The notes under the pieces are model-generated. The model had not been told where the DNA came from and did no database searches. It saw nothing but the letters and a program-made list of their open reading frames with translations. From the NCBI RefSeq assembly GCF_003790525.1, contig NZ_CP033635.1: a DNA stretch of 64,000 bases. One strand, given 5' to 3'. Position numbers and translations under genes: made by a program. The DNA is from Escherichia coli. Lineage in GTDB: Bacteria; Pseudomonadota; Gammaproteobacteria; Enterobacterales; Enterobacteriaceae. Below are positions 1-64,000 of this stretch, in pieces (positions within the stretch are counted from its first letter, which is position 1; each line of letters opens with the position of its first letter).

Positions 1-99
1 TAACGAAGAGGTTTGAAGCTCCCGACAAATCCACGTCGCACAACCTAAATATTCAAAAAAATGAATATTTAATTCAAGGAACAGAAACGAGGCAACAAG

Positions 100-1263
100 A
101 TGTTTGTAGAAGCATTGAAACGCCAGAACCCGGCGCTAATTTCCGCCGCACTAAGTTTGTGGCAAAAGGGCAAGATCGCCCCGGACAGCTGGGTGATCGA
201 CGTGGATCAGATACTGGAAAACGGTAAGCGGCTGATTGAGACGGCGCGGCTTTACGGCATTGAACTGTATCTGATGACCAAGCAGTTTGGTCGTAATCCG
301 TGGCTGGCGGAAAAATTGCTGGCATTAGGCTACAGCGGCATTGTGGCGGTGGATTACAAAGAGGCGCGAGTCATGCGCCGCGCTGGTTTGCCGGTGGCGC
401 ATCAGGGGCATCTGGTACAAATCCCTTGTCATCTGGTTTCTGACGCCGTTGAACAGGGAACTGATGTCATCACCGTGTTTACTCTCGACAAAGCGCGGGA
501 AGTTTCTGCGGCAGCGTTGAAGACCGGACGTGTGCAGTCTGTGCTACTCAAAGTTTATAGCGACGATGATTTTCTTTATCCGGGCCAGGAGAGCGGTTTT
601 GCCCTCCAGGTGTTGCCGGAGATTGTCGCCGAAATCCAGAATCTGCCGGGGTTACATTTGGCGGGACTTACCCATTTCCCTTGCCTGCTTTGGGATGAAG
701 CTGTCGGGAAAGTTTTGCCGACACCGAATCTTCACACGCTGGTACAAGCACGGGATCAACTGGCGAAATCTGGTATTGCGATTGAGCAACTGAACGCGCC
801 TTCAGCGACCAGCTGCACTTCGCTGCCATTGCTGGCGGAATACGGTGTGACTCATGCCGAACCCGGTCATGCGCTGACGGGCACTATTCCGGCAAACCAG
901 CAGGGCGATCAGCCTGAACGTATCGCGATGCTCTGGTTAAGTGAAATCTCCCATCATTTCCGTGGCGACAGCTACTGCTACGGCGGCGGTTACTACCGTC
1001 GTGGTCACGCGCAACATGCGCTGGTGTTTACGCCAGAAAATCAAAAGATTACTGAAACCAATCTCAAAACTGTGGATGACAGCAGTATCGACTACACCCT
1101 GCCGCTGGCAGGCGAGTTTCCGGTAAGCAGTGCAGTAGTGCTCTGTTTTCGCACGCAGATTTTTGTCACCCGTAGCGATGTGGTGTTGCTGTCCGGTATT
1201 CACCGTGGCGAACCGGAAATCGTCGGTCGTTATGACAGTCTTGGAAACTCTCTGGGGGCGTAA
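100..1263 (+). CDS. yhfX: YhfX, alanine-racemase-fold (PLP-dependent) family protein
   Basis: 387-aa ORF recognised as E. coli YhfX; first gene of the yhfX-yhfS cluster; stop overlaps next start. Confidence 0.85.
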
Positions 1264-2489
1264 TGGCGCGATTTGTGGTGTTAGTGATTGATAGCTTTGG
1301 CGTAGGCGCAATGAAAGATGTCACGCTGGTGCGTCCACAGGATGCCGGGGCGAATACTTGTGGTCACATCCTGAGCCAGCTGCCGCATTTGCAGCTACCA
1401 ACGCTGGAGAAGTTGGGGCTAATCAACGCATTGGGTTATGCGCCAGGTGATATGCAGCCGTCAGACTCCGCAACCTGGGGTGTGGCAGAGCTGCAACATG
1501 AAGGTGGCGATACCTTTATGGGGCATCAGGAAATTTTAGGCACGCGCCCGTTACCACCGCTGCGGATGCCTTTTCGCGATGTGATTGACCGTGTTGAGCA
1601 GGCATTAGTTTCCGCCGCTTGGCAGGTGGAGCGCCGTGGCGAAGAGTTGCAATTTCTGTGGGTCAATCAGGCGGTTGCGATTGGCGATAATCTCGAGGCG
1701 GATTTAGGCCAGGTCTATAACATCACCGCCAATCTCTCTGTGGTCTCTTTTGACGACGCAATCAAAATTGGTCGTATCGTGCGTGAGCAGGTACCGGTCG
1801 GGCGGGTCATTACATTTGGCGGCCTGTTAACCGACAGTCAACGCATTCTCGATGCCGCAGAAAGCAAAGAAGGGCGCTTTATTGGCATCAACGCGCCGCG
1901 TTCTGGCGCTTATGACAACGGTTTCCAGGTCGTGCATATGGGCTATGGCGTCGATGAAAAAGTGCAGGTACCACAAAAACTGTATGAAGCAGGCGTGCCA
2001 ACCGTGCTGGTGGGTAAGGTGGCAGATATCGTCAACAATCCTTATGGCGTGAGCTGGCAAAACCTGGTGGATAGCCAGCGGATTATGGATATCACCCTCG
2101 ACGAATTTATCACCCATCAGACAGCGTTTATTTGCACCAACATTCAGGAAACCGACCTCGCTGGTCACGCAGAAGACGTCGCACGTTATGCTGAACGTTT
2201 GCAGGTCGTTGACCGTAATCTTGCTCTCCTGGTTGAGACGATGCAGCCAGATGATTGCCTGGTCGTGATGGCGGATCACGGTAACGATCCGACAATCGGT
2301 CACAGCCACCATACCCGCGAAGTCGTGCCGGTGCTGGTTTATCAGCAAGGCCTGGCTGCCACGCAGCTTGGTGTTCGCACCACGCTCTCCGATGTGGGCG
2401 CTACCGTGTGTGAATTCTTCCGTGCGCCACCGCCACAAAATGGTCGCTCTTTTCTTTCCTCCCTCCGGTTTGCAGGAGACACCCTATGA
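1263..2489 (+). CDS. yhfW: YhfW, phosphopentomutase-like metalloenzyme
   Basis: 408-aa ORF; start overlaps yhfX stop (TAATG), stop overlaps php start. Confidence 0.85.
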
Positions 2490-3364
2490 GTTTTGATCCG
2501 ACGGGTTACACCCTGGCCCATGAGCATCTGCATATTGATCTTTCCGGCTTTAAAAACAACGTGGACTGCCGCCTTGATCAGTATGCGTTCATTTGCCAGG
2601 AGATGAACGACCTGATGGCCCGGGGCGTGCGTAATGTGATTGAAATGACCAACCGTTACATGGGGCGCAATGCGCAATTTATGCTCGATGTAATGCGTGA
2701 AACCGGGATCAACGTGGTGGCCTGTACCGGTTATTACCAGGACGCGTTTTTCCCGGAACATGTGGCGACCCGCAGCGTGCAGGAACTGGCGCAGGAGATG
2801 GTCGATGAAATTGAGCAGGGTATCGATGGCACTGACCTGAAAGCCGGAATTATCGCGGAGATCGGCTCCAGCGAAGGGAAGATTACGTCGCTAGAAGAGA
2901 AGGTGTTTATTGCCGCCGCGCTGGCGCATAACCAGACCGGACGCCCGATCTCCACGCATACGTCGTTCAGCACGATGGGGCTGGAGCAACTGGCTCTGTT
3001 GCAAGCCCACGGAGTTGATCTTTCGCGCGTCACCGTCGGCCACTGCGATCTGAAAGACAATCTCGACAACATTTTGAAGATGATCGATCTCGGCGCGTAT
3101 GTGCAGTTCGACACCATCGGCAAGAACAGTTACTACCCGGACGAAAAGCGGATTGCGATGCTCCATGCGCTACGTGACCGTGGGTTGCTGAACCGCGTCA
3201 TGCTGTCGATGGATATTACGCGGCGCTCTCATTTAAAAGCCAACGGTGGTTATGGCTATGACTTTTTATTGACCACCTTTATTCCGCAATTGCGCCAGTC
3301 AGGATTCAGTCAGGCCGATGTGGATGTGATGTTACGTGAAAATCCCTCTCAATTTTTCCAATAA
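2486..3364 (+). CDS. php: Php, phosphotriesterase homology protein (amidohydrolase fold)
   Basis: 292-aa ORF with N-terminal HEHLH metal-ligand motif; start overlaps yhfW stop (ATGA). Confidence 0.9.
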
Positions 3365-3374
3365 GGACAGACTC

Positions 3375-3728
3375 ATGAAAAAGATTGGTGTTGCAGGCTT
3401 ACAGCGTGAGCAGATTAAAAAAACCATTGAAGCGACGGCTCCTGGCTGTTTTGAAGTTTTCATTCATAACGACATGGAAGCGGCGATGAAAGTGAAATCC
3501 GGGCAACTGGATTACTACATCGGCGCGTGTAATACCGGTGCGGGCGCGGCATTGTCGATTGCCATCGCGGTGATTGGCTATAACAAAAGTTGCACCATTG
3601 CCAAACCAGGCATTAAAGCGAAAGACGAGCATATCGCCAAAATGATCGCTGAAGGAAAAGTGGCGTTTGGCCTTTCCGTTGAGCACGTCGAACACGCGAT
3701 TCCGATGCTGATTAACCATCTGAAATAA
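3375..3728 (+). CDS. yhfU: YhfU, small protein of unknown function
   Basis: 117 aa from the ATG at 3375 (MKKIGVAG...) with GGA-rich RBS; the ORF-track start at 3336 is an upstream extension. Confidence 0.8.
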   Translation: MKKIGVAGLQREQIKKTIEATAPGCFEVFIHNDMEAAMKVKSGQLDYYIGACNTGAGAALSIAIAVIGYNKSCTIAKPGIKAKDEHIAKMIAEGKVAFGLSVEHVEHAIPMLINHLK

Positions 3729-3739
3729 AAGGCACGACT

Positions 3740-5044
3740 ATGGATCTGTATATTCAGATTATCGTGGTGGCGTGCCTGACGGGTATGACATCGCTTCTGG
3801 CGCATCGCTCGGCAGCCGTTTTTCATGACGGTATCCGCCCGATCCTGCCGCAACTGATTGAAGGCTATATGAACCGTCGCGAGGCGGGGAGTATCGCTTT
3901 TGGTCTGAGCATTGGTTTTGTGGCCTCGGTGGGGATCTCTTTTACCCTGAAAACCGGGCTGCTCAACGCATGGTTACTCTTTCTTCCTACCGATATCCTC
4001 GGCGTACTGGCGATAAACAGCCTGATGGCGTTTGGTCTTGGCGCTATCTGGGGCGTGTTGATCCTTACTTGCCTGTTGCCGGTAAACCAGCTGCTGACCG
4101 CGCTACCGGTGGATGTATTAGGTAGCCTCGGGGAATTAAGCTCGCCGGTGGTTTCAGCTTTTGCACTCTTCCCGCTGGTGGCGATTTTCTACCAGTTTGG
4201 CTGGAAGCAAAGTCTGATCGCCGCCGTGGTGGTACTGATGACCCGCGTGGTCGTCGTGCGCTATTTCCCACATCTTAACCCTGAATCCATCGAAATCTTT
4301 ATTGGTATGGTGATGCTGCTGGGGATCGCGATAACTCACGACCTGCGTCATCGTGATGAAAATGACATTGATGCCAGCGGGCTTTCGGTGTTTGAAGAAC
4401 GCACGTCACGGATTATCAAAAACTTACCGTATATCGCCATCGTGGGAGCATTGATTGCCGCCGTTGCCAGCATGAAGATTTTCGCCGGTAGTGAAGTGTC
4501 GATCTTCACTCTGGAGAAAGCGTACTCCGCAGGCGTAACGCCGGAACAATCGCAAACACTAATCAACCAGGCAGCTCTGGCGGAATTTATGCGCGGGCTG
4601 GGTTTTGTGCCGATGATTGCCACCACCGCGCTAGCCACCGGCGTGTATGCAGTTGCGGGCTTTACCTTTGTTTATGCGGTGGGCTATCTCTCGCCGAATC
4701 CGATGGTTGCAGCGGTATTAGGCGCAGTGGTTATTTCGGCGGAAGTCCTGCTGCTTCGTTCGATCGGCAAATGGCTGGGGCGCTACCCGTCGGTGCGTAA
4801 TGCGTCGGATAACATCCGTAACGCCATGAATATGCTGATGGAAGTGGCGTTGCTGGTCGGTTCGATCTTTGCAGCAATCAAAATGGCGGGCTATACCGGA
4901 TTCTCTATCGCAGTTGCCATTTACTTCCTCAACGAATCCCTGGGCCGTCCGGTACAGAAAATGGCGGCACCGGTCGTGGCAGTAATGATCACCGGTATTC
5001 TGCTGAATGTTCTTTACTGGCTTGGCCTGTTCGTTCCGGCTTAA
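3740..5044 (+). CDS. yhfT: YhfT, polytopic inner-membrane protein (putative transporter)
   Basis: 434-aa ORF, highly hydrophobic with many predicted TM segments. Confidence 0.85.
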   Translation: MDLYIQIIVVACLTGMTSLLAHRSAAVFHDGIRPILPQLIEGYMNRREAGSIAFGLSIGFVASVGISFTLKTGLLNAWLLFLPTDILGVLAINSLMAFGLGAIWGVLILTCLLPVNQLLTALPVDVLGSLGELSSPVVSAFALFPLVAIFYQFGWKQSLIAAVVVLMTRVVVVRYFPHLNPESIEIFIGMVMLLGIAITHDLRHRDENDIDASGLSVFEERTSRIIKNLPYIAIVGALIAAVASMKIFAGSEVSIFTLEKAYSAGVTPEQSQTLINQAALAEFMRGLGFVPMIATTALATGVYAVAGFTFVYAVGYLSPNPMVAAVLGAVVISAEVLLLRSIGKWLGRYPSVRNASDNIRNAMNMLMEVALLVGSIFAAIKMAGYTGFSIAVAIYFLNESLGRPVQKMAAPVVAVMITGILLNVLYWLGLFVPA

Positions 5045-5055
5045 GGAAGGCACCT

Positions 5056-6141
5056 ATGAAGACGTTTCCTCTGCAAAGCCTGACGCTTATTGAGGCGCAG
5101 CAAAAGCAGTTTGCGCTGGTGGATAGCATTTGTCGCCATTTTCCCGGCAGCGAGTTTCTTGCTGGCGGTGATTTAGGCTTAACGCCGGGGCTGAATCAAC
5201 CGCGCATTACCCAGCGAGTGGAACAGGTGCTGGCTGATGCATTTCACGCACAGGCTGCAGCGCTGGTACAGGGCGCGGGTACTGGCGCGATCCGTGCGGC
5301 GTTGGCGGCTTTGCTCAAACCGGGGCAGCGTCTTCTGGTGCATGACGCGCCTGTTTACCCGACGACTCAGGTCATTATTGAGCAGATGGGGCTGACGCTT
5401 ATTACTGCTAATTTCAATGACCTGTCGGCACTTAAGCAGGTCGTCGACGAGCAACAACCGGATGCGGCGCTGGTGCAGCATACGCGCCAGCAGCCGCAGG
5501 ACGGCTACATTCTGGCAGATGTGCTGGCAACGTTGCGCTCGGCAGGTGTTCCAGCCTTAACCGATGATAACTATGCGGTGATGAAGGTGGCGCGCATTGG
5601 CTGTGAATGCGGGGCGAATGTCTCGACATTTTCCTGCTTCAAGCTATTTGGGCCAGAGGGTGTTGGCGCGGTGGTAGGCGATGCCGATGTTATTAGCCGG
5701 ATTCGCGCCACGCTCTATTCCGGCGGCAGCCAGGTTCAGGGCGCGCAGGCGCTGGAAGTCTTGCGTGGTCTGGTGCTCGCGCCAGTGATGCACGCGGTGC
5801 AGGCGGGGGTATCTGAACGGTTGCTGGCTTTGCTTAACGGCGGCGCGGTGGCGGAAGTGAAAAGCGCCGTCATTGCCAATGCACAGTCGAAGGTATTGAT
5901 TGTGGAGTTTCATCAGCCGATTGCCGCCAGAGTGCTGGAAGAGGCGCAGAAACTCGGTGCCTTGCCTTACCCGGTTGGTGCAGAGTCGAAATATGAAATC
6001 CCGCCGCTCTTTTATCGACTTTCCGGAACGTTTCGCCAGGCGAATCCGCAGTTAGAACATTGCGCGATTCGCATTAACCCAAATCGCAGCGGTGAAGAGA
6101 CGGTATTGCGGATTTTGCGCGAGAGTATTGCCGACGTTTAA
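5056..6141 (+). CDS. yhfS: YhfS, PLP-dependent transferase-like protein
   Basis: 361-aa ORF, last gene of the cluster. Confidence 0.85.
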   Translation: MKTFPLQSLTLIEAQQKQFALVDSICRHFPGSEFLAGGDLGLTPGLNQPRITQRVEQVLADAFHAQAAALVQGAGTGAIRAALAALLKPGQRLLVHDAPVYPTTQVIIEQMGLTLITANFNDLSALKQVVDEQQPDAALVQHTRQQPQDGYILADVLATLRSAGVPALTDDNYAVMKVARIGCECGANVSTFSCFKLFGPEGVGAVVGDADVISRIRATLYSGGSQVQGAQALEVLRGLVLAPVMHAVQAGVSERLLALLNGGAVAEVKSAVIANAQSKVLIVEFHQPIAARVLEEAQKLGALPYPVGAESKYEIPPLFYRLSGTFRQANPQLEHCAIRINPNRSGEETVLRILRESIADV

Positions 6142-6182
6142 TTCTGGGAACGATGTTTTTCGAAGAGTATGGAGAAAAAATA

Positions 6183-6206
6183 CGCCCTCGGAAAATCTCG
6201 AGGGCG
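6183..6206 (-). terminator. Stem-loop (CGCCCTCG-N8-CGAGGGCG) with T-tract on the minus strand; probable yhfL terminator
   Basis: Perfect 8-bp inverted repeat flanked by an A-run on the plus strand; lies in the short yhfS-yhfL spacer. Confidence 0.5.
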
Positions 6207-6247
6207 TCAGGCAATTAAATCAGCATCTGCCAATTTCTGTCAGAGAC

Positions 6248-6415
6248 TTACTGTGCAGTAGGACCGCAACCGCCAATGATTTTAGAAATAGAAATAGCTG
6301 GGTGCAGCAGGTAGTCGTAAGAGCAGTTCTTATCACGGTTTTCAATATGACCAGTACATGCAGTTAACGTAGCCAGTACCGCACCTACCAGTGCAACTTT
6401 AATAAATTTGTTCAT
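6248..6415 (-). CDS. yhfL: YhfL, small lipoprotein (55 aa)
   Basis: Minus-strand ORF MNKFIKVALVGAVLATLTACTGH... with lipobox LTAC; below the ORF-track size cutoff. Confidence 0.75.
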   Translation of the reverse strand: MNKFIKVALVGAVLATLTACTGHIENRDKNCSYDYLLHPAISISKIIGGCGPTAQ

Positions 6416-6631
6416 TTACATTCCCTATGTATTATATATTGATTAATATTCATTGATTATATGAATATAAGCAGACTGCTCATTAAGAATGATACAGGAA
6501 TATTTAATTGGCGTCAGTGAACGAATGACTTAATTTTGTAAGTCGCTGTAACGGTGAATATAACCCATTAGCAGATAATATTTATTAAGGGGGGTATTTT
6601 TATCTGCTGAATATATAAAGAGAGTTGTAAA

Positions 6632-6656
6632 CGAAAAAGGCCAGAATTCTCTGGCC
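6632..6656 (-). terminator. Intrinsic terminator downstream of cysG
   Basis: Hairpin GGCCAGAGAATTCTGGCC followed by T-tract on the minus strand, 10 nt after the cysG stop. Confidence 0.6.
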
Positions 6657-6665
6657 CTGGTTAAA

Positions 6666-8039
6666 TTAATGGTTAGAGAACCAGTTCAATTTATCGCGCA
6701 GGCCAACAACCCGACCAATAATAATTAGCGATGGACTGTTCATTTGCTGCGCCAGTTCGCCCAGCTGCGTGAGCGTACCGTCAATCACGCGCTGCGTGAC
6801 TGCCGTTCCGTTTTCGACAATTGCCACCGGCATTTCGCCAGGCATACCGTGTTCAATCAGCTTTTGCTGAATAGTCGCGGCCTGATTCAACCCCATATAG
6901 AACACCAGCGTCTGTTTTTCTGCCGCCAGGTTTTCCCAGTCCAGTTCGCCACCGGTTTTTAAGTGTCCGGTAATTAAGCGTACGCTCTGGGCATAATCGC
7001 GATGCGTGAGCGGAATACCCGAATAGGCAGAGCAACCAGAAGCTGCGGTAATACCCGGAACCACCGAGAACGGAATGCCTGCATTGCACAGTGTTTCCAG
7101 CTCTTCGCCACCACGGCCAAAAATAAACGGATCGCCGCCTTTCAGTCGCACCACGCGTTTGCCTTTTTGCGCTTCCCGCAGCAGGATCTGGTTAATCTCT
7201 TCCTGCGGTACGCAGTGGTATCCCGCGCGTTTGCCGACGAAAACGCGATCAGCATCGCGGCGTACCAGATTCATAATATCGTCAGAAACCAGACGGTCGT
7301 AGACCACCACATCTGCCTGCTGAATTTGTTGCAGTCCTTTCAGTGTCAGCAGCCCGGCATCGCCCGGACCTGCGCCAACCAGCACCACTTCACCGCGATG
7401 GTCGAGCGGTTCGTTGATTAATTGTTCGGTCGTTTCAGTAATGGCTTTCTGATCGTTGTTTGCCAGCGACTGCGCCAGACGGTCATTAACGAACAGTTTT
7501 TCCCAGAAACGGCGACGTTCACCCATTGTGGCGAACTGTTGTTTCACTCGACCGCGTAATTGCCCGGCGTATTTCGCTACCTGGCCCAGATGCAACGGCA
7601 GCAGTGATTCAAGTTTTTCACGCAACAGGCGTGCCAGAACCGGAGAGGTGCCGCCAGAGGAGACCGCGACCATGAGCGGTGAGCGGTCAATAATTGACGG
7701 CATAATAAAGCTGGCGGCTTTCGGCGCATCGACCACGTTACAGAAGATGCGACGAGCTTCAGCGGCTTCACTGACGCGCTGGTTAAGCGCGTCATCATCT
7801 GTCGCTGCAATCGCCAGCCAGCAGGTGTCGAGAAGGCTTTCATCAAATGGCCCTTCGACGAGGGTTAACATGCCTGCATCTGCCCATGCGGTGAACTGTG
7901 GAATAAACGCTAATGCATTCACCGTTAAGCGAGCGCCTGCGTCTAACAGCAACCTTGCTTTGCGTTCCGCGACATCACCACCGCCGACAATCAGACAGTC
8001 GCGATCGCGTAATTGGCAAAATATAGGCAAATGATCCAC
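6666..8039 (-). CDS. cysG: Siroheme synthase (uroporphyrinogen-III methyltransferase / precorrin-2 dehydrogenase / ferrochelatase)
   Basis: 457-aa [30 protein letters not shown]...; follows nirC as in the nirBDC-cysG operon. Confidence 0.95.
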
Positions 8040-8057
8040 GTAAAAACCCCTTAGTAA

Positions 8058-8864
8058 TTAACCGGCAGCTGTTTCAGTTTGATTAAATTTGTCCGCAACC
8101 GGACGATTCGCTTTCGGCGTAGCATACCAATAACCCAATCCCATGAATACGGCACCTGATAAAGTATTACCCAGCGTCACCCACAGCAGGTTATGACCAA
8201 TACCCGCCAGCGTGTAGGCTTCGCTGTGGTTGCCAAACCAGGAGAGGGCGAACAGCGTCATGTTCGCGATGGAGTGCTCGTAGCCGGACGCGATAAATGC
8301 CAGCAGACACCACCAGATAGCGATAAATTTCGCCGCCCCTTCAGTGCGCAGCGCCATCCAGATAGCCAGGCAAACCAGCCAGTTACACAATGCACCTTTG
8401 AAGAACAGTACCATTGCCGGTGCAGTGGTTTTAGCCAGCGCGACGGAGTGAACGATGCTGGTATCTACCGGCAGCAGGCTACCGCCGCCCCAGCTATAGA
8501 GCATGGCAACAAAGACGGAACCAACCAGGTTACCCAGCCAGGTTTGCGGCAGGATTGCCCACATTTGCCCGTGGCTGATAGTGCCCGCTTTCACTCCAAA
8601 GGTGAGGAACATGGTGTGTCCGGTGAACAGTTCAGAACCAGCAATAATGACCAGCGTTAAGGCGATACCAAAGGTCGCGCCCATCACCAGAGGACGTACG
8701 GACGGGTCGAGCAAATTACCGAGCGTGAAAATCAGGATGATCCCAAGACCCACATACGCCCCCGCCATTGCGGAGCTGACCCAGAAGCCGAGCGGGTTAT
8801 TTGCCGACAGGCGTGCAATGCGCGCAGCGTTAGCCGCACACTTATTAATAGTGTCTGTAAACAT
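8058..8864 (-). CDS. nirC: Nitrite transporter NirC (formate/nitrite transporter family)
   Basis: 268-aa hydrophobic ORF in nirBDC order. Confidence 0.95.
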   Translation of the reverse strand: MFTDTINKCAANAARIARLSANNPLGFWVSSAMAGAYVGLGIILIFTLGNLLDPSVRPLVMGATFGIALTLVIIAGSELFTGHTMFLTFGVKAGTISHGQMWAILPQTWLGNLVGSVFVAMLYSWGGGSLLPVDTSIVHSVALAKTTAPAMVLFFKGALCNWLVCLAIWMALRTEGAAKFIAIWWCLLAFIASGYEHSIANMTLFALSWFGNHSEAYTLAGIGHNLLWVTLGNTLSGAVFMGLGYWYATPKANRPVADKFNQTETAAG

Positions 8865-8988
8865 TTGATTATCCTTTAAAAAATAAAAACAAAAAATAAA
8901 ACAAAAAGTTTAAAAAATGTCCTGCAATATACCAAGGTTATTACAGGACCATGCAAAAAGGGGAGGCATTGTGCCTCCCGTTAAAACA

Positions 8989-9315
8989 TTAACCGCGTAG
9001 CTGCACCACGCCGTCTTTCACTCGCGCGTCGTAATGCTTGACGGAAAACTGTTCGTCTTCCATGCACAAGCCGTCGCTTAAGCGAAAACGCTGTTTTTTC
9101 AGCGGGCTGGCGACCCACAGCTCGCCCTGGTGTTCCGCAATCAGCCCGCGTGACAGCACGCTGGACTCGAAGAACGGGTCGATGTTGCTGATCGCAAACA
9201 CCTGGTCGCTGTGATACGGGCGGAAAATTGCTACCTGCTCGTCACCTAACAGCGCGCAGACGCCGGTTTCAGGCAGGATGTCATCGATTTTGCAGATGTC
9301 TTTCCACTGGCTCAT
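8989..9315 (-). CDS. nirD: Nitrite reductase small subunit NirD
   Basis: 108-aa ORF; start overlaps nirB stop. Confidence 0.95.
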   Translation of the reverse strand: MSQWKDICKIDDILPETGVCALLGDEQVAIFRPYHSDQVFAISNIDPFFESSVLSRGLIAEHQGELWVASPLKKQRFRLSDGLCMEDEQFSVKHYDARVKDGVVQLRG

Positions 9316-11855
9316 GCGTTGTCCTCCACCAGAGTTACCGGGATACGTTCATACGGCGTTGCCGGACGGTGCTGTTCGCGCTCTGGCACCATCTGCACGT
9401 TCGGGTCACGCTTGTCGCTGTTGATGAAGTGTTTGAAGCGAGTCTGCGCGGACGGTGTATTGACCGTTTCAGTCCACTCACACACTACCGCTTCACGCAG
9501 GCGCGCCATCTCTTCTTCCAGATGTGCGTTCAGCCCCAGTTTGTCGTCAATGATCACCGCTTTCAGGTAATCGATGCCACCTTCGAGGTTTTCTAACCAC
9601 GGCGCGGTACGCGTCAGTTTGTCGGCAGTACGGATGTAGAACATCATGAAGCGGTCAAGATATTTAATCAGCGTTTCGCGATCGATATCCGCTGCCAGCA
9701 GATCCGCATGACGCGGTTTCATGCCGCCGTTACCGCAAACATACAGGTTCCAGCCTTTTTCGGTGGCGATGATACCCACGTCTTTACCCTGAGCTTCTGA
9801 ACATTCACGGGTACAGCCAGAGACACCGAACTTCATTTTGTGCGGCGTACGGATGCCTTTGTAGCGGTTTTCCAGTTCCACGCCGAGGCCGACGCTGTCG
9901 CCAACGCCGTAGCGGCACCAGGTGCTACCCACGCAGGTTTTCGCCATACGCAGTGCTTTCGCATAGGCATGACCGGTTTCGAAGCCGGCTTCAATCAGCT
10001 GACGCCAGATTTCCGGCAGATCGTCTTTCTGTGCGCCAAACATCGCCAGGCGCTGAGAGCCGGTGATTTTGGTGTAGAGATTAAATTCACGCGCGATACG
10101 ACCTACTGCCATCAGCCCTTCCGGGGTGATTTCACCGCCCGGAGAACGCGGGATCACCGAGTAGGTGCCGTCTTTCTGGATGTTAGCGAGGAAGTTGTCG
10201 TTTGAATCCTGCAGCGGAGTATGTTCCGGCTTCAGAATGTATTCGTTCCAGCAGGAGGCCAGCAGCGAACCGACGGTCGGTTTACAAACTTCACAACCGT
10301 AGCCTTTGCCGTGTTTCGCCAGCAGTTCTTCGAAGGTTTTAATGCCTTCAACGCGGATCAAATGGAACAGTTCCTGACGCGAATAAGCAAAGTGTTCGCA
10401 CAGGTTGTTGTTAACTTCGATGCCCTGTTTCGCCAGTTCCGCGTTCAGTACCTGAGTGACCAGCGGGATACAGCCACCGCAGCCAGTACCCGCTTTGGTT
10501 TCAGCTTTCAGCGCCGCAACGGTGTGGCAGCCTTTGTTGATAGCTGCAATCAGATCGCCTTTGGTGACGTCGAAGCAGGAGCAGATTTGCGCGCTGTCCG
10601 GCAGTTTATCAACACCGATAGACGGCTTACCGCTACCTGAGTGCGCCGGCAGAATCAGAGAATCCGGGTTTTCCGGCAGTTCGATAGCGTTCAGCACCAG
10701 TTGCAGCAGGTTGCCGTAGTCGCTGGTATCGCCCACCAGTACCGCACCGAGCAGGGTTTTGTTGTCTTCGCTGACAATCAGGCGTTTGTAGATCTCTTTG
10801 CTTTCGTCGAGGTAAACGTAGCTACGTGCGCCAGGCGTGCGACCATGCGCATCACCAATACCGCCTACGTCTACGCCCAGCAGTTTCAGCTTAGCGCTAA
10901 GGTCAGCACCTTCAAAGGCGTTTTCGCTACCAAGAATATGGTCAACGGCGACCTGCGCCATTTTGTAGCCTGGTGCTACCAGACCAAATACACGGTTGTT
11001 CCAGCTTGCGCATTCACCGATGGCGTAGATATCCGGATCGGAAGTCTGGCAGGAATCATTGATGACAATACCCCCACGCGGAGCAACGTCCAGACCACAC
11101 TGGGTTGCCAGCTTATCGCGCGGACGGATACCGGTTGAGAAGACGATAAAGTCGACTTCCAGCTCGCTACCGTCGGCAAAACGCATGGTTTTACGCGCTT
11201 CGACACCTTCCTGCACAATCTCAAGGGTGTTTTTGCTGGTGTGAACGCGCACGCCCATACTTTCGATTTTGCGACGCAGCTGCTCGCCACCCATCTGATC
11301 AAGCTGTTCCGCCATCAGCATAGGGGCAAATTCGATAACGTGGGTTTCAATACCTAAGTTTTTCAGCGCGCCAGCGGCTTCCAGACCTAACAGGCCGCCA
11401 CCAACAACGGCACCGCGTTTGCTGCGACGGGCACAGGATTCAATGGCGTTGAGGTCTTCAATGGTGCGATAGACAAAGCAGTCCTGAGTATCAGAACCTT
11501 TGATTGGCGGGATCCACGGGTAGGAACCGGTTGCCATGATCAGCTTGTCATAAAAAACGGTACGTCCGGCGCTGGAGTGAATCACCTTCTCCTGACGGTT
11601 GATGGTGATAGCGCGTTCACCGACCAGAACTTTGATGCCGTGTTTCTCGTAGAAGCCTTCGCGCACCAGCGACAGCTCTTCGGCGGTGTGGTGAGAGAAG
11701 TAAGACGAGAGGTGTACGCGGTCATAAGCGATGCGCGGTTCTTCACAGAAAACGGTAATATCAAAGTTGGCCGCATCAGATTTATCAAGAAGATCTTCGA
11801 TAAAGCGATGGCCGACCATACCGTTACCGATAATTGCGAGTCTGACTTTGCTCAT
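9312..11855 (-). CDS. nirB: NADH-dependent nitrite reductase large subunit NirB
   Basis: 847-aa ORF MSKVRLAIIGNGMVGHRF... Confidence 0.97.
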   Translation of the reverse strand: MSKVRLAIIGNGMVGHRFIEDLLDKSDAANFDITVFCEEPRIAYDRVHLSSYFSHHTAEELSLVREGFYEKHGIKVLVGERAITINRQEKVIHSSAGRTVFYDKLIMATGSYPWIPPIKGSDTQDCFVYRTIEDLNAIESCARRSKRGAVVGGGLLGLEAAGALKNLGIETHVIEFAPMLMAEQLDQMGGEQLRRKIESMGVRVHTSKNTLEIVQEGVEARKTMRFADGSELEVDFIVFSTGIRPRDKLATQCGLDVAPRGGIVINDSCQTSDPDIYAIGECASWNNRVFGLVAPGYKMAQVAVDHILGSENAFEGADLSAKLKLLGVDVGGIGDAHGRTPGARSYVYLDESKEIYKRLIVSEDNKTLLGAVLVGDTSDYGNLLQLVLNAIELPENPDSLILPAHSGSGKPSIGVDKLPDSAQICSCFDVTKGDLIAAINKGCHTVAALKAETKAGTGCGGCIPLVTQVLNAELAKQGIEVNNNLCEHFAYSRQELFHLIRVEGIKTFEELLAKHGKGYGCEVCKPTVGSLLASCWNEYILKPEHTPLQDSNDNFLANIQKDGTYSVIPRSPGGEITPEGLMAVGRIAREFNLYTKITGSQRLAMFGAQKDDLPEIWRQLIEAGFETGHAYAKALRMAKTCVGSTWCRYGVGDSVGLGVELENRYKGIRTPHKMKFGVSGCTRECSEAQGKDVGIIATEKGWNLYVCGNGGMKPRHADLLAADIDRETLIKYLDRFMMFYIRTADKLTRTAPWLENLEGGIDYLKAVIIDDKLGLNAHLEEEMARLREAVVCEWTETVNTPSAQTRFKHFINSDKRDPNVQMVPEREQHRPATPYERIPVTLVEDNA

Positions 11856-11913
11856 TTTTGCCTCGATTTCTTTTCTATTACCGCCTACCTTAACGATTCA
11901 GCAACCCCGCTTA

Positions 11914-11927
11914 TTGATGTAAATCAA
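11914..11927 (-). promoter_or_regulatory. FNR box (TTGAT-N4-ATCAA) of the nirB promoter
   Basis: Perfect TTGATgtaaATCAA palindrome about 60 bp upstream of the nirB start codon. Confidence 0.75.
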
Positions 11928-11940
11928 ATTCACCTTTATA

Positions 11941-11957
11941 TACTCCTTAAGGGGTAT
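11941..11957 (-). promoter_or_regulatory. NarL/NarP 7-2-7 heptamer pair upstream of the FNR box
   Basis: TACTCCT-TA-AGGGGTA inverted heptamers; matches the known nirB promoter architecture. Confidence 0.55.
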
Positions 11958-12116
11958 ATTGCTGATTTGTATAAATTTTCTTAAGTCACGGAATTGTCTG
12001 ACATTTCATGTTTGTACAAAAAACAGACAAATTGAGCGGGTTTATAGAAATAGATGTACGTAGCGCGGTAAGAGAGGAAAAGGCCGGACGACGATAGTGC
12101 CGCCCGGCATGAGCAA

Positions 12117-13298
12117 TTAATGAGAGGTCAGGGTGTTATGCTGACGGTGACGGCTGACGAAACCTAACAGGAAGCACATCACAAAGACGACAGCGTACAG
12201 ACCGTTTGCCGTCAGCAGCGCCGCCTGCGGACCGCTATGTTCAACAATCGGGCCGGTAACCACAAAGGTCAACATAGTACCGATGGTCCCGCAGGTCAGG
12301 ACAAAGTTAACCAGTTTTGGCGACGGTACTTTGGTCTGCTGTGAACCCAAAGTGATGATGGTGGTATAGATCGCGCTGGAGAAGAAGCCCAGGGCGAGAA
12401 TTGACCACGCCATATGTGCCGGTGTTCCGGTGTTAAAGACGTACATCAGAATCGCAGCCAGACCAGCCAGTACGGTCAGAATGCGTTGCAAATCAAAGAA
12501 GCGAAGAATAAAGCTGAACGCCCACATGCCGACCATGTATGACATCCAGAAGTTACTCACCAGCGTGCCCGCGTCGTTCAGGCTCATGCCCAGGCCTTTG
12601 GCATACTCAGGCACCCAGGAGATAAAACCTAACTGACCGAGGATGTAGCACAGTGCCGCAATGGAGAGAAACAGCACGCCGATCCCCCATTTTTCTTTCG
12701 CTACCGGAGCGTCCGTTTTTGGCGCATGTTTACCCAGCGCCGGGAACTCACAGCCGAAGGTCAGAATAAAGATAGCGACGTACACCAGCCCGATGCAGGC
12801 ATAAACCCAGTACCACTCAATGCTGCGCGCCAGCAGAAACGCGGCGATCATTGGGAAAATCATCCCGGCCATACTGAAGAAGGAGTCGGTAAATAACAGG
12901 CGTGAACCGCGCTGACGTCCTTCATACATTTGTGTTACCAGGAATGTACCAATCGACATGGTGATGCCGCTGACCACCCCGAGAATGAACATCGCCGCCG
13001 AGAACAGTGCCAGGCTGTGGCTGAACATCAAACCGGCAACCGCCAGCACCATCAGGAGAAAGCCAAAACGTAACTGCGTTTTCAACGGGACGATTTCCAT
13101 CAGCCAGGCGTTGAGGAAGATAGAGATTAAAATGCCGGCGTTGAGGAAGGTGAAGGTATTACTCATACTGGAAACAGGCAGATTGAAATAATCGGCGATA
13201 TTTCCCATCACCATCCCGGTGACAATAACCAACGCACCGGTCAGTGCGTAGGAGAGAAAGCTAATCCATGTGAGCTTGATGCGATTGCTGTTAGTCAT
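12117..13298 (-). CDS. tsgA: MFS transporter TsgA
   Basis: 393-aa [24 protein letters not shown]..., multi-TM. Confidence 0.9.
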
Positions 13299-13420
13299 GA
13301 TTGGCCTGCGTTCAAAAATAAAATGGCATAGCGGGATATGCCGCGAGCGGGCGATTTTAGGTGATTTTGTGATCTGTTTAAATGTTTTATTGCAATCGGT
13401 TGCTAAATTGCATTTTAAGA

Positions 13421-13436
13421 GGTGATTTTGATCACA
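13421..13436 (+). promoter_or_regulatory. CRP-like site (GGTGA-N6-TCACA) in the tsgA-ppiA intergenic region
   Basis: Near-perfect palindrome; ppiA is known to be CRP-regulated. Confidence 0.45.
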
Positions 13437-13559
13437 GAATAAAAAGTGATCGTCAGGTTACATATATTTCAGATACGTAAAATTAGGTAAAGGGATGGCC
13501 TTGTTCTTGAAGGCTATTTAGAATCTCTTCACTTGCTTTTTTTCTGCTCTGTTTGTTAA

Positions 13560-14141
<582 letters not shown>

Positions 14142-14245
14142 TGATTTCTCGCGCGGGCAATCTTGCCCGCGCTTCTGCTCTCCCGGCGTAACCCGGATTT
14201 GCCGCTTATACTTGTGGCAAATGGACACGTTCAGGGAGGCATCAA

Positions 14246-14413
14246 GTGAAGAAACTCACCGATAAGCAAAAGTCCCGTCTCTGGGAGCTTCAGCGTAATC
14301 GTAATTTCCAGGCCAGTCGCCGTCTTGAAGGCGTCGAGATGCCTTTAGTCACTCTTACTGCCACAGAGGCTTTAGCGCGCCTTGAAGCGCTGAGGAGGCA
14401 CTATGAGCGATAA
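14246..14413 (+). CDS. yhfG: YhfG, small antitoxin-like partner of Fic (55 aa)
   Basis: GTG-initiated [24 protein letters not shown]...HYER whose stop overlaps the fic start by 11 nt; below the ORF-track cutoff. Confidence 0.75.
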
Positions 14414-15005
14414 ATTCGGCGAAGGGCGCGATCCGTATCTTTATCCTGGCCTTGATATCATGCGTAACCGGCTGAACATCCACCAGCAGCAGCGGCTGGA
14501 ACAGGCCGCTTACGAAATGACGGCGCTGCGTGCTGCGACCATTGAGCTTGGTCCGCTGGTGCGCGGTTTACCGCATTTGCGCACTATCCATCGCCAGCTG
14601 TATCAGGATATTTTCGACTGGGCGGGGCAACTGCGTGAAGTTGATATTTATCAGGGCGATACGCCGTTCTGCCACTTTGCTTATATCGAAAAAGAGGGCA
14701 ATGCCCTGATGCAGGATCTGGAGGAAGAAGGTTATCTGGTTGGCCTGGAGAAAGCGAAGTTCGTCGAGCGGCTGGCGCATTACTATTGTGAAATCAACGT
14801 GCTGCATCCCTTCCGGGTGGGAAGTGGTCTGGCACAGCGGATCTTCTTCGAGCAACTGGCGATTCATGCCGGATATCAACTGAGCTGGCAGGGTATCGAA
14901 AAAGAGGCCTGGAATCAGGCAAATCAGAGTGGGGCAATGGGGGATCTCACCGCGCTGCAGACGATATTTAGCAAAGTGGTAAGCGAAGCCGGGGAATCTG
15001 AGTAA
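14403..15005 (+). CDS. fic: Fic-domain protein (cell filamentation protein Fic)
   Basis: 200-aa ORF with FIC-like motif [12 protein letters not shown]. Confidence 0.9.
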
Positions 15006-15036
15006 AATAGCGCGGTTCTTTCGTACCGGAGCCGCC

Positions 15037-15600
15037 ATGATCCTGCTTATAGATAACTACGATTCTTTTACCTGGAACCTCTACCAGTACTTTTGTGAAC
15101 TGGGGGCGGATGTGCTGGTTAAGCGCAACGATGCGTTGACGCTGGCGGATATCGACGCCCTTAAACCACAAAAAATTGTCATCTCACCCGGCCCCTGTAC
15201 GCCAGATGAAGCCGGGATCTCCCTTGACGTTATTCGCCACTATGCCGGGCGCTTGCCGATTCTTGGCGTCTGCCTCGGTCATCAGGCAATGGCGCAGGCA
15301 TTTGGCGGTAAAGTTGTGCGCACCGCAAAGGTCATGCACGGCAAAACCTCGCCGATAACACATAACGGTGAGGGCGTATTTCGGGGGCTGGCAAATCCAC
15401 TTACCGTGACACGCTACCATTCGCTGGTGGTGGAACCTGACTCATTACCAGCGTGCTTTGACGTGACGGCCTGGAGCGAAACCCGCGAGATTATGGGGAT
15501 TCGCCATCGCCAGTGGGATCTGGAAGGTGTGCAGTTCCATCCAGAAAGTATTCTTAGCGAACAAGGACATCAACTGCTGGCTAATTTCCTGCATCGCTGA
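15037..15600 (+). CDS. pabA: Aminodeoxychorismate synthase component II (glutamine amidotransferase)
   Basis: 187-aa [22 protein letters not shown]... Confidence 0.95.
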
Positions 15601-15670
15601 TTTCTGATTGCTATTAAGTGATTTTTTATGCATATTTTGTGATTATAATTTCACATTGATTTATGCGTAA

Positions 15671-16909
<1,239 letters not shown>

Positions 16910-16920
16910 GACGCATCAGG

Positions 16921-16965
16921 CAAAAGATGTCGGATGCGGCGTGAACGCTGTATCCGATGGTTTAG
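16921..16965. repeat. REP-like palindromic element between convergent argD and yhfK
   Basis: Sequence GTCGGATGCGGCGTGAACGCTGTATCCGAT resembles the REP consensus. Confidence 0.4.
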
Positions 16966-16971
16966 CCTGCA

Positions 16972-19074
16972 TTACGCCTTCGAATCCCGCAACTTGCGAC
17001 TCAGCCAAATCCCGTGATGCGGTCGCTGACGCCATGCCATCGACGAAATGGTGTGCATGGTGTTCAGATGACCAATAACCCGCTGTAAATGCTGCTCCAG
17101 CGTACCTGCCGCGCCTTCGTGCGGCTGCATCTCCGGCGCATCCATGATATTGGCATCGCCAGAACTACCCGGTTCGTCATACTCCAGTCGCTGCTGACAA
17201 CGCTGAATGGCGATTTCACAAGACTGTAAATATTCTTGCGCCAGTTCAGGTGGCAATGCCCGGTGTTCCCGTGCCAGCGTGGTCATGGCATTGATATGTT
17301 CAACTATAAACTGACTGTGCGTTACCCACAGTTTCATATCTGCCAGATAATGGCTGTTGAATGCCGGTTCCTGCATCGCCTGATTCAATGAGTTATACAG
17401 AGTGTTATGCGCCTGATTCACCCGCATTCGCTGCCAGGCCAGTGGCGTTGGTTGCGGGTCCTCGCTCAGAATCAAGCGAATCGCGTCCTGATAGGCTTCT
17501 AAAGCGTCATGGGCGTTCTTACGCAATAACCCGCTCTGCCACTGCGGCCACAGCCAGACAGTACCGCCGAAAGCAATTAAACAACCAATAATGGTATCGA
17601 TAAGACGCGGAAGGATGTACTGCTCACCGTTCAGCCACAACAGTTGCAGGGTATACACTGCGGTAATGGTAAAACCGACCGTCGCCCAGCCGTAGTTTTT
17701 GCGCAATATCAGGTAGCTGGCAAGGGTGGTAATCAGCATCAAGGTCAGGGTGTAACCTTCGGGAATTTTAAAGTGCAGCGCCACGCCCGCAATGATTAAC
17801 CCGACCACGGTTCCCACGGAGCGATTCACAATCCTCAGACGGGTTGCGCCATAGCCATTTTGCGTCACCAGCAATACCGTCATCAGGATCCAGTACGACT
17901 TCGGCAGATGCAGCGCGGTGCCCATCAGGCTGGCAACGCTTAACATCACACTGAGTCGTCCGGCATTGCGTAGCGCCGGAGACTTTAGTGACAAATAACT
18001 TTTCAGCGCCGGAAGTAACGGCATTCGCCGCTGTTTATCGGCCAGTAAGTCACGGGCATAGAGCGGTTTTTGGGTGCGCAGCACGCGGGCAATGCGGCTG
18101 AAATGCCAGTAGCAGAATTGCCCAACCGGATTATCCGGGTGTTGGCGGGCGATTTTTTCCAGTGCGCCAATTTGCTTTTCCATCGTAAAACGCGTCGGCA
18201 GGCGATGGTAAAGAATGTCATCAGCCAGCACGCGCAGGCGAGCGGCGACGGTTTGCGCATTCCAGCGGATAACTTCTTCCGCATGGCTACGCTCGACCAG
18301 CTTTTGCACCTCTTCCGGCTGATGCAAACTGACCGAAATATGTTCCTGCAAATCCAGCGCCTCCTGGAAAATACGCAGCATCCGCTTGTAATCGGTATTA
18401 TTTTGCGCGGAAAGCATATGCATTTGCTGATAGCACTGGGTAATTAAATCGACCGCTTTTTGCTGGCGCACCAGCAGCGGCGGCAGCGCTTTTTCAGGGT
18501 CGGTGTGCTGGGTAAGCAGGCTGTATTTGGCTTCACAGTAATCTGCCAGTTCACGGTACAGCAGACTTAGTGACTCGCGTAGCGGTTGTTCGCGCCAGAT
18601 CCAGAACCAAAACCAGTTAAACAATCCGTACCACAAAGTGCCCAGCGCATAGATGAGCAACGGTTCCCAGACCGGCATGTATCCCGCCAGACTGAGGGTA
18701 AAAATGGCGGCGAGCAGCGATGCGGGAAGCAATTTTGCGTGCAATGGCCCCAGCTCAGCAGTGACGCCAAGTACCAGCGTTAATCCGGTCAGCAAAAAGG
18801 GCAGGGGAACATCTTTTGCCAGTAGCACCTGTGTCAGCAAGCTACAGGTGGCAAACAGCGACGCACCAATGATTAAGCGTTTGAAAAAACGTTTATGAGG
18901 CGTATCAAGGCCCGCAATATTGCAACAGGCAGGAACGAGGGAGAAGAGCAGACCGAATCGTAATTCGCCAAGCATTAACCCAACGGCCACGGGCAAACAT
19001 AGCACCAGCGTTTGTCGCAGTGCATAGTTAATATCGGGGTGATAAATCAGTCTGCGCCACATCGGGGGAAACAA
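16972..19074 (-). CDS. yhfK: YhfK, large inner-membrane protein (YccS/YhfK family)
   Basis: 700-aa ORF with hydrophobic N- and central domains. Confidence 0.9.
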   Translation of the reverse strand: MFPPMWRRLIYHPDINYALRQTLVLCLPVAVGLMLGELRFGLLFSLVPACCNIAGLDTPHKRFFKRLIIGASLFATCSLLTQVLLAKDVPLPFLLTGLTLVLGVTAELGPLHAKLLPASLLAAIFTLSLAGYMPVWEPLLIYALGTLWYGLFNWFWFWIWREQPLRESLSLLYRELADYCEAKYSLLTQHTDPEKALPPLLVRQQKAVDLITQCYQQMHMLSAQNNTDYKRMLRIFQEALDLQEHISVSLHQPEEVQKLVERSHAEEVIRWNAQTVAARLRVLADDILYHRLPTRFTMEKQIGALEKIARQHPDNPVGQFCYWHFSRIARVLRTQKPLYARDLLADKQRRMPLLPALKSYLSLKSPALRNAGRLSVMLSVASLMGTALHLPKSYWILMTVLLVTQNGYGATRLRIVNRSVGTVVGLIIAGVALHFKIPEGYTLTLMLITTLASYLILRKNYGWATVGFTITAVYTLQLLWLNGEQYILPRLIDTIIGCLIAFGGTVWLWPQWQSGLLRKNAHDALEAYQDAIRLILSEDPQPTPLAWQRMRVNQAHNTLYNSLNQAMQEPAFNSHYLADMKLWVTHSQFIVEHINAMTTLAREHRALPPELAQEYLQSCEIAIQRCQQRLEYDEPGSSGDANIMDAPEMQPHEGAAGTLEQHLQRVIGHLNTMHTISSMAWRQRPHHGIWLSRKLRDSKA

Positions 19075-19112
19075 AATGGCGCGCTACCAGGTAACGCGCC
19101 ACTCCGACGGGA

Positions 19113-19745
19113 TTAACGAGTGCCGTAAACGACGATGGTTTTACCGTGTGCGGAGATCAGGTTCTGATCTTCCAGCATCTTCAGAATGCGTCCCACGGTT
19201 TCACGAGAACAGCCGACAATCTGACCGATTTCCTGACGGGTAATTTTGATTTGCATACCGTCCGGGTGAGTCATAGCATCCGGTTGTTTTGCCAGATTCA
19301 GCAGAGTCTGTGCAATGCGGCCCGTCACGTCGAGGAACGCCAGGTTGCCCACTTTCTCTGAAGTGACTTGCAGACGACGCGCCATCTGTGCAGACAGACG
19401 CATCAGAATGTCCGGGTTTACCTGAATCAATTGGCGAAATTTTTTGTACGAAATTTCAGCCACTTCACAGGCGGTTTTCGCACGTACCCATGCGCTACGT
19501 TCCTGGCCCTCTTCAAACAGGCCCAGTTCGCCAATAAAATCACCCTGATTCAGATAGGAGAGGATCATTTCTTTACCCTCTTCGTCTTTGATCAGCACTG
19601 CCACAGAGCCTTTAACGATGTAGTACAGCGTTTCCGCTTTTTCACCCTGGTGAATAAGCGTGCTCTTGGATGGGTACTTATGAATGTGGCAATGAGACAA
19701 GAACCATTCGAGAGTCGGGTCTGTTTGCGGTTTGCCAAGCACCAT
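19113..19745 (-). CDS. crp: cAMP receptor protein CRP
   Basis: 210-aa [53 protein letters not shown]... Confidence 0.98.
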
Positions 19746-19860
19746 GCGCGGTTATCCTCTGTTATAAGCTTTCTCCAGAGCCAGATAACGCCGCTGTCTC
19801 TGGATTGCCGAAATATGCTTCCCGCTACCTGGGAAGGGGCTATCAACTGTACTGCACGGT

Positions 19861-19882
19861 AATGTGACGTCCTTTGCATACA
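19861..19882 (-). promoter_or_regulatory. CRP site in the crp promoter region (autoregulation)
   Basis: AATGTGACGTCCTTTGCATACA upstream of crp; matches the known autoregulatory site. Confidence 0.5.
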
Positions 19883-20046
19883 TGCAGTACATCAATGTAT
19901 TACTGTAGCATCCTGACTGTTTTAGCATAGCTTTCGCTTTGTGTCTCCTGGTGTCTCGCTTCAGCATGACCCAGGTCGCCTTCCGTTGCGCGATTTGGTT
20001 AGTACGCGTACTCTGTCAGGAAAATTGACGCAGTGGAGTAGCAAAA

Positions 20047-20451
20047 ATGCAAGCGCGAGTGAAGTGGGTCGAAGGGTTAACTTTTCTGGGCGAATCCGCC
20101 TCTGGTCACCAGATTTTAATGGACGGCAACTCAGGCGATAAAGCACCAAGTCCGATGGAAATGGTGTTGATGGCGGCGGGGGGTTGCAGTGCCATCGATG
20201 TGGTTTCTATCCTGCAAAAAGGGCGTCAGGATGTGGTCGATTGTGAAGTAAAATTGACCTCTGAACGCCGCGAAGAGGCACCACGCCTGTTTACGCACAT
20301 TAATCTGCATTTTATCGTCACCGGTCGCGACCTGAAAGACGCAGCGGTTGCGCGTGCGGTTGATCTCTCTGCTGAGAAATATTGTTCAGTGGCGTTGATG
20401 CTGGAAAAAGCGGTGAATATTACTCACTCGTATGAAGTGGTTGCCGCGTGA
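20047..20451 (+). CDS. yhfA: YhfA, OsmC-family protein
   Basis: 134-aa ORF divergent from crp. Confidence 0.9.
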   Translation: MQARVKWVEGLTFLGESASGHQILMDGNSGDKAPSPMEMVLMAAGGCSAIDVVSILQKGRQDVVDCEVKLTSERREEAPRLFTHINLHFIVTGRDLKDAAVARAVDLSAEKYCSVALMLEKAVNITHSYEVVAA

Positions 20452-20505
20452 TTTAACTATCCCGTTGTGAAGCCGGATAGTATTTTATCCGGCGTAATAG
20501 CAGAG

Positions 20506-21375
20506 TTACTCGATTTTCTTTCCTTCCATCAATCGTTGCACCAGCGGCAGCATAATTAATTCCATTGCCAGACCCATTTTGCCGCCGGGCACCACTAACG
20601 TATTGATGTGGGAAATGAATGAGCCCTGCAACATCGCCAGCAGCCAGGGGAAATCGATCCCTTCCAGATTACGAAAATGGATCACCACAAAGCTTTCATC
20701 CAGCGACGGGATACCTTTTGCCGCGAACGGGTTTGAGGTGTCGACGGTGGGAACGCGCTGGAAGTTAAGATGGGTGCGGGAAAACTGCGGTGTGATGTAG
20801 TTGATATAGTCTTCCATTGAGCGCACTACTGAGTCCATCACTGCTTCTCGTGAGTGCCCGCGCTCGCTGGTGTCGCGGATCAATTTTTGAATCCACTCAA
20901 GGTTAACGATAGGCACCACGCCGACCAGTAAATCCACATGCTGCGCAACGTTATGCTGTGGCGTGACGACGCCGCCGTGTAAACCTTCATAAAACAGTAC
21001 ATCAGTGGGTTCCGGTAAAGGTTGCCATGGGGTGAATGTCCCCGGTACCTGATTCCACGGTACGGCTTCGTCGTAGGTATGCAGATATTTGCGAGATTTC
21101 CCTTTGCCGCTCTGACCGTATTCAATGAAGGTTTGTTCCAGCAGGCCGAAGTCGTTCGCTTCGGGGCCGAAGTAGCTGATATGCCGCCCGGCGTCGCGCG
21201 CTTTGCGGATCGCCATGTCCATTTCCGGGCGGGTGTAACGGTGAAAACTGTCACCTTCCACCTCGGCTGCATGCAGATTTAACTGCGCGAATATTTTACG
21301 AAACGCGAGGCTGGTGGTGGTGGTCCCCGCGCCGCTGGATCCTGTTACCGCAATGACCGGATGTTTGGCAGACAT
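20506..21375 (-). CDS. prkB: Phosphoribulokinase homologue
   Basis: 289-aa ORF with P-loop GSSGAGTTT. Confidence 0.9.
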   Translation of the reverse strand: MSAKHPVIAVTGSSGAGTTTTSLAFRKIFAQLNLHAAEVEGDSFHRYTRPEMDMAIRKARDAGRHISYFGPEANDFGLLEQTFIEYGQSGKGKSRKYLHTYDEAVPWNQVPGTFTPWQPLPEPTDVLFYEGLHGGVVTPQHNVAQHVDLLVGVVPIVNLEWIQKLIRDTSERGHSREAVMDSVVRSMEDYINYITPQFSRTHLNFQRVPTVDTSNPFAAKGIPSLDESFVVIHFRNLEGIDFPWLLAMLQGSFISHINTLVVPGGKMGLAMELIMLPLVQRLMEGKKIE

Positions 21376-21428
21376 AGTAACTCCATGACTTAGCTATCAT
21401 TATTATCTCGTCCGCCGACGGTTGCAGG

Positions 21429-21647
21429 TTATTCGCGAAACTGACTGCGCGGCATGATATTGACCGTTTCGTGCAGCTCCGACCATACCAGCACCGCTTC
21501 TCCGCACTGTAGCTGGCGTTTGACGTCGGCGACTTTCTGTTCAAGTGTACGCTCATGTTCACCATAATCGGTGCCTTCACGTAACACAAAGCTTTCAATT
21601 AAATTTTCCAGCGTTTCGGGGGAGAGGTCTTGCCACGGAATCAACAT
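21429..21647 (-). CDS. yheU: YheU, small protein of unknown function
   Basis: 72-aa ORF; start overlaps yheT stop by 7 nt. Confidence 0.85.
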
Positions 21648-22663
21648 GATTTCGCCTCCAGATACGTTGTTAACCAGTCAGGAATGCGTGACTCCAGCCA
21701 CATTTGCGGATGAAGTAACGTACCGCCAATAAAGCCAACATGACCGCCATGTTCAGTCAGTTGATACTCCACCTGCGGGGGGAGACTTTCCGGTTTCGGG
21801 ATCACCTGATGATCCATAAACGGATCGTCTTTGGCGTGAATAATCAGCGTCGGTTTGGCGATCTGGTTCAGCATCGGCATGGCGCTACACTGACGATAAT
21901 AGTCGATAGCGTCAGCGTAGCCGTGAATTCTGGCGGTGATCAGATCGTCAAATTCACGGATGCGACGTACCGATTTTAACTGTGCGAGATTAATCGGCAG
22001 CGTACCGGGATAGGCTGCCAGTTTGCGCGCAGCATTGGCTTTTAACAGGTTCAGCAAGTAACGCTGATAAACGCGGGAAAAGCCCTTTTCCATATGATAA
22101 CTACAGGCTTCCAGCATAAATGGCGCGGAGACAATTACCGCTGCATCAATCGGGAGGTTATTACCTTCTTTTGCCAGCAAACAGGCGAGCATATTACCGC
22201 CGAGCGAATAGCCGACGGCAGCCGTTGGCGCATGTCCAAATTCGCGCTGCAGCCAGCGTAAAAACCAGCTGGCGTCTTCGGTTTCGCCCGAATGGTAAAT
22301 GCGGTGCATACGGTTTGGTTCACCGCTGCATCCGCGAAAATGCATCACCACGCCCAGCCAGCCGCGTTTTTGCGCCGCCTCGACCAGACCGTGGGCGTAA
22401 GGGCTATTGAGGCTGCCCTCCAGCCCGTGAAACACCACTAAACGCGGTTTATGGTTCGCCTGGGCAGGGTCTTCACTCCATGCGAGATCGACAAAATCGC
22501 CGTCGGGCAACTCCAGCCGCTGCCAGTACGGGGTGAATTTCACCTTGCGACGAAACAGACGCGGCAGCATGGTTTGCAGATGACAATTGCTAAAGCCGCG
22601 CATAGGGGTGAATTCAGCACTGCTGCTGAATTCATTGGCATCGGTCGTCGTTATCTGCGCCAT
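21641..22663 (-). CDS. yheT: YheT, alpha/beta-fold hydrolase
   Basis: 340-aa ORF with GYSLGG nucleophile-elbow motif; start overlaps yheS stop. Confidence 0.9.
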
Positions 22664-24576
22664 CAGTTGCTTTGGCCTTCCAGCAGCATCTGCTCAAGCT
22701 GCTCCTGGGCTTCCAGCCACGCCATTTCGCACTCTTCCAGGCCGGATTTGGCGCTGGCTTGCTGTTGCAGGCAGGCGGTCAACTCCGCTTTACGGCTCTG
22801 ATCATACAGTTCGCTGTCGCCGAGTTTCTCTTCCGCCTGCGCCAGTTGCGCGTTCAGCTTCTCCATCTCTTTTTCCAGACGGGCAATCTCTTTACGCAGT
22901 GGCTGGGTTTGCGCACGCAGCTCCGCTTCCCGACGCTTCTGATCTTTACGTGCCTGGGCGCTGTTCGCGTTCTCTTTTGGCGCTTCGTCGGTCTGGTTTT
23001 CCTGCTTTTGTACGTCGCTCAACCACTGTTGATAATCTTCCAGATCGCCGTCGAACGGTTCGACTTTACGATCGTGAACCAGGTAGAGATCGTCAGTGGT
23101 GGAACGCAGCAAATGACGGTCGTGCGAGACGACAACCAGCGCACCTTCGAACTCGATTAATGCTTCGGTGAGTGCCTGACGCATGTCGAGGTCAAGGTGG
23201 TTGGTCGGTTCGTCGAGCAGCAGCAGATTCGGACGCTGCCAGACAATTAATGCCAGCACCAGGCGGGCTTTTTCCCCACCGGAGAAGCGGCGTGTTTCTT
23301 CGGTTACTTTATCGCCCTGGAAACCAAAGCCGCCGAGGTAGTCACGCAGTTTTTGCTCCAGCTCCTGCGGCGCTAAACGTGCCAGATGTTGAATAGGCGA
23401 TTCGTCGGCGCGCAGGTATTCCAGTTGATGCTGGGCGAAGTAACCGAGCTTGATCCCTTTTGCCAGACCAATTTCACCGCTGACTGGCGCAAGTTCGCCG
23501 GCTAACAGTTTGATTAATGTCGATTTACCCGCGCCGTTGCGGCCTAACAGACCAATGCGCGAGCCGGGGACCAGATTCAGTTTAATCGAGTCGAGAATAA
23601 TGCGATCACCATAGCCCGCACTGACTTTTTCCATCTTCAGTAACGGATTTGGCAGGCTTTCCGGCGCGCGGAAGCTAAAGCGGAACGGGTTGTCGACGTG
23701 TGCGGGGGCAATCAGCTCCATACGCTCGAGCATCTTAATGCGGCTCTGGGCCTGCTTCGCTTTGGTGGCTTTGGCACGGAAACGGTCGATATAACTTTGC
23801 AGATGCGCCACGCGTTCCTGCTGGCTTTCATACATCGCCTGTTGCTGCGCCAGACGGGTGGCGCGCTGCACTTCAAATGAGCTGTAGTTACCGGTGTACT
23901 CGAACATGCTTTGTTGTTCGATATGAATGATTTTATCGACGATCGGATCGAGGAAGTCGCGGTCGTGAGAGATCAGGATCAGCGTGCCCTGATAGCTCTT
24001 CAGCCATTTTTCCAGCCAGATAACGGCATCGAGATCGAGGTGGTTAGTCGGTTCGTCGAGCAGCAGCAAGTCTGAACGGCAAATCAGCGCCTGAGCAAGG
24101 TTAAGGCGCATACGCCAGCCACCGGAGAAATCACTTACCGGACGCTCCAGTTGTTCGTTGCTGAAACCGAGGCCGTGCAGCAGGCTGGCGGCGCGGGAGC
24201 GAATACTCCATGCGTCGATAGCATCCAGCTTGCCATGAATGGTCGCAATGGCGTGACCGTCGTTACGTTCGTTGGCGTCGTATAGCTGCGCTTCCAGTTG
24301 ACGATATTCACGGTCGCCGTCAATGACATATTCCAGCGCCGCTTGCGGTAACGCTGGTGTTTCCTGATTCACCCACGCCAGTTGCCAGCTTCCCGGAAAG
24401 GTGTAGCTGCCGCCGTCGGCGCTGATTTCATTTTTCAGCAATGCCAGCAGGGTAGATTTACCACAGCCGTTTTTACCCACCAGGCCGACTTTCTGCCCGG
24501 GGTTGATGGTGGCGGTGGCATTATCCAGCAGGACGCGCACGCCGCGACGAATTTGTAACGAGGAGAAAACAATCAT
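22663..24576 (-). CDS. yheS: ABC-F family ATPase YheS (two ABC domains, no TM domain)
   Basis: 637-aa ORF with two Walker A motifs (GKNGCGKST, GRNGAGKST) and a coiled-coil C-terminus. Confidence 0.95.
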   Translation of the reverse strand: MIVFSSLQIRRGVRVLLDNATATINPGQKVGLVGKNGCGKSTLLALLKNEISADGGSYTFPGSWQLAWVNQETPALPQAALEYVIDGDREYRQLEAQLYDANERNDGHAIATIHGKLDAIDAWSIRSRAASLLHGLGFSNEQLERPVSDFSGGWRMRLNLAQALICRSDLLLLDEPTNHLDLDAVIWLEKWLKSYQGTLILISHDRDFLDPIVDKIIHIEQQSMFEYTGNYSSFEVQRATRLAQQQAMYESQQERVAHLQSYIDRFRAKATKAKQAQSRIKMLERMELIAPAHVDNPFRFSFRAPESLPNPLLKMEKVSAGYGDRIILDSIKLNLVPGSRIGLLGRNGAGKSTLIKLLAGELAPVSGEIGLAKGIKLGYFAQHQLEYLRADESPIQHLARLAPQELEQKLRDYLGGFGFQGDKVTEETRRFSGGEKARLVLALIVWQRPNLLLLDEPTNHLDLDMRQALTEALIEFEGALVVVSHDRHLLRSTTDDLYLVHDRKVEPFDGDLEDYQQWLSDVQKQENQTDEAPKENANSAQARKDQKRREAELRAQTQPLRKEIARLEKEMEKLNAQLAQAEEKLGDSELYDQSRKAELTACLQQQASAKSGLEECEMAWLEAQEQLEQMLLEGQSN

Positions 24577-24703
24577 AAGGCGCCGTATGTTCAGACTATG
24601 TTAACTTATCATTATGATAATGTAATGTATGGGCGAGCTGCCGCACCGGGCGCAATGGTAGCCCAAAACAGCGACTATACACAAAAACCATACCGGGAGG
24701 GGG

Positions 24704-25258
24704 ATGATGTCTCAGCCAGCGAAAGTTTTGCTGCTGTATGCCCATCCGGAATCTCAGGACTCGGTGGCAAACCGGGTACTGCTTAAACCGGCCACGCAGC
24801 TCAGCAATGTTACCGTGCACGACCTTTATGCGCACTATCCCGACTTTTTTATTGATATCCCTCGTGAGCAGGCATTACTGCGCGAGCACGAGGTGATTGT
24901 CTTTCAGCATCCTCTTTATACCTATAGCTGCCCGGCGCTACTGAAAGAGTGGCTGGACCGGGTATTAAGCCGTGGTTTTGCCAGCGGACCGGGGGGAAAC
25001 CAACTGGCGGGAAAGTACTGGCGTAGCGTGATTACCACCGGCGAGCCGGAAAGTGCTTACCGTTATGACGCGCTGAATCGCTACCCGATGAGCGATGTGC
25101 TGCGCCCCTTTGAACTGGCGGCGGGCATGTGCCGGATGCATTGGTTGAGTCCCATCATTATTTACTGGGCGAGACGGCAAAGCGCACAGGAGCTGGCGAG
25201 TCACGCCAGAGCCTACGGTGACTGGCTGGCAAATCCGCTGTCTCCAGGAGGCCGCTGA
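24704..25258 (+). CDS. kefG: KefB ancillary protein KefG (flavodoxin-like quinone oxidoreductase fold)
   Basis: 184-aa [23 protein letters not shown]...; stop overlaps kefB start. Confidence 0.95.
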
Positions 25259-27063
25259 TGGAAGGTTCCGATTTTTTACTCGCAGGAGTGTTGTTTCTCT
25301 TCGCGGCGGTGGCTGCGGTGCCGCTGGCATCGCGGCTGGGTATTGGCGCTGTGTTGGGATATTTGCTGGCAGGGATTGCAATTGGCCCGTGGGGGCTGGG
25401 TTTTATTAGCGACGTCGATGAGATCCTCCACTTTTCGGAACTCGGCGTGGTGTTCCTGATGTTTATCATCGGCCTGGAGTTGAATCCCTCCAAGCTTTGG
25501 CAATTGCGGCGTTCGATTTTTGGCGTAGGCGCGGCACAGGTGCTGTTAAGCGCGGCGTTGCTGGCGGGATTATTGATGCTGACCCATTTCTCATGGCAGG
25601 CGGCGGTGGTCGGTGGCATTGGCCTTGCGATGTCTTCAACTGCAATGGCGTTGCAATTGATGCGTGATAAAAGGATGAATCGCAGCGAATCCGGCCAGTT
25701 AGGTTTCTCGGTACTGCTGTTTCAGGATCTGGCGGTGATCCCGGCACTGGCGTTAGTGCCGTTGTTGGCGGGTTCGGCAGACGAACATTTCGACTGGATG
25801 AAGATCGGCATGAAGGTGCTGGCGTTTGTCGGCATGCTGATTGGCGGGCGCTATTTACTGCGTCCGGTATTCCGTTTTATTGCAGCTTCTGGTGTGCGGG
25901 AAGTGTTCACCGCCGCGACGCTGCTGCTGGTGTTGGGTTCCGCATTGTTTATGGATGCGCTGGGGTTGTCGATGGCGCTCGGTACGTTTATTGCGGGTGT
26001 GCTACTGGCGGAAAGTGAATATCGCCATGAACTGGAAACGGCTATCGATCCCTTCAAAGGCTTGCTGCTCGGTTTGTTCTTTATCTCTGTCGGCATGTCA
26101 CTCAACCTCGGGGTGCTTTATACCCATCTGTTGTGGGTAGTGATAAGTGTGGTTGTGCTGGTGGCGGTGAAAATTCTCGTGCTGTATCTGCTGGCGCGAT
26201 TGTATGGCGTGCGTAGCTCAGAGCGGATGCAGTTTGCTGGCGTGTTGAGTCAGGGCGGTGAGTTTGCCTTTGTCCTCTTTTCTACCGCTTCTTCACAACG
26301 CTTATTCCAGGGCGACCAGATGGCGCTGTTGCTGGTGACGGTGACGCTTTCCATGATGACCACGCCGCTGCTGATGAAGCTGGTAGATAAATGGCTATCC
26401 CGCCAGTTTAACGGACCGGAAGAAGAAGACGAAAAACCATGGGTCAACGATGATAAACCCCAGGTCATTGTCGTGGGCTTTGGGCGTTTTGGTCAGGTGA
26501 TTGGTCGTTTGCTGATGGCAAATAAAATGCGCATTACTGTACTGGAGCGGGATATCAGTGCCGTTAACCTGATGCGCAAATATGGCTACAAAGTTTATTA
26601 CGGCGACGCCACGCAGGTAGATCTTTTACGTTCTGCGGGTGCAGAGGCCGCTGAGTCTATCGTCATTACCTGTAACGAGCCGGAAGACACCATGAAACTG
26701 GTGGAAATATGCCAGCAGCACTTTCCGCATTTGCATATTCTTGCGCGAGCGCGCGGACGTGTGGAAGCGCATGAGTTATTACAGGCAGGGGTGACGCAGT
26801 TTTCCCGTGAAACATTCTCCAGTGCGTTAGAGCTGGGGCGCAAGACGCTGGTCACGCTTGGCATGCATCCGCATCAGGCACAGCGGGCGCAACTGCATTT
26901 TCGCCGCCTGGATATGCGGATGCTGCGAGAGCTCATCCCAATGCATGCCGATACCGTACAAATTTCTCGCGCCAGGGAAGCCCGACGCGAACTGGAAGAG
27001 ATTTTCCAGCGTGAAATGCAACAAGAACGACGCCAGCTGGACGGCTGGGATGAATTTGAGTAG
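25258..27063 (+). CDS. kefB: Glutathione-regulated K+ efflux system KefB
   Basis: 601-aa ORF, N-terminal transmembrane antiporter domain plus C-terminal KTN/RCK domain. Confidence 0.95.
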
Positions 27064-27072
27064 AGGGTAAAG

Positions 27073-27273
27073 ATGGCAATCCGAAAACGTTTTATTGCGG
27101 GGGCAAAATGCCCGGCCTGTCAGGCGCAGGATTCAATGGCGATGTGGCGCGAAAATAATATTGATATTGTTGAATGTGTTAAGTGCGGACATCAGATGCG
27201 AGAAGCAGACAAAGAAGCCCGCGATCACGTTCGCAAAGATGAGCAAGTGATCGGGATTTTTCATCCGGACTAG
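27073..27273 (+). CDS. yheV: YheV, small zinc-ribbon protein
   Basis: 66-aa ORF with CPAC...CVKCGH cysteine pairs. Confidence 0.85.
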   Translation: MAIRKRFIAGAKCPACQAQDSMAMWRENNIDIVECVKCGHQMREADKEARDHVRKDEQVIGIFHPD

Positions 27274-27367
27274 CGATATGCGCCGAGTTTTTTTAAGCTA
27301 GTGAGTACACGGCTGCAGAATTCCGCTACAATCTGCGCCACTATTCTTCCCATGCTCAGGAGATATC

Positions 27368-27958
27368 ATGAAAGTAGCAAAAGACCTGGTGGTCAGCCTG
27401 GCCTATCAGGTACGTACAGAAGACGGTGTGTTGGTTGATGAGTCTCCGGTGAGTGCGCCGCTGGACTACCTGCATGGTCACGGTTCCCTGATCTCTGGCC
27501 TGGAAACGGCGCTGGAAGGTCACGAAGTTGGCGACAAATTTGATGTCGCTGTTGGCGCGAACGACGCTTACGGTCAGTACGACGAAAACCTGGTGCAACG
27601 CGTTCCTAAAGACGTATTTATGGGCGTTGATGAACTGCAGGTAGGTATGCGTTTCCTGGCTGAAACCGACCAGGGTCCGGTACCGGTTGAAATCACTGCG
27701 GTTGAAGACGATCACGTAGTGGTTGATGGTAACCACATGCTGGCTGGTCAGAACCTGAAATTCAACGTTGAAGTTGTGGCGATTCGCGAAGCGACCGAAG
27801 AAGAACTGGCTCATGGTCACGTTCACGGCGCGCACGATCATCACCACGATCACGACCACGACGGTTGCTGCGGCGGTCATGGCCACGATCACGGTCATGA
27901 ACACGGTGGCGAAGGCTGCTGCGGCGGTAAAGGTAACGGCGGTTGCGGTTGCCACTAA
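27368..27958 (+). CDS. slyD: FKBP-type peptidyl-prolyl isomerase / metallochaperone SlyD
   Basis: 196-aa ORF; FKBP domain plus His/Cys/Gly-rich C-terminal tail. Confidence 0.97.
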   Translation: MKVAKDLVVSLAYQVRTEDGVLVDESPVSAPLDYLHGHGSLISGLETALEGHEVGDKFDVAVGANDAYGQYDENLVQRVPKDVFMGVDELQVGMRFLAETDQGPVPVEITAVEDDHVVVDGNHMLAGQNLKFNVEVVAIREATEEELAHGHVHGAHDHHHDHDHDGCCGGHGHDHGHEHGGEGCCGGKGNGGCGCH

Positions 27959-27973
27959 TACCGAAAAAGTGAC

Positions 27974-28002
27974 AAAAAAGCGGGGGAATCCCCGCTTTTT
28001 TT
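27974..28002. terminator. Bidirectional intrinsic terminator between slyD and slyX
   Basis: AAAAAA-GCGGGG-GAAT-CCCCGC-TTTTTTT; an A-tract and a T-tract flank the hairpin. Confidence 0.7.
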
Positions 28003-28007
28003 ACGCC

Positions 28008-28226
28008 TCAATAATGTGGCGGTGGCGTTTCTTCAGCCTGCGACGCGATGTTCGACGGCTGGCTGGCTTTTAGCTTCTCGGTCAGCAGACGCAGATGATC
28101 GCGCAGTTTCGCCATCTCCATTTCATGAGCGGTCACCGTGACGTTCAGTTCTTCAATGGTGATTTCCTGAAAAGCCAGTCGGCTCTCCAGCTCTGCCAGG
28201 CGTGCTTCCAATGATAAATCCTGCAT
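28008..28226 (-). CDS. slyX: SlyX, small coiled-coil protein
   Basis: 72-aa [31 protein letters not shown]... Confidence 0.9.
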
Positions 28227-28446
28227 GATTCACCTCTTTTGTCGAATGGTTGCCGCGGATTCTACTTAACTTTGCCGCCCGAGACAGCACTCATTTCGCG
28301 GTCATCGAAACTAATTTAAACAAAAAGAGTCTGAAAATAGATGATAATAGGGCGTGTCTGTATGTAGATTTGTTCGACAACGCTTTATAGTACCCTTCTG
28401 ATAATAGTTAACCCTGGGGTGAGATGCCCCGATCCTGGAGATATGG

Positions 28447-29259
28447 ATGAAATCACTGTTTAAAGTAACGCTGCTGGCGACCACAATGGCCGTTGCCCTG
28501 CATGCACCAATCACTTTTGCTGCTGAAGCTGCAAAACCTGCTACAACTGCTGACAGCAAAGCAGCGTTCAAAAATGACGATCAGAAATCAGCTTATGCAC
28601 TGGGTGCTTCGCTGGGTCGTTACATGGAAAACTCTCTTAAAGAACAAGAAAAACTGGGCATCAAACTGGATAAAGATCAGCTGATCGCTGGTGTTCAGGA
28701 TGCATTTGCTGATAAGAGCAAACTTTCCGACCAAGAGATCGAACAGACTCTGCAAGCATTCGAAGCTCGCGTGAAGTCTTCTGCTCAGGCGAAGATGGAA
28801 AAAGACGCGGCAGATAACGAAGCGAAAGGTAAAGAGTACCGCGAGAAATTTGCCAAAGAGAAAGGTGTGAAAACCTCTTCAACTGGTCTGGTTTATCAGG
28901 TAGTAGAAGCCGGTAAAGGCGAAGCACCGAAAGACAGCGATACTGTTGTCGTGAACTACAAGGGTACGCTGATCGACGGAAAAGAGTTCGACAACTCTTA
29001 CACCCGTGGTGAACCGCTCTCTTTCCGTCTGGACGGTGTTATTCCGGGTTGGACAGAAGGTCTGAAGAACATCAAGAAAGGCGGTAAGATCAAACTGGTT
29101 ATTCCACCAGAACTGGCTTACGGCAAAGCGGGTGTTCCGGGGATCCCACCGAATTCTACCCTGGTGTTTGACGTAGAGCTGCTGGATGTGAAACCAGCGC
29201 CGAAGGCTGATGCAAAGCCGGAAGCTGATGCGAAAGCCGCAGATTCTGCTAAAAAATAA
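28447..29259 (+). CDS. fkpA: Periplasmic FKBP-type peptidyl-prolyl isomerase FkpA
   Basis: 270-aa ORF with signal peptide and FKBP domain. Confidence 0.97.
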   Translation: MKSLFKVTLLATTMAVALHAPITFAAEAAKPATTADSKAAFKNDDQKSAYALGASLGRYMENSLKEQEKLGIKLDKDQLIAGVQDAFADKSKLSDQEIEQTLQAFEARVKSSAQAKMEKDAADNEAKGKEYREKFAKEKGVKTSSTGLVYQVVEAGKGEAPKDSDTVVVNYKGTLIDGKEFDNSYTRGEPLSFRLDGVIPGWTEGLKNIKKGGKIKLVIPPELAYGKAGVPGIPPNSTLVFDVELLDVKPAPKADAKPEADAKAADSAKK

Positions 29260-29267
29260 GCATTAAG

Positions 29268-29299
29268 AACCGCCGCCTGACCAGGCGGCGGTTTTTTTA
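29268..29299 (+). terminator. Intrinsic terminator after fkpA
   Basis: GC-rich hairpin ACCGCCGCCTG/CAGGCGGCGGT followed by TTTTTTT. Confidence 0.7.
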
Positions 29300-29425
29300 T
29301 TACAGGCCGGATATAATTAGTGCTGGAAAGCGGAACCTCCGCTGTATTAATTTAGTTACCCGCATCATTAATGAGCCTGCCCTGAAAAGTTAACGACAGG
29401 CTCCTGAAAAGGAGTGTTTTTTTTC

Positions 29426-30533
<1,108 letters not shown>

Positions 30534-30534
<1 letters not shown>

Positions 30535-30893
30535 TGAAACGAATTGCGTTTGTTTTTTCTACTGCACCTCATGGTACAGCTGCAGGCCGGGAAGGTTTAG
30601 ATGCTTTACTGGCAACTTCCGCATTAACTGACGATCTGGCTGTCTTCTTTATAGCTGATGGCGTTTTTCAGCTGCTGCCAGGACAAAAGCCCGATGCAGT
30701 GCTGGCGCGTGATTACATTGCCACTTTTAAATTGTTGGGTCTGTACGACATTGAACAGTGCTGGGTTTGTGCGGCTTCACTGCGCGAACGCGGGTTAGAT
30801 CCGCAGACACCCTTTGTTGTCGAAGCCACGCCGCTCGAAGCAGATGCCTTACGCCGCGAACTCGCCAACTACGATGTTATTTTGAGGTTTTGA
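30534..30893 (+). CDS. tusC: Sulfurtransferase complex subunit TusC
   Basis: 119-aa ORF. Confidence 0.95.
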
Positions 30894-30900
30894 GGCGTTT

Positions 30901-31188
30901 ATGCTGCATACATTACATCGTTCACCCTGGCTGACGGATTTTGCTGCGCTGCTGCGTCTGCTCAGTGAAGGCGACGAACTGCTATTATTGCAAGATGGCG
31001 TAACTGCCGGAGTTGACGGTAACTGCTACCTTGAAAGTCTGCGTAATGCCCCCATTAAGGTCTATGCCCTGAACGAAGACCTTATTGCCCGCGGTTTGAC
31101 TGGTCGAATTTCGAACGACATCATTCCCATTGACTATACTGATTTCGTCAGACTTACGGTTAAGCACTCCAGCCAGATGGCCTGGTGA
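30901..31188 (+). CDS. tusB: Sulfurtransferase complex subunit TusB
   Basis: 95-aa ORF. Confidence 0.95.
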
Positions 31189-31214
31189 TGGCGGGATCGT
31201 TGTATATTTCTTGA

Positions 31215-32255
<1,041 letters not shown>

Positions 32256-32339
32256 TCCCTTCGGAGTTTTAGTCACCAGGCGGGCGCTTCCAGTAAGCAG
32301 CCCGCTTTGGGCTACTTAAATTGAACGCCTAAAAGATAA

Positions 32340-34466
<2,127 letters not shown>

Positions 34467-34479
34467 GCCTAAGGGTTAA

Positions 34480-35721
<1,242 letters not shown>

Positions 35722-35745
35722 TTACACGTTAATTAGTTTCGAATT

Positions 35746-35772
35746 AAAAAGGGCGCTTCGGCGTCCTTTTTG
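35746..35772 (+). terminator. Intrinsic terminator after tufA
   Basis: AAAAAGGGCGC-TTCG-GCGTCC-TTTTTG hairpin with U-tract. Confidence 0.6.
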
Positions 35773-35903
35773 CTGCCCGTAATTTGAGCTCGAAATATTT
35801 AGTCGTAATTTCACTCGCTGAACTATGGCGCAAATTAAACTGTGCTATTGTAATCATAACCATTCTCATTTACACTTTGCGCAGAATTTGAACGGGAGCA
35901 ATC

Positions 35904-36098
35904 ATGTACGTTTGTTTGTGTAATGGTGTAAGTGACAAAAAAATTCGCCAGGCAGTCCGTCAGTTTCATCCGCAATCTTTCCAACAATTGCGTAAGTTTA
36001 TTCCTGTGGGAAATCAATGCGGTAAGTGCATTCGCGCCGCGCGCGAAGTGATGCAGGACGAGTTGATGCAGATGCCAGAATTTAAAGAGATTGCCTGA
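35904..36098 (+). CDS. bfd: Bacterioferritin-associated ferredoxin
   Basis: 64-aa ORF MYVCLCNGVSDKKIRQ... with [2Fe-2S] cysteine ligands. Confidence 0.95.
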   Translation: MYVCLCNGVSDKKIRQAVRQFHPQSFQQLRKFIPVGNQCGKCIRAAREVMQDELMQMPEFKEIA

Positions 36099-36170
36099 AG
36101 CCCACGCTTATTTTTTGACATCCCGCTAGCCCCATCTACGCTCTAATAGTGGAAGCGGAGGGACTATAAA

Positions 36171-36647
36171 ATGAAAGGTGATGTTAAAATCATAAATTAT
36201 CTCAATAAACTATTGGGAAATGAGCTTGTCGCAATCAATCAGTATTTTCTCCATGCCCGGATGTTTAAAAACTGGGGCCTGATGCGTCTCAATGACGTCG
36301 AATACCATGAATCTATTGATGAGATGAAACACGCTGATAAATATATCGAGCGTATTTTGTTTTTAGAAGGAATCCCTAACTTACAGGATTTAGGCAAACT
36401 GGGGATTGGTGAAGATGTCGAGGAGATGCTGCAATCCGACCTGCGATTAGAACTGGAAGGCGCGAAGGATCTCCGTGAGGCTATCGCGTATGCCGACAGC
36501 GTTCATGACTATGTTAGCCGTGATATGATGATCGAGATCCTTGCCGATGAAGAAGGTCATATTGACTGGCTCGAAACTGAGCTGGATCTCATCGGTAAAA
36601 TCGGTTTACAAAATTACCTGCAATCACAAATAAAAGTTAAAGATTAA
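36171..36647 (+). CDS. bfr: Bacterioferritin
   Basis: 158-aa [34 protein letters not shown]... Confidence 0.97.
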
Positions 36648-37111
36648 CGGCCTGCCAGCAAACTATCCCAGCCTACAACGAAACCCGCAGCCGCCAGAAA
36701 TGGCCCAAACGGCAGCGGGTTTTTTAATGACTCTTTTCCTCTCATGAGCAGACCAATAACTACGGCTCCGCAAGCGAATGAGGCAGCAAGGAAAACCAGT
36801 CGTGGCAAGAAGGTCCATGTATGCCAGGCACCAAGGGCGGCGAGAAACTTCACATCACCATAGCCTAATCCTTCTTTATGACGCAGTATGCGATACCCCC
36901 AGTAAATGACAGCGAATGTGCCGTAACCAATAATCGCCCCCCATAACGCATCGGCTAAACCGTCAGGATTACAAACCTGATAGAACAAAAGACCTGACCA
37001 GAGTAACGGGCAGGTAAATCTGTCAGGTAACAAGCCATGCTTTGCATCCCAGAAAAAAAGTAGGGCTGATAAACAAGCGTACAAAATCAGAAAGGGAAGG
37101 GTAGCGTCCAT
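36644..37111 (-). pseudogene. gspO: N-terminally truncated prepilin peptidase (A24 family); probable gspO remnant
   Basis: 155-aa ORF with LLPD and GYGDVK aspartate motifs but lacking the N-terminal domain; at the position where K-12 carries the gsp operon. Confidence 0.55.
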
Positions 37112-37299
37112 AAAACATCCTCTGTAATTGGAGTATCACCATCGAATAACTCCGGATGCTCAGCAACAGAGAAATCGCTGATTTGTTAACCTGGTCCCGG
37201 TGAAAAACGCTATCTTCACAACTTTACAAATTTCGTGGAATACAGCTCGCAATCTGCGCGTTGCGATTAATTTCTACCCGATGCTTGCGTCAGGCTCAG

Positions 37300-37801
<502 letters not shown>

Positions 37802-37821
37802 TCAGGTCATTGAGCGATTGA

Positions 37822-40217
<2,396 letters not shown>

Positions 40218-40230
40218 TTTTAGAGGATAA

Positions 40231-40512
<282 letters not shown>

Positions 40513-40517
40513 GGTAG

Positions 40518-42446
<1,929 letters not shown>

Positions 42447-42470
42447 TACAGTACACTCTCTCGATACGAA

Positions 42471-42505
42471 TAAACGGCTCAGAAATGAGCCGTTTATTTT
42501 TTCTA
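42471..42505 (+). terminator. Intrinsic terminator at the end of the S10 operon
   Basis: AAACGGCTCA-GAAA-TGAGCCGTTT followed by ATTTTTTC. Confidence 0.7.
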
Positions 42506-42598
42506 CCCATATCCTTGAAGCGGTGTTATAATGCCGCGCCCTCGATATGGGGATTTTTAACGACCTGATTTTCGGGTCTCAGTAGTAGTTGACATTAG

Positions 42599-43861
<1,263 letters not shown>

Positions 43862-43872
43862 GGTAGGGTTAC

Positions 43873-44181
<309 letters not shown>

Positions 44182-44208
44182 TTGTCACCAATTGAATCAC
44201 GGGAGTAA

Positions 44209-45516
<1,308 letters not shown>

Positions 45517-45521
45517 GGTAG

Positions 45522-46655
<1,134 letters not shown>

Positions 46656-46662
46656 GTAGCAG

Positions 46663-48142
<1,480 letters not shown>

Positions 48143-48176
48143 TTTTTTCGCATATTTTTCTTGCAAAGTTGGGTTG

Positions 48177-48205
48177 AGCTGGCTAGATTAGCCAGCCAAT
48201 CTTTT
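48177..48205 (+). terminator. Stem-loop after rpmJ (spc operon terminator)
   Basis: GCTGGCTA-GAT-TAGCCAGC perfect inverted repeat followed by CAATCTTTT. Confidence 0.55.
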
Positions 48206-48279
48206 GTATGTCTGTGCGTTTCCATTTGAGTATCCTGAAAACGGGCTTTTCAGCATGGAACGTACATATTAAATAGTAG

Positions 48280-48645
<366 letters not shown>

Positions 48646-48658
48646 TCGGGGTGATTGA

Positions 48659-49705
<1,047 letters not shown>

Positions 49706-49730
49706 AGCTTAGTACCAAAGAGAGGACACA

Positions 49731-50720
49731 ATGCAGGGTTCTGTGACAGAGTTTCTAAAACCGCGCCTGGTTGATATCGAGCAAGTGAGTTCGACGCACG
49801 CCAAGGTGACCCTTGAGCCTTTAGAGCGTGGCTTTGGCCATACTCTGGGTAACGCACTGCGCCGTATTCTGCTCTCATCGATGCCGGGTTGCGCGGTGAC
49901 CGAGGTTGAGATTGATGGTGTACTACATGAGTACAGCACCAAAGAAGGCGTTCAGGAAGATATCCTGGAAATCCTGCTCAACCTGAAAGGGCTGGCGGTG
50001 AGAGTTCAGGGCAAAGATGAAGTTATTCTTACCTTGAATAAATCTGGCATTGGCCCTGTGACTGCAGCCGATATCACCCACGACGGTGATGTCGAAATCG
50101 TCAAGCCGCAGCACGTGATCTGCCACCTGACCGATGAGAACGCGTCTATTAGCATGCGTATCAAAGTTCAGCGCGGTCGTGGTTATGTGCCGGCTTCTAC
50201 CCGAATTCATTCGGAAGAAGATGAGCGCCCAATCGGCCGTCTGCTGGTCGACGCATGCTACAGCCCTGTGGAGCGTATTGCCTACAATGTTGAAGCAGCG
50301 CGTGTAGAACAGCGTACCGACCTGGACAAGCTGGTCATCGAAATGGAAACCAACGGCACAATCGATCCTGAAGAGGCGATTCGTCGTGCGGCAACCATTC
50401 TGGCTGAACAACTGGAAGCTTTCGTTGACTTACGTGATGTACGTCAGCCTGAAGTGAAAGAAGAGAAACCAGAGTTCGATCCGATCCTGCTGCGCCCTGT
50501 TGACGATCTGGAATTGACTGTCCGCTCTGCTAACTGCCTTAAAGCAGAAGCTATCCACTATATCGGTGATCTGGTACAGCGTACCGAGGTTGAGCTCCTT
50601 AAAACGCCTAACCTTGGTAAAAAATCTCTTACTGAGATTAAAGACGTGCTGGCTTCCCGTGGACTGTCTCTGGGCATGCGCCTGGAAAACTGGCCACCGG
50701 CAAGCATCGCTGACGAGTAA
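49731..50720 (+). CDS. rpoA: DNA-directed RNA polymerase alpha subunit
   Basis: 329-aa [48 protein letters not shown]... Confidence 0.98.
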
Positions 50721-50736
50721 CCGGATCACAGGTTAA

Positions 50737-51144
<408 letters not shown>

Positions 51145-51157
51145 TCTGAAGCAACGT

Positions 51158-51187
51158 AAAAAAACCCGCCCCGGCGGGTTTTTTTAT
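51158..51187 (+). terminator. Intrinsic terminator of the alpha operon
   Basis: AAAAAAA-CCCGCC-CC-GGCGGG-TTTTTTT. Confidence 0.75.
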
Positions 51188-51250
51188 ACCCGTAGTATCC
51201 CCACTTATCTACAATAGCTGTACTCTTTTTGTTCATCCCCTGGAGTATTT

Positions 51251-51619
51251 ATGTGGTTACTTGACCAGTGGGCAGAGCGTCATATTACTGAGGCACAATC
51301 CAAAGGTGAGTTTGATAATCTTCCGGGAAGTGGCGAGCCATTGATTCTGGATGATGATTCACACGTGCCACCGGAATTACGTGCGGGGTATCGCTTGCTG
51401 AAGAATGCCGGTTGCTTACCGCCAGAACTTGAGCAGCGTAGGGAAGCAATACAGCTTCTGGATATCCTCAAAGGTATCCGTCATGATGATCCGCAATATA
51501 AAGAGGTTAGTCGTCGATTGTCATTACTGGAATTGAAGCTGCGACAAGCTGGATTGAGTACCGATTTTTTACGCGGCGATTATGCTGACAAGTTGTTGGA
51601 CAAAATCTACGATAACTAG
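51251..51619 (+). CDS. yhdN: YhdN, protein of unknown function
   Basis: 122-aa ORF upstream of zntR. Confidence 0.85.
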   Translation: MWLLDQWAERHITEAQSKGEFDNLPGSGEPLILDDDSHVPPELRAGYRLLKNAGCLPPELEQRREAIQLLDILKGIRHDDPQYKEVSRRLSLLELKLRQAGLSTDFLRGDYADKLLDKIYDN

Positions 51620-51629
51620 TGGAGTATGT

Positions 51630-52055
51630 ATGTATCGCATTGGTGAGCTGGCAAAAATGGCGGAAGTAACACCCGACACGATTCGTTACTACGAAAAGCA
51701 GCAGATGATGGAGCATGAAGTACGCACCGAAGGTGGGTTTCGCCTGTATACCGAAAGCGATCTCCAGCGATTGAAATTTATCCGCCATGCCAGACAACTT
51801 GGTTTCAGTCTGGAGTCGATCCGCGAGTTGCTGTCGATCCGTATCGATCCTGAACACCATACCTGTCAGGAGTCAAAAGGCATTGTGCAGGAAAGATTAC
51901 AGGAAGTCGAAGCACGGATAGCCGAGTTGCAGAGTATGCAGCGTTCCTTGCAACGCCTTAACGATGCCTGTTGTGGGACCGCTCATAGCAGTGTTTATTG
52001 CTCGATTCTTGAAGCTCTTGAACAAGGGGCGAGTGGCGTTAAGAGTGGCTGTTGA
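51630..52055 (+). CDS. zntR: Zn(II)-responsive MerR-family regulator ZntR
   Basis: 141 aa from the ATG at 51630 (MYRIGELAKMAEVTPDTIRYYEKQ...); C-terminal Cys cluster; the ORF-track start is an extension. Confidence 0.95.
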   Translation: MYRIGELAKMAEVTPDTIRYYEKQQMMEHEVRTEGGFRLYTESDLQRLKFIRHARQLGFSLESIRELLSIRIDPEHHTCQESKGIVQERLQEVEARIAELQSMQRSLQRLNDACCGTAHSSVYCSILEALEQGASGVKSGC

Positions 52056-52110
52056 TTTTTTGCTCTGGCAGGATTACACTCGCGCCGTTAAATAACCAAT
52101 TGGAGTTTTT

Positions 52111-52329
52111 ATGAGCCGATATCAGCATACTAAAGGGCAGATAAAGGATAATGCGATAGAAGCATTACTACATGATCCCTTATTCCGACAGCGCGTAGAG
52201 AGAAATAAGAAAGGGAAAGGCAGTTACATGCGAAAAGGAAAACATGGCAATCGGGGGAACTGGGAGGCCAGTGGCAAGAAAGTAAATCACTTTTTTACCA
52301 CTGGCCTTCTGCTTTCAGGCGCTTGTTAA
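52111..52329 (+). CDS. arfA: Alternative ribosome-rescue factor A (full-length reading frame)
   Basis: 72-aa [33 protein letters not shown]...; 3' end overlaps convergent mscL by 4 nt. Confidence 0.9.
52266..52306 (+). promoter_or_regulatory. Hairpin inside the arfA 3' coding region (RNase III / non-stop regulatory element)
   Basis: Perfect 9-bp inverted repeat GGCCAGTGG...CCACTGGCC around a U-rich loop. Confidence 0.6.
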
Positions 52330-52736
52330 GAGCGGTTATTCTGCTCTTTCAGCAAATCACGAATTTCTGTCAGTAATACTTCTTCTTTAGTTGGTGCAGG
52401 CGCGGCTGCTGGTTCTTCTTTTTTCCGATTCAGTTTGTTGATTAGCTTAATCGCCATAAAGATGGCAAAGGCTACAATCAGAAAATCAAAGACGTTTTGA
52501 ATGAAGACACCGTAATGCATCACAACAGCAGGGATATCCCCCTGCGCATCGCGTAGCGTGACAGCAAACTGTTTGAAATCGATCCCGCCAATTAATAACC
52601 CCAGAGGTGGCATAATGATATCGGCAACCAGTGAAGATACAATCTTCCCGAATGCCGCACCGATAATGACACCCACCGCCAAATCCACCACGTTCCCGCG
52701 CATCGCAAATTCGCGAAATTCTTTAATAATGCTCAT
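52326..52736 (-). CDS. mscL: Large-conductance mechanosensitive channel
   Basis: 136-aa [54 protein letters not shown]... Confidence 0.97.
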
Positions 52737-52865
52737 GTTATTCTCCCTATGAAGCCGACAATCATAAGTCTAACAAATGTTAAGCTATTTTCCTGCCAGG
52801 AGTGAATTTAATTAATCCCTGATAATCAAAGGGAAATAATAAGGCGTCATTAGACGCCTTATTAA

Positions 52866-54242
52866 TTACAAGAAGAAAGGACTTGGCTGGAAGAGTCTTT
52901 CGACGTCGGTAATAAACTTTTTATCTGTGAGGAACATAATTACGTGATCGCCTTGCTCAATGCGCAGATTGTCATTGGCAATCATCACATCGTTTCCACG
53001 TACCACCGCTCCAATAATCGTTCCTGGCGGTAGCTTGATTTCGTCAATGACTCTGCCGACAACGCGTGAGGTGCTTTCATCACCGTGAGCAACGGCTTCA
53101 ATAGCTTCTGCTACGCCGCGGCGCAGTGAGGAAACACCAACAATATCAGCTTTTCGCACATGGCTAAGCAACGCAGAAATAGTTGCTTGTTGCGGTGAAA
53201 TCGCAATATCGATCACGCTCCCCTGAACCAGATCCACATAAGCGCGACGCTGGATCAATACCATCACCTTTTTCGCACCCATACGTTTGGCAAGCATGGC
53301 GGACATGATATTGGCTTCGTCATCGTTGGTGACAGCAATAAACAGATCAACTTGATCGATATGTTCTTCGGCCAGCAGTTCTTGATCCGACGCATCACCA
53401 AAAAAGACGATCGTATTCTGCAACTTTTCCGCCAGTTCGGCAGCGCGCTGCTGATTACGTTCGATGAGTTTGACGCTGTAATCTTTTTCCAGACGACGCG
53501 CCAGCCCTGCACCGATATTACCACCACCAACCAGCATGATCCGCTTATACGGTTTTTCCAGTCGCTGTAATTCACTCATCACCGCGCGGATATGCTGTGA
53601 AGCGGCAATAAAGAACACTTCATCACCAGCTTCAACAATGGTCGAACCTTGCGGACGAATGGGGCGATCATGGCGGAAAATTGCTGCCACACGAGTATCG
53701 ATATGTGGCATATGTTCGCGCATGGTCGAAAGTGCATTACCAATCAGCGGGCCGCCGTAATAGGCTTTAACCACAGCCAGGCTGACTTTACCCTCAGCGA
53801 AGTTTACCACCTGCAATGCGCCGGGATACTCAATCAGTCGGTAAATATTATCGATAACCAACTGCTCTGGTGCGATCAGATGATCAATCGGTACAGCATC
53901 TGAATGAAATAGCTTATCGGCATCGCGCACGTAGTCTGGTGAGCGGATACGAGCGATGCGATTAGGGGTGTTGAAAAGTGAGTAGGCTACCTGGCAGGCA
54001 ACCATATTGGTTTCATCTGAACTGGTTACAGCAACCAGCATATCGGCGTCGTCGGCACCTGCCTCCCGCAATACGCGTGGATGAGAGCCATGCCCCTGCA
54101 CGACTCGCAGGTCAAATTTATCCTGCAAGGTCCGCAGACGCTCACCGTTGGTATCGACAACAGTGATATCGTTGTTCTCGCCAACCAGGTTTTCCGCCAG
54201 TGTGCCGCCAACCTGGCCGGCACCCAGAATGATAATTTTCAT
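52866..54242 (-). CDS. trkA: Trk K+ uptake system NAD-binding component TrkA
   Basis: 458-aa ORF with two Rossmann GxGxxG motifs. Confidence 0.97.
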
Positions 54243-54263
54243 CAGTCGCGACCCGTTATCTCA

Positions 54264-55553
54264 TCACTTTTTGATTAGCTTAGCGTAAAAGAAGCCGTCG
54301 CCCTCTTCGGCACCAGGTAGATTTTGTTTACCCGGTTGCTCTGGTGTTCCTGTTTCGCAAAGTTCGGCATCAGCAGTACGTTGCAAAAAGGCTTTAATCT
54401 GCAGGCTATTCTCTTCCGGTAACACCGAACAGGTGGCATAGACCAGGGTTCCACCGGATTTTAAATGCGGCCAAATGGCGTCGAGAATTTCAGACTGCAA
54501 TTGCGCGAGTTCCGGGATATCGCGATCGCGACGTAACCATTTAATATCCGGATGGCGACGAATCACACCGGTTGCTGAACAAGGCGCATCTAATAAAATG
54601 CGATCAAACTGTTGCTCGCCACACCATTGGGAAGGGTAACGGCCATCACCTTGTTTCACGGTTGCCTTCATACCAAGGCGTTTTAAATTGTCGTAAACGC
54701 GAGAGAGGCGCTGTTCGTCAATATCAACCGCAACAACCTGCGCTTCTGGTGCCACCTCAAGGATATGCGTTGTTTTACCGCCGGGGGCGGCACAAAGATC
54801 CAAAATGTGTTCACCGTTTTGTGGCGCAAGCCAGGTCATGCAACCTTGTGCTGAGGCATCCTGAACGGTAACCCATCCGTCTTCAAAACCAGGTAGCGCA
54901 TGAACAGGTGCAGGTGTTTCCAGACGTACAGCATCAGGGTAATCCGCATGCGGGAAACCTTTCATTCCTGCTTCATCCAGCAATGCAAGCCACCTGTCGC
55001 GGGAATGATGCGTACGATTAACGCGCAGCCACATTGGCGGACGCTGGTTATTGGCTTCGACGATGGATTGCCACTGCTCTGGATACGCTTTTTGCAGACG
55101 CTTCAGCAACCAGGAAGGATGCAGATAACGTGCATCACTGGCATTAAACTCGGCTAATAACTCTTCTTGCTGACGCTGGAACTGGCGTAATACACCGTTT
55201 ATCAACCCTTTAAGTTGCGGGCGCTTAATTGCGATAGCGCCTTCAACCGTTTCAGCCAGCGCGGCATGAGGTGGAATGCGGGTATAAAGCAGTTGATACA
55301 AACCAACCATAATCAGGTAATGAACAGTACGCTGTTTGCCTGTCATCGGACGGGCCATTAGCTTATTAATCAGCCAGTCTAACTGTGAAAGCGTACGCAG
55401 TACGCCAAAGCACAACTCTTGAAGAAGTGCTTTGTCTTTATCAGAAACTTTTTGCTGGAGCGGTGGCAGAATGTTGCTTAATGATTGCCCTTGCTCGACG
55501 ACTTGTTCAACGGCCTGGGCCGCCATGCTACGTAAATTACGTTGTTTTTTCAT
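54264..55553 (-). CDS. rsmB: 16S rRNA m5C967 methyltransferase RsmB
   Basis: 429 aa from the ATG at 55553 ([13 protein letters not shown]...); the ORF-track start is an extension. Confidence 0.93.
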
Positions 55554-55598
55554 AAGTATAAAAATGCCCGGCAAGACCGGGCTTAGAAGAGTGGACTA

Positions 55599-56546
55599 TC
55601 AGGCCAGACGGTTGCCCGGAACAAACCATTCCCGACGAGAATTCAGGAGGTCTTGTGCGCTCATCGCTTTCTTACCCGCAGGTTGCAACGAGAGCAGATT
55701 CAGGATGCCATCACCGGTCGCGACCTGAATGCCTTGTTTGCTGGCTTCAAGGATTGTTCCTGGCGCAGACTTTGTCACCGTATCAATGACCGACGCTTTC
55801 CAGACCTTAACAGGCTGGCCTTCAATTTCCAGCCAGCTCATTGGCCATGGATTGAAAGCGCGAATGCAGCGTTCAAGCTGTGCTGCCGAAAGTGACCAGT
55901 CAATACGCGCTTCTTCTTTACTCAACTTCTCTGCGTAAGTGACAAGAGTTTCGTCCTGAACTTCTGGTTTCGCCGTGCCGTCTGCCAATTGTTTCAATGT
56001 GGTGATAAGCCCTTGTGGGCCAAGCTCTGCCAGCTTGTCGTACAGCGTACCACTGGTATCTTCTGCAGTAATCGGGCTGGAGAGCTTATAGAGCATGTCA
56101 CCGGTGTCTAAACCAACATCCATTTGCATAATGGTCACACCAGTTTCTGCATCACCCGCCCATAGTGAGCGTTGGATTGGTGCAGCACCGCGCCAGCGTG
56201 GCAGCAGTGAACCATGAACGTTGATACAGCCAAGACGCGGCATCTCCAGCACGGCTTTAGGCAGAATTAAGCCATAGGCGACGACAACCATAACATCAGC
56301 CTGTAGATCGGCGACCAGTTGCTGGTTTTCTTGTGGACGCAGGGAAACCGGTTGAAAAACGGGCAGACCTTTTTCCTCAGCCAGAACTTTAACCGGGCTG
56401 GGCATCAGTTTTTTACCGCGTCCTGCCGGTCGGTCTGGCTGGGTGAACACGCCAACGACGTTATGACCAGAAGACAACAGCGCGTCGAGATGACGCGCTG
56501 CAAAGTCAGGTGTACCCGCAAAAATAATACGTAGTGATTCTGACAC
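55599..56546 (-). CDS. fmt: Methionyl-tRNA formyltransferase
   Basis: 315-aa [23 protein letters not shown]... Confidence 0.97.
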
Positions 56547-56560
56547 GTTAGTTCTTATCC

Positions 56561-57070
56561 TTAAGCCCGGGCTTTCAGACGATCCAGTTTTTCAACTTTC
56601 TGACGAATACGTTGTTGTTTCAGCGGTGACAGATAATCCATAAACAGTTTGCCGACCAGGTGATCCATCTCATGCTGAATACAGATGGCTAACAGACCCT
56701 CTGCTTCCAGTTCAAATGGTTTACCGTCGCGGTCCAGGGCGCGAATTTTAACTTTCTCTGCGCGCGGCACTAAAGCACGTTGTTCAGGGATCGACAGGCA
56801 TCCTTCTTCAATGCCTGTTTCGCCGCTTTTTTCTAAAAGCTCCGGATTGATTAACACCAGCCGTTCGTCACGGTTTTCCGAAACATCAATAACAATGATA
56901 CGTTGATGGATATCGACCTGGGTTGCCGCCAGGCCAATACCTTCTTCTGCGTACATCGTCTCGAACATATCATCGACGATACGCTGAATTTCTGCATTCA
57001 CTTCTTCTACCGGTTTAGCAACTTTGCGAAGCCGCTCGTCCGGAATATGTAACACTTGCAAAACTGACAT
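56561..57070 (-). CDS. def: Peptide deformylase
   Basis: 169-aa ORF with [13 protein letters not shown] and HEMDHL motifs. Confidence 0.98.
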
Positions 57071-57199
57071 AAATCTCCAGAGATGTGTTCAGGAGTTAGA
57101 AAGATTATTTCTTCTATTCTAGACAAATCCCCCTCTGATTGACAGCATCACTGACCAATCGCAAAGATTGCTAAGGCTGCTTATGGCAGGGAGATAAGG

Positions 57200-58324
57200 A
57201 TGGTCGATACAGAAATTTGGCTGCGTTTAATGAGCATCAGCAGCTTGTACGGCGATGATATGGTCCGTATAGCTCACTGGCTGGCAAAACAGTCGCATAT
57301 TGATGCGGTTGTATTGCAGCAAACTGGGCTTACATTGCGGCAGGCACAACGCTTTCTTTCATTTCCGCGAAAGAGTATCGAAAGCTCACTTTCTTGGTTG
57401 GAGCAACCCAACCATCATTTAATTCCTGCGGACAGCGAATTTTATCCTCCTCAACTTCTTGCGACGACAGATTACCCCGGCGCACTGTTTGTTGAAGGAG
57501 AACTGCACGCGCTGCATTCATTTCAGCTTGCCGTAGTGGGGAGTCGGGCGCATTCATGGTATGGCGAACGCTGGGGACGATTATTTTGCGAAACTCTGGC
57601 GACGCGTGGAGTGACAATTACGAGTGGACTGGCGCGTGGAATCGATGGTGTGGCGCATAAAGCGGCCTTACAGGTAAATGGCGTCAGCATTGCTGTATTA
57701 GGGAATGGACTTAATACCATTCATCCGCGTCGCCATGCCCGACTGGCTACCAGTTTGCTTGAACATGGTGGGGCTCTTGTCTCGGAATTTCCCCTCGATG
57801 TTCCTCCCCTTGCTTACAATTTCCCACGAAGAAATCGCATTATCAGTGGTCTAAGTAAAGGTGTACTGGTGGTGGAAGCGGCTTTGCGCAGTGGTTCGCT
57901 GGTGACAGCACGTTGTGCGCTTGAGCAGGGGCGTGAAGTTTTTGCCTTGCCGGGTCCATTAGGGAATCCGGGAAGCGAAGGGCCTCACTGGTTAATAAAA
58001 CAAGGTGCGATTCTTGTGACGGAACCGGAAGAAATTCTGGAAAACTTGCAATTTGGATTGCACTGGTTGCCAGACGCCCCTGAAAATTCATTTTATTCAC
58101 CAGATCAGGAAGACGTGGCATTGCCATTTCCTGAGCTCCTGGCTAACGTAGGAGATGAGGTAACACCTGTTGACGTCGTCGCTGAACGTGCCGGCCAACC
58201 TGTGCCAGAGGTAGTAACTCAACTACTCGAACTGGAGTTAGCAGGATGGATCGCAGCTGTACCCGGCGGCTATGTCCGATTGAGGAGGGCATGCCATGTT
58301 CGACGTACTAATGTATTTGTTTGA
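57200..58324 (+). CDS. dprA: DNA-processing protein DprA (Smf)
   Basis: 374-aa ORF divergent from def. Confidence 0.9.
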
Positions 58325-58769
58325 AACCTATATTCACACAGAAGCTGAGTTGCGTGTGGATCAAGACAAACTTGAACAGGATCTTACCGACGCAGGATTT
58401 GATCGAGAAGATATCTACAATGCCCTGCTTTGGCTGGAAAAGCTTGCGGATTATCAGGAAGGACTGGCAGAACCGATGCAACTGGCCTCTGATCCACTCT
58501 CCATGCGTATTTATACCCCTGAAGAGTGTGAAAGGCTGGATGCCAGCTGTCGTGGTTTTCTGCTTTTCCTTGAGCAAATTCAGGTGCTTAACCTTGAAAC
58601 CCGTGAAATGGTGATAGAGCGAGTGCTCGCGCTGGATACCGCAGAGTTCGACCTGGAAGACCTGAAATGGGTAATCCTGATGGTGTTGTTCAATATTCCG
58701 GGCTGCGAAAATGCGTACCAGCAAATGGAAGAATTACTCTTTGAAGTGAATGAAGGTATGCTGCATTAA
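58296..58769 (+). CDS. smg: Smg protein (DUF494)
   Basis: 157-aa ORF; start overlaps the dprA 3' end by 29 nt. Confidence 0.9.
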
Positions 58770-58797
58770 TCATTTCTTTAATTCAGCATAAGTTGTT

Positions 58798-59340
58798 ATG
58801 GCGAAATCAGCACTGTTCACGGTGCGTAATAATGAGTCCTGCCCAAAGTGCGGGGCTGAACTGGTTATTCGATCCGGGAAACACGGTCCGTTTCTTGGAT
58901 GCTCACAGTATCCGGCGTGTGACTACGTCCGTCCTCTGAAATCTTCAGCGGATGGACATATTGTCAAAGTTCTGGAGGGGCAGGTTTGCCCTGCATGTGG
59001 CGCACATCTGGTATTACGCCAGGGACGCTTTGGTATGTTTATTGGTTGCAGTAACTACCCTGAATGCGAACATACCGAACTTATCGATAAACCGGACGAA
59101 ACAGCAATTACATGCCCCCAATGCCGGACGGGCCATCTGGTCCAGCGCCGCACCCGTTATGGCAAAACGTTTCACTCCTGTGATCGCTACCCGGAGTGTC
59201 AATTTGCCATTAACTTCAAACCCATAGCTGGAGAATGCCCTGAGTGTCATTATCCGCTACTCATCGAAAAGAAAACCGCGCAGGGTGTAAAACACTTTTG
59301 TGCCAGTAAACAATGTGGAAAGCCGGTTTCGGCGGAATAA
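58798..59340 (+). CDS. yrdD: YrdD, zinc-ribbon protein related to the topoisomerase I C-terminal domain
   Basis: 180-aa ORF with repeated CPxCG/CxxYPxC zinc-ribbon modules. Confidence 0.88.
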
Positions 59341-59344
59341 TAAC

Positions 59345-59917
59345 GTGAATAATAACCTGCAAGGAGACGCTATCGCAGCTGCGATAGATGTCCTCAATGA
59401 AGAACGTGTCATCGCCTATCCAACGGAAGCCGTTTTCGGTGTCGGGTGCGATCCTGATAGCGAAACAGCAGTGATGCGACTGTTGGAGTTAAAACAGCGT
59501 CCGGTTGATAAGGGGCTGATTCTAATCGCCGCAAATTACGAGCAGCTTAAACCCTATATTGATGACACCATGCTGACTGACGCGCAGCGTGAAACTATAT
59601 TTTCTCGCTGGCCAGGTCCTGTCACCTTTGTTTTTCCCGCGCCTGCGACAACACCGCGCTGGTTGACGGGCCGCTTTGATTCGCTTGCTGTACGAGTCAC
59701 CGACCATCCGTTGGTGGTTGCTTTGTGCCAGGCTTATGGTAAACCGCTGGTTTCTACCAGTGCCAACTTGAGTGGATTGCCGCCTTGTCGAACAGTAGAC
59801 GAAGTTCGCGCACAATTTGGCGCGGCGTTCCCGGTTGTGCCTGGTGAAACGGGGGGGCGTTTAAATCCTTCAGAAATCCGCGATGCCCTGACGGGTGAAC
59901 TGTTTCGACAGGGGTAA
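59345..59917 (+). CDS. tsaC: tRNA threonylcarbamoyladenosine biosynthesis protein TsaC
   Basis: 190 aa from the GTG at 59345 ([33 protein letters not shown]...); the ORF-track start is an extension. Confidence 0.9.
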
Positions 59918-59921
59918 CATA

Positions 59922-60740
59922 ATGGAAACCTATGCTGTTTTTGGTAATCCGATAGCCCACAGCAAATCGCCATTCATTCATCAGCAATTTGCTCAGCAAC
60001 TGAATATTGAACATCCCTATGGGCGCGTGTTGGCACCCATCAATGATTTCATCAACACACTGAACGCTTTCTTTAGTGCTGGTGGTAAAGGTGCGAATGT
60101 GACGGTACCTTTTAAAGAAGAGGCTTTTGCCAGAGCGGATGAGCTTACTGAACGGGCAACGTTGGCTGGTGCTGTTAATACCCTCAAGCGGTTAGAAGAT
60201 GGACGCCTGCTGGGTGACAATACCGATGGTATAGGTTTGTTAAGCGATCTGGAACGTCTGTCTTTTATCCGTCCTGGTTTACGTATTCTGCTCATTGGCG
60301 CTGGTGGAGCATCTCGCGGCGTACTACTGCCACTCCTTTCCCTGGACTGTGCGGTGACAATCACTAATCGGACGGTATCCCGCGCGGAAGAGTTGGCTAA
60401 ATTGTTTGCGCACACTGGCAGTATTCACGCGTTGGGTATGGACGAACTGGAAGGTCATGAGTTCGATCTCATTATTAATGCAACATCCAGTGGCATCAGT
60501 GGTGATATTCCCGCGATCCCGGCATCGCTCATTCATTCAGGCATGTGTTGCTATGACATGTTCTATCAGAAAGGAAAAACACCTTTTCTGGCATGGTGTG
60601 AGCTGCGAGGTTCAAAGCGTAATGCGGATGGATTGGGGATGCTGGTGGCACAGGCGGCTCATGCCTTTCTTCTCTGGCACGGTGTTCTGCCTGACATAGA
60701 ACCAGTTATAAAGCAATTGCAGGAGGAGTTGTCCGCGTGA
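59922..60740 (+). CDS. aroE: Shikimate dehydrogenase
   Basis: 272 aa from the ATG at 59922 ([20 protein letters not shown]...). Confidence 0.95.
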
Positions 60741-60994
60741 ATCAGGCCATCCAGTTTCCGGACAGGGAAGAGTGGAACGAGAGTAAAAAATGCGTTTGTT
60801 TTCCCGCTCTTGTAAATGGTATGCAGCTCACTTGCGCTATTACTGGAGAGAGTCTGGCGAACCGCTTTGCAGGAGATACGCCAGAACAGTGGTTAGCGAG
60901 TTTTCGTCAGCATCGCTGGGACCTGGAAGAAGAAGCGGAAAACTTAATTCAGGAACAAAGTGAAGATGATCAAGGTTGGGTGTGGTTACCCTGA
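60737..60994 (+). CDS. yrdB: YrdB, small protein (DUF1488)
   Basis: 85-aa ORF; start overlaps aroE stop. Confidence 0.85.
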
Positions 60995-61524
60995 TCCATA
61001 TATTCGTCCTTCCATTTCACGTAGTTATTTGCGGAATAGCGTAACCCAGCCTTCTCTTCATCACTTAACGGGCGGATCTGTTTGACGGGGCTACCGAGAT
61101 ACAGATATCCGCTCTCCAGCCGTTTATTTTGTGGGACCAGGCTACCCGCACCAATCATCACATCATCTTCTACTATTGCGCCATCAAGTAAAATTGAGCC
61201 CATCCCAACCAAAACTCGATTGCCAATGGTGCAGCCGTGGAGCATCACCTTGTGACCAACAGTGACATCTTCGCCAATGGTTAATGGGTTGCCAGCTGGG
61301 TTGTACGAGGATTTATGAGTGACATGCAACATACTGCCATCCTGGATATTGGTGCGTGCTCCGATCTGTACATAATGTACATCTCCACGAATCACAACGA
61401 GCGGCCAGATCCCCACATCATCAGCCAGACGAACGTCACCAATCACGACGCTGCTATCGTCGATCATTACGCGCTGACCGATTTGTGGAAAAAGATCGCG
61501 GTATGGGCGTAAAACATCAGACAT
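60970..61524 (-). CDS. yrdA: YrdA, gamma-carbonic-anhydrase-like hexapeptide-repeat protein
   Basis: 184 aa from the ATG at 61524 (MSDVLRPYRDLFPQIGQRVMIDDSSVVIGDV...); the 293-aa ORF-track version runs on through the rrn promoter region. Confidence 0.88.
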   Translation of the reverse strand: MSDVLRPYRDLFPQIGQRVMIDDSSVVIGDVRLADDVGIWPLVVIRGDVHYVQIGARTNIQDGSMLHVTHKSSYNPAGNPLTIGEDVTVGHKVMLHGCTIGNRVLVGMGSILLDGAIVEDDVMIGAGSLVPQNKRLESGYLYLGSPVKQIRPLSDEEKAGLRYSANNYVKWKDEYMDQGNHTQP

Positions 61525-61676
61525 ACTCACCTCAACAATAAATGATTTCCTAATGACTTTGGGTGTATTATTGGCCTTGTGCAAGTCTTTTAGCATGCAA
61601 AAAAGCACCGTTTTGTGTGCGAATGCAGCAAAAAGGGTGAAAAAGCAACAAACAGAAAAAAAGATCAAAAAAGTAC

Positions 61677-61704
61677 TTGTGCAAAAAATTGGGATCCCTA
61701 TAAT
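61677..61704 (+). promoter_or_regulatory. rrnD P1 promoter (-35 TTGTGC, 16-bp spacer, -10 TATAAT)
   Basis: Hexamers with optimal spacing, A-rich UP-element-like sequence upstream, GC-rich discriminator GCGCC. Confidence 0.7.
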
Positions 61705-61784
61705 GCGCCTCCGTTGAGACGACAACGTGAAACACTTCACAAGATGGTCGTAACAACAAAGAGAAAAAATCCTGAAATTCAGGG

Positions 61785-61812
61785 TTGACTCTGAAAGAGG
61801 AAAGCGTAATAT
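61785..61812 (+). promoter_or_regulatory. rrnD P2 promoter (-35 TTGACT, 16-bp spacer, -10 TAATAT)
   Basis: Hexamers about 110 bp downstream of P1, as in E. coli rrn operons. Confidence 0.65.
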
Positions 61813-61852
61813 ACGCCACCTCGCGACAGTGAGCTGAAGGCCGCGTCGCAAC

Positions 61853-61870
61853 TGCTCTTTAACAATTTAT
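61853..61870 (+). promoter_or_regulatory. rrn leader boxA antitermination element
   Basis: TGCTCTTTAACAATTTATCA matches the boxA consensus. Confidence 0.7.
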
Positions 61871-61996
61871 CAGACAATCTGTGTGGGCACTCGAAGATAC
61901 GGATTCTTAACGTCGCAAGACGAAAAATGAATACCAAGTCTCAAGAGTGAACACGTAATTCATTACGAAGTTTAATTCTTTGAGCATCAAACTTTT

Positions 61997-63538
<1,542 letters not shown>

Positions 63539-63606
63539 CCTTAAAGAAGCGTTCTTTGAAGTGCTCACACAGATTGTCTGATGAAAATGAGCAGTAAAAC
63601 CTCTAC

Positions 63607-63683
<77 letters not shown>

Positions 63684-63725
63684 AATTTGCACCGCAAATT
63701 TGAAGAGGTTTTAACTACATGTTAT

Positions 63726-63801
63726 GGGGCTATAGCTCAGCTGGGAGAGCGCCTGCTTTGCACGCAGGAGGTCTGCGGTTCGATCCCGCATAGCTCCACC
63801 A
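63726..63801 (+). tRNA. alaT: tRNA-Ala (anticodon TGC), rrn spacer tRNA
   Basis: GGGGCTATAGCTCAGCTGGGAGAGCGCCTGCTTTGCACGCAGGAGGTCTGCGGTTCGATCCCGCATAGCTCCACCA. Confidence 0.97.
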
Positions 63802-63984
63802 TCTCTGTAGTGATTAAATAAAAAATACTTCAGAGTGTACCTGCAAAGGTTCACTGCGAAGTTTTGCTCTTTAAAAATCTGGATCAAGCTGAAAATTGAA
63901 ACACTGAACAACGAAAGTTGTTCGTGAGTCTCTCAAATTTTCGCAACACGATGATGAGTCGAAAGAAACATCTTCGGGTTGTGA

Positions 63985-64000
63985 GGTTAAGCGACTAAGC
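63985..64000 (+). rRNA. rrlD: 23S ribosomal RNA, 5' end only (truncated by the window edge)
   Basis: GGTTAAGCGACTAAGC matches the conserved 23S 5' terminus. Confidence 0.8.

Follow-up and report, generated by a model that had tools for sequence, protein, structure and literature searches.

Hovland et al. 2017 (PMC5817196) showed by RT-PCR that dprA, smg and topA are co-transcribed in Neisseria meningitidis, and reported dprA to be linked to topA in 14 of 24 phyla. Escherichia coli keeps a competence regulon inducible through Sxy and CRP-S sites: its competence homologues are switched on by sxy induction (PMC3330819), and DNA uptake is possible once sxy has been induced (PMC1635313, PMC3330819). 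E. coli DprA/Smf was functionally characterised by Smeets 2006, as cited in PMC5817196, which on the strength of that citation makes E. coli the one exception among the examined species to a role of DprA in transformation. YrdD, the product of a nearby gene, is described in PMC4678816, citing Cheng et al. 2014, as binding ssDNA in a Zn-dependent manner. The neighbourhood tsaC-dprA-smg-yrdD-aroE-yrdB has itself already been charted (PMC12506659, Fig. 7).

Here we analyse this neighbourhood in a window of 64,000 nucleotides of E. coli DNA. The first-pass annotation described a six-gene plus-strand block, dprA-smg-yrdD-tsaC-aroE-yrdB, at 57200-60994 and divergent from def-fmt. All of its open reading frames lie where they were placed, and they agree with the RefSeq annotation of E. 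coli SMS-3-5 (NC_010498.1), which is 100% identical to the window. The features are as follows.

55599-56546, minus strand: fmt, divergent from dprA
56561-57070, minus strand: def, divergent from dprA
57071-57199, no strand: def-dprA divergent intergenic region, 129 bp, identical in K-12
57115-57124, minus strand: conserved TATTCTAGAC, holding TAGAAT, predicted as -10 of the def-fmt promoter; at least 90% conserved
57137-57148, no strand: conserved GATTGACAGCAT, containing a perfect TTGACA; at least 90% conserved
57159-57163, minus strand: single TGCGA (CRP-S-type) half-site, conserved solely within Enterobacteriaceae
57200-58324, plus strand: dprA (smf), 374 aa
58282-58289, plus strand: Shine-Dalgarno GAGGAGGG for smg, inside the dprA 3' end
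58296-58769, plus strand: smg, 157 aa, DUF494
58798-59340, plus strand: yrdD, 180 aa, Zn_ribbon_Top1 (PF01396)
59345-59917, plus strand: tsaC (yrdC/rimN), 190 aa, GTG start, NCBIfam NF007919, 281 bits against a cut-off of 175, full length
59922-60740, plus strand: aroE, 272 aa, shikimate dehydrogenase, NCBIfam NF001310, 415 bits against a cut-off of 221, full length
60737-60994, plus strand: yrdB, 85 aa, GTG start, DUF1488 (PF07369), 112 bits against a cut-off of 22, full length
60970-61524, minus strand: yrdA (gamma-carbonic-anhydrase-like), convergent, bounding the block

Five of the six proteins pass curated family cut-offs: DprA, Smg, TsaC and AroE in NCBIfam, and YrdB in Pfam; YrdB has no match in NCBIfam. 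DprA scores 705 bits against a cut-off of 495 for NF008007, covering residues 1-374 of 374, and its SAM (PF25317, E 4e-21), Rossmann (PF02481, E 6e-70) and winged-helix (PF17782, E 2e-11) domains make it a bona fide proteobacterial long form, in keeping with its original identification. By family membership it is predicted to be a RecA-loading, ssDNA-protecting recombination mediator. TsaC is assigned by its family to the threonylcarbamoyl-AMP synthases that act in tRNA t6A formation.

The block is tightly packed. Read from the sequence, its junctions are in order -29, +28, +4, +4 and -4 nt: the 29-nt overlap of dprA and smg is there, tsaC starts 5 nt past the last base of the yrdD stop (a gap of 4 nt), and yrdB overlaps aroE by 4 nt (GTGA), all as had been claimed, and this spacing leaves no room for an intergenic promoter or terminator. 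The position of GAGGAGGG within dprA is a predicted set-up for translational coupling of smg. A scan of 56500-62000 returned no promoter and no terminator-like site at the block junctions. The terminators that it predicted do not sit at gene ends, and none falls between yrdB and yrdA, whose 3' ends overlap by 25 nt; promoter-like sites in the same region were fewer than in shuffles, and the scan is thus uninformative on internal promoters. An Rfam scan placed no element inside the block.

In the spacer that separates dprA from def, just two blocks, TATTCTAGAC and GATTGACAGCAT, are conserved at 90% or more in a phylogenetic footprint of 65 Enterobacterales loci. The TTGACA at 57139-57144 on the plus strand overlaps the predicted def -35 (CTGTCA) on the minus strand and is a candidate -35 for dprA; no good -10 for dprA was found on the plus strand after it within the spacer. 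We took as a CRP-S site a 22-bp CRP site with a TGCGA-N6-TCGCA core upstream of the first gene, and no match to this palindrome with up to 2 mismatches lies inside 57071-57199, while the whole window holds 33 such matches against 42.5 expected.

Of 5426 complete E. coli genomes, 5425 carry the block, and K-12 has the same layout with no indel over 5926 nt. The 4.9% nucleotide difference between SMS-3-5 and K-12 in smg was considered as something special to that gene and dismissed, as it belongs to the ordinary patchy mosaic divergence along the region. A locus scan, run with a Smg alignment of 13 sequences reduced from 61 that were too diverse, returned mostly Enterobacterales; 65 of 68 species loci of that order read dprA-smg-yrdD-tsaC-aroE, 66 of 67 show the 29-nt overlap of dprA with smg, and 50 of 51 show the 4-nt overlap of aroE with yrdB, an arrangement far beyond chance. 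The Serratia, Yersinia and Rahnella loci gave no yrdB match. Loci from Vibrio, Aeromonas and Alteromonadales have the same gene order with looser spacing: the def-dprA interval is longer by about 1.2 kb, which on metagenomic contig L086 holds a LysM gene, yrdD and tsaC lie 0.05-1.9 kb apart, most widely in Vibrionaceae (on L086 a purE-like gene intervenes), and a stretch of about 1 kb separates tsaC from aroE. More distant gene contexts were taken from single-protein look-ups, two of which gave nothing.

YrdD matches PF01396 (Zn_ribbon_Top1) with 183 bits in three stretches, to which a fourth CxxC pair is added, and it matches no other family; the description of YrdD as a topoisomerase-I-like zinc-ribbon protein therefore holds, with four C4 zinc ribbons. 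Neither a Toprim nor a catalytic Topoisom_bac domain was detected in it with NCBIfam or Pfam, so it cannot be a topoisomerase, and the names "putative DNA topoisomerase" and "DNA topoisomerase family protein" are misleading. Among solved structures E. coli TopA is the sole match to YrdD, at 27% identity and 44 bits and not colinear, whereas the C-terminal domain of TopA proteins encoded next to smg in other bacteria aligns colinearly at 43-45% identity and 166-167 bits. Over its whole length YrdD aligns with residues 602-765 of the L084 protein (45% identity, 167 bits, E 1e-52); the alignment takes in nothing of TopA beyond residues about 578-765, and the CxxC motifs of L084 TopA at 605/654/696/737 correspond to those at 15/64/106/147 of YrdD, with a spacing of 49/42/41 in both YrdD and the smg-linked TopA. 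Gene order agrees. Full-length topA lies directly 3' of smg in four loci, as dprA-smg-topA with topA of 773-784 aa in L084, L085 and L093 and as def | dprA-smg-topA(762 aa)-purE-tsaC in metagenomic locus L090, and in E. coli the same slot is occupied by yrdD. Metagenomic locus L086 reads def | LysM-dprA-smg-yrdD(193 aa)-purE-tsaC-aroE. With a dN/dS of 0.045-0.073 yrdD is under purifying selection, and is thus not a pseudogene. By these comparisons YrdD is a free-standing copy of the zinc-ribbon domain with which topoisomerase I ends and which binds ssDNA, and yrdD looks like the tail left by a topA gene that occupies this spot in other bacteria. The direction from topA to yrdD rests on the published breadth of the dprA-topA linkage rather than on a rooted tree.

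Smg scores 294 bits against a cut-off of 191 for NF002897, over its full length, and 199 bits for PF04361. It is the most constrained protein of the block: smg dN/dS is 0.013-0.054 as compared with 0.10-0.21 for dprA, Smg evolves 5-10 times slower than DprA, and its constraint is on par with that of peptide deformylase. In the reduced genomes L046, L067 and L088 smg, tsaC and aroE are intact, and dprA and yrdD are remnants or gone. The AF2 model of Smg is all-helical (pLDDT 86); Foldseek and a profile search of the PDB found no solved homologue, and searches of literature and structures found no function, structural relative or dedicated paper. We considered Smg as a RecX-like regulator of RecA, for which we looked for three tandem three-helix repeats together with sequence or profile similarity to RecX. 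Smg has not got this combination: the resemblance spans about 50 residues with an hhalign probability of 3%, and the idea was rejected.

Published expression data bear on how the block is read. The genes smf_2, smg, yrdD and yrdC are among those repressed by relaxation (Peter et al. 2004), and from the 35 published arrays of that supplement we computed correlations of r = 0.95 for smg-yrdD, 0.78 for dprA-smg and 0.72 for tsaC-yrdD. Unrelated relaxation-repressed control genes gave r = 0.24-0.83, a range clearly exceeded by smg-yrdD alone. The array profiles of yrdD and topA correlate poorly (r = 0.21). Since aroE and yrdB are absent from the supercoiling-sensitive list of Peter et al. 2004, separate control of these two genes is hinted at. 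The supplements of Kim 2012 make no mention of genes of the block. Spacing and array correlations together suggest co-transcription of the whole array.

In our view two ancient modules came to be packed into a single tight co-directional array in Enterobacterales, with yrdD derived from topA, and we hold this reading to be about 75% probable. The first module, dprA-smg-yrdD, would be what the widespread dprA-smg-topA operon has become at this locus: topA at this slot would have lost its catalytic N-terminal two-thirds, the four-zinc-ribbon ssDNA-binding C-terminal domain would persist as an independent and still selected YrdD, and topoisomerase I activity would be supplied by a different topA, next to cysB. 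The second module, tsaC-aroE-yrdB, would be unrelated housekeeping, with one gene for making t6A in tRNA, one for the shikimate pathway and one for a protein of the DUF1488 family. Overlapping polycistronic transcripts probably cover the array, and translational coupling is likely at the dprA/smg and aroE/yrdB overlaps. The gene tsaC is essential, and therefore it cannot depend on a competence-only promoter. Transcription from the def-dprA spacer is probably weak or dependent on an activator (Sxy/CRP), and upstream coding sequence probably contains one or more promoters. Within such a cluster single-stranded DNA is a plausible substrate of DprA and YrdD, and Smg would have a strongly selected function independent of both.

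The first-pass annotation had instead proposed that dprA, smg and yrdD handle single-stranded DNA together, and its strongest form makes these genes, perhaps the whole block, one functional unit in which Smg partners DprA and YrdD. The adjacency of dprA and smg across beta- and gammaproteobacteria, their invariant 29-nt overlap in Enterobacterales, the ssDNA-binding domain that is YrdD and the correlation of smg with yrdD (r = 0.95) all speak for it, and as far as DprA and YrdD are concerned the proposal fits. As a dedicated partner Smg does not fit, as it evolves more slowly than DprA and is intact in three reduced genomes without working dprA or yrdD, while its short resemblance to RecX has no support from hhalign, Foldseek or PDB profiles and DprA itself lacks a transformation role in E. 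coli according to PMC5817196, citing Smeets 2006. Nor does the proposal extend to tsaC, aroE and yrdB, which stand apart from yrdD in the loci of Vibrio, Aeromonas and Alteromonadales; the enzymatic roles of tsaC and aroE are well defined and unrelated. We consider such a unit distinctly unlikely.

At the other extreme, the adjacency could be no more than an order inherited near def-fmt and an rrn operon, with each functional unit served by its own promoter inside the gene upstream and the spacing a product of streamlining. The mixed functions, the looser array in Vibrio and Aeromonas, the lack of aroE and yrdB in a supercoiling-responsive set where smf_2, smg, yrdD and yrdC do appear, and the pairing of an essential tsaC with a dprA from an inducible regulon would all be expected under this reading, but overlaps of -29 and -4 nt that are invariant over 50-66 species, the tight co-expression of smg and yrdD, and the RT-PCR evidence for co-transcription of the homologous Neisseria dprA-smg-topA (PMC5817196) make it rather unlikely. 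As to the origin of YrdD, the repeats of the Zn_ribbon_Top1 family in E. coli TopA, the sole match to YrdD of solved structure, would allow YrdD to be a zinc-ribbon protein in its own right, or else a fragment of an E. coli-type topA that was duplicated and by chance landed 3' of smg. That the smg-linked TopA proteins are far closer to YrdD than E. coli TopA is, and that the gene before purE and after smg, topA in L090 and yrdD in L086, is essentially the sole difference between these two loci, leave such an origin very improbable, and the two-module reading with yrdD as a topA derivative is the one we retain.

One extension of the two-module reading is speculative, and we think it improbable: YrdD could be a domesticated TopA C-terminal domain that has been retained in the old topA slot because it goes on doing the work of that domain, recognising ssDNA and perhaps contacting RNA polymerase, with Smg linked to DNA topology or to the control of RecA and not to competence. 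If Smg were such a housekeeping factor, it would for that reason travel with topA or yrdD in beta- and gammaproteobacteria and survive genome reduction. As a separate observation, yrdD mRNA drops on DNA relaxation and climbs on hypernegative supercoiling, as reported for topA.

Much of this is already in print, namely the annotation of the cluster, its neighbourhood, ssDNA binding by YrdD and Sxy control of the competence homologues, and the row from dprA to yrdB is an ordinary, annotated core-genome cluster of E. coli. The fresh point is yrdD as the DNA-binding tail of a displaced topA. Seen as a surviving topA C-terminal domain, YrdD acquires a concrete role hypothesis and exemplifies gene fission through loss of the N-terminal part. 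Smg, strongly constrained and kept in reduced, symbiont-type genomes, is a reasonable target for functional work.

The cluster can be set against four described systems. It shares with the dprA-smg-topA operon of N. meningitidis the order and strand of dprA, smg and then a Zn_ribbon_Top1 gene, the tight spacing and the co-expression of smg with the gene that follows. In E. coli, however, the product of that third gene is no more than the C-terminal part, 180 aa long and with four zinc ribbons, the true topA lies elsewhere, next to cysB, and tsaC-aroE-yrdB is directly appended. The C-terminal domain of E. coli TopA (4RUL, PMC4678816) likewise consists of C4 zinc-ribbon repeats that bind ssDNA, and YrdD already figures in PMC4678816 as a relative with four ribbons whose ssDNA binding depends on Zn; unlike that domain YrdD is free-standing, and its repeats are 27% identical to those of E. 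coli TopA. The conserved membership of dprA in the Sxy/TfoX-CRP-S regulon (Cameron & Redfield 2006, PMC1635313; Sinha & Redfield 2012, PMC3330819) accounts for its retention in a species that is not transformable in the laboratory, so the retention that had been thought to invite explanation is real and its explanation was already in print. No full CRP-S palindrome was found upstream of dprA in the window, whereas in Vibrio a CRP-S promoter lies upstream of VC0047, the gene immediately 5' of dprA and transcribed with it, and the roughly 1.2 kb held between def and dprA in Vibrio loci (in L086, the site of the LysM gene) is absent from Enterobacterales. The tsaC neighbourhood charted by the de Crécy-Lagard group (PMC12506659) has the same neighbours and uses this context to tell tsaC from yciO, without reading yrdD as a topA remnant and without a selection analysis of smg and dprA.

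The dprA-smg-yrdD-tsaC-aroE-yrdB block (57200-60994, + strand) is a real but ordinary finding. The window is E. coli SMS-3-5 chromosome (100% identity to NC_010498.1 over 4.7 kb), and the ORF list and junction sequences bear out all structural statements of the first-pass annotation. Gene identities were assigned with curated models and junctions were read from the ORF list and sequence:

57200-58324, + strand: dprA, with SAM, Rossmann and winged-helix domains
58282-58289, + strand: smg Shine-Dalgarno GAGGAGGG, within dprA
58296-58769, + strand: smg (DUF494), overlapping dprA by 29 nt
58798-59340, + strand: yrdD, 28 nt after smg; Zn_ribbon_Top1 repeats and no other model match
59345-59917, + strand: tsaC (TsaC type 1), GTG start, 4-nt gap after yrdD
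59922-60740, + strand: aroE (shikimate dehydrogenase), 4-nt gap after tsaC
60737-60994, + strand: yrdB (DUF1488), its GTG start overlapping the aroE stop as GTGA
Opposite (-) strand: def and fmt, divergent from dprA across a 129-bp spacer (57071-57199)
Right of the block: yrdA, converging on yrdB with a 25-nt overlap of 3' ends (60970-60994)
Beyond yrdA, on the right: rrn operon

K-12 has the same layout; over 5926 nt it shows no indel, and its spacer sequence is identical. Nucleotide difference between the two strains is patchy (smg 4.9%, yrdB 7.4%; dprA, yrdD and def 1.2-2.5%; spacer 0), with divergent stretches at 58400-58700 and 60800-60900, and looks like ordinary recombination mosaicism.

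The block is found in 5425 of 5426 complete E. coli genomes. A synteny scan of one genome per species, anchored on Smg alignment and followed by tblastn with the E. coli proteins, recovered the order rsmB-fmt-def / dprA-smg-yrdD-tsaC-aroE(-yrdB) / yrdA in essentially all Enterobacterales: dprA through aroE is carried by 65 of 68 loci, the 29-nt dprA/smg overlap by 66 of 67 and the 4-nt aroE/yrdB overlap by 50 of 51. Vibrio, Photobacterium, Aeromonas and Alteromonadales loci (L071-L083) keep this order with wider spacing, placing ~1.2 kb between def and dprA, as does the metagenomic contig L086, and ~1 kb between tsaC and aroE; the yrdD-tsaC distance in these loci is 0.05-1.9 kb, largest in Vibrionaceae. 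Because the order is looser in these lineages, the E. coli array is an older, loose neighbourhood in compacted form, with dprA-smg-yrdD as its tight core and tsaC-aroE-yrdB as a separate neighbour. Enterobacterales lost the ~1.2-kb def-dprA stretch, which brought dprA beside the def promoter. On L086 a LysM-domain gene occupies that position, and its Vibrio counterpart is probably VC0047, head of the Sxy-regulated VC0047-dprA promoter. The least stable member is yrdB: in the Serratia, Yersinia, Rahnella and Acerihabitans loci (L054-L056, L059, L060, L062-L066, L068) tblastn with E. coli YrdB (E 1e-5) gave no match between aroE and yrdA. Other Enterobacterales have a homologue, as do Vibrio and Aeromonas at 33-37% identity. 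Many draft contigs (loci L004-L070) stop ~3-3.5 kb downstream of smg, consistent with an rrn operon beside yrdA that is conserved across Enterobacterales and breaks assemblies. The tsaC/dprA/smg/yrdD/aroE/yrdB cluster has already been charted in print (PMC12506659).

There is no room for promoters or terminators between the block genes, none was predicted at any junction by promoter and terminator scans, and an Rfam scan gave no family matches within the block. Only two stretches of the spacer are conserved at ≥90% across 65 species. These are TATTCTAGAC, the predicted def -10 (- strand), and GATTGACAGCAT, which carries an exact TTGACA, read on the dprA strand, that overlaps the def -35; within the spacer no good -10 for dprA follows this TTGACA, no complete CRP-S palindrome was found, and a single TGCGA half-site is restricted to Enterobacteriaceae. 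These predicted elements would fit a weak, activator-dependent dprA promoter but are not proof of one. Since tsaC is essential and dprA lies in an inducible regulon, we infer that upstream coding sequence holds at least one constitutive promoter. According to published work, sxy induction activates every competence homologue of E. coli and allows DNA to be taken up (PMC3330819; PMC1635313). The relaxation-repressed list of Peter et al. (2004, supplement) includes smf_2, smg, yrdD and yrdC; aroE and yrdB are absent from it. Array profiles (35 values) correlate at r = 0.95 for smg-yrdD, 0.78 for dprA-smg, 0.79 for dprA-yrdD and 0.72 for tsaC-yrdD, and smg-yrdD alone clearly exceeds the range for unrelated genes of the same list (0.24-0.83). 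Induction of yrdD by hypernegative supercoiling has been reported, in the same direction as topA (PMC8301835); the array profiles of these two genes correlate poorly (r = 0.21).

No intrinsic terminator is predicted for yrdB or yrdA, so dprA-side transcripts have to stop within antisense yrdA, presumably through the action of Rho. A sub-threshold Rfam match to the Yersinia sRNA Ysr197 at 61634-61875 (87 bits; gathering score 167), immediately 5' of the 16S rRNA gene, is probably due to the conserved rrn promoter/leader region rather than to an sRNA gene. On the other side of the block, complete def and the whole spacer (56561-57203) recur at 94-99% identity in ~870 plasmid records (596 Klebsiella, 257 E. 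coli), the segment ending at the dprA start or just within. Two contexts were inspected: on a K. pneumoniae IncFIB plasmid the iuc aerobactin genes lie nearby, and on an ETEC IncF plasmid IS91 and the eltAB toxin genes do.

Median protein identity to E. coli (68 Enterobacterales loci), and dN/dS against six relatives where computed
def: 89%; 0.02-0.04
smg: 85%; 0.013-0.054
fmt: 80%
yrdD: 76%; 0.045-0.073
tsaC: 73%; 0.04-0.15
aroE: 67%
yrdB: 62%
dprA: 59%; 0.10-0.21

By these values dprA is kept by purifying selection yet evolves faster than any other block gene, and smg is among the slowest. In three reduced AT-rich genomes (Pantoea sp. Nvir, a stink-bug symbiont; Candidatus Steffania adelgidicola; and the 28%-GC contig L088) smg, tsaC and aroE are all intact, yrdD is lost from all three, and dprA is either a 3' remnant directly upstream of smg or absent. 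Since smg is intact where dprA and yrdD have decayed or gone, Smg function needs neither DprA nor YrdD. We have not found the strong, DprA-independent constraint on Smg stated elsewhere. The AlphaFold2 model of Smg is confident (pLDDT 86, pTM 0.81) and all-helical, and had no Foldseek match in the PDB; Pfam at E 10 gave only DUF494, a PDB sequence profile search only designed helical hairpins, and a search of the accessible literature no paper on DUF494 function. A RecX-like Smg was also considered: hhalign of its profile with E. coli RecX gave only 3% probability, and the possible resemblance is an unconfirmed lead.

The first-pass annotation had proposed, from the retention of dprA with smg and yrdD in an apparent operon, a role in single-stranded DNA handling. 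This interpretation holds for DprA and for YrdD, for which ssDNA binding is attributed to Cheng 2014 in PMC4678816; it fails for tsaC-aroE-yrdB and for Smg as a dedicated partner, which the natural knock-outs keep without dprA and yrdD. Much of the proposal has already been addressed in print. PMC5817196 cites Smeets 2006, a study that characterised the function of DprA/Smf in E. coli, and from it describes E. coli as the only examined species where DprA plays no role in transformation. E. coli DprA still figures in a 2025 review as a candidate for the unidentified mediator of RecA at stalled forks, and may thus have a housekeeping role on ssDNA.

YrdD cannot be a topoisomerase because it is without Toprim and catalytic domains, and its dN/dS shows that it is not decaying. 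RefSeq calls the product 'DNA topoisomerase family protein' and the K-12 annotation 'putative DNA topoisomerase'; both names mislead, since the protein has zinc-ribbon C-terminal repeats only. In three independent metagenomic lineages (L084/L085, L090, L093) dprA-smg is followed by a full-length topA (762-784 aa; Toprim, Topoisom_bac and Zn_ribbon_Top1). The order is def / dprA-smg-topA-purE-tsaC on L090 and def / LysM-dprA-smg-yrdD(193 aa)-purE-tsaC-aroE on L086, where the purE-like gene lies between yrdD and tsaC, so topA and yrdD share the same slot. E. coli YrdD matches L084 TopA over residues 602-765 with no internal gap (45% identity, 167 bits, E 1e-52) and also aligns with residues 578-752 of L090 TopA (43%, 166 bits). 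Its four CxxC motifs (15/64/106/147) have the same 49/42/41 spacing as those of L084 TopA (605/654/696/737), whereas E. coli TopA, whose gene adjoins cysB, matches YrdD at only 27% (44 bits) in a shuffled register. Peter et al. (2004) noted 30-40% identity of YrdD to TopA C-terminal domains of other species; we have not found its positional and sequence equivalence with the C-terminal domain of the smg-linked TopA stated elsewhere. The relation of the cluster to a dprA-smg-topA operon is in print (PMC5817196). Taking the shared slot and sequence match together with the proven dprA-smg-topA operon of Neisseria and the dprA-topA linkage reported for 14 of 24 phyla (PMC5817196), the parsimonious reading is that an ancestral smg-linked topA would have lost its catalytic part, with yrdD as the remainder in its place.

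What the first reader, a model, noticed from the sequence alone, without database searches (positions are those of the whole stretch)
61525..61996. rrnD tandem P1/P2 promoters sit directly against the yrdA start
The yrdA start codon (61524) lies about 150 bp from the rrn P1 -35 hexamer on the opposite strand. Both promoters have GC-rich discriminators typical of stringent control, and a boxA element follows. The ORF track extends yrdA by 109 codons through this region, which is a gene-calling trap.
Basis: partly seen in the sequence, partly recalled or inferred. Interest (0 to 1): 0.15.

Follow-up and report, generated by a model that had tools for sequence, protein, structure and literature searches.

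The report
rrnD promoters beside yrdA start
This is the well-known control region of the E. coli rrnD ribosomal RNA operon lying head-to-head with the small gene yrdA; the long open reading frame that runs from yrdA through the promoters is a gene-calling artefact, and one that has already misled databases and a published enzyme study.

Summary
Confirmed and ordinary. The window is 100% identical to E. coli SMS-3-5 here and corresponds to K-12 yrdA (b3279) and rrsD (b3278). Bases 61525-61996 are exactly the yrdA-16S intergenic region.

- **P1:** TTGTGC, 16-nt spacer, TATAAT, discriminator GCGCCTCC, +1 G at 61713.
- **P2:** TTGACT, 16-nt spacer, TAATAT, +1 near 61820.
- **boxA:** TGCTCTTTAACAA at 61853-61865.
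- **Spacing:** the yrdA ATG (61524) is separated from the P1 -35 by 152 nt.

These elements are identical or nearly identical to K-12 rrnD. The core motifs are invariant across the seven K-12 rrn operons and across 27 enterobacterial genera.

The mechanical ORF (293 aa, +109 codons) is not real:
- Family and structure matches begin at residue about 110.
- K-12 has only +72 codons, because of a 1-nt indel.
- In 76 non-Escherichia relatives with an ATG start (3 are Pseudomonas without the adjacent rrn) a stop closes the frame (median 15 codons).
- RefSeq annotates 184 aa.

Two additions. The 256-aa long form sits in public protein sets and was expressed as the "complete" E. coli gamma-carbonic anhydrase. 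The head-to-head yrdA-rrn arrangement is conserved from Enterobacterales to Vibrio and Aeromonas.

Already known; low interest.

The parts
60970..61524 (-). yrdA coding sequence (184 aa, gamma-carbonic-anhydrase-like hexapeptide-repeat protein); true start ATG at 61524
   Evidence: RefSeq CDS in SMS-3-5 and K-12. PDB 3TIO YrdA matches residues 111-293 of the long ORF, E 2.8e-118. Pfam Hexapep and NCBIfam gamma-CA hits start at residue 114 or later. The ATG is conserved in 76 non-Escherichia relatives as well.
61527..61533 (-). yrdA Shine-Dalgarno GAGGTGA, 2 nt before the ATG (the GAGG core is 5 nt away)
   Evidence: Read from the sequence. The block TCACCTCA at 61527-61534 is at least 85% conserved across 27 genera.
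61556..61584 (-). Candidate yrdA promoter (inferred, weak): -35 TTGCAC 61584-61579, 17-nt spacer, -10 CAAAGT 61561-61556. An alternative -10, AATAAT, lies at 61572-61567.
   Evidence: Position-weight scan, 5.0 bits only. The same alignment column is the top hit in 11 of 27 genera and second in 3 more. The blocks ACTTTG and GTGCAAG are conserved. No transcription-start data could be retrieved.
61561..61649 (.). Candidate Fis sites centred at about -144 (61561-61576), -100 (61606-61620) and -71 (61635-61649) relative to P1 +1 (inferred)
   Evidence: Crude consensus scoring. The -71 site aligns with rrnB P1 Fis site I, and GTGAAAAAG is conserved across genera. Fis activation of rrnD P1 is stated in PMC5110994.
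61653..61675 (+). A-rich UP element of rrnD P1 (-60 to -38): CAGAAAAAAAGATCAAAAAAGTA
   Evidence: Aligned with the rrnB P1 UP element. Blocks at 61654-61674 are at least 85% conserved across 27 genera.
61677..61713 (+). rrnD P1 core: -35 TTGTGC 61677-82, 16-nt spacer, -10 TATAAT 61699-704, discriminator GCGCCTCC 61705-12, +1 G 61713
   Evidence: Unique match, 0 in 100 shuffles. Identical to K-12 rrnD. The -10 and discriminator are invariant in the seven K-12 rrn operons and in 27 genera. +1 is placed by alignment with rrnB P1. K-12 discriminator mutations at 3429052-55 map here (PMC7045392).
61785..61820 (+). rrnD P2: -35 TTGACT 61785-90, 16-nt spacer, -10 TAATAT 61807-12, discriminator ACGCCAC, +1 about 61820
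   Evidence: Promoter scan. Identical in K-12 rrnD, rrnH and rrnE, and the -35 is invariant in all seven. +1 is inferred from the deletion end-points in PMC5110994.
61823..61887 (+). Leader antitermination region: boxB-like hairpin 61823-61849, boxA TGCTCTTTAACAA 61853-61865, boxC-like TGTGTGGG 61880-61887
   Evidence: boxA is exact, with 0.07 matches expected by chance, and invariant in the seven operons. The hairpin folds at -13.5 kcal/mol, z -1.4, so it is not significant on its own.
61866..61913 (+). 5' arm of the 16S processing stem; it pairs with 63538-63585; RNase III site at about 61884
   Evidence: Inverted repeat of 48 nt, 75% complementary. The RNase III site at K-12 3428875 in the rrsD-yrdA intergenic region comes from PMC5371410, mapped through alignment A1.
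61997..63538 (+). 16S rRNA (rrsD)
   Evidence: Rfam RF00177, 1577 bits, full length.
60970..61851 (-). Mechanical ORF of 293 aa (TTG start at 61851). The upstream 109 codons are not coding; they are the reverse complement of the P1 upstream region, P1 and P2.
   Evidence: ORF list. No family hit in residues 1-109. Frameshift relative to K-12. Indel alleles of 129-132 nt within E. coli. Not conserved across genera. This exact 293-aa sequence is absent from the 15-billion-protein collection.

Best explanation
Bases 61525-61996 are the standard upstream control and leader region of the E. coli rrnD ribosomal RNA operon. It is transcribed rightward on the + strand and lies head-to-head with the leftward gene yrdA.

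How it works, in order along the DNA (the mechanism is established knowledge for rrn operons and is inferred here from sequence identity):

1. P1 is the growth-rate-responsive promoter. RNA polymerase is recruited by an A-rich UP element (-60 to -38) and by Fis bound further upstream.
2. P1 has a 16-nt spacer, a weak -35 (TTGTGC) and a G+C-rich discriminator. These make the open complex short-lived, so output tracks the initiating nucleotide (GTP at this promoter) and ppGpp/DksA.
3. P2 lies 107 nt downstream and gives a steadier basal level.
4. boxA in the leader RNA loads the Nus-factor antitermination complex.
5. The leader then pairs with sequence 3' of the 16S gene to form the RNase III processing stem.

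yrdA starts at the ATG at 61524, behind a strong ribosome-binding site, and encodes the 184-aa protein. Its own weak promoter probably lies about 30-60 nt upstream of that ATG, under the most distal candidate Fis site.

The frame stays open for another 109 codons, across the P1 upstream region, P1 and P2. This is an accident of this strain's sequence and is not translated.
For: Shown here:
- 100% identity to E. coli SMS-3-5 and 98% to K-12 rrnD-yrdA.
- The P1 -10 and discriminator, the P2 -35, boxA and the leader are invariant across the seven K-12 rrn operons.
- P1 with TTGTGC, the UP element and a -71 Fis-like site are conserved in 27 enterobacterial genera. P1 is recognisable next to yrdA as far as Vibrio and Aeromonas.
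- The leader and spacer form a 48-nt inverted repeat.
- 16S, tRNA-Ile and tRNA-Ala are present.

From the literature:
- rrnD has P1 and P2, and P1 is Fis-activated (PMC5110994).
- rrnD P1 discriminator mutations map to the same bases (PMC7045392).
- An RNase III site lies in the rrsD-yrdA intergenic region (PMC5371410).
- P1 promoters respond more to growth conditions than P2 promoters (PMC3113569).

For the short YrdA:
- RefSeq annotates 184 aa.
- Crystal structure 3TIO and all family matches begin at residue 109-114 of the long ORF.
- A perfect GAGGTGA ribosome-binding site precedes the ATG.
- The extension is frameshifted between strains.
- A stop closes the frame in all 76 non-Escherichia relatives with an ATG start, after a median of 15 codons.
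Against: - Nothing in the sequence contradicts this reading.
- No transcription-start, Fis-occupancy or N-terminal protein data could be retrieved for this locus. The key paper, Hirvonen et al. 2001, is not held. The genome-wide start-site tables are truncated.
- The Fis-site positions, the P2 +1 and the yrdA promoter are therefore inferences.
- The generic promoter scan does not detect P1 and is not above chance.
- A His-tagged synthetic 256-aa form is soluble and was reported active (PMC7470111). That shows the extension is tolerated when forced, not that it is made in cells.
Confidence: 0.95

Rival explanations
1. A long YrdA isoform is really made: 293 aa from the TTG at 61851 in this strain, or 256 aa from the GTG at 61740 as in K-12. 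The rrnD promoter DNA would then double as coding sequence.
For: The frame is open. The 256-aa form is annotated on at least 1000 contigs in public protein sets. A synthetic His-tagged 256-aa protein was soluble and reported active (PMC7470111).
Against: - No homology in the extension.
- No ribosome-binding site before either upstream start, whereas a perfect one precedes the 61524 ATG.
- A 1-nt indel shifts the frame between this strain and K-12. Alleles of 129-132 nt exist within E. coli.
- Stops close the frame after a median of 15 codons in 76 other loci.
- An mRNA for it would have to start inside the rrn leader and read antisense through two of the strongest promoters in the cell.
- RefSeq annotates no CDS over this stretch.
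Confidence: 0.02
2. The head-to-head layout is functional, not just tolerated. Under this reading, yrdA transcription is coupled to rrnD P1 activity. The coupling would act through the shared upstream region, by a distal Fis site over the yrdA promoter or by divergent-transcription supercoiling. YrdA levels would then follow growth rate.
For: - The divergent adjacency and its spacing are conserved in 65 of 80 gammaproteobacterial loci across Enterobacterales, Vibrionaceae and Aeromonas.
- The candidate Fis site at -144 overlaps the candidate yrdA promoter.
- Conserved blocks lie in the yrdA-proximal half of the spacer.
Against: - The synteny may only reflect the general stability of this chromosomal neighbourhood. 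rrnC/yieP and rrnE/purH are also divergent pairs.
- Both the Fis site and the yrdA promoter are weak predictions.
- No expression data were found that link yrdA to Fis or growth rate.
- The 80 loci are the best-scoring subset of at least 587, and most are contig ends.
Confidence: 0.15
3. The region encodes a separate small protein on the + strand: the 54-aa ORF at 61553-61717. It could be expressed from the antisense promoter inside yrdA.
For: The ORF is intact in this strain, K-12 and E. albertii. An antisense transcript starts inside yrdA (PMC2912661).
Against: The start codon is missing in 18 of 27 genera, and stops appear after 0-26 codons in 14 of the 27. Where the sequence is conserved, it coincides with the UP element and the P1 core.
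Confidence: 0.01

Closest known systems
E. coli K-12 MG1655 rrnD P1-P2-leader and yrdA (b3278/b3279)
   Same: Same locus and gene order. 98% identical over 531 nt. P1 from the -35 hexamer through +20, P2, boxA and the leader are identical. yrdA is 184 aa.
   Different: A few substitutions upstream of the -35, including one in the UP element (G for A at 61673). One A fewer in the run at about 61765, between P1 and P2. This shortens the P1-P2 distance by 1 nt. It also fuses two frames, so the mechanical ORF is 293 aa instead of 256 aa.
rrnB P1, the paradigm rrn P1 promoter
   Same: TATAAT, a GCGCC(A/T)CC discriminator, a 16-nt spacer, an A/T-rich UP element and a Fis-like site at -71. Candidate upstream sites at about -100 and -144 resemble the rrnB pattern of -102 and -143; the rrnB positions are quoted from memory.
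   Different: - The -35 is TTGTGC rather than TTGTCA.
- The spacer is A-rich and contains GGGATCC.
- +1 is G rather than A.
- The UP element is an A-tract rather than mixed A/T.
- These rrnD-specific features are conserved across genera, so they have not been homogenised with the other operons.
Other divergent rrn neighbours: yieP/rrnC and purH/rrnE
   Same: A protein-coding gene is transcribed away from the rrn P1 upstream region. The gaps from start codon to 16S are 480 and 614 bp, against 472 bp here.
   Different: Different genes. No long in-frame ORF artefact is known to me at those loci, and I did not check.
Historic start-site mis-annotation of b3279 (256-aa YrdA; WP_009008373.1 'EcoCAgamma')
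   Same: The same kind of artefact: the open frame upstream of the true ATG is called as coding.
   Different: In this strain the open frame is 37 codons longer and starts with TTG inside the rrn leader. That exact 293-aa product is not in the protein collection.

Membership tests
Enterobacterial rrn P1 promoter | -10 TATAAT followed by a G+C-rich discriminator (GCGCC..CC) and a 16-nt spacer | tested here: met
   61699-61712. Invariant in the seven K-12 operons and in 27 genera.
Enterobacterial rrn P1 promoter | A/T-rich UP element at -40 to -60 | tested here: met
   61653-61675 is 19 of 23 A/T (17 A, 2 T), aligned with the rrnB UP element and conserved. Binding of the RNA polymerase alpha subunit is not testable here.
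Enterobacterial rrn P1 promoter | Fis binding sites upstream of -60 | tested here: inconclusive
   Crude consensus scores of 7.0-8.5 at -71, -100 and -144. Between 0.5% and 4% of window positions score as high. The literature states that Fis activates rrnD P1 (PMC5110994).
Enterobacterial rrn P1 promoter | Regulation by ppGpp/DksA and by the concentration of the initiating nucleotide | not testable with these tools
   Inferred from sequence identity to K-12 rrnD P1.
rrn P2 promoter | Second sigma-70 promoter about 110 nt downstream of P1, TTGACT-16-TA(A/T)TAT | tested here: met
   61785-61812. Identical to K-12 rrnD, rrnH and rrnE P2.
rrn leader antitermination site (boxA, bound by NusB and S10) | TGCTCTTTAACAA in the transcribed leader downstream of P2, flanked by a boxB hairpin and a G/T-rich boxC | tested here: met
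   boxA is exact at 61853-61865. A hairpin is predicted at 61823-61849, though z is only -1.4. TGTGTGGG lies at 61880-61887.
Gamma-carbonic-anhydrase-like protein YrdA (184 aa) | Left-handed beta-helix hexapeptide repeats; near-identity to the solved YrdA structure | tested here: met
   3TIO, E 2.8e-118, over residues 111-293 of the long ORF. Pfam Hexapep. NCBIfam gamma-CA, 162.7 bits, which is below that equivalog's cut-off of 250.
N-terminally extended YrdA (256 or 293 aa) as a real protein | The extension is conserved in frame among relatives | tested here: not met
   Frameshift between this strain and K-12. Length alleles of 129-132 nt within E. coli. Stops after a median of 15 codons in 76 other loci.
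N-terminally extended YrdA (256 or 293 aa) as a real protein | Ribosome-binding site at the upstream start; homology in the extension | tested here: not met
   No Shine-Dalgarno-like sequence before the GTG at 61740, and only a weak AAGAG before the TTG at 61851. No family or structure match in residues 1-108.

The most novel reading that the evidence does not exclude
The head-to-head pairing of yrdA with an rrn P1 promoter has been kept at about 140-250 nt from Enterobacterales to Vibrionaceae and Aeromonas. This could mean the two are mechanistically coupled. A distal Fis site or divergent-transcription supercoiling at the rRNA promoter would set yrdA expression. That would tie a gamma-carbonic-anhydrase-like protein of unknown role to ribosome synthesis.
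Probability: 0.15. Interest if true: 0.35.

Novelty: already known. Interest (0 to 1): 0.12.

Why it matters
Biologically this is textbook material. The rrn P1/P2/boxA architecture and the corrected 184-aa YrdA start are both established.

The practical value is in curation.
- The 256-aa long form still circulates in public protein sets, on at least 1000 contigs.
- It was synthesised and characterised as the "complete" E. coli gamma-carbonic anhydrase with "72 extra residues" (PMC7470111).
- Those residues are simply the reverse-complement translation of the rrnD P1 promoter, UP element and upstream region.
- Kinetic and inhibitor data obtained with that construct should be read with this in mind.

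The conserved yrdA-rrn pairing is a modest lead on the unknown role of YrdA.

Tried and rejected
- The generic sigma-70 and terminator scan found only P2, was not above chance, and missed P1 because its -35 matches at 3 of 6. It is uninformative here.
- Hirvonen et al. 2001, which mapped the Fis sites of all seven P1 promoters, is not held. Exact experimental Fis positions for rrnD could not be cited.
- Published start-site tables were searched for K-12 coordinates 34288xx-34292xx and for yrdA: Cappable-seq, SMRT-Cappable-seq, Thomason 2015, Conway 2014 and the Dornenburg supplements. They are truncated, not held or absent. The yrdA transcription start stays unmapped here.
- The 54-aa ORF on the + strand (61553-61717) was considered as a small protein and rejected because it is not conserved.
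- A sigma-32 ChIP 'yrdA promoter' target from older work was set aside by both sides of that debate because it lies in repetitive rrn sequence.
- Two terminator-like hits on the minus strand, at 61817-61803 and 61783-61771, were not above chance. They overlap P2 and the inter-promoter A-run and were not pursued.
- One Pseudomonas locus (L085) showed 723 open codons upstream of my assumed start. That reflects an unreliable start assignment in a distant homologue with no adjacent rrn, so it was ignored.

Full report
**What is there**

The window matches E. coli SMS-3-5 at 100% over 60900-62100. The RefSeq annotation of that record lists, in window orientation: tsaC, aroE and yrdB on the + strand, yrdA on the minus strand, then 16S rRNA, tRNA-Ile, tRNA-Ala and 23S on the + strand. 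K-12 MG1655 has the same layout: yrdA (b3279), rrsD (b3278), ileU, alaU and rrlD. Rfam places the 16S gene at 61997-63538. ARAGORN finds tRNA-Ile(GAU) and tRNA-Ala(UGC) in the spacer. The finding's coordinates, 61525-61996, are therefore exactly the 472-bp yrdA-rrsD intergenic region.

**Checking the stated elements**

| Element | Coordinates and sequence |
|---|---|
| yrdA start | ATG at 61524, minus strand |
| yrdA ribosome-binding site | GAGGTGA, 61533-61527; a perfect 7-nt complement of the 16S 3' end |
| P1 | TTGTGC 61677-82, 16-nt spacer, TATAAT 61699-704, GCGCCTCC 61705-12 |
| P2 | TTGACT 61785-90, 16-nt spacer, TAATAT 61807-12 |
| boxA | TGCTCTTTAACAA 61853-65 |

- 152 nt lie between the yrdA ATG and the P1 -35 hexamer.
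- The composite P1 pattern occurs once in the window and never in 100 shuffles.
- Aligned with rrnB P1, the P1 start is the G at 61713.
- The P2 start is about 61820. This fits the deletion end-points that Gaal et al. give for rrnD P2, -107 to +2 (PMC5110994).
- boxA is an exact match, with 0.07 expected by chance.
- The discriminators are G+C-rich: 7 of 8 for P1 and 5 of 7 for P2.
- The generic promoter scan found only P2 and was not enriched over shuffles. The evidence that these are promoters comes from homology, not consensus matching.

**Homology evidence**

- The region is 98% identical to K-12 rrnD. The stretch from the P1 -35 hexamer to the 16S gene is almost unchanged.
- In an alignment with all seven K-12 rrn upstream regions, several elements are invariant. 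They are the P1 -10 and discriminator, the P2 -35, boxA and the whole leader downstream of boxA.
- Across 27 enterobacterial genera, the P1 next to yrdA keeps its particular features. These are TTGTGC as the -35, the A-rich GGGATCC-containing spacer, the A-tract UP element and a GTGAAAAAG block at the position of rrnB Fis site I.
- A crude Fis-consensus score picks -71, -100 and -144. From memory, that is the rrnB P1 pattern of -71, -102 and -143. The scores are weak, so I treat these sites as inferred.
- A 48-nt inverted repeat joins the leader (61866-61913) to the sequence just 3' of the 16S gene (63538-63585). This is the 16S processing stem.
- The RNase III site reported at K-12 3428875 in the rrsD-yrdA intergenic region maps to about 61884, inside that stem (PMC5371410).
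- Suppressor mutations described as lying in the rrnD promoter discriminator (K-12 3429052-55) map onto 61705-61708 (PMC7045392).

**The long ORF**

The mechanical ORF at 60970-61851 on the minus strand is 293 aa. That is 109 codons more than the annotated YrdA. Five lines of evidence show the extension is not coding.

1. Pfam, NCBIfam and PDB matches all begin at residue 109-114. Crystal structure 3TIO of YrdA covers residues 111-293.
2. K-12 has one more A in the run at about 61765. Its mechanical ORF is therefore 256 aa from a GTG, and the upstream part falls in another frame. Over the 131-nt stretch 61725-61855, other E. coli genomes span 129, 130, 131 or 132 nt, and RefSeq annotates no feature there.
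3. A scan of one genome per species returned 80 relatives.
   - The ATG is conserved.
   - In all 76 non-Escherichia loci with an ATG start, the upstream frame is closed by a stop.
   - The median is 15 codons, and 56 of the 76 are closed within 25 codons.
4. Neither upstream start has a convincing ribosome-binding site.
5. The extension is the reverse complement of the P1 upstream region, the UP element, P1 and P2. Its low-complexity Phe/Cys-rich sequence comes from reading A-tracts backwards.

**The trap has been sprung**

- The exact 256-aa K-12 form is in the public protein collection under "gamma carbonic anhydrase family protein" and "Protein YrdA", on at least 1000 contigs. The 293-aa form of this strain is absent.
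- Del Prete et al. 2020 synthesised the 771-nt, 256-codon gene (WP_009008373.1) as the "complete" E. coli gamma-carbonic anhydrase.
  - They speculated that these belong to another protein of the operon (PMC7470111).
- In K-12 coordinates those 72 codons run from +27 to -188 of rrnD P1.

**Context**

- "Directly against" overstates the layout. Other K-12 rrn operons have neighbours at similar or shorter distances:
  - yieP starts 480 bp from rrsC and purH starts 614 bp from rrsE; both are divergent.
  - murI, hemG and gmhB end 362-377 bp from their 16S genes, and clpB ends 442 bp away.
- The arrangement is old.
  - 65 of 80 loci show an rrn P1 motif, boxA or a 16S 5' end upstream of the yrdA homologue on the opposite strand.
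  - The ATG-to-(-10) distance ranges from 137 to 252 nt, with a median of 174.
  - Rfam confirms a divergent 16S in Citrobacter, Pantoea, Providencia, Salinivibrio and Vibrio, but not in three Pseudomonas loci.
  - Most of the 12 other loci without a signature are contigs that end within about 310 nt of yrdA, as expected at a collapsed rrn repeat.
- Whether this conservation reflects regulatory coupling is open.
  - The best candidate yrdA promoter is TTGCAC-17-CAAAGT at 61584-61556, scoring 5 bits.
  - Its column is the top hit in 11 of 27 genera.
  - It lies under the -144 Fis-like site.
  - No start-site or expression data could be retrieved to test this.

**Verdict**

The feature is already known, and it works as the classical rrn P1/P2-boxA control region. 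The only additions are a curation warning about the long YrdA form and the deep conservation of the yrdA-rrn pairing.

Noticed in passing
window 61525-61740 (minus strand); K-12 3429020-3429235: The 256-aa 'long YrdA' is annotated on at least 1000 contigs in public protein sets. It was synthesised and characterised as the 'complete' E. coli gamma-carbonic anhydrase (EcoCAgamma, WP_009008373.1). Its 72 extra residues are the reverse-complement translation of the rrnD P1 promoter region.
   Followed up: yes
loci L009-L088, upstream of the yrdA homologue: The head-to-head yrdA-rrn arrangement is conserved in Enterobacterales, Vibrionaceae and Aeromonas. 65 of 80 loci carry rrn signatures, and the median ATG-to-P1(-10) distance is 174 nt. 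It is absent in three Pseudomonas loci.
   Followed up: partly
window 61371-61376 (+ strand), inside yrdA: This is the only CATAAT in yrdA. It matches the -10 of the antisense RNA promoter that Dornenburg et al. 2010 mutated synonymously (CAT TAT to CAC TAC). The transcript would read toward rrnD P1. The mutation did not change yrdA::lacZ.
   Followed up: partly
window 60970-60994: yrdA (minus strand) and yrdB (plus strand) overlap by 25 bp at their 3' ends. The pair is listed among RNA-seq-based excludon candidates (PMC12288877).
   Followed up: no
window 63865-63977: A second boxA-like sequence, TGCTCTTTAAAAA (one mismatch), lies in the spacer between tRNA-Ala and 23S. It sits at the 5' edge of an Rfam StyR-44 match (123.9 bits). 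StyR-44 therefore appears to be the 23S leader, not an independent gene.
   Followed up: no
window 61663-61666 and 61690-61697; loci: GATC (Dam) sites in the UP element and in the P1 spacer (GGGATCCC) are conserved across Enterobacterales for this operon only. Many other genera carry an extra GATC pair at about -100 and -112 that Escherichia has lost.
   Followed up: no
window 61713; alignments A2 and A3: The G at P1 +1 is found in Escherichia and a few other genera. The other K-12 rrn operons and most genera have A at this position, so GTP initiation is specific to this operon and to certain lineages.
   Followed up: no
window 48210-48321: Rfam Alpha_RBS, the S4-binding translational operator of the alpha ribosomal-protein operon, at 102.7 bits. 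This is expected for this chromosomal neighbourhood.
   Followed up: no
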